Of a stretch of 30,890 nt of DNA, positions 1-30,890 are shown one piece after another; the stretch's first letter is position 1; each line of letters starts with the position of its first letter. The position numbers and the translations under genes were made by a program. Below the pieces are notes generated by a model. That model was not told the DNA's origin. It made no database searches and saw only the letters and a list, made by a program, of their open reading frames with translations. This stretch comes from an archaeon (GTDB lineage Archaea; Undinarchaeota; Undinarchaeia; Undinarchaeales; JBDRKL01): assembly GCA_043814055.1 (NCBI GenBank), contig JBDRKL010000003.1, forward strand, positions 1 through 30,890, read 5' to 3'.

Positions 1-1
1 C

Positions 2-3000
2 AATAGAACAGACAAAGGCTACAATGAAACCACTGTGAACAACACGAACACTTACATCAATGCTTCTTCAACCGCGGACGGCATATATGATTGGTGGGTG
101 AACTGCACGGACGGGACAAACGAGAACAAGAGCGAGGTGCGTATAATTACAGTTGATATAACGCCTCCAAGCGTCAGCTACCACGCAAGTGCGGATGAGT
201 CTGGGTCTGCTTCAAAAACCTGGGTTCTTGTAAACGTAACAATTTCTGACGCACTTTCAGGAATTCACACTGTTCAGCTTGAGTGGGAAGGCGTGAATGA
301 GTCATTCGCATTTAACGACGGCACAAACTGGTGGTCAAACAAGTCAGGACTTGGCGAGGCCAACTACACTTTCAAAGCCTGGGTGAATGACTCTGCAGGA
401 AACAACAATAACACAACTGAGCGCTGGGTCAATTTGGACACAACAGGTCCAACAATTACTTTTGATACTCCGCCAACCCCGAACAATGAAACTGTGGCGG
501 TTACTTATGCAGAGATTAATGTGACAATCGGCGAGTCAGTAACAAGCGCCATGCTGGAGTGGGACGGTGTGAATGAATCAATGGATGGTTCTGGGGTTGA
601 CTGGTATTTGAACAAGACAACTCTTGCGAACGCCAATTACACTTTCACGGTCTACGCCAACGACTCGCTCAACAACCTCGGGTTTTCATTTGAGCGCTGG
701 GTCTACATAAACTCAGCTTCCAACCAGCCGCCTACTGTAAACCTGACGACTCCGATTAATTTGACAAATACCACTGACACCACGCCCGAGCACGGTTTCA
801 ACTTCACGGACCCAGACAACACGTCTGCAAATTGTACGCTCTATTACAATGGAACAGACAAGGGCTACAATGCGAGTACTGACAACAACACGAACACCTA
901 CATAAACGCTTCCTCAACCTCTGATGGCATCTACGATTGGTGGGTGAACTGCACAGATGGTGAAAATGAGGTCAAGAGCGATATGTGGACAATTACAATA
1001 GATACCACTGGCCCAACTGTTACTTTTGTTGAGCCTACGCCGAACAACGAGACAATAACTTACAACTGGGCATACGTAAATGTTACAACAACCGACGCGC
1101 TACTAAGTGTGGAAAGCGCAACCCTTGACTGGAACAGCACAAATGAATCAATGTCTGATGGGGGCTCAGGGGCAGACTGGTGGTTGAACAAGACCTCGCT
1201 TGCAAACGGCAATTATACTTTCCGTGTCTGGGCGAATGATTCCCTGAACAACTCCGGAGTTTCAGTTGAGCGCTGGGTCTACATAAACGTCACGCCAGAC
1301 CCCCTAGTCCTTGAAATCTTTGACCAGGAAGATGACTCTGAAATCTACCCGCCGCCGCCAGCCGGCTATGCAGAGCACACGGTCACTGCAAATCTTACAA
1401 CAGGCTTCTGGGCGAATTACACGAACAACAGCATTGGAATTTATCCAGACCCGACCTCTTCACTGGTCCAAGATGATATGGAATCCTGGGACTCAGGGGA
1501 AACGTATATCTATGGCTTATTCAGCATTGATGTTGACGGCGACGGGGCAGTTGAGCTGATTAGCACAGGGCACAACGTTGAAGACCCATACCCAGCCGAG
1601 GTGCACATCTGGAATTATACTGACGGCGGCCTCGTGAATGAAGCAAACCTGACCAACATTGACGACGGCACAACACGCAGCTGGGATGTCTACGCCTCAG
1701 ATGTTGACAACGACGGCACAATAGAAATTCTGACCTGCGGCATGGATGATGGCGCGAGCAAAGCCGGAGTCATACACATCTTTAACTACACAAGCGGCAC
1801 AATCCAAGAGGAGGCTCAAAGCAGAACCTCCGGTGACTTTGCTTCAATGGGCATTTATACGCACGACCTTGACGGCGATGGTGCTATTGAGATAATAGTA
1901 ACAAGCACTGACGATACAAATAAAGTGATGAGGCTGGAGGTATTTAACTACACCGACGGAGTGATAAACAGCGAGGTAAGCACTACTTTTGGCACCGACA
2001 TTCGCGGGGAATATCTTTTCATTATTGATATTGACAACGATGGGACAACCGAGATACTTACTACAGCTGAGCAACTAACCGCAAATCAGGGCGAACTCCA
2101 TATTTGGAATTACACCGGAGGCACCTTGAATAACGAGGTTAACACAACTTGGGCCTTAGAGAGGACTGTCAAAGGGCTGCACGCTGCCGACGTTGACAAG
2201 GACGGGGCTATAGAAATCTTCGTAACTGGTTGGGAACCAGGAACTACCCCGAATGTTGACGCAGAGCTTCGAGTGTGGAACTATACCAGCGGCACTCTCA
2301 ATCAGGAAGCGTTAACCAGCTGGCCCCAGAACGGGGATACCAGGTCACAGGCAATGGACATAAATGACATTGACTTTGACGGCGAGCTTGAGATACTAAC
2401 AACCGGCTTTGAGGCCACAGCTGGTCAACTTAAAGTTGAAATCCAGGTGTGGAACTACACCGGCGGCACCTTGAATAACGAGGAAAACATCACGTGGAGC
2501 GATGAGCGCGTCAGGGATATCTATGTTGCTGACCTAAACAATGATGGCACAATAGAAATATTTACAGGTGGACGAAACCAGGGCGCCGCCGGTGGCATAG
2601 CCAAGGTGTTTGTCTACAACTACTCAAACTCAACATGCAATATCTGGTTCAATGACACAGAGGACTGGTCTGGCATGTTCTGGGACAGCACATATTCGTT
2701 CTACAATTACACGCGCAACTTCTCATCAACCGGCACTTATGAGTGGAACGTTTCCTGCTTCAAGTCCGGCTTTGCCACAAAGAATAATGAATCAACGCTC
2801 ACTGTGCAGGAATCAGGCGCGCCCTCCAATACCGCCCCTGTCGTGAATCTAGTCTCGCCGCCGAATGACACCAACACCACTGACAACACCACGACGCACA
2901 CTTTCAACTTCACTGACAACGAGAACTTGACCGCGAACTGCACGCTGTATTACAACTCAACGCCCTATGGCTATAACGAGAGCACTGATAACAACACGAA

Positions 3001-3829
3001 CACGAACATTACCGCGAACGCGTCGGTCCCTGAGGGTTTTTACCTGTGGTGGGTCAACTGCACAGACGGCGAGCTTGAGGCCAACAGCACCAAATGGACA
3101 ATAAACATAAGCTCAAACGACCAGCCTGTGATTAACTGGGTCAACGACACCCCTGACCCGGTTGTGCAGGGTGACGTGGTGAACATAACTGCAAATATAA
3201 CCGATGTGAATGGGCAGGGCGACATGTACACCGTGCGCTTTGAGGTAAACGGCACTAACTACACCTACGAGGGCGTTGACGGTTCAGTGTACTGGTACGC
3301 GAGCTGGGACACGAATGTGCCTCCTAACATGTACAACTACACGGTCTACGCGAACGACTCTGTCGGCAACAACGCAACTCCTGTGAGCGGCAACTTTACT
3401 GTTGAAACTACCACAGTTGATCTTACCCTGCCTGTCAACTTGGTTGACTTCAATATCACCACAATCGGCCAGACAAACAACACAACTGACGGCAACCCCT
3501 CGCCATTCATACTCCAGAATGATGGCAACGTTAAGGTCAACATAACGGTCTACGCCAGCGCAGCGCTCTTTGCCAATGCAACTCTCAACTCAACCAATTT
3601 CCAGGTCAAGGCAGATAACTCCTCTGGAGAAAGCAACACATTCAACTGGGATGCCTCTCAGATTAATTGGACCAACATGTCCGACACAGAGCTCGGTTTC
3701 ATCAACGAACTTCTCTGCGACAACTCAACTGACGAGGCGCAGTCTGAAATATTAATCACTGTGCCGCTTGAGGAACCAGAAGGAAGCAAGTCAACTTCTG
3801 TCATCTACATCGCAAGCGACGGGAGATAG
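2..3829 (+). CDS. Large extracellular glycoprotein/adhesin (5'-truncated): Ig-like repeats, 7-bladed FG-GAP/VCBS-like beta-propeller, C-terminal domain homologous to the downstream ~190-aa subunits
   Basis: Frame +2 is open from base 2, and bases 1-130 repeat ~848-980, so the gene starts upstream of the window. Three WWVNCTDG Ig repeats, three W-x-x-x-NES...ERWV repeats, seven DxDxDG-x-x-E motifs (~1529-2560), many N-x-S/T sequons. C-terminal PSPFILQNDGNVKVNIT...VPLEEPEGSK matches ORFs 4074/4695/5275. Confidence 0.85.
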   Translation, partial: NRTDKGYNETTVNNTNTYINASSTADGIYDWWVNCTDGTNENKSEVRIITVDITPPSVSYHASADESGSASKTWVLVNVTISDALSGIHTVQLEWEGVNESFAFNDGTNWWSNKSGLGEANYTFKAWVNDSAGNNNNTTERWVNLDTTGPTITFDTPPTPNNETVAVTYAEINVTIGESVTSAMLEWDGVNESMDGSGVDWYLNKTTLANANYTFTVYANDSLNNLGFSFERWVYINSASNQPPTVNLTTPINLTNTTDTTPEHGFNFTDPDNTSANCTLYYNGTDKGYNASTDNNTNTYINASSTSDGIYDWWVNCTDGENEVKSDMWTITIDTTGPTVTFVEPTPNNETITYNWAYVNVTTTDALLSVESATLDWNSTNESMSDGGSGADWWLNKTSLANGNYTFRVWANDSLNNSGVSVERWVYINVTPDPLVLEIFDQEDDSEIYPPPPAGYAEHTVTANLTTGFWANYTNNSIGIYPDPTSSLVQDDMESWDSGETYIYGLFSIDVDGDGAVELISTGHNVEDPYPAEVHIWNYTDGGLVNEANLTNIDDGTTRSWDVYASDVDNDGTIEILTCGMDDGASKAGVIHIFNYTSGTIQEEAQSRTSGDFASMGIYTHDLDGDGAIEIIVTSTDDTNKVMRLEVFNYTDGVINSEVSTTFGTDIRGEYLFIIDIDNDGTTEILTTAEQLTANQGELHIWNYTGGTLNNEVNTTWALERTVKGLHAADVDKDGAIEIFVTGWEPGTTPNVDAELRVWNYTSGTLNQEALTSWPQNGDTRSQAMDINDIDFDGELEILTTGFEATAGQLKVEIQVWNYTGGTLNNEENITWSDERVRDIYVADLNNDGTIEIFTGGRNQGAAGGIAKVFVYNYSNSTCNIWFNDTEDWSGMFWDSTYSFYNYTRNFSSTGTYEWNVSCFKSGFATKNNESTLTVQESGAPSNTAPVVNLVSPPNDTNTTDNTTTHTFNFTDNENLTANCTLYYNSTPYGYNESTDNNTNTNITANASVPEGFYLWWVNCTDGELEANSTKWTINISSNDQPVINWVNDTPDPVVQGDVVNITANITDVNGQGDMYTVRFEVNGTNYTYEGVDGSVYWYASWDTNVPPNMYNYTVYANDSVGNNATPVSGNFTVETTTVDLTLPVNLVDFNITTIGQTNNTTDGNPSPFILQNDGNVKVNITVYASAALFANATLNSTNFQVKADNSSGESNTFNWDASQINWTNMSDTELGFINELLCDNSTDEAQSEILITVPLEEPEGSKSTSVIYIASDGR

Positions 3830-3836
3830 AAAGGTA

Positions 3837-3844
3837 TTTAAATA
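3837..3844 (+). promoter_or_regulatory. TATA box (TTTAAATA) for the small-subunit operon
   Basis: Purine-rich BRE-like AGAAAGG upstream; ATG at 3869 lies 25 nt downstream, the leaderless spacing seen across the window. Confidence 0.6.
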
Positions 3845-3868
3845 TAAACAATGACTACTCTTGAACAT

Positions 3869-4081
3869 ATGTACAAACTGAGTTTCCCGATGGCTGCGGC
3901 AATTCTACTTTTGCTGATTGCGTTTTCAGCTTTTGGCACTTATTACGGAGTTGATACTACTGCGCGAGTCGGCAATGCTGCTGTTTCAGGCTATGTGAGT
4001 GTTTATGTACCGGAGTCGCCTGCAAATGAAAACCTGAAAACCCCTGAAGATACTAACACGGAGGAAGATGACAATGGCTGA
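3869..4081 (+). CDS. Small secreted/membrane peptide (~70 aa): hydrophobic segment, single beta-strand, acidic tail
   Basis: ORF 3851-4081, start moved to ATG 3869 by TATA spacing. Hydrophobic AAAILLLLIAFSAFG, then VSGYVSVYVP. The stop overlaps the next gene start. Confidence 0.65.
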   Translation: MYKLSFPMAAAILLLLIAFSAFGTYYGVDTTARVGNAAVSGYVSVYVPESPANENLKTPEDTNTEEDDNG

Positions 4082-4637
4082 AGATATATCCCTTGAAAGA
4101 TTTGCTGCAATCGCTTTTGTAGTGGTTGTTATTTCTGTGCTCGGCACAATGATGCTCTTTGCAAAAGGACCTTTCATAACAGGTTTTGCAGTCGGAACAG
4201 CCCAGCTCATCGTGAACAACACGACTGCTATTTCTGTTGATGCAAGCACAACCCCAATGGACTTCGGCACAATGGACGTTAACACGCAGAACGACACCAC
4301 TAACGATGACCCAAGCCCTTTCATAATTAGCAATGACGGCAATGTCATGGTCAACATAACTGTTGGAGCGGCAGACATGTGGACCTCAGATGCTAACCCG
4401 ACTGCGAATTACAAGGTCAACTCATCTGAAAACGAAAGCGCCTCAGTGGTCAGTGCAACCAATCTTACTACATGGATGAATATGCCAGCAACTGGCGCGC
4501 CAAGCAACATCGTTACACACCTTTGGTACGAAACTGCCAACGACAGCATAAAAGTTAACATAAACGTAACGGTTCCTGGTGAAGAACTACCTGGCTCAAA
4601 ATCATCCGTGGTAACCTTTACAGCATCACAGGCATAA
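4074..4637 (+). CDS. Putative fibre/pilin-like subunit 1 (secreted beta-sandwich)
   Basis: GGAGG at 4060-4064 favours ATG 4074 (ORF track 4068). N-terminal hydrophobic helix, ITGFA motif, DFG...PSPFIISNDGNV...VPGEELPGSKSS shared with paralogues. Confidence 0.8.
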   Translation: MAEDISLERFAAIAFVVVVISVLGTMMLFAKGPFITGFAVGTAQLIVNNTTAISVDASTTPMDFGTMDVNTQNDTTNDDPSPFIISNDGNVMVNITVGAADMWTSDANPTANYKVNSSENESASVVSATNLTTWMNMPATGAPSNIVTHLWYETANDSIKVNINVTVPGEELPGSKSSVVTFTASQA

Positions 4638-4694
4638 GCTAAGCTATAAAGTGTTGTAGTTAATTTTATATCCTACCAGTGTCATCTATATTTA

Positions 4695-5270
4695 ATGAAA
4701 TCTGAAGTGCCACTACATAAGTTCTTAATAGTTGCATTATTCGCAGTGGTTTTGACCATTGCCACGTCCTCCTTCATATTCTCCGGTGCGCCAACAATAT
4801 CAGGATTCGCAACCGCGACCGCCCAGCTTGTCGTGAACAGTACAAGTGCAATTTCTGTTGATCCAGCTACTACTCCAATGGATTTCGGCACAATGGACGT
4901 TAACACGCAGAACGACACCACCAATAATGATCCTAATCCATTCATAGTCAGCAACGACGGAAATTCCTTTGTCAACATTACAATATACGCAACCAATATT
5001 TGGAGCCAGTCAGGCTATAACAATCCAACAGCGAACTACAAGTTTAACTCAACTGAAAACGAGTCAAACTCAGTCATAAACCCTGCAACAGACCTCACTG
5101 CCTGGTCAAACATACCAAACACAAGCAACAACAGTGTCACAGTCGTGACAAACCTTGAATACAACCAAACAAATGACTCAATAAAAGTGCATCTTAATCT
5201 AACCGTGCCACCTGAGGAGCCGCCTGGGTCCAAGACATCTACAATAACCTTCCTCGGCACGCTCGCATAA
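4695..5270 (+). CDS. Putative fibre/pilin-like subunit 2
   Basis: Close paralogue of 4074-4637 (ISGFA, AISVD, PMDFGTMDVNTQNDTT, NDGN, VPPEEPPGSK); own TATA-like TTTTATAT at ~4665. Confidence 0.8.
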   Translation: MKSEVPLHKFLIVALFAVVLTIATSSFIFSGAPTISGFATATAQLVVNSTSAISVDPATTPMDFGTMDVNTQNDTTNNDPNPFIVSNDGNSFVNITIYATNIWSQSGYNNPTANYKFNSTENESNSVINPATDLTAWSNIPNTSNNSVTVVTNLEYNQTNDSIKVHLNLTVPPEEPPGSKTSTITFLGTLA

Positions 5271-5274
5271 GCAA

Positions 5275-5844
5275 ATGGACAAAATTACCTTAATCTCAAG
5301 TGTACTTGCCTTTTCAATGGTACTCCTTATGCTCTTTACTTATACGCCAAGCCTAAGCGGAATGGCGATTGACAGCGCTGCCATAAACCTCACAGTAAAT
5401 ACCTCAACCTCTATAAGCCTTGAGATAAGCACTGTGGATTTCGGCACTTTGATGACAAACTCTACGGATGACACTTCTGACAACAGCCCACAGCCATTTG
5501 TTGTAAGAAATGACGGCAACGTAAACGTGGACGTGAGCATAAAGGCAAACCAGAGCATGTTCTCGGGCACTGGAGCTGGCAACGATACTGACACTTTTCA
5601 GTTCAAGACCGCTAACTGCTCGCTCTCGGTATGCGGTTTCATAGAATTGAATTCTTTTGACTGGGCAAATTCCACAATCTCTTGGACTAATTTCACAGAT
5701 GTTGAACAGGGGGTAATTGACTCCCTTGAGTACGCGAACACGAGCGATGAGGCTGAGGTTGACATCCGCGTATTTGTTCCACTGGACGAACCAGCCGGTT
5801 CAAAAGGTGCAACAATAACGTTCACTGCCACGCAGGAGAGCTAG
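5275..5844 (+). CDS. Putative fibre/pilin-like subunit 3
   Basis: Paralogue (LSGMA, VDFG, PQPFVVRNDGNV, DEAEVDIRVFVPLDEPAGSK); most similar to the adhesin C-terminal domain (shared FxW...IxWTN...xDEA). Confidence 0.8.
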   Translation: MDKITLISSVLAFSMVLLMLFTYTPSLSGMAIDSAAINLTVNTSTSISLEISTVDFGTLMTNSTDDTSDNSPQPFVVRNDGNVNVDVSIKANQSMFSGTGAGNDTDTFQFKTANCSLSVCGFIELNSFDWANSTISWTNFTDVEQGVIDSLEYANTSDEAEVDIRVFVPLDEPAGSKGATITFTATQES

Positions 5845-5881
5845 GGGAAATCTTATATATCCACACGCCGTACTGGTTTCC

Positions 5882-7042
5882 ATGATGTTAAGTCGGTGTT
5901 CCAAACTATTGATTCTGGCAGCGGTTACGCTGCTTTTCATCCTTCCCTCGGCTACTGCAATCGGCATTGGTCCAAGCCGTGTCATACTGGATTTTGAGCC
6001 GAACTACGAGAACACTTTTTCTTACACAGTGGTCAACGGCGGCGATTCCATACTCTACGCGGAGATATACGTGCGCGGCGACCTTGCGGAATACGTCACG
6101 CTGTATGACAGCACTGTGAAAGTAATGCCAAAAACCAGCGTCCAACTTTCCTATCTCTTCAAGCTTCCCTCAGACCTCCCGCCAGGTTTTCATGACACGC
6201 GGATAGGTGTTCTTGAAAGCGAGGAGAACATTGGAGGCGAGGGTTCAATGCTAGGCGGGCGTGCAGGTGTTGAGCAGCAACTATGGGTTAATGTTCCCTA
6301 TCCTGGAAAATACGTTAGCGTTGCTCTTGTAGCTCCAAGCGTTACAACAGGGCATCCAATTGATTTCACTCTTAATCTCAAAAACTATGGAACCGAAGAT
6401 GTAACCGTAACTGGGAGTGTAGAATTGTTTGACGCCTCTAACACAAGTATTGCAACTCTTCCAGCAGGAAGTGTTTTCCTTGCATCTCAGGATGCAAAAG
6501 CATTAAACGCCCACTGGGGTGGCACTAAAACAGCGGGGATGTACAAGGCAATTGCAACCATAACCTATGAAGGGGAGAGCAAGCAGGATGAAAAGATATT
6601 CCACGTTGGTGAGGTCCGAGTGGAAATTATCAACGTTACAATTCCGCCAGCCAGGACAGATTCAATCGCAAAAATAAACACTGAGGTAGAGAGCTATTGG
6701 AATGAAAAGATAGACGGCGTTTATGCCGAGGCACTTCTAAAGTCTCAAACTGGCACAGTATTTGGGAGTGCTCGGTCCGAAACACTAACTCTGAACCCCT
6801 GGACCCCAACAACCCTCAGCGCATTCTGGGACACTCACGGAGTTGAGCCCGGAACATACCTTGTTGAGGTCAACGTGCATTACTCGGGACTCACGTCAAC
6901 CCATAGTACTACCATAACACTTGAAGAGGGCATGTCACTAATGATGGTGATGGTAATAGTAATGGTCATCGTAGTGGTGGTGATGCTTATCATCATCCTT
7001 CTGCTCCTGACGCGGAGGAGACGGGGAAATGATTCAAGATAA
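5882..7042 (+). CDS. Membrane-anchored multi-Ig protein, DUF916/DUF3324-like or pilus-chaperone-like
   Basis: Signal peptide ending ATA, then IGIGPSRVILDF, about three beta-sandwich domains, C-terminal TM and RRRR. TATA TTATATAT at 5853-5860. Family similarity is from pattern recall only. Confidence 0.65.
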   Translation: MMLSRCSKLLILAAVTLLFILPSATAIGIGPSRVILDFEPNYENTFSYTVVNGGDSILYAEIYVRGDLAEYVTLYDSTVKVMPKTSVQLSYLFKLPSDLPPGFHDTRIGVLESEENIGGEGSMLGGRAGVEQQLWVNVPYPGKYVSVALVAPSVTTGHPIDFTLNLKNYGTEDVTVTGSVELFDASNTSIATLPAGSVFLASQDAKALNAHWGGTKTAGMYKAIATITYEGESKQDEKIFHVGEVRVEIINVTIPPARTDSIAKINTEVESYWNEKIDGVYAEALLKSQTGTVFGSARSETLTLNPWTPTTLSAFWDTHGVEPGTYLVEVNVHYSGLTSTHSTTITLEEGMSLMMVMVIVMVIVVVVMLIIILLLLTRRRRGNDSR

Positions 7043-9026
7043 GGGAAAAATCCTGATTCTGGCAATTACAATACTCCTACTCATTCTTCTAGTAATCTTT
7101 TTATGGTGGCCCTCAATCCCGCGCGAGGTTCAAGAGCTTGGTATGTACCTTACTGTGGGCAGCCACATAGGAGTAAACGTTGACTCAGACGCAATATATT
7201 TTGGCACGATACCACCGGGCGGTGCAGGAAGGCGTGGCATAATCGTGAAGAACGATCTCAGCGAAAACCGCAAGATAACCCTGCACGTGACCGGAGACTT
7301 CGCGGACTGGATTTTTGTTTCTGAAAATAATTTCGTGCTAGAGCCCTATGGACAAAAAGATATTTATGTGAGCGTTAACGTGCCCAAGAACGCGGACAAG
7401 CGCGATTATACAGGAACCTTTCTAATGGTGTCAGACCCCACTAAAGAGCCCGCGCCAAATGTAATAACTGGAATGTACACCGCCACAGTTGACCTCAATG
7501 TTTTGCAGGGTGGCAAGATAAACCTAACAGTCAAGGACATTCTCGGAACCCTAATCCCAAACGCAACAATTTTCATATGGGAGCCCGGCCCAATCTTTAA
7601 CGATTCTGGTTTCACTGACGCCAACGGCGAGTACCTGTCCGACATACTAGCCGAGAACCAGTATCTTGTTGAGGCAAGCAAGGCGGGCTATGTTACAGGT
7701 CAGGAATATGTCAACGTGAGCAATGGCTCAATAACTCAGGTTACAATAGTGCTTTCCCCAGCAGCAGCCCCAATCCTGACTGTATCTCCTGTCCTCATAA
7801 CTGAAACAACCACTCCTGGCACGCAGGTTGAGGTTCTCCTTACAATCGGCAACATCGGCGACCTCAACATGACCAACATCACAATCCAAAGCGGCGACAG
7901 TTGGATATCTTTTAATCAGACGCTCATCTCGCTGATGACGCCGATGACGTACACTAACGTGAAGGTTTATCTCGGAGCGATATCCACTGAAGGCACTTAT
8001 GCTGGCAGCATATTCGTGAACTCAAGCAACAACGGCAACAAGACCATCCCAGTCACGTTCTACGTCCGAGCTGCTCCGGCATCACCAGGACCTGGCGGGG
8101 GCGGCGGGGGCGGCGGAGGCAGTGCAGGCCCGCACATTCAAATCATTGAATATCCAAAAGAAATCAATCTTAGCCTAGGTGAAACAGCATCCTACCTTGT
8201 TATAGTCAAAAACCCCGGGTTGGTCACACTGAACAATGTGTCCCTTTCACTCGTCGGCGCTCCTTTTGATTTCATAATAGAGCCGCAGAAAATTGACAAG
8301 CTCAGCGCGCTTAGAAACGCATCATTCCTTGTGTCCACATCAGTTCCCTTTGACACTGTGTCAGGGGATTACGCAGTGCTGTTCACCGCAATGAGCGAGG
8401 AAGCGACATCCAGCGAGGAGGCAAAACTCAGGGTCAGCAAGGAAATCAAGGCGGATACAAAAGAAGACCTCATAAAGGAAATAGAAGCGCTTAGGAAAAT
8501 AATCAAACAACTGCGCGTGCAGTCAAACTGGCTTGATTCAAATGGCGGCGATGTTGAAGATGCAGTCAGGTTCCTGGATTTGGCAGAGGGCTCGCTCAAC
8601 TTTGCTGAGATGTACTGGAAAGTTGGGGACGTTACAAACACGATTGTCCAAATTGAGGTGGCGCGGGGCTACATAAAGGATGCCGTACTGGCGCTGGCAC
8701 TTATTGACATATCAAAATCACGCATACTCCTTATGGGGGCAATTCTTGTAGTTGTAATGGTTTTCATAACCCTCTCTGCGCTATCCTTCCCCAAGAAGCA
8801 CCCAGCAACTGAAACGAAAACAAACGTGCGCGGCATCAAGAAGGAAATAGCCGCAATCCAGAATGAAATAGTGAAGCTCAACGACAATTACATAAAACGC
8901 AAACTATCCAAAAAAGAGTATGAGAACGAAAAGCAGAAGTGCCTCAGGCAAATACGCGCTCTTGAGGAAGAGCTTGTGGACAAAGACCTGTCCAAGATGG
9001 GGGAGAAGCGGGGTCTTTTGAGATGA
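7029..9026 (+). CDS. Multi-domain membrane-anchored surface protein (N-terminal TM, subunit-like Ig, carboxypeptidase-regulatory-like/Ig domains, Gly linker, coiled coil, second TM)
   Basis: 665-aa ORF with two hydrophobic segments, GFTDANGEY...YLVEASKAGY, a poly-Gly linker and internal ITGMYTATVDLNV. Confidence 0.75.
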   Translation: MIQDKGKILILAITILLLILLVIFLWWPSIPREVQELGMYLTVGSHIGVNVDSDAIYFGTIPPGGAGRRGIIVKNDLSENRKITLHVTGDFADWIFVSENNFVLEPYGQKDIYVSVNVPKNADKRDYTGTFLMVSDPTKEPAPNVITGMYTATVDLNVLQGGKINLTVKDILGTLIPNATIFIWEPGPIFNDSGFTDANGEYLSDILAENQYLVEASKAGYVTGQEYVNVSNGSITQVTIVLSPAAAPILTVSPVLITETTTPGTQVEVLLTIGNIGDLNMTNITIQSGDSWISFNQTLISLMTPMTYTNVKVYLGAISTEGTYAGSIFVNSSNNGNKTIPVTFYVRAAPASPGPGGGGGGGGGSAGPHIQIIEYPKEINLSLGETASYLVIVKNPGLVTLNNVSLSLVGAPFDFIIEPQKIDKLSALRNASFLVSTSVPFDTVSGDYAVLFTAMSEEATSSEEAKLRVSKEIKADTKEDLIKEIEALRKIIKQLRVQSNWLDSNGGDVEDAVRFLDLAEGSLNFAEMYWKVGDVTNTIVQIEVARGYIKDAVLALALIDISKSRILLMGAILVVVMVFITLSALSFPKKHPATETKTNVRGIKKEIAAIQNEIVKLNDNYIKRKLSKKEYENEKQKCLRQIRALEEELVDKDLSKMGEKRGLLR

Positions 9027-9814
9027 AAAAACTTGTTTTTCTTGCGCTAATCCTGCTAGCTGTATCTGCTGCAAACGCAGAGCGCATCTTTGACCCCCAG
9101 TCAATACTTGATGTCTCTGTTTCGCTTGATGAGCCAATTGTGGCAAAATCCAGCGAACTATCCCTGACAACCGAGCTTGAAAATCTTCAGGAAGATCCGC
9201 TCAGGGTTTACATGACTTATATAGTAACAGGCGAGACCGGCAGTGAATTCTTAAATGACAAAAGCTCTGTAACGCTTTACACAACTAATACTGTTGTAAA
9301 AAGTTTTAACGAGCTGAATGTTGGAGACGGCAAATATCAACTCACTTTTAAAATTTCATATCTCAACTATACCGGTGACTTCAAGTATGATTTTGAAGTT
9401 GATGCAAACTTTGAGGCAGGTAACACCTCTTTTTTCTCTAGGCTGAACCTGGGCCAGCGGGTCGTACTAATAGCGCTTGCAATTTTGCTCGGTCTCCTGC
9501 TCGGAGCAATTCTGCATACTCTCACATTGTTCCCAAAAATGCGGAAGAAAAGAGAGCGCATTGAGCGCTTGAACAAAATTCTTAACAACTTGAAAAAGCG
9601 CCGCATAACCCAAGACGTTTTCAAGGCGGAACACGCAATAGTTGCAGAGGAAAAAGCGATAAAGCAGGGAGTACAAGGCATCTTTCATGGAAAAAGCGTG
9701 CAGGGAAATAATCAGAGCGGCGCTCAGCAAAGGCCTCAGCCGCGAGGAACTAGTCAAGCTCAAGGCCAGAGTCAGCCGCAGGCATCACCTCGCAAAAACT
9801 CCAAGCAACGCTGA
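9023..9814 (+). CDS. Secreted Ig-like protein with C-terminal TM and basic tail
   Basis: ATGA overlap with the previous gene; signal peptide (ANA), beta-rich domain, TM VVLIALAILLGLLLGAIL. The 3' end runs 128 nt into elp3. Confidence 0.7.
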   Translation: MKKLVFLALILLAVSAANAERIFDPQSILDVSVSLDEPIVAKSSELSLTTELENLQEDPLRVYMTYIVTGETGSEFLNDKSSVTLYTTNTVVKSFNELNVGDGKYQLTFKISYLNYTGDFKYDFEVDANFEAGNTSFFSRLNLGQRVVLIALAILLGLLLGAILHTLTLFPKMRKKRERIERLNKILNNLKKRRITQDVFKAEHAIVAEEKAIKQGVQGIFHGKSVQGNNQSGAQQRPQPRGTSQAQGQSQPQASPRKNSKQR

Positions 9815-11216
9815 TATTCTCAAAGTCGCCACAGCTTCTGAAAAGAAAAAACTCAGGCAATTGCTTTTGAAAAAACCAACCCGCTCAATCTCAGGTGTCT
9901 CAGTTGTTGCAGTCATGGCCCGACCCTGGGACTGCCCGCACGGCAAATGCTCATACTGCCCCCGCGGCTCAGACGCTCCGCAGAGCTACACCGGCGAGGA
10001 ACCTGCAGCGCTCAGAGCAAGGTTCAACAAGTTCAGCGCCACAAACCAAGTTAAAAATCGTTTGCAGCAACTCCGCGAAACCGGCCACCCAACTGACAAG
10101 GTTGAATTAATCATAATGGGCGGCACATTTCCTGCACAGCCGGTTTCTTACCAAAAGCAATTTGTCAAGGACTGCCTGGACGCGATGAGCGGTAAAAAAA
10201 CAAAAACCTTGGCTGAGGCAAAGAAGGCGTGCGAAACTTCAAAAGTCCGCCCAATCGGCATCACTTTTGAAACCCGGCCGGATTACTGCAAGGAAAAAGA
10301 AATCAAGCGAATGCTTCAGCTCGGCGCAACCCGCGTAGAGCTCGGAGTTCAAAATGTTTATGATTCAATCTACAAAAAAGTCAACCGCGGCCACACAGTT
10401 TTAGACGTTATAGAATCCACCAAGCTCATGAAGGACGCCGGTCTCAAGGTGCTTTATCACATGATGCCAGGCCTCCCTGGCTCCTCTCTTAAGAAGGACT
10501 TGACAGGGTTCAAGACCATTTTTTCAGACCAAAGGTTCAAGCCTGACATGATTAAGATTTACCCAACGCTTGTTATGCCCGGCACTGAGCTTTATGATGA
10601 CTGGAAAGCCGGGAAATACAAGCCCTTAACTTCAATCCAGGCAGCGAAACTTGTTTCAAAAATCAAGCAAATTATCCCGCCGTGGATTAGGATAATGCGC
10701 GTGCAGCGCGACATACCGGCTAATTTGATTGCAGAGGGTGTGAAGAAGAGCAACCTTAGGCAACTTGCCACTGCGAATTGCAAGTGCATCCGATGTAGAG
10801 AGGTCGGGCACAACAAGCTCAAGCCTGAGAACATTGAAATCAAAGTTCAAAAATATAACGCATCCGGCGGAGTTGAGTATTTCATTTCAGCCGAGGACTT
10901 TGAGAAAGGTGTATTGGTTGGTTATTTAAGACTTAGGAAAACACAGACCCACGATGTGGGTCGTGCGAGCCGCTATCGCAGCTCTGCCCCAACGCGTTGG
11001 CTCGTAAGAGAGCTCCACGTCTATGGGGTAGAAGTTCCAATAGGCGAAGACGAAGCCACAGCTTATCAGCACAAAGGCTGGGGTAAGAAACTTTTGCAGA
11101 AAGCTGAGGAAATTGCAGATGAGAAGTTGTATGTTCTTAGCGGAATCGGTGCAAAAGAGTATTACAGAAATCGCGGGTACAAGGATGATGGGGTTTATGT
11201 GGTTCGTTACCTGTAA
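9687..11216 (+). CDS. elp3: tRNA uridine(34) acetyltransferase Elp3 (radical SAM + KAT)
   Basis: CPHGKCSYCP cluster motif, QSYTGEEPA, MGGTF, ETRPDY, TRVELGVQ, HMMPGLPG, RELHVYG, QHKGWGKKLL. Confidence 0.95.
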   Translation: MEKACREIIRAALSKGLSREELVKLKARVSRRHHLAKTPSNADILKVATASEKKKLRQLLLKKPTRSISGVSVVAVMARPWDCPHGKCSYCPRGSDAPQSYTGEEPAALRARFNKFSATNQVKNRLQQLRETGHPTDKVELIIMGGTFPAQPVSYQKQFVKDCLDAMSGKKTKTLAEAKKACETSKVRPIGITFETRPDYCKEKEIKRMLQLGATRVELGVQNVYDSIYKKVNRGHTVLDVIESTKLMKDAGLKVLYHMMPGLPGSSLKKDLTGFKTIFSDQRFKPDMIKIYPTLVMPGTELYDDWKAGKYKPLTSIQAAKLVSKIKQIIPPWIRIMRVQRDIPANLIAEGVKKSNLRQLATANCKCIRCREVGHNKLKPENIEIKVQKYNASGGVEYFISAEDFEKGVLVGYLRLRKTQTHDVGRASRYRSSAPTRWLVRELHVYGVEVPIGEDEATAYQHKGWGKKLLQKAEEIADEKLYVLSGIGAKEYYRNRGYKDDGVYVVRYL

Positions 11217-11455
11217 GCACGTCCGTGCTCTGACGCCTTGCTCACTACTACAACCCCTTTCTCTTCCTTCAGCTTGAATATCTCCTCAACCGAATATCCC
11301 AGCGCTGCAGCAATCTTCAAGCCAATCTTGATAGAAGGGATCATCTTGGAATTCTCAACTGCGTGAATGGTCTGCCTTGTAACTCCAGCCCGCTCTGCCA
11401 GTTCCTGCTGGGTTACTCTGTGCCTTGCCCTGATTTCACGCAGTTTATTGTGCAT
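11207..11455 (-). CDS. XRE/Cro-family helix-turn-helix transcriptional regulator
   Basis: TQQELAERAGVTRQTIHAVENSKMIPS...VEEIF is a typical HTH_3 pattern. Confidence 0.9.
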   Translation of the reverse strand: MHNKLREIRARHRVTQQELAERAGVTRQTIHAVENSKMIPSIKIGLKIAAALGYSVEEIFKLKEEKGVVVVSKASEHGRAYR

Positions 11456-11517
11456 ATGTAAACGACTAATTACATTTAGTATTTAAAGGTTTACATAGTG
11501 TAAGGTATAGACTACAT
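11456..11517. promoter_or_regulatory. Palindromic operators flanking the XRE gene TATA box
   Basis: Perfect ATGTAA-N8-TTACAT at 11456-11475, GTGTAA-N8-CTACAT at 11498-11517 and a TTACAT half-site at 11491-11496. Minus-strand TTTAAATA at 11480-11487. Confidence 0.65.
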
Positions 11518-11635
11518 TTAATTGATTTTAATTTCCACTAATGTAACCGCTCACTTTGAATTAATATTCACTTTTCGTCGACGGTGATTTAAATCCTCCA
11601 AAATCTATAAATACCCCTACACTTACTCTACTAAA

Positions 11636-12022
11636 ATGAATTCTACTCCAAAAAATGTCAAATCAATTCTAAAAAAGCTCAAGGTCAGCGAGAGCGAAAT
11701 TGCTGACTATTGCATAAACCACGCAACCGAAGCTCTTCAGGAGAACGGCTACAAGGACGCGCGGCTCTGGGCAACAAACATACTTTCCAACGCAATCGGC
11801 GAGTTTTCCTCGCTCAGCAACTACGATGACATGGAGATGTGGATGGATGAGCTTGAGGGATTGGAGCGCGAAGTTGTGGAGGCAATCCTTGAAACATTTG
11901 AGCACCTCTACGAGTCCCACCCGAGCTCAGACCCAAATGACATAAAGGACACCATAGTCTACGCTATTTCAAAAGCCCTTGACCAGGAAGATAAGATAAA
12001 GTACTCAAGGTCTTACGCCTGA
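11636..12022 (+). CDS. Hypothetical acidic helical protein
   Basis: 128-aa ORF with a TATAAATA box ~25 nt upstream; no recognised motif. Confidence 0.65.
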   Translation: MNSTPKNVKSILKKLKVSESEIADYCINHATEALQENGYKDARLWATNILSNAIGEFSSLSNYDDMEMWMDELEGLEREVVEAILETFEHLYESHPSSDPNDIKDTIVYAISKALDQEDKIKYSRSYA

Positions 12023-12318
12023 ACCTCGTTTGCCCACGCAGCGTATTTCTCATTCAGCTCATCCAGTTCAAGCGCGCTTATTAATGGAATCTCATAGCTG
12101 TGAAGTTCCTCAATGCGCCGCTTGATGTCCTCGTACTTCCTATTTGTCTTGAGCAGGAGAAGCGCTTCATCAGTCTCGGTGACTTTGCCCTCATATATGA
12201 AGTAGGAGGTTATGTTTGGAATGATATTTGCGCAGGCTACCATTCGTTCTTCAACGAGTTTTTTTCCAATTTCTTTTGCCTCGTTCTTGTTCTTTGTCGG
12301 CACGTAAATTAAAAGCAT
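12013..12318 (-). CDS. cutA: Divalent-cation tolerance protein CutA
   Basis: From ATG 12318: EAKEIGKKLVEERMVACANI...E.LLLLKT...HSYEIPLI...YAAW. The longer ORF-track version is an artefact. Confidence 0.9.
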   Translation of the reverse strand: MLLIYVPTKNKNEAKEIGKKLVEERMVACANIIPNITSYFIYEGKVTETDEALLLLKTNRKYEDIKRRIEELHSYEIPLISALELDELNEKYAAWANEVQA

Positions 12319-12352
12319 ATATTTATTTAGTATGCGCTGCTTTAAAACCTTA

Positions 12353-12850
12353 ATGCAGTACCACACACACGCAGCAGGCGGGCTTGTTTTCGGTATGCTC
12401 TCTGTAAAATACGCACTGGCGTCATTCGCCGGGCCCAGCTTTTTGCTGTTCGTTGTACTCGGCTCGCTCCTCCCTGACATTGACCACCCAAAGAGCAAGG
12501 TAGGCCGATGGGTTCCAATCTTGCCGCGGCTGATGAAGCACCGCGGGCTCTCGCACAGCCTCTTTGGTCTTGGAGTAAGCGCGGCAGTTCTCATACTCCT
12601 ATTCAATTTTGCCGGATTCACCGCGTGGCACATTTCAGTTGCAGCTATGAGCGTCGGCTTCTTCTCACACCTTGCACTGGATTCGCTCAACCCTAAAGGA
12701 GTTCATTGGTTCCGTCCGCTCCACAAGGTTCACTTTAAGGGGCCAATAGAAACAGGCACAATTTTTGAAAGCGCTATCTTGGTGCTCCTAATATTCGCGC
12801 TCGGCTTCCTCCTCAGGGACTTCGGCCTTGCAATATTTCATATAATTTAA
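12353..12850 (+). CDS. Membrane-bound metal-dependent hydrolase (YdjM-like)
   Basis: HTH at the N-terminus, GSLLPDIDHP, HRGLSHS, SHLALDSLNPKGV; start at ATG 12353 preferred over 12332. Confidence 0.85.
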   Translation: MQYHTHAAGGLVFGMLSVKYALASFAGPSFLLFVVLGSLLPDIDHPKSKVGRWVPILPRLMKHRGLSHSLFGLGVSAAVLILLFNFAGFTAWHISVAAMSVGFFSHLALDSLNPKGVHWFRPLHKVHFKGPIETGTIFESAILVLLIFALGFLLRDFGLAIFHII

Positions 12851-12921
12851 AGTTTGTAGTTTATAGTCGGTAGTTTGTAGTTTTTTACTACCTACTACCC
12901 ACCTCCTACAACCTACTTCCT
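12851..12921. repeat. Inverted pair of degenerate heptamer tandem arrays
   Basis: AGTTTGT AGTTTAT AGTCGGT AGTTTGT AGTTTTT, then T, then ACTACCT ACTACCC ACCTCCT ACAACCT ACTTCCT, between convergent stops. Confidence 0.7.
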
Positions 12922-13582
12922 AAATTTTAACCCCTTTCAAAACTTCTTCTTGCAGGGCTTCCTGCGCAATTCTTATCGGCTCAGGAATCTGGCTCGCTGA
13001 AAAACATTTTTTGGTAATACTCACAGCGGTCTCAAGAGTTATCTTGTTTCCAGGGCTCACGTATATCGGCGCGCTGCCCATTTTTTGCTTTACAATCTGC
13101 GCTCTTATCTCATCATTCTCAACAACATATTCAGTCCCGTCGCGGTTTTCAATCTGCCCAAAAGTTAATTTTCTTGAAGCGCCGATTGTTGAAATTCCAA
13201 GCGCGAGTCCAACGTGCGCTGCAATTCCTAATCCGCGCGGGTGGTTTATGCCCTGCCCGTCAATCATGTAAACCGGAGGCATGTCCAGGCTCTTAATCGC
13301 GTCAGCCAGGACTTTTCCCTCGCGGAAGCCCTCGCAGCTTGGTATGGCCGCGAACTTCATTTTTTCTGTGATAATCTCCTTTTTCTTGACCACCAGGTCA
13401 GGGAAGCCAAGCACGACAACGCTCACGGTTACTGAGTTTCCCCTGCAGTACATCACTGCGCCTCCTATCCTATCCATATTCACTGGAATCCTGTCCTCAA
13501 AAACTAGCTCCTCGGCTAGCTGTTCCTGCAGCGCAAGAGCATCGTTCACCATTATGTTCTGGGGGAAGTACTTGTTAGCCAT
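12920..13582 (-). CDS. nfi: Endonuclease V homologue with degenerate active site
   Basis: ALALQEQL, FRE, MIDGQGINHPRGLGIAAHVG, PIYVSPGN and IPEPIRIA are conserved; several catalytic positions are substituted (see findings). Confidence 0.85.
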   Translation of the reverse strand: MANKYFPQNIMVNDALALQEQLAEELVFEDRIPVNMDRIGGAVMYCRGNSVTVSVVVLGFPDLVVKKKEIITEKMKFAAIPSCEGFREGKVLADAIKSLDMPPVYMIDGQGINHPRGLGIAAHVGLALGISTIGASRKLTFGQIENRDGTEYVVENDEIRAQIVKQKMGSAPIYVSPGNKITLETAVSITKKCFSASQIPEPIRIAQEALQEEVLKGVKI

Positions 13583-13612
13583 TTTAAGGGAAATCGTCTA
13601 GTAGCGGGGTAT

Positions 13613-14236
13613 TTAAGTGCTTTTCGTTTCCTGCGCCGCGTACTTGCTTGCAATGTTCCGAACGTCCAAAAGCTCCAACTTTGTGCTGTGGCAAATTTCT
13701 CTCGTGTCCTCTATTAGCAGGTTCAGCTTGCTGAGTATCTCGTTGGCGCGCCGTGCCTTGCCAATCGATTTGTCCGTTGCCTGATGTGATAATATTGTCA
13801 AAATCCATTGTTTAGCTGGTCTCTTGCGCTGGTCAATTCGCGAGTACGCTGTTATGAGCGAGTCAAGCTGGGCAAGGCTCATGTCAATTGAGCTCAATAG
13901 GTTTCTGTATGTTGCCCCTGGGTTCTCTTTGTAGCTCTTCATTATCTCACTTAGTGGTGCATTACCTGCATAGCTCTTTTTCATAACGTGGAAGCGCCGT
14001 GCCATCTTTGAAAGCTCCTCGTTGAAGGTGAGCATCGGCGTTTCAAGGTCAGAGACCTGCTTTAGCTCTGTAGCTGCGACCAAATCCAAAATCTCATCCT
14101 GTCGGCCCTTGTAGCTTGATGACATCAACTTGATTCCCTTAGCTTTCAAATCATCCAAGAAATTAGCGGATAAAGTGGATAGCCTGTTAATGCAATCTGT
14201 ATATTCGCGCTCGCTTCCGTACGGGCTTATTACCAT
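13613..14236 (-). CDS. Hypothetical helical protein
   Basis: 207-aa ORF with TATA-like TTTATTAA ~25 nt upstream; no motif recognised. Confidence 0.65.
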   Translation of the reverse strand: MVISPYGSEREYTDCINRLSTLSANFLDDLKAKGIKLMSSSYKGRQDEILDLVAATELKQVSDLETPMLTFNEELSKMARRFHVMKKSYAGNAPLSEIMKSYKENPGATYRNLLSSIDMSLAQLDSLITAYSRIDQRKRPAKQWILTILSHQATDKSIGKARRANEILSKLNLLIEDTREICHSTKLELLDVRNIASKYAAQETKST

Positions 14237-14287
14237 ATGTAGAATATAGCTGAGGCTTATTAAATAACTTATGGGATAAAAAAAGTT

Positions 14288-14317
14288 TAAAAGACGCCCT
14301 GCGTTGGGCGTCTTTTA
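14288..14317. terminator. Intrinsic-terminator-like hairpin with U tracts on both strands
   Basis: Perfect 12-bp inverted repeat TAAAAGACGCCC/GGGCGTCTTTTA with a 6-nt loop, 20 nt past the stop of 14337-14789. Confidence 0.7.
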
Positions 14318-14336
14318 GTAGTGTGTTATTTAAAGC

Positions 14337-14789
14337 TTATTTTAGTGATCTTTCTACGCGTCTATTTAGGAAGTGCAGAGCCATTCTGTCCATACGTGAC
14401 GTAGTTCCTGCAGCAACTTCTGCTTCCTTGAGCTCAATTAAAAGTTTTCCTGTAGTGCCACCAACAAGGTCTGCAACACATGCAGCTGCCTCTTTGGAGA
14501 TTTTGCCTTTCGCGTTATGAGCTGCAACCAGAGTAGACATAGCGCCTAGTAAGTCAAGTCCCTTACCAAAGTTGTTATCAACATAATCTTCAACTGCCTT
14601 TTGACGAGCCTTCTCGTCTTTAGGAGCTCGTGCAGCAATTGATTCCATTGCTGTCATATGTACGTCACCTGCTGGTAGAATATTTTTCGTCAAAAGTCTG
14701 GTTCCCTGTATACCCGTAAATTCCTTCCAAATCATAGGGAAAATCTGCTTCACCTGCATTGCTTTTGTGCCACCTTGTGTCTTAACCAT
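14337..14789 (-). CDS. Hypothetical Ala/Lys-rich protein, probably highly expressed; possible divergent histone fold
   Basis: Strong SD GGAGAGGTGA before the ATG, TTTAAATA promoter and downstream hairpin. AAHNAKGKISKE resembles the histone L2/alpha3 pattern. Confidence 0.7.
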   Translation of the reverse strand: MVKTQGGTKAMQVKQIFPMIWKEFTGIQGTRLLTKNILPAGDVHMTAMESIAARAPKDEKARQKAVEDYVDNNFGKGLDLLGAMSTLVAAHNAKGKISKEAAACVADLVGGTTGKLLIELKEAEVAAGTTSRMDRMALHFLNRRVERSLK

Positions 14790-14846
14790 AGTTTATTTCA
14801 CCTCTCCTTATTCAGTATACCCCCTCCTATTTAAATATGATGAATT

Positions 14847-15092
14847 CTAGAAGACGCTAAAGAATTTCTTCCAGACCCACATTGCTATAGGGGGGAGTAT
14901 GAATATGATAATCGCTGGCCAGCCGCACTCTGTGAATATGCATTTCAGACTTCCCAGAAATTGACTCGCTATGCCTCCTTCTTTTTGCTGAGGGGTTGTC
15001 TCTTCTCTTGCTGCGGCGAGCACTGCATCAGCAGCGATAAGCAGGACTATAAAACCCACGATGATTAGCGCTTTTGTCTTCTTGTTGTTCAT
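14847..15092 (-). CDS. Small membrane protein
   Basis: Two hydrophobic segments; ATGA coupling to the upstream gene. Confidence 0.65.
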   Translation of the reverse strand: MNNKKTKALIIVGFIVLLIAADAVLAAAREETTPQQKEGGIASQFLGSLKCIFTECGWPAIIIFILPPIAMWVWKKFFSVF

Positions 15093-15463
15093 TTTTTGGT
15101 TACCTTAACCGCCTCGCCAATGAGTATCAAGCCGATGCCGACAGCCAGTATGGCTATGATGGCAAACCAGGACTCATAGAGGGTCAAGAACTGTATCACA
15201 ATCCAGATGATGCCCACGGTCAGTGCGAATGCGCCTCCAAATGAGAGTGCCTGCCATATCATGTGCATCTTGTGGTCTGCGCCTTGCTTGTCAATGAAGA
15301 ACTCACCTAGGAGTATGAAAATTATTCCCATAATAAAGAGCAGCGCGCTCCCGTAGGTCTCGGCTTGAAACTTCATGCTGCCATACAGCAGACCAAAAAT
15401 TATGCCAAGAAGCAGTATAAACCAGCCGGAGAATTCAAACACTTTCCATATGTGACTTTTCAT
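15089..15463 (-). CDS. Four-TM membrane protein built from a duplicated 2-TM unit
   Basis: HIWKVFEFSG...IFILLGE is repeated as MIWQALSFGG...GLILIGE. Confidence 0.75.
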   Translation of the reverse strand: MKSHIWKVFEFSGWFILLLGIIFGLLYGSMKFQAETYGSALLFIMGIIFILLGEFFIDKQGADHKMHMIWQALSFGGAFALTVGIIWIVIQFLTLYESWFAIIAILAVGIGLILIGEAVKVTKK

Positions 15464-15499
15464 GTGGAATCTATAGAGAAATCGTTTTTATATATGTTT

Positions 15500-16288
15500 T
15501 TATTCCCCAACAGCCTTGCCTTTTTCCCACGCGTGGTCAAAAAGCTGCTCAAGATACTTAGTGAGATACGGGCTCTTCACCCAGAGGCCTGTGTCCTGCT
15601 GGGCTGTGTTGGACGCAGTCACGAGGATTGCCTCTTTCCCATCCCTTGCGAAGAACCTTCCTGAGAACCCGTCGTGCTTTCTTATGGCCGCGTACTGGTG
15701 CAGTGTTTCTGATTTTTTGAATGAGCCGTTCGCAGTTACTATAATTCTTGTTTTCACGCCATTCTTCTTCGCGGTTTTCATCGCTTCGGCGCAGTGCTTT
15801 TCAAGGCGCGCGAAGCCCGGCGCGTCTGTCATTTTCACAACGCTCTTCTCTGATGTTTCAATGAGTTTCTTGATTTGATTGTAAAGGTTTGCCTTGCCCC
15901 TGATGAGCCCGACTGACTCCTCTGGGTCGTCAGCAATCTTGCCCTTCTCGTAGAGCGCGTCCAGCTCTTCCCGCAGGCTGTCCTCAAGCTCCTCGAGCGA
16001 GCTCAGCTTTTTCTTGTGCTCCTCCTCGTGCCTGCCCTTGATGTGGTTGATTGCGTCCTCGGGTGAAACCCCGCTGTACTTGACAGGCCTGCCGACTTCA
16101 ACCATTGCGAACCCTTTCTTCTCCAGGCTAGTAAGAACGTCATAAACTCGTGAGCGCGGAACATTCGCGAGCTCGGAGAGGTCCCCTGCTGTTGAGTTCC
16201 CGCTTGCCAAAAGCGCCACGTATGTCCTTGACTCATATTGGTTTAACCCAACGCGCTTTAGCAAATTAAGTGTTTCATCGTTCGCCAT
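15500..16288 (-). CDS. TrmB-family transcriptional regulator
   Basis: GLNQYESRTYVALL...ANVPRSRVYDVLTSLEKKGF...GRPVKY winged helix plus a C-terminal PLD-like domain. Confidence 0.9.
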   Translation of the reverse strand: MANDETLNLLKRVGLNQYESRTYVALLASGNSTAGDLSELANVPRSRVYDVLTSLEKKGFAMVEVGRPVKYSGVSPEDAINHIKGRHEEEHKKKLSSLEELEDSLREELDALYEKGKIADDPEESVGLIRGKANLYNQIKKLIETSEKSVVKMTDAPGFARLEKHCAEAMKTAKKNGVKTRIIVTANGSFKKSETLHQYAAIRKHDGFSGRFFARDGKEAILVTASNTAQQDTGLWVKSPYLTKYLEQLFDHAWEKGKAVGE

Positions 16289-16385
16289 TATCTACCATTA
16301 TCCCCAGTTGAGTATCCCTTATACCCACCACTTTATATTTGTTATTACTGAGTGGTTAATTTAGTAGTCTAGCCTCTTTATATAC

Positions 16386-18059
16386 CTATTTCTCTGTTTT
16401 CTGCAAATCATAAAGCCGGTCCATCCGCTCCAAACTGTCCGCATCCTGCGCCCCCTTGTCCTCGCGGATTCTCCTCACCCGCGGAAACCGCAGGGCAAAC
16501 CCGGACTCATAGGTCGGGCTCCTCTGAATCTGCTCATACCCAATCTCCACGACGAGCTCAGGCTTGAGCGTGACTTCCGCGCCTTCCTCCTTCAAAATCA
16601 GCGGCTTCAGCAGTTCAGTTAAATGCTCCAAATCAGCATCACTCAACCCAGTCCCAACGCGGCCAATCTCAACGAACTCGCCGCTCTCCTGCTCCCTTGC
16701 GCCGAGCACAAAAGAGCCAAGCCAATTAGCACGACGGCCCTCGCCCCAGGTGGCTCCAATAATAACCAGGTCAAGCGACTCAAGCTCGGGCTTGAGCTTC
16801 TGCATATGCTTCACCCTTGAGCCCGGCGTGTAAGGTGACTTGAGGTTCTTAATCATCGCGCCCTCGTGCCCCTGCTCCAAGGCATCCTTGTAAAACTTCT
16901 CAGCCTCCTTGACATCAGAAGTGACAATCTGCTTCGCGAGCGAGAAATTGTCCTGCTCCTCAAGAATCTCCTCCAGCTTCTTTCTGCGCTCTTCAAAAGG
17001 CTTATCAACCCAGGTCTCCCCATTAAGGTAAAGCAGGTCAAACAAGTTGGTCACAACAGGAATCTGCTCCATAATTTCCTCAACTCCATACTTTCTTTTT
17101 ATCCTCCTTGACAACTGCTGGAATGGCTGCGGCTTTTTTGTCTTTGGGTCAACCCCAACAGTCTCGCCCTCCACAATGCACTGCTTTGCCTTGAGGCATT
17201 TCCTCGCCGGGGCGGCTATGTCCGGGAACTGCTTTGTTACGTCATCCAACCTCCTTGTGAAAACTTTTATGCTATCCCCGTCCTTGTGAATCTGAGTCCT
17301 CATTCCGTCATACTTGAATTCAAACGCGGCCTCCCCGCCCATTGCGTCAATCCCCTCTTTTGCGCTCAGAACTTTCTGCGCGAGCATCGGCTTGAGCGGC
17401 CTGCCAACTTTCAGGCTGAGCTTTTCCAGCTTCTTCTTCCCGCCCTTCTTCGCAATCTGCGCAATCTCGCCCATATCATTCCGCACGCTGTAGGCCCGCT
17501 CCACAACATCCGCAGGAACATTGAACGCTTTTGAAACTGCCTCTCTCAAAATACCCTCGGCAACTCCAATCCTCATCTCGCCGAGCACTGTGCGCACGAT
17601 ATATTTTCCCTCTGCCGGCTCCGCGCTTGAGAGTAATTCTGAAATCATTGAAACCTTTGAATCAACCGAGCCTGCCCCTGTCTGCTCAGGTATCCTGACA
17701 AACCGCTCATAAACTCTATTGACTGTAAGGTCGCTTGAGGCGAGAGTGGTCTGCTTTTTCTTTTTCAAAAGCTCCTCAACTGCTTCCCCAATATCCCCTG
17801 ATTTCTTGATTTGCTCTTTAATCTCCTTCTCGCTCAAGCCAGTTGCCTTTGTAACAGACTTGGTAATCAGGCTCTCAGCAACCCCAAGCTCGGTCTCCAT
17901 CCAGCTCGGGAACACCGAGCCCTTGAGCAGGACAACAACCGTGGGAAGAATATCAGCAGGACACTTTTTCAAAAACTCAGCTATAATGTCGCGCTTCTCA
18001 AGCTTCTTAGTCGTGGACTCAAGCTCGTGATAAACCTTGGCAAGTTCGGAGTAGTGCAT
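16386..18059 (-). CDS. lig: ATP-dependent DNA ligase
   Basis: Motif I EFKYDGMR, VEGE, FDLLY, EGAMIK, LDLVIIG, ALRFPR; ATG 18059 fits the TTTAAATA box upstream. Confidence 0.97.
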   Translation of the reverse strand: MHYSELAKVYHELESTTKKLEKRDIIAEFLKKCPADILPTVVVLLKGSVFPSWMETELGVAESLITKSVTKATGLSEKEIKEQIKKSGDIGEAVEELLKKKKQTTLASSDLTVNRVYERFVRIPEQTGAGSVDSKVSMISELLSSAEPAEGKYIVRTVLGEMRIGVAEGILREAVSKAFNVPADVVERAYSVRNDMGEIAQIAKKGGKKKLEKLSLKVGRPLKPMLAQKVLSAKEGIDAMGGEAAFEFKYDGMRTQIHKDGDSIKVFTRRLDDVTKQFPDIAAPARKCLKAKQCIVEGETVGVDPKTKKPQPFQQLSRRIKRKYGVEEIMEQIPVVTNLFDLLYLNGETWVDKPFEERRKKLEEILEEQDNFSLAKQIVTSDVKEAEKFYKDALEQGHEGAMIKNLKSPYTPGSRVKHMQKLKPELESLDLVIIGATWGEGRRANWLGSFVLGAREQESGEFVEIGRVGTGLSDADLEHLTELLKPLILKEEGAEVTLKPELVVEIGYEQIQRSPTYESGFALRFPRVRRIREDKGAQDADSLERMDRLYDLQKTEK

Positions 18060-18159
18060 ACACAAGCTAAATCTCTTTTTTATTTAAACCTTCTTGGGAG
18101 GTGAGTCCTCTGCGCCTGGCTGTGGAGCCGGGGTAAGAAATATTGCACGAGGGGCAATT

Positions 18160-18459
18160 CTAATCTTTCAGTTCGTCTTTTAGCTCTCTAATCAATTGTT
18201 TACTCTCCTCCAACCAATCTCGCCTAGGATCCATGCTGCACGAGCCCATATTACGAATGTTATTCACTACAGTCCAGCACTTTGATGCAGTAGAATCCGT
18301 ATGCATCTTGTCCTTAAAAATTTTCTTCATAAGTTTTTGGAATTCCTCGTCTAATTCTTCGAATTCCTCTGTAAATCCAGTATATCCATCTTTCCCAGCT
18401 TTGTATATTTTTGTCAAAAGCACAAGCAAATCTCTTTTATCGCCCATACCTATTCTCAT
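18160..18459 (-). CDS. Hypothetical protein (AT-rich)
   Basis: 99-aa charged ORF, more AT-rich than its neighbours; no motif. Confidence 0.5.
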   Translation of the reverse strand: MRIGMGDKRDLLVLLTKIYKAGKDGYTGFTEEFEELDEEFQKLMKKIFKDKMHTDSTASKCWTVVNNIRNMGSCSMDPRRDWLEESKQLIRELKDELKD

Positions 18460-18640
18460 GTCCTAAGTTCCTTTTATAATTAATCCCAGTTCGACTAACT
18501 TGGTTTTCGATGTACTATAGCAGGCTAAGGTGGGGCTGAAACCTAATGTGGTTTCCGATGGACTAGCTCAGTAAGACCGCAACATCTGTTTGACCACAGG
18601 CAATCAACTAGCCCAGTAGTGCTGTAGCATCAAAAACTTC

Positions 18641-18765
18641 ATGCAGCACAAAGCGCCGCCCGATTTTGCGGGCGGTGGGAGAAAGCGCGCCTCCGTGGCT
18701 GCATCATCGGCGCACTTTTCCCTTTGGTTGGGTGGGAGATTGGAGAAGCATAAAGCCTCCCCAAT
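18641..18765 (-). ncRNA. Candidate structured RNA (three stems plus pseudoknot) downstream of ftsZ
   Basis: Stems 18739-18765, 18677-18722 and 18656-18675; loop 18698-18704 is complementary to 18641-18647. G-U pairs favour the minus strand. Confidence 0.4.
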
Positions 18766-18776
18766 ATTCAGTTAAG

Positions 18777-19868
18777 TCAAGAAACGTAATCTATGCAAAG
18801 CTCCTGGAGCATCTCAGGTTTTGCCTCGTCGGGCAGCATTATCCTCGGCTCAAACTTGCTGTTCTTCCCAACGATATTCGGGCTGTTCACTCCGGTGATG
18901 ATGGTCATTATGCGCATCTTGTCCCCGAGCGTTGGGTCAACCCGCGCACCCCAGATGACGTGCGCTGTTGGTGAGAGCTGGGATGAAATCATCTTGCTCG
19001 CCTTTGTCACTTCCGCAAGTGTCATACTGGGTCCGCCGCTCACGTGGATTATAGCACCGTTCCCACCGGTTGCGTCAACGTCAATGAGCGGGTGCTTGAG
19101 CGCGCAGTTCACACACTCCTCAGCATTTGTTCCTTCACCGACTCCAATCATTGCAACTCCGCCGCCGGTCATTATTGTCCTGATGTCCGCGTAGTCCAAA
19201 TTGACCAGGCTCGGCGTGGTTATGGTCTCTGAAATTCCCTTTATCATTCCAGCAATCAGATTGTCCGCATAGGCGAACGCGTCGTTCAGCGGGAGGTGAG
19301 GAACCAGCTCGACAAGCTTGTTGTTGTCAATGACTATGACTGTATCGCAGTTTTCGCGGAGCTCCATCAGCCCTTCCTCTGCCTTGTAGAGCCTGGCTTT
19401 TTCCATGTCAAATGGCGTTGTGACTGAGGCAACAACTATTGCTCCCTCGGATTTTGCAATCTCCGCGACAACAGGCAATGAGCCGGTTCCGGTTCCGCCG
19501 CCAAGCCCGCACGTGAGGAATACGAGGTGTGCGCCCCTGAGCTTCTGCCTGAGTTCGTTCCTGCTCTGCTGAGCTGCCTGCCGGCCAATTTCCGGGTAGC
19601 CGCCAGCGCCGAGCCCTTGTGTGAGCTGTTCACCTATGAGTATTTTTGAATCAGCCTTTGAGAAATTAAGATGCTGGGCATCAGTGTTAATAGAGATTGT
19701 TTTTGCCCCCTTCGCGCCTCCCATTCCCATTAGCCGTGTGACTGAATTATTGCCAGCTCCGCCTGCACCCACTACGAGTATCCTGGCCTCGCCGACCTGT
19801 ATCGGTTCTTTTATTTGCTCTTTCAATTCTTCTGCTCTGCTCAGGAGTTTCCTCACGTCAAAGTTCAT
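18777..19868 (-). CDS. ftsZ: Cell division protein FtsZ (FtsZ2-type)
   Basis: [23 protein letters not shown] signature, NLDYAD; PFxxExARxxKAEEGL and [12 protein letters not shown] resemble archaeal FtsZ2. ATG 19868 preferred to TTG 19889. Confidence 0.95.
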
Positions 19869-20082
19869 TTTTGCCCCCTTTGCGGACAAGTCAAAAAGCT
19901 TATATAGCCCTGAGACTTACCGCTGATTAATTGTTTTAAAATTGGATAGTAACCTGAATAGGGCTGTTCAACAAATCGAGTCAAACCAAACACAAAACCG
20001 ATGTCAGTTGCCGCTGACGATGAAAGTTTTGAATTTAGTTCTAATTGTGCTATAATCTGGGGTGATTTATATAGGTTTCTCA

Positions 20083-20559
20083 TTAAATTTCAAGTTCCAA
20101 ACTCTCTTTTATCGGCTCGTAAACTATGTTGCTCACCACTTTGTCAACCCCGGCAACTTCCCTTACCTGGTCCAAAATGAACTTTCCCATCTCGTCCAAA
20201 TTCTTCGCCTTTACTTTTATCAGCAGGTCCCACTCCCCTGCCATTATGTAAACTGCCTGAATCTGCGGGAACTTCGCGAGCTTCTTCGCAATCTCCCTCT
20301 GTGAAACAATCTTGTCCCCCCTCGGTCTATGCGAGTAAGAAATCTGCAGAAAGTTCGTGACTTCCCTGTCAAGCTTCTTCCCGTCCAGCACAGCGTGATA
20401 CCCTTTGATAATCCCAAGCTGCTCCATCCTGCGAATTTTCGCATACACAGTGCTCGTCAAGCTTCCAATCTCCTTTGCAACCTGCTTGGCGCTCTTCTTG
20501 CTGTTGTTCTGAATTATGCGCAGAATTTCAAGGTCGTTCCCGTCGAGCTTTACTTCCAT
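20083..20559 (-). CDS. Lrp/AsnC-family transcriptional regulator
   Basis: LDGNDLEILRIIQNNS...STVYAKIRRMEQLGIIKGY...MAGEWDLLIKV; divergent from the asparagine synthetase gene. Confidence 0.92.
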   Translation of the reverse strand: MEVKLDGNDLEILRIIQNNSKKSAKQVAKEIGSLTSTVYAKIRRMEQLGIIKGYHAVLDGKKLDREVTNFLQISYSHRPRGDKIVSQREIAKKLAKFPQIQAVYIMAGEWDLLIKVKAKNLDEMGKFILDQVREVAGVDKVVSNIVYEPIKESLELEI

Positions 20560-20670
20560 TTTTATAAAATTTATAAATTTAAGTATATAAATCTATGTAT
20601 TTTTGATATTTTTATAAAAAATATTGGGATAATCTTATTAAGCACTTCTCACACTAAACAAGAGATTAAA

Positions 20671-20767
20671 ATGAAAACAGAAACTGAAATACGGAATCTA
20701 TGACGCAGGCCTAGCGGGAACGCTGGGCGTCCCTAAAACCGGTGGTAAACCGGACCTGAGTTCTGTG
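20671..20767 (+). promoter_or_regulatory. Leader ORF MKTETEIRNL* and structured leader in front of the asparagine synthetase GTG
   Basis: TTATTAAG at 20635-20642, ATG 20671, TGA 20701-20703. Hairpins at 20702-20731 and 20739-20753; 20690-20697 can pair with 20760-20767. Confidence 0.55.
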
Positions 20768-21628
20768 CTGAAAATTCAGCACGAAATCATTGGAAGCGCG
20801 AGAGACTTTTTGGCAAAGGAAGGCTTTTTTGAAATTCTCCCGGTATTGCTCTCTGCTGAGACAGACCCCTTGTGCCACGAGGTAGTGGATGCAAAAATCC
20901 CCTACTGCGGCATGGAGTTTTTTCTAATGAAGAGCATGATACTCCACAAGCAAATCGCGCTCAAGCACCTTGACAAGATTTTCTGCTTCTCGCCAAACAT
21001 TCGGCTTGAGACTGAAGAAAAGCGGGACAGCGGAAGGCACCTGCTGGAGTTCACCCAGCTTGACCTTGAGGTAAAGGGCGCGAAACGCGACGAAATCCTT
21101 AGCCTTGGTGAGAAACTGTTTTCCTACGTGATGCTCAGCGTGCTCAAAAAGCACAGGGCTGACCTCAGCCGCCTGACAATGCCTTTAGTGCCCTTCAGGC
21201 GTATAACCTATGCGGATGCTGTGGAGAAATATGGTCTTGACTTCGAGTTAAAGCTTTCAACTGAGGCGAAAAGCCCGGTCTGGCTCATAGACATTCCAAT
21301 AGAAAAAAGGGAATTCTATGACCGTGAGGACCCAGCGCGGCCTGGCATTCTGCTGGACTACGACCTAATCTACCCAGAAGGATTCGGAGAAGCACTCTCG
21401 GGCGGGGAGCGGGAGTTTGAATATGGCAAAGTCGTTGAGCGGATAAAAAAGGCAGGCGGCTCGCCTGAAAAATTCGCCAAGTATCTTGAAGTAGTGAAGG
21501 AAGGCATACCTCCTTCAGCAGGATTTGGCATAGGCATAGAGCGCCTAACTCGCTACATCTGCGACCTGGAGCACGTCAAGGACGCGCGGCTCTTTGCGAA
21601 GGTGCCGGGAGGTGGCCTAACACTGTAG
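20765..21628 (+). CDS. asnA: Archaeal asparagine synthetase A (AsnRS-like paralogue lacking the anticodon-binding domain)
   Basis: TDPL, SMILHKQ, SPNIRLE, GRHLLEFTQLDLE, REFYDRE, GEALSGGERE, PSAGFGIGIERL; no N-terminal OB fold. True start uncertain. Confidence 0.85.
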   Translation: MLKIQHEIIGSARDFLAKEGFFEILPVLLSAETDPLCHEVVDAKIPYCGMEFFLMKSMILHKQIALKHLDKIFCFSPNIRLETEEKRDSGRHLLEFTQLDLEVKGAKRDEILSLGEKLFSYVMLSVLKKHRADLSRLTMPLVPFRRITYADAVEKYGLDFELKLSTEAKSPVWLIDIPIEKREFYDREDPARPGILLDYDLIYPEGFGEALSGGEREFEYGKVVERIKKAGGSPEKFAKYLEVVKEGIPPSAGFGIGIERLTRYICDLEHVKDARLFAKVPGGGLTL

Positions 21629-21635
21629 GTCGCAA

Positions 21636-21746
21636 TGTCCCTGTGGCTCTCCGCCAAACTGCGGAGGGGAGTTACGTCGTGCCATTCACGCTTCGCGTGA
21701 AAGGCACATAGTGGGTTCATCTGTGGTAATAGTGCCCCTGTGGCTC
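21636..21746 (+). repeat. Twin-hairpin element between direct repeats of the tRNA-Asn 5' end
   Basis: TGTCCCTGTGGCTC (21636-21649) vs TGCCCCTGTGGCTC (21733-21746); hairpins at 21647-21668 and 21679-21707. Confidence 0.6.
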
Positions 21747-21805
21747 AATGGCAGAGCACTCCGCTGTTAACGGAGAGACTGTTGGTTCAACTCCAGCCGG
21801 GGGCG
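21734..21805 (+). tRNA. tRNA-Asn(GTT)
   Basis: Cloverleaf: acceptor GCCCCTG/CGGGGGC, D-stem GCTC/GAGC, anticodon arm CTCCG-CTGTTAA-CGGAG, T-arm GTTGG-TTCAACT-CCAGC, G73. Confidence 0.95.
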
Positions 21806-21851
21806 CTCATCTTCGCAAAACTTTATATGCCAAAACGGAGTATGCATAACT

Positions 21852-23135
21852 ATGACTTTCATCTCAATCAAGGACGCGCAGAAGGACGGCAAGGACGTTG
21901 AAGTTCGCGGCTGGGTGCACAGGCACCGGGGCAGCAACAAGTTCGTCTTTTTCGTGCTCCGCGACTCGTCTGGAATTATGCAATGCGTCGTGCCCAGTGA
22001 AAACAAGTTCTTCAAGACCGCTGAAAAATTAACAATAGAATCCTCAGTTGAGCTTAAGGGCAAGGTCAAGAAAGACGACCGCGCTCCAGGAGGCTTCGAG
22101 CTCCACGTGAAAGACCTGAAACTCATCGGCGCATCAGACACTTTCCCAATCTCTAAGGACAAGGGAACTGAGCATTTGCTGGACAACCGCCACTTGTGGC
22201 TCAGAAGCCAATACATGACCGCGGTTCTAAAAATCCGCCACACAGTCATCGGGGCGATACACGAGTTCTTCCGCTCAAAAGGATACTACGAGTTTGACCC
22301 TCCAATACTCACGCCCTGCGCTTGCGAGGGCTCAATGACACTCTTTAAGGTCAACTACTTCGACGAGGTAATGTATCTCTCCCAGAGCTGGCAGCTCTAC
22401 GCAGAGGCAGGTATCTTTGCGCTTGAAAAAATCTACGACGTCGCGCCCACGTTCCGCTCAGAGCCTTCAAAGACTTCAATGCATATCGCGGAGTTCTGGA
22501 TGGCTGAGATGGAGGCTGCGTGGATGCATCTTGATGAAATAACTGAAGTTGCAAAAGAGGAAATCAAGTTCATAATCCAAAAAGTCCTGAAGGAAAACAA
22601 AGGCGAGTTAGAAATCCTTGAGCGCGACATCAAGCTCCTTGAGAAATACGCCAAGGAAAAATACCCGACAATAACTTACACCGAGGCTGTGGACATACTC
22701 AACACGAAGTGCGGGATGAAATTTGAATGGGGCAAGGACCTCCGCACCAAGGAAGAGGAAGCCCTTGGCAAACACTTCGGCGTTCCAGTCATAGTCACAA
22801 GATATCCAAAAGACATAATGGCGTTCTACAAGCCAGCTGACCCAAAAGACCCCAAGGTCGCTCTGTGCTTTGACATGATTGCACCAGAGGGCTACCGCGA
22901 AATAGTCGGCGGGTCAGAGCGATCAACAGACCAGGCGCAGATGAGGCAGGATCTAAAGAAGAAAGGCGCCGGCGCCGGGGACTATGAATGGTACTTTGAC
23001 CTTCGCAAGTACGGCAGCGTGCCGCACTCGGGCTATGGTGTTGGTGTTGAGCGTGTAATCGCGTGGATTTGCGGCTTGGACAACATCAAGGACGCGGTCA
23101 CGTTCCCGAGGGCGATGAACAGGATGAGGCCATAA
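21852..23135 (+). CDS. asnS: Asparagine--tRNA ligase
   Basis: OB fold (VRGWVHRHR...FFVLRDSSG), RHLWLRS, YLSQSWQLY, EFWMAEME (Asn-type, not Asp-type), EIVGGSER, PHSGYGVGVER. Confidence 0.93.
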   Translation: MTFISIKDAQKDGKDVEVRGWVHRHRGSNKFVFFVLRDSSGIMQCVVPSENKFFKTAEKLTIESSVELKGKVKKDDRAPGGFELHVKDLKLIGASDTFPISKDKGTEHLLDNRHLWLRSQYMTAVLKIRHTVIGAIHEFFRSKGYYEFDPPILTPCACEGSMTLFKVNYFDEVMYLSQSWQLYAEAGIFALEKIYDVAPTFRSEPSKTSMHIAEFWMAEMEAAWMHLDEITEVAKEEIKFIIQKVLKENKGELEILERDIKLLEKYAKEKYPTITYTEAVDILNTKCGMKFEWGKDLRTKEEEALGKHFGVPVIVTRYPKDIMAFYKPADPKDPKVALCFDMIAPEGYREIVGGSERSTDQAQMRQDLKKKGAGAGDYEWYFDLRKYGSVPHSGYGVGVERVIAWICGLDNIKDAVTFPRAMNRMRP

Positions 23136-23147
23136 GGAAAATTTGAA

Positions 23148-23717
23148 ATGACTGAAGAAGAAAAAACCTCTGAACAAGAAAAGACAGAAGCAACAGCCAA
23201 GGCGCTGGAGGCTCTTAGTCAGGCCGTTGTGGAGGAGCTGGAGAGCAAGAAGGCGGAAAGCCTCGGCGCAAGAACAAGAAAACGCCCGGTCGCAGTCCTG
23301 CTTGAGAGTCCGCGAGTCCTGAAAGACCTTGCGAATATTCCTAGAAATTATCTGACGGACCCGAAGGTAGTTGAGGCGGCTGAGCAGGGGCTTGAGAAAA
23401 CGCAGAAGCAGATAATCATTTTCTACCAGCACGCAGTAAGCTTTGGAGATCGGCTGCGTGGACTACTTTTCGTGCTGCTTGGACTGTCAATACTCTCTGC
23501 AGGCATACTTGCAGCGAGCGTTGACCTGTTCACAATCCAGGACTTTCTTGCTTATCTTGCAATTACTGGCATTGGGCAGATACTGATGGTTATAGTCGGT
23601 GTTTCATTGTTTGCATACGGTCTTTCCAAATTGTTCAGCGGCTTCTGGGGCAAAATGAATGAGATGAAGAAAAAGAAAGTGAAACCAAAGTATGTGCAGA
23701 AGAAGTTGAGCTACTAG
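23148..23717 (+). CDS. Hypothetical membrane protein (2 TM)
   Basis: Charged N-terminus, two hydrophobic segments and a Lys-rich tail. Confidence 0.7.
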   Translation: MTEEEKTSEQEKTEATAKALEALSQAVVEELESKKAESLGARTRKRPVAVLLESPRVLKDLANIPRNYLTDPKVVEAAEQGLEKTQKQIIIFYQHAVSFGDRLRGLLFVLLGLSILSAGILAASVDLFTIQDFLAYLAITGIGQILMVIVGVSLFAYGLSKLFSGFWGKMNEMKKKKVKPKYVQKKLSY

Positions 23718-23723
23718 TTGTAA

Positions 23724-23828
23724 AAATATTGGCGCCCCGGAGCGGATCTCCGTCTGCTCACGGAGGGAGAGCTGAGGCATTCAGCTTCGCTGAAGCCTCT
23801 ATAGAAATATTGGCGCCCCGGAGGGGAT
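23724..23828 (+). repeat. Twin-hairpin element between direct repeats of the tRNA-Glu 3' end
   Basis: 24-nt repeat with 1 mismatch (23724-23747 vs 23805-23828); hairpins at 23748-23765 and 23774-23799 are homologous to those at 21647-21707. Confidence 0.7.
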
Positions 23829-23888
23829 TCGAACCCCTGTCCCCGCCGTGAGAGGGCGGAATGATTGACCGGGCTACACTACCAGGGC
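23811..23888 (-). tRNA. tRNA-Glu(CTC), CCA encoded
   Basis: Reverse complement reads GCCCTGG...CCGCC-CTCTCAC-GGCGG...AGGGG-TTCGAAT-CCCCT-CCGGGGC-GCCA. Confidence 0.95.
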
Positions 23889-24018
23889 ACTTTATGTATG
23901 TGTTACACTTTTTCTTTTGGTCAAGCAAACACGCAACAGCGTGTTGCTCAATTCGCTTACGCGAATTCGAGCTTTTCTTCTTAAAGAAAAGGTCGCCGTT
24001 GGCTACACTACCAAGGCA
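23872..24018. repeat. Hairpin-rich segment between direct repeats of the tRNA-Glu 5' end
   Basis: GGCTACACTACCAGGGCA (23872-23889) vs GGCTACACTACCAAGGCA (24001-24018); three hairpins between 23924 and 23991. Confidence 0.65.
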
Positions 24019-24071
24019 ACCTTAGACCAATAAAATGCTCTAATGCATTAATAAGCTTTTTTAAGAACCTA

Positions 24072-26933
24072 CTATTTTCTGTTGTAGTAGAAATACCCTA
24101 CAATCAGGAATATCGCAACTACACCAAGGAGTTGGCCGCTACGCCTTGATGGTTGTATTGTTGCAAACCCTGTGACAGCTACGGTCTCCTCAGCCGCAAC
24201 CTCGTCCTCTCCTGCATTCTCGTCAGTATTTGGTTCAGATTCCTGCGCTTCAGTACCCTCAGGCATTTTCGTTGCTATTACAAAATATGAAAAGCCAGGA
24301 GTTTCCGCTGCATAGTTGTAGTAGCCCTCGCCCGAGCCGGTTTTTTTCGTAGGTAGCTCAACCCAGGTCCCGTTCACATTCCTGAGGAGAACTACTGACT
24401 CGTTTTTCTGGATCCACCCAGTGTCCGCCCTGAAGCGTATTTCCACTCTATCTACTGCGTCATTGTTGAAGTTTATAGGGTCAATGCTCAGGTATGCTCT
24501 TGCAACAGCGTCTGGCTCAGTAACGCCGGACGGCTTTCCCTTGTATCTCTTGACCTTCATCATGCCATTTTGTATGTTGCTTTTTGCAGTAAGCTTTATG
24601 GAATTCACGTAGAGCTGGTCCGCTTTTGTGAATGTTACTATTGCGCTCCTGCCACTTTCCATTGACGGGAGGTTTATGATTTGCTGGGGCAGCGGCTCGC
24701 CAATAGTCCCGCCTCCTGTAGTCCCTGTGGGTGCAGGAGCGGGCGGCAGCTGCGCTGCTTGTATTTTTATCTCAACAGTATCATTGCCCGAAAGCGTGCT
24801 ATTAGCCTCTCTTACTTTGAGCATTATGGCGTGGTCTGCCGCGCCAAGCGAGGAGGTGCTAAAGGCTGAATCATTGCTGAGCCAGCCGCCAACATCCGAG
24901 CTCCAGGTGTATTCAAGCGCGTCGCCGTCAATGTCATACGACTCCGAGCTGTTAAACATAAGGAGGGTACCCTGTGCATACGTCCCTGCGGTCGGGCTGG
25001 TTATTCTTGCGATCGGCGCTGTGTCAAGAATCTCTACTGCACTTGAGTTCACCGCAGCTCCGTAGTCAATTCCGTCATAAGGCGTGTATTCGGCAGTTGC
25101 AAAATCTCCTTTGGTAAAATTGCCAGGACCAAGAGTTGGTTGGTCTGAAACATATGCGCTATTAATGAACCATTTTATTATTGGTGTCATCTCAGTCTGG
25201 TTATCATTGTCAATGTAGCTGCCTGACACGCTCAGGGTGCTGTTCGCGTATGCAGTGCCTGGGCTTATGGTGACATTTGATATGCTCGGTGCCGAGTTTG
25301 TGGTGTTGTTTGTTGATTCATTTGCCGCCTCGCTCCTGAATTCAATTCTCAGCCAGTCAAGGTTCAGCTCGCTGCCAGTGCAGTTTGTGCAGGGCTGGTC
25401 GCTGTAAAGCATTGAAATGTTTCCGCCTGAAAGCAGCTGGCTGCATTCTCCGCTTGAGTCGCAAAGTTTGTATCGCAACAGGGAATATTTTGGATTTGGC
25501 ATCTTTCCCAGGGGAATCCACGACGCACTTCCGTCCCAGGCAGATATGTTTGAGTCATTGCTAGTTCTGTCCCTGTGGTTTGCAATCAAGTATATTGAAC
25601 TGACATTGCTGTACTTGCTACTAATTGAAAAGTTTACAAAAGCGCTGATGCCGCCGCAGTCCCCGCCTGAACATTGCTCGCTTATGTTAACAGGATTTTT
25701 GTCTTTTAATTCAAGCAGACTCAGCTCGCCAAGAGCAGTTCCGGTATCCACCTGCATGCCTAATGCGTTTGCGGTTTTCCACTGGGTTTCATTTTCAACT
25801 ATGACATAAAACGGCTCTGTGGTGGTTTCATTGTATTCGTTGATTCTGCAATTCCCATATGCAATCTTGAAGTAGCCATTGTCCTGCCACGAAGTGCCCC
25901 AGCTGTTCTTGGCTATCCAGTAGCCTCCTGTGTCGTTGTAGCCCACGAGGCTCACCCCATGCCCTACGTTTTCATTATATGTCGTGACATTTTCGCATCT
26001 GTAAATTTCATTAGAATAATTATTGCTCTGCATGTAAAGATATGTTGTGAGCGGTCCCTCTGCGATTATATACTCCTTGATTTGGGAGTCCGGCACGCTG
26101 CCCCAGCTGTCTATGTGCCACTGCCTCCTGTCATATGCCGGACATCTTGAGCAGGCTGAATTTGAATAAATATAGGGGGTGCAGGACTCGTCGGTTATAC
26201 CCTGTGTCCTGACGTATTCCAGGGCATTGTCCGACCACCCGCCGCTACAGTTATGCCCAAGCAAGCAGTCGGAGACCAGCTCCTGCTCTGAAAGGTCAAC
26301 ATTAAAATTTGAGTCGTTCCTTGCAATTTTTATTTTTGCCTCAATGCTTGCAAGCGCGGCAAATGCCCAGCAGCTTCCGCAGCCATTCTGGCTCTTCACG
26401 GGCGTGTTCCAGTTCTGTCCATTATAGTTCCTCCAGTCAAATTCGCTCGGCAATCCTACCGAAGTTTCCAGCGCTGGGTTTTCCACAAAACTTGCGCTGG
26501 GTGTTTGGAGTGTTCCGCTGGTGTCATCTCCAATCCCCATAAGTCCCATAAGGCTGGTAACAGACATATCCACTGCTTCAGCAGTCACTATTTCAGAATT
26601 AGGAATGCAAACAGCGTAATCAGAAGAAAACGGGTTGTTGCCATCTGTCCTGGTCACAATCCCATACCCATTCTTGGCGCAATACGAATACTCAGCGCCG
26701 CACTTCCCCTCAAGGAAGTCCCAGTCCCCGCACTCAACGCCCTCGGCAAGCACGCAGACCCCGCTCTCCCCCTCTATAGTTAAAACTTTTTTGTATTCGT
26801 GTCCAAGCTCCTGGCAGTAAACCGCGGCAGGATTCGCCATTCCGACTGTTGCTGCAAAAGCTCCGGTTGCCGATACAGCGAAAAGCATTGCAAAAAGCAG
26901 GCACATCGCTTTCCATAGATTAAACTTTTTCAT
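24072..26933 (-). CDS. Surface-anchored C1A (papain-family) cysteine peptidase with DUF333-like N-terminus, Ig/PKD-like domains, PGF-pre-PGF domain and C-terminal TM
   Basis: Signal peptide, GMANPAAVYC, FDWR, QNGCGSCWAFA, LSEQELV, GHGVSLVGY, KNSWG, AETPGFSYFVI, TM then RK. Confidence 0.9.
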   Translation of the reverse strand: MKKFNLWKAMCLLFAMLFAVSATGAFAATVGMANPAAVYCQELGHEYKKVLTIEGESGVCVLAEGVECGDWDFLEGKCGAEYSYCAKNGYGIVTRTDGNNPFSSDYAVCIPNSEIVTAEAVDMSVTSLMGLMGIGDDTSGTLQTPSASFVENPALETSVGLPSEFDWRNYNGQNWNTPVKSQNGCGSCWAFAALASIEAKIKIARNDSNFNVDLSEQELVSDCLLGHNCSGGWSDNALEYVRTQGITDESCTPYIYSNSACSRCPAYDRRQWHIDSWGSVPDSQIKEYIIAEGPLTTYLYMQSNNYSNEIYRCENVTTYNENVGHGVSLVGYNDTGGYWIAKNSWGTSWQDNGYFKIAYGNCRINEYNETTTEPFYVIVENETQWKTANALGMQVDTGTALGELSLLELKDKNPVNISEQCSGGDCGGISAFVNFSISSKYSNVSSIYLIANHRDRTSNDSNISAWDGSASWIPLGKMPNPKYSLLRYKLCDSSGECSQLLSGGNISMLYSDQPCTNCTGSELNLDWLRIEFRSEAANESTNNTTNSAPSISNVTISPGTAYANSTLSVSGSYIDNDNQTEMTPIIKWFINSAYVSDQPTLGPGNFTKGDFATAEYTPYDGIDYGAAVNSSAVEILDTAPIARITSPTAGTYAQGTLLMFNSSESYDIDGDALEYTWSSDVGGWLSNDSAFSTSSLGAADHAIMLKVREANSTLSGNDTVEIKIQAAQLPPAPAPTGTTGGGTIGEPLPQQIINLPSMESGRSAIVTFTKADQLYVNSIKLTAKSNIQNGMMKVKRYKGKPSGVTEPDAVARAYLSIDPINFNNDAVDRVEIRFRADTGWIQKNESVVLLRNVNGTWVELPTKKTGSGEGYYNYAAETPGFSYFVIATKMPEGTEAQESEPNTDENAGEDEVAAEETVAVTGFATIQPSRRSGQLLGVVAIFLIVGYFYYNRK

Positions 26934-27101
26934 TTTAATTCTTTGCAGGCTGTAAATCCAAACATCTGGTAAAGCTCAAACGCGCCGGCAATGCCATTTT
27001 AAGTCTGCCTATAATCCGTGCCGAAGAATCCTTAAATACTTTGTCTTCTGCCCTGCTGTGCACAGAGAAGATTTATAAATAACCCTAAATTACTACGCTA
27101 T

Positions 27102-28103
27102 ATGGGGAAAAGTTCAATATTTCTAATCACATTTGCTATAATTCTTGTTATCGCTTTCTCAGGCTGCACCAGCGACGAAGAACCCGTGCCAGTGAGCAAT
27201 GTGACTCCTCACTTTGACCGCTCGTGCCCAGTTTCTTGTGATGACAGTGATGCTTGCACCGAGGATGTATGCTCAGCTGACACAGGCTATAACTGCGTAG
27301 CCCGCGTAATAATTCCTTGCTGCGGCGATGGCATTTGTGAGGGGGATGAAACTCCTTACGACTGCAGCGATGACTGCGGAGAAGTTAATGTGGACTGCGA
27401 AAACTTGACTTGTCTAAACAAGTGCATTGGAAACACATACTACCGCGACGGTCTTTGCAACATTAACAGCGGCCTTTGCGAATACCAAGTGGACAAAAGC
27501 TCGCCCACCTGTGGATATGTCCCGCTTGAGTACGAGGCAGATGGCAGTGCAATGCTCTACGAACACCGGCAGTTCAATGAGAGCAACGGGTATATGCACG
27601 TTGTCGGCTTGGTTAAGAACGATGGCAAAGTCAACATCAAGGACATCAAGCTCACGATTCGTCTGTACAAGGTGAATGACGTGCTGTTAGAAAGCCACAC
27701 GATTTATGCAATGCACTCTGTGCTTGAGCCAGACGCGCTGTCTCCTTTCCGGCTCACTCTGTTACAGAATGATGATTACGATCACTATGACGTTTCAATT
27801 ACTTCATTCGTGAAAACACTAACCTCTCCTCGCGGCACAATTTCTTTCTATGATGACCGGGCTCGAGAAGATGATGGTTACTACTACGTTGAGGGGAATG
27901 TGACCAACAATGGAGACGGCGAGGAGGATAACATAAAAATCATAGTTGCGATTTACGACGAGGTCGGCAAGATATTGTACGCTGAGAAAATCACCCCGAC
28001 GCCGACACGCCTAAGCCCTAATGCGAACGCTACTTTCCAGTCCGCCTCACGGCTTTCAATGTTGCCTGAAGGAATTGATATGTACAGGGTGTGGGTTGAG
28101 TAG
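27102..28103 (+). CDS. Putative lipoprotein with Cys-rich repeats and two FxLYD-like Ig domains
   Basis: Lipobox-like FSGC; CDDSDACTEDVC and CCGDGICEGDE...DCSDDC; two VxGxVxNxG...[LI]Y repeats. Confidence 0.75.
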   Translation: MGKSSIFLITFAIILVIAFSGCTSDEEPVPVSNVTPHFDRSCPVSCDDSDACTEDVCSADTGYNCVARVIIPCCGDGICEGDETPYDCSDDCGEVNVDCENLTCLNKCIGNTYYRDGLCNINSGLCEYQVDKSSPTCGYVPLEYEADGSAMLYEHRQFNESNGYMHVVGLVKNDGKVNIKDIKLTIRLYKVNDVLLESHTIYAMHSVLEPDALSPFRLTLLQNDDYDHYDVSITSFVKTLTSPRGTISFYDDRAREDDGYYYVEGNVTNNGDGEEDNIKIIVAIYDEVGKILYAEKITPTPTRLSPNANATFQSASRLSMLPEGIDMYRVWVE

Positions 28104-28111
28104 GTGGCAGT

Positions 28112-28573
28112 TCACTTTTCTTTTACCACTAATCTACCAAAGTCTCTTCCTGAAATTTCTTGCACAGCGCTGTTCCAGCTGCACCGGCTGAGCCTCATAC
28201 TTGTTTCTCTAAGAACTGTGAAATAGAATTGCTCAGTTGGATAATGCTGATTCATTATAATCTTGACTCTTTCAACAACTTCTTTAACTTTGTTTACATC
28301 TCTGTTCAAATAAACTGCGCCAGATTCTATTGCTTCTTTAACGCCGGATGCAAGGGAGCCTGCGTTTAATTTATGGATGAACGTTGGTGCGTTTGCTGGT
28401 GGCAAGATGAATACAGGTATCTTCTTTGCGTCTGCAGTTTTGATTTGTTTTATAACATCCCCTGGTACTTCTCCAGAGTCTTTAGAGAGGAGAGCGAATG
28501 CGTTGATATTATCTTTCATAAGCTCGCCCATTATTCTAGCGCAGTCGCTGTCTGAAATTGAAACAACCCCCAA
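28112..28573 (-). CDS. Hypothetical protein (possibly the frameshifted 3' half of 28536-29396)
   Basis: 153-aa ORF with a TTG start, overlapping the upstream ORF by 38 nt; AT-rich. Confidence 0.5.
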   Translation of the reverse strand: MGVVSISDSDCARIMGELMKDNINAFALLSKDSGEVPGDVIKQIKTADAKKIPVFILPPANAPTFIHKLNAGSLASGVKEAIESGAVYLNRDVNKVKEVVERVKIIMNQHYPTEQFYFTVLRETSMRLSRCSWNSAVQEISGRDFGRLVVKEK

Positions 28574-29396
28574 CTTCTATCAGGGTTTTTAGCAGGCCCA
28601 TCTCTTTCTTCAGCCATTCCTCTTCAAGCTTTTGGGATGCCGCCTTCAGCTTTTTGCTGAACTCAAAATCTAGCTCTTCAACTTCTTTTGCGAATTCTAC
28701 TGTAGTAATCTCGCCAAACTTTATATGGCCTAAATAGTCAGGGTAGCGCTGGCTTATGAACGTATGCAAGCTCCTCTTGTATTTTCTCCATTCATATTCA
28801 AACATCTCTCTGCTTAGTTTTCCCTCACTGCCTTTTGGGACGGGGCGGCATATTCCAGAGTCTGGCAAATCATATTTGCCCGACCTTGACAGGCTAATCA
28901 TGCTGCTCACTGGCGTGCCAAACATAGTGGCTGTGCCGATTATTATTTTTGGTTCTAGGTGAAGCTTGTTATAGACTGCCTCTATTCTTGACGGGATGCA
29001 ACTGTATCTGCCATATCCACAAAAATAGCATACCTTAAGTTTTGTAGCGAGTTTTTCAACATGCTCCTGAAATTCTTTAAATGCTTTGCTTTCATCATAG
29101 TTTGCATAAGTTTCTATCTTTTTTACAGAATCAATGTCAATGCCTTTTTCTTTAAAATATTCATACGTTTTAAAGCCGCTCTCTCTTTTCCAGGGTTCTA
29201 TTACAATAAGAGTTCCAGCATCCTGCGCTATCTTCATAACTCTTGTAAGCCCCTCTAAATTATATTTTGCACTTGCGTTGCGATATTCATAGAGCTCCCT
29301 GCTCTTGTGTTTCTTTAAATCATACTTTCCTAAATAAGAGTATAAACTGTCTGGATGCACTACCCAAAGAATCCCTGTGCTGTTATCCTCTGCCAT
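28536..29396 (-). CDS. Hypothetical protein, weak isochorismatase/cysteine-hydrolase-like pattern
   Basis: ILWVVHPD and CYFCGYGRYSCI resemble the first strand and G-x5-C motif of that fold (recall only); AT-rich. Confidence 0.55.
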   Translation of the reverse strand: MAEDNSTGILWVVHPDSLYSYLGKYDLKKHKSRELYEYRNASAKYNLEGLTRVMKIAQDAGTLIVIEPWKRESGFKTYEYFKEKGIDIDSVKKIETYANYDESKAFKEFQEHVEKLATKLKVCYFCGYGRYSCIPSRIEAVYNKLHLEPKIIIGTATMFGTPVSSMISLSRSGKYDLPDSGICRPVPKGSEGKLSREMFEYEWRKYKRSLHTFISQRYPDYLGHIKFGEITTVEFAKEVEELDFEFSKKLKAASQKLEEEWLKKEMGLLKTLIEVGGCFNFRQRLR

Positions 29397-29436
29397 ATCA
29401 ATCCTATGTGATTTGTACTTAATAAAAGTGTTGAAG

Positions 29437-29535
29437 TGGACCCGTCGAGATTTGAACTCGAGGCCTCAACCAGTCAGGACCTGCAAACTTGCAGATTTGC
29501 CAGGGTTGCGCTCTACCAAGCTGAGCTACGGGCCC
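29437..29535 (-). tRNA. tRNA-Ala(GGC) with 25-nt intron at 37/38 (intron 29473-29497)
   Basis: Acceptor GGGCCCG/CGGGTCC with G3-U70 and A73; anticodon arm CAACC-CTGGCA^T-GGTTG; relaxed bulge-helix-bulge at the junctions. Confidence 0.92.
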
Positions 29536-29616
29536 AATTTAGATCAAATAAATGGAGTTTGCCCTATTTATCTTATTCCCCAAAACTTTATTATACCCTA
29601 TTCCTAATTCTGATAC

Positions 29617-29991
29617 ATGGGCAATGATAAAAACATAACAGAAGCATCTCTCGGCAAGAACGGATTTATTTGTGCTTACATTATGGATACGGCTTTTCAA
29701 AAGTATGGCAAGAAGCGGAGCGGTCGGATGTACATAACCTACGAGCAATATGGGCAGGTATACGACGAAGCTCGTGGCGCTTCTTTTTTTGATTTTAGCC
29801 GCATTGTTCTTATCAGCTCAATAAACTCTCTCGTAAACTTGTTTTTCATTGAAAAAAAGATAGTTGAAAACAACCTCCGCATACTCGTAAAAGGTCCCTC
29901 CTACCAAACAATAAGGGAAGACCTAATTTCTAGGGCTGATGAATACGCGAAATACCTAAATAAAATTGGGTGGGTCGAAAATGACCGCTGA
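29617..29991 (+). CDS. Hypothetical protein
   Basis: 124-aa ORF with AAAACTTTATTATA promoter-like sequence upstream; overlaps the HIT start. Confidence 0.5.
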   Translation: MGNDKNITEASLGKNGFICAYIMDTAFQKYGKKRSGRMYITYEQYGQVYDEARGASFFDFSRIVLISSINSLVNLFFIEKKIVENNLRILVKGPSYQTIREDLISRADEYAKYLNKIGWVENDR

Positions 29992-30367
29992 CTGCATCTT
30001 CTGCAAAATCGCAGCGGGCGAAATCCCTTCTAAGAAGTTCTACGAGGACGACGACTGCATAGGATTCCTTGATATCAACCCTATGTCCAAGGGGCACGCC
30101 CTGCTCGTCACGAAACAGCACTACGACAGCATACTTGACGTCCCGCCGGAAGATGCCAAGGAGCTCTTCGCCAAGGCGCAGATGCTCAGCGCAACGCTTA
30201 AGCAGAAGCTCGGCGCGCAGCTGATTTACTTGATGGTAATGGGTGATGAGATTGCCCATGTGCACTTCCACTTAATTCCATTCTACGGCGAGAAGCTTTT
30301 CCAGACGCTGGGCAAGGATGAGACAGATTTGGATGAAGTGCTTAAATCTATAAAGGCTCTGCAATGA
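29981..30367 (+). CDS. HIT-family (histidine triad) protein
   Basis: DCIFCKI, FLDINP..KGHAL, HVHFHLIP; ATG at 29981. Confidence 0.92.
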   Translation: MTADCIFCKIAAGEIPSKKFYEDDDCIGFLDINPMSKGHALLVTKQHYDSILDVPPEDAKELFAKAQMLSATLKQKLGAQLIYLMVMGDEIAHVHFHLIPFYGEKLFQTLGKDETDLDEVLKSIKALQ

Positions 30368-30890
30368 ACTCTTTCTTTAAAAAGCGCAAGGCAGTTCTGC
30401 TATTCCTCACCGCATTCACATCCCTGGTGCTCATCCTGAGCGTCGCTAGTTTTCTCGTCTCAAAAAACCCAGTCTTAATTCCGCTGCTCAAAAACTTCGT
30501 CCAGCAGCACGGTCTTATGGGAGGCTTTGCAGTCTCTTTTACCGGCAGTCTATGGTTTGTCCTTTTCCCGCACGAGATAATCCTTGCGCCAATCCTGAGG
30601 TTCTATGAGCCAGCATATGTGGCAATACTGGTATTTGCATTTGGCGCAGTGTTCGCAGACACAATAAACTTTTTCTCAGGCAGGTATCTCGGCGAGGCAG
30701 TCCTGCACAAGAGGATAAAGCCGGAAAAGCTCGCGCAGATACAGGGGGTCCTGGACCGATGGGGCATGTACACGCTCATCCTGTTCGGCTTCGTTGGTCC
30801 GGTGACCTCTTACGACCTGCTCGCGCTGGTGCTGGGCGCTTTTTCAAAAATGAAGTTCCGCACGTTCATCGCCGTGACCATACCGGCGCG
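30364..30890 (+). CDS. VTT/DedA (SNARE-associated) membrane protein, 3'-truncated
   Basis: Absent from the ORF track because it has no stop. ATGA-coupled to HIT; translates GAVFADTINFFSGRYLG...YDLLALVLGAFSKMKFRTFI. Confidence 0.8.
   Translation, partial: MNSFFKKRKAVLLFLTAFTSLVLILSVASFLVSKNPVLIPLLKNFVQQHGLMGGFAVSFTGSLWFVLFPHEIILAPILRFYEPAYVAILVFAFGAVFADTINFFSGRYLGEAVLHKRIKPEKLAQIQGVLDRWGMYTLILFGFVGPVTSYDLLALVLGAFSKMKFRTFIAVTIPA

Follow-up and report, generated by a model that had tools for sequence, protein, structure and literature searches.

In +1 frameshifting of the Ty3 or hungry-codon type a slow codon in the A site is combined with an out-of-frame incoming tRNA; in the literature searched, no enzyme of amino-acid biosynthesis was found to be controlled naturally by hungry-codon shifting. 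The asnC and asnA genes of Escherichia coli form a divergent pair, encoding a regulator of the Lrp/AsnC family and the ammonia-dependent asparagine synthetase, and we know of no frameshift in E. coli asnA. The general architecture of the autoregulatory +1 frameshift of bacterial RF2 (prfB), which takes place on CUU-UGA-C, is described in passages of PMC5009743. According to passages of the same source, the +1 shift of antizyme occurs on UCC-UGA-U, at the last sense codon before UGA and with no need for re-pairing, has a 3′ structure near the site, and serves as a polyamine sensor and as effector of a metabolic feedback loop. [quoted passage not shown] For archaea, passages of a 2021 review (PMC8211752) give the −1 frameshift of Saccharolobus solfataricus fucA1 as the sole experimentally supported cellular case; for +1 shifting they offer no more than a suspicion, concerning one haloarchaeal virus, and Mg-chelatase is mentioned as a suggested archaeal frameshift with no direction given.

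The locus described here lies in a 30,890-nt stretch of DNA (the window) from a genome of the Undinarchaeota, an archaeal group for which the main text of PMC7414124 contains no mention of asparagine, frameshift or intron. The asnA-like gene of the window begins in two reading frames. We give about an even chance that a conserved programmed +1 ribosomal frameshift operates at the start of this gene.

The gene and its neighbourhood

The coordinates of the features are collected in Table 1. GTG 20765 opens an ORF of 287 aa that ends at 21628. Its product matches the class IIb aminoacyl-tRNA-synthetase catalytic core (Pfam PF00152, 1.6e-50) and the PDB entries 1nnh and 3p8t (1.4e-59 and 2.9e-57 respectively), with alignments that begin at chain residues 15/16. 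The N-terminal anticodon-binding OB domain (PF01336) was not found in this ORF with Pfam, and is present in the neighbouring asparaginyl-tRNA synthetase (AsnRS). When the gene is read through in its main frame it scores 389.1 bits against NCBIfam NF005054 (curated equivalog cutoff 309), residues 25–312 being aligned with profile positions 18–313 of 318. These matches identify the gene, carried by a DPANN genome of the Undinarchaeota, as that of an archaeal-type asparagine synthetase A, predicted to form Asn from Asp, ATP and ammonia.

Table 1. Features of the locus; positions are those of the window.
Feature	Position	Strand	Basis or remark
Lrp/AsnC-family transcription regulator	20083..20559	−	PF01037 2e-16, PF13412, PF13404; divergent from asnA-like gene
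TATA-like element CTTATTAAG	20634..20642	+	Ends 28 nt before ATG 20671; four-locus upstream alignment
Short ORF1: ATG, 9 sense codons (KTETEIRNL), TGA	20671..20703	+	Sequence; counterparts in L002–L004
Main-frame open stretch upstream of GTG 20765	20675..20764	+	No ATG/GTG/TTG; appears to encode N-terminal extension
Candidate +1 shift site CGG AAU CUA UGA C	20692..20704	+	Bounded by ORF1 stop
GC-rich 8-bp hairpin, GGAA loop	20709..20728	+	In MFE structure; 5 nt after UGA
Second hairpin, 5 bp	20739..20753	+	Fold prediction
7-bp hairpin GUGCUGA/UCAGCAC sequestering GTG	20765..20782	+	Unpaired probability 0.00 for 20765–20770
Archaeal-type asparagine synthetase A body (AsnRS paralogue without anticodon-binding domain), predicted	20765..21628	+	PF00152, PDB, NF005054
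tRNA-Asn(GUU)	21734..21806	+	Normal 7-nt anticodon loop
Asparaginyl-tRNA synthetase	21852..23135	+	PF00152 and PF01336; NF003037 489.5 bits (cutoff 414)

Thirteen genomes of the order were examined, four of which carry the asnA-like gene at E ≤ 1e-50 (L001, the window; L002, L003 and L004). The order regulator, asnA-like gene, (tRNA-Asn), AsnRS is common to all four loci. The divergent regulator is also seen in L003 and L004, and the tRNA-Asn gene 3′ of the asnA-like gene in L002 and L003; no tRNA-Asn was detected after the gene in L004. A divergent Lrp/AsnC regulator beside an asparagine synthetase gene is also the arrangement of E. coli asnC–asnA, although the enzyme here is of the archaeal AsnRS-paralogue type and not the bacterial AsnA. 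Contigs of one DNA run (X1, share 0.05) cover 20419–20616 only, inside the regulator gene.

The element CTTATTAAG is probably an archaeal TATA box, and the transcription start would be set by its position. In an alignment of the four upstream regions the distance from this element to the ATG of the short ORF is kept at ~28–31 nt, so the mRNA is probably leaderless or has a very short leader.

A start in two reading frames

ATG 20671–20673 opens the peptide MKTETEIRNL, closed by TGA at 20701–20703, with a single, next-to-last Asn codon (AAT, 20695–20697). This ORF1 lies one base behind the frame of the enzyme, so that a +1 shift is needed to pass from one into the other. Going upstream, the main frame meets no stop before a TGA at 20672–20674 and is thus open from 20675. 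Both the short ORF and the extent of the open frame agree with the initial annotation of this DNA. ORF2, in the +1 frame, overlaps ORF1 and has no start of its own for the conserved N-terminal residues. Between the upstream stop and the conserved extension there is no ATG, GTG or TTG in the main frame in L001–L003. The only one upstream in L004 is a TTG at the conserved Leu(−9), and no canonical start is found next to the LKIQ motif (ATT, CTA).

In all four orthologues found in the order, the window included, a short ORF opens with ATG and lies one base behind the main frame. The comparison rests on four related DNA sequences, of which L002 and L003 belong to one family. Scans of metagenomes and of genome contigs (80 loci each) returned no further Undinarchaeota locus, L111 and L112 being the same contigs as L002 and L003. 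The counterparts of ORF1 read MESETDTRNN... (L002), MKAETCTRNNN-TAA (L003) and MTTTPNL-TGA (L004). At the place equivalent to the candidate shift site the sequences are CGG AAC AAC AGC GAA G in L002, CGG AAC AAU AAC UAA G in L003 and CCC AAU CUU UGA A in L004. A stop is missing at this place in L002, where ORF1 continues for 13 more codons to AAC-UGA-G. Asn codons number 1 in the short ORF of L001, 2 in that of L002 (with 1 more where this ORF closes), 3 in L003 and 1 in L004. They fall within the last two sense codons in all four, and L002 and L003 have them in tandem. Because the lineages are related, no p-value is attached to this clustering. The initial annotation had suggested looking among relatives for a conserved upstream ORF with Asn codons and for covarying stems; the former is present in the four loci, and for the latter no consensus structure is obtained.

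In a FastTree phylogeny built from the 146 distinct sequences among 165, L004 groups with DPANN sequences that are not split (support 0.998), apart from L001–L003, on a weak backbone (0.80–0.83). The monophyly of the four split genes is not resolved in this tree, so the argument for a single origin rests on synteny.

The N-terminal extension and where translation might begin

The main frame upstream of GTG 20765 and LKIQ looks protein-coding. It is colinear with the 25–30-residue N-terminal extension of other members of the family. BLOSUM scores of the extension against 10 outgroup representatives were compared with those of nucleotide shuffles, giving p = 0.033, 0.013, 0.008 and 0.007 for L001–L004; the other two frames of the leader have far lower scores, mostly with stops. 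The NF005054 alignment begins at residue 25 (20747), ~7 residues upstream of the GTG. The final six codons from 20750 (CCG GAC CTG AGT TCT GTG) take in the conserved Pro/acidic cap and the first residues of helix 1. With the GTG position numbered −1, Pro(−6) is invariant in the four loci (codons CCG, CCT, CCT and CCA) and position −2 is Ser or Ala (TCT versus AGT codons). In the AlphaFold2 model helix 1 begins at −4, directly after Pro-Asp. Residues 1–22 have pLDDT < 50 and are predicted to be disordered, and upstream of −6 the extension of the window is rich in Gly, Ala and Pro. The same extension occurs within ordinary ATG-started ORFs in the database relatives P0003 and P0008. The main-frame identity between L003 and L004 is weak taken alone (4/15, permutation p = 0.09), and the differences between the extensions of L002 and L003 are distributed 6/2/5 over the codon positions, which is not classically coding. 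The peptides of the short ORFs have weak similarity to outgroup N-termini (p = 0.016–0.21).

A decaying remnant would leave the same layout, if an ancestral one-base frameshift mutation had cut off the N-terminus and the lineages now used any internal start, with the upstream part irrelevant. The N-terminus is labile in the clade, beginning at −17 in P0003, at −23 and with another sequence in P0005, and at −29, wholly in the main frame, in P0008. Chance alone often leaves a +1 path open, as it does in 51–87% of shuffles, and this statistic was therefore dropped as evidence. Decay is nevertheless distinctly unlikely. Over the 76 nt from ATG to LKIQ, L002 and L003 differ at 0.27–0.28 of positions, compared with 0.61 at the neutral four-fold sites of the gene body, which indicates that these 76 nt are constrained. 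The ATG, the promoter spacing and Pro(−6) persist in lineages whose protein bodies are only 44–46% identical, and, counted by eye, L002 and L003 match P0008 over the extension as closely (10/16) as P0003 does (7/16). The two-frame arrangement therefore appears to have been kept under purifying selection across species, as far as a small sample of four kin loci can indicate.

The short ORF might instead be a regulatory leader, with the enzyme initiated independently at GTG 20765 in the window, ATG in L002, TTG in L003 and the TTG at −9 in L004; a short ORF with Asn codons and a constrained 5′ region would then control the start. We regard this as a possible but doubtful reading. In its favour, canonical starts exist at −1 or 0 in three of the four loci and are used by gene callers, the Asn codons lie at the end of the short ORF in every locus, and the leader is constrained with little third-position relaxation, as expected of an RNA element. 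Yet codon −1 is GTG, ATG, GTT and ATT in L001–L004 (Val, Met, Val and Ile) and codon 0 is CTG, CTC, TTG and CTA, so that no conserved start codon for the main ORF is present at these two codons among the four loci. Since codon −1 varies and includes the non-starts GTT and ATT, it behaves like the codon of a hydrophobic residue rather than a start. A protein begun there would lack the conserved Pro/acidic cap as well as the first part of helix 1, and the main-frame leader peptide does resemble the extension of the family. It would have 0–1 residues before LKIQ, whereas at least 7 precede the conserved Leu in all 157 non-Undinarchaeota loci that yielded a start; the commonest class has 12 (67 of about 157 loci), and the solved Pyrococcus enzymes have 14. 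A start at the GTG, ATG or TTG adjoining LKIQ would be unprecedented in the family.

The initial annotation had put forward a specific form of this control, in which a ribosome stalled at the Asn codon unmasks the GTG in the manner of ermC. The segments involved are all present (UACGGAAU at 20690–20697 and GUUCUGUG at 20760–20767; CAGG at 20706–20709 and CCUG at 20755–20758), and two hairpins lie between them as it described. However, the helix between the first two segments has ensemble pair probabilities of only 0.0000–0.0012, and forcing both proposed helices costs 10.5 kcal/mol (−30.4 versus −40.9). Neither the fold ensemble nor the four-locus consensus shows alternative, mutually exclusive folds that would couple the stall site with the start codon or a terminator. 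RNAalifold gives no consensus structure, stimulatory RNA or pseudoknot across the four leaders (−0.03 kcal/mol), and a search of Rfam with the leader stretch gave just two hits (E = 4.3 and 4.9), far below their gathering scores. With negligible pairing, no conserved structure and a variable codon −1, the ermC-style switch is not sustained; the element of it that stands is the clustering of Asn codons at the end of the short ORF.

Taken as a whole, the 120-nt stretch of the window that was folded is unusually stable (z = −4.19, with none of 200 shuffles as stable), and the leaders of the orthologues are not (z = −0.47, −1.49 and −0.91). The GC-rich hairpin that follows the UGA could be a roadblock or a stimulator; it is not conserved in the orthologues, and sits in an 18-nt stretch absent from L002 and L003. 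GTG 20765 is held in its local hairpin with a probability of ~1 in the ensemble. This burial of the GTG in a stable hairpin fits a controlled independent start, which would need some unmasking, and it also fits ribosomes that arrive from upstream.

Initiation might alternatively occur in the main frame at a near-cognate codon, such as AUC 20696 or CUG 20681/20756 in the window and AUA or AUC at −17 in L003 and L004, the ATG-started short ORF being incidental. At −17, the very position of ATA in L003 and ATC in L004, P0003 carries an ATG, and the database call for the window (P0001) starts at CTG 20756. We consider this improbable. L002 has ACA at −17 and no near-cognate codon at the conserved place, and the short-ORF ATG is kept in all four loci. 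Leaderless initiation generally needs a 5′-terminal AUG, and the TATA-to-ATG spacing suggests a leaderless mRNA.

Lastly ~58 nt (20701–20758) might be removed or bypassed, either as a bulge–helix–bulge (BHB) intron or by a hop from CUA to CUG like that of gene 60. The arithmetic of the initial annotation, which had raised this reading, is correct, and the 13 residues that would then precede LKIQ match the commonest length class. The window has the stop after CUA, a hairpin after the stop and a matching Leu codon CUG before AGU, and the genome splices many tRNA introns. The removal itself finds no support, and we consider it very improbable. Pro(−6), acidic(−5) and the helix start, all conserved, would be lost, and matched take-off and landing codons occur in the window and are absent from L002, L003 and L004. 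The BHB geometry consists of two 3-nt bulges around a 4-bp helix. Every pair of junctions in the four loci that would restore the frame was scanned by script, besides an inspection by hand, and no BHB links the main frame to ORF1 ahead of the ORF1 stop. The stretch is also unique in the genome and has no Rfam match.

A +1 shift compared with described systems

The split start in four of four loci, the homologous extension and the lack of a canonical start for it together favour a +1 shift near AAU-CUA-UGA-C, as the initial annotation had offered among its readings. On a probably leaderless or nearly leaderless mRNA, initiation would occur at ATG 20671 and ribosomes would translate the 7–11 codons of ORF1. 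A fraction of them would move +1 within its last codons, which in the window are CGG-AAU-CUA-UGA-C (20692–20704), possibly by skipping A20695, C20698 or U20701. Shifted ribosomes would go on to read the extension in the main frame, up to 20764 from 20702 or an earlier position, and then the catalytic body; the unshifted ones would end at the ORF1 stop. No single known slippery motif is common to the loci, with CUU-UGA of the RF2 type in L004 only, CUA-UGA-C in the window and AAC-UAA-G in L003.

The layout is like that of RF2 in that a short zero-frame ORF ends in UGA (in the window and L004) and the functional protein lies in the +1 frame. The CUU-UGA of prfB recurs unchanged in L004, and CUA-UGA-C of the window shares the weak UGA-C context. 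It differs in the length of ORF1, only 7–11 codons here and 25 in prfB, in having no identified Shine–Dalgarno-like stimulator upstream, in the missing stop of L002, and in its archaeal host, which has just one aRF1. The feedback logic of RF2 does not apply, because a termination factor is not what this gene encodes. The hairpin 5 nt after the UGA of the window recalls the 3′ structure close to the antizyme site. Antizyme, however, is eukaryotic, no conserved pseudoknot is present in the four leaders, and the ligand sensed here would be Asn or Asn-tRNA and not polyamines. As in fucA1, an archaeal cellular gene is split into two ORFs for one polypeptide (here a predicted product); that shift is a −1 event on an A-AAA-AAT heptamer, the gene is split in its middle, and there is no link to the product of the enzyme.

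A frameshift here may respond to asparagine. As in hungry-codon shifting, a zero-frame AAU or AAC stands immediately before the obligatory entry into the main frame, and in L004 it follows CCC, a Pro codon prone to +1 slippage. When Asn-tRNA(Asn) is scarce the ribosome would pause while AAU or AAC, which is codon 9 of the window's ORF1, occupies the A site, and a +1 slip would follow; with plentiful Asn the ribosome would read on and terminate two codons later. Such an attenuator, by which the enzyme is made only when asparagine is short, would set reading-frame feedback atop transcriptional control by the divergent Lrp/AsnC regulator. We offer it as a rather improbable speculation; Asn codons at the site in the gene of an Asn-synthesizing enzyme make amino-acid sensing by frameshifting a testable hypothesis. 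If true, it would be amino-acid feedback exerted directly through the choice of reading frame, in an archaeon.

Some other origins for the arrangement were considered and dropped. The segment 20690–20770 is unique in the 0.98-Mb assembly, and is thus not a repeat or mobile element. Both tRNA-Asn genes have 7-nt anticodon loops and no 8-nt loop is present among 40 ARAGORN calls, which argues against a quadruplet-decoding tRNA. Codon rarity at the site is moderate: in a crude set of 476 long ORFs, CGG accounts for 11% of the codons for Arg, CUA for 8% of those for Leu and CCC for 10% of those for Pro, which is low without being extreme. A tRNA-Arg(CCG/UCG) was not detected, which is uninformative because the assembly is 82% complete. 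There is no homopolymer run common to the loci at the site, as transcriptional slippage would require.

A programmed shift, if confirmed, would be a conserved, phylogenetically old +1 recoding event at the start of a housekeeping biosynthetic gene, and so a clean new archaeal case. It would also bear on annotation. Database calls of the protein start at LKIQ, at KIQ or at an internal Met, and the starts of P0009 and P0010 are placed at Met +10 and +14, within the conserved domain. Because gene callers truncate the protein in this way, metabolic reconstructions of Undinarchaeota would carry a wrong N-terminus for it, and may flag the asnA-like gene as damaged.

The asnA-like gene and its split start

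The asnA-like gene lies in a genome of ~0.98 Mb (14 contigs, 82% complete, 46.7% G+C), and all coordinates given for the locus in the initial annotation are correct. The 287-aa ORF encodes a class IIb synthetase core without the anticodon-binding domain (PF00152, 1.6e-50). The closest solved structures are of the Pyrococcus 'archaeal asparagine synthetase A' (1nnh, 1.4e-59 and 3p8t, 2.9e-57), where the alignments begin only at chain residues 15 and 16 respectively. The protein passes the NCBIfam equivalog NF005054 with 389.1 bits against a cutoff of 309.

Features of the asnA-like locus (L001, in the window) and of the corresponding loci of the same order (L002–L004)
Feature	Locus	Position	Strand	Description
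Lrp/AsnC regulator	L001	20083-20559	-	divergent neighbour of the asnA-like gene
Short ORF	L001	ATG 20671, TGA 20701-20703	+	MKTETEIRNL
Short ORF	L002			MESETDTRNN..., continues to SN-TGA
Short ORF	L003			MKAETCTRNNN-TAA
Short ORF	L004			MTTTPNL-TGA
Candidate shift window	L001	20692-20704		CGG-AAU-CUA-UGA-C
Candidate shift window	L002			CGG-AAC-AAC-AGC-GAA-G; without a stop here; contig coverage stated as ~2.9x
Candidate shift window	L003			CGG-AAC-AAU-AAC-UAA-G
Candidate shift window	L004			CCC-AAU-CUU-UGA-A, including RF2-type CUU-UGA
asnA-like ORF	L001	GTG 20765 to 21628	+	287 aa; frame one base ahead of short ORF
tRNA-Asn(GUU)	L001	21734-21806	+	downstream of asnA-like gene
AsnRS	L001	21852-23135	+	downstream of tRNA-Asn

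The gene is found in 4 of 13 genomes of the order and 5 of 17 of the phylum (E <= 1e-50). In all four loci of the order, whose proteins are 44–66% identical, an ATG-initiated short ORF lies one base behind the main frame, and the four share synteny. The window genes from 20083 to 23135 form an 'asparagine cluster' that is kept in L002 and L003; L004 has the same cluster genes with no tRNA detected between them. The arrangement of Lrp/AsnC regulator and asnA-like gene brings to mind the asnC–asnA pair of Escherichia coli. The ORF is ordinary and continuous in L005 (the fifth phylum member, from a different order), in L006 and L007 (other archaea), and in all outside loci. Metagenomes and species genomes initially supplied 160 loci for the outside set, including the L002 and L003 contigs a second time; a start was obtained for 158. 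The comparative context lifts the split start above a single-genome oddity, and the observation is real.

A FastTree of 146 sequences, whose backbone is weak and in which branches are long, places L004 among the unsplit DPANN loci L005–L007 (support 0.998), apart from L001–L003 (0.999). Long-branch attraction could account for this, as could repeated origin or repair of the split start. Of the database relatives P0008 and P0123, it is P0008 whose N terminus is colinear with the L003 main frame when this is read through, with Met at the L003 ATA codon and Trp at its TGA stop. It looks from these sequences as if, in the P0008 lineage, the split start was turned into, or derived from, a plain ORF via two substitutions.

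Upstream, a TATA-like element in the conserved region of the four loci ends ~28–31 nt before the short-ORF ATG, a distance suggesting that the mRNA starts at that ATG and has little or no leader. A TTTTGA(A) motif, invariant in the four loci, lies ~60–70 nt upstream of the ATG (20601-20612 in the window); a regulator might bind there, or the motif might belong to the divergent promoter.

Coding potential upstream of LKIQ

Residues are numbered backwards from the conserved Leu of LKIQ, so that GTG 20765 is −1 in the window. The main-frame extension aligns without rearrangement (MAFFT) to the 25–30-residue N-terminal extension of many family members, and P0003 and P0008 carry the same extension within ordinary ATG-started ORFs. 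Against 10 outgroup representatives the main-frame peptides exceed nucleotide shuffles over positions −16 to −1 (p = 0.033, 0.013, 0.008 and 0.007), and the remaining two frames score far lower. Pro(−6) is invariant in the four loci with three different codons, and position −2 is Ser or Ala, two of the species differing in codon there (TCT versus AGT). The −1 codon is GTG, ATG, GTT or ATT (Val, Met, Val and Ile), and thus varies as a hydrophobic residue and not as a start codon. The NF005054 alignment begins 7 residues before the GTG, and in an AlphaFold2 model (44-row alignment, mean pLDDT 88.8) helix 1 starts at −4, directly after Pro-Asp. With the start taken as the first ATG, else GTG or TTG, in the open frame, at least 7 residues precede the conserved Leu in all 157 outside loci, the number being 12 in 67 of them.

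Other measures are neutral or speak against translation of this frame. The identity of the L003 and L004 main frames alone is not significant (4/15, p = 0.09), substitutions between the L002 and L003 extensions fall 6/2/5 by codon position, which is not clearly coding, and an open +1 path also arises by chance in 51–87% of shuffles. Upstream of −6 the window extension is Gly/Ala/Pro-rich and disordered in the AlphaFold2 model. The leader is nonetheless constrained: L002 and L003 differ at 0.27–0.28 of its positions, whereas the figure for four-fold sites of the body is 0.61.

Entry into the main frame

L001–L003 have no ATG, GTG or TTG in the main frame ahead of the conserved extension, and the sole such codon in L004 is that of the conserved Leu(−9). 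The ATG shared by the split loci belongs to the other frame. Most simply, these four related DNA sequences can be read as carrying a +1 ribosomal frameshift in the final codons of the short ORF, a reading to which we would give an even chance. It is the best supported of the three mechanisms in the initial annotation, which had placed the shift near AAU-CUA-UGA-C; the frame offset is the same in all four loci, and two sub-models exist for the position of the shift. It might occur at the stop codon in the manner of RF2 and antizyme, fitting three loci, or at a slowly decoded Asn codon by a hungry-codon or Ty3-like process, fitting all four. In the latter case asnA-like expression would respond to asparagine.

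RF2 and antizyme have this architecture, their functional products being encoded in the +1 frame after a short zero-frame ORF, as described in the review PMC5009743. That review also reports a +1 shift at the terminal CCC-UGA of the E. coli pheL leader, which it calls apparently incidental. In the portion consulted of a 2021 review (PMC8211752), archaeal frameshifting is demonstrated only for fucA1 (−1), +1 shifting is only suspected, in virus HSTV-2, and frameshifting is suggested for Mg-chelatase with no direction stated. In the literature searched, including that on Undinarchaeota, we found no report of an asparagine synthetase made by frameshifting; the words asparagine, frameshift and intron are absent from the main text of PMC7414124.

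An RNA switch, in which ribosomes stalled at the Asn codon would unmask the GTG, is unsupported in the form proposed. Pair probabilities of its long-range helix (20690-97/20760-67) are <= 0.0012, enforcing both its helices together gives −30.4 versus −40.9 kcal/mol, and the GTG is instead locked in a local hairpin. What motivated the proposal does hold: Asn codons cluster at the junction in all four loci, and this underlies a possible Asn-sensing version of the frameshift. Comparison of the four 5′ regions recovered a short ORF with one or more Asn codons in each, and no RNA structure conserved across the four leaders. In the window a GC-rich hairpin begins 5 nt after the UGA, inside an 18-nt stretch that L002 and L003 lack. 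The local hairpin (20765-20782, GUGCUGA/UCAGCAC) is a perfect 7 bp that takes in both the LKIQ codons and the GTG annotated as start; the corresponding codons of L003 and L004 likewise lie in a small hairpin in the minimum free energy structures.

Other explanations were rejected (ALTERNATIVES). Removal of a 58-nt structured insert as an intron, the third mechanism suggested, would delete conserved residues, and a BHB motif was not found. A single-base assembly error is contradicted by the identical frame offset in four different assemblies of differing sequence; the sequencing runs looked up provide no usable coverage there. Bypassing was set aside because matched codons are present in the window alone, quadruplet decoding because both tRNA-Asn genes are normal, and a mobile insert because the stretch occurs once in the genome. 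No known RNA family matched.

tRNA genes and other features

The ~1-Mb genome (assembly G000) has two different tRNA-Asn(GUU) genes, one in the window and one with a 50-nt intron at C12:34923-35047, and their acceptor and anticodon stems differ. Introns occur in 17 of 40 ARAGORN tRNA calls, long ones among them being those of Trp (193 nt), Met (109 nt) and Gly (106 nt), and the window tRNA-Ala(GGC) (29436-29535, minus strand) has one of 25 nt. ARAGORN in intron mode also reports, at C12:115016-115203, a tRNA labelled tRNA-Pyl with the anticodon CUA and a 95-nt intron; this could be a tRNA that reads amber codons or a spurious call. Elsewhere in the window, a 370-aa ORF (18777-19889, minus strand) contains GGGTGTG and, as judged by eye, may be FtsZ/tubulin-like.
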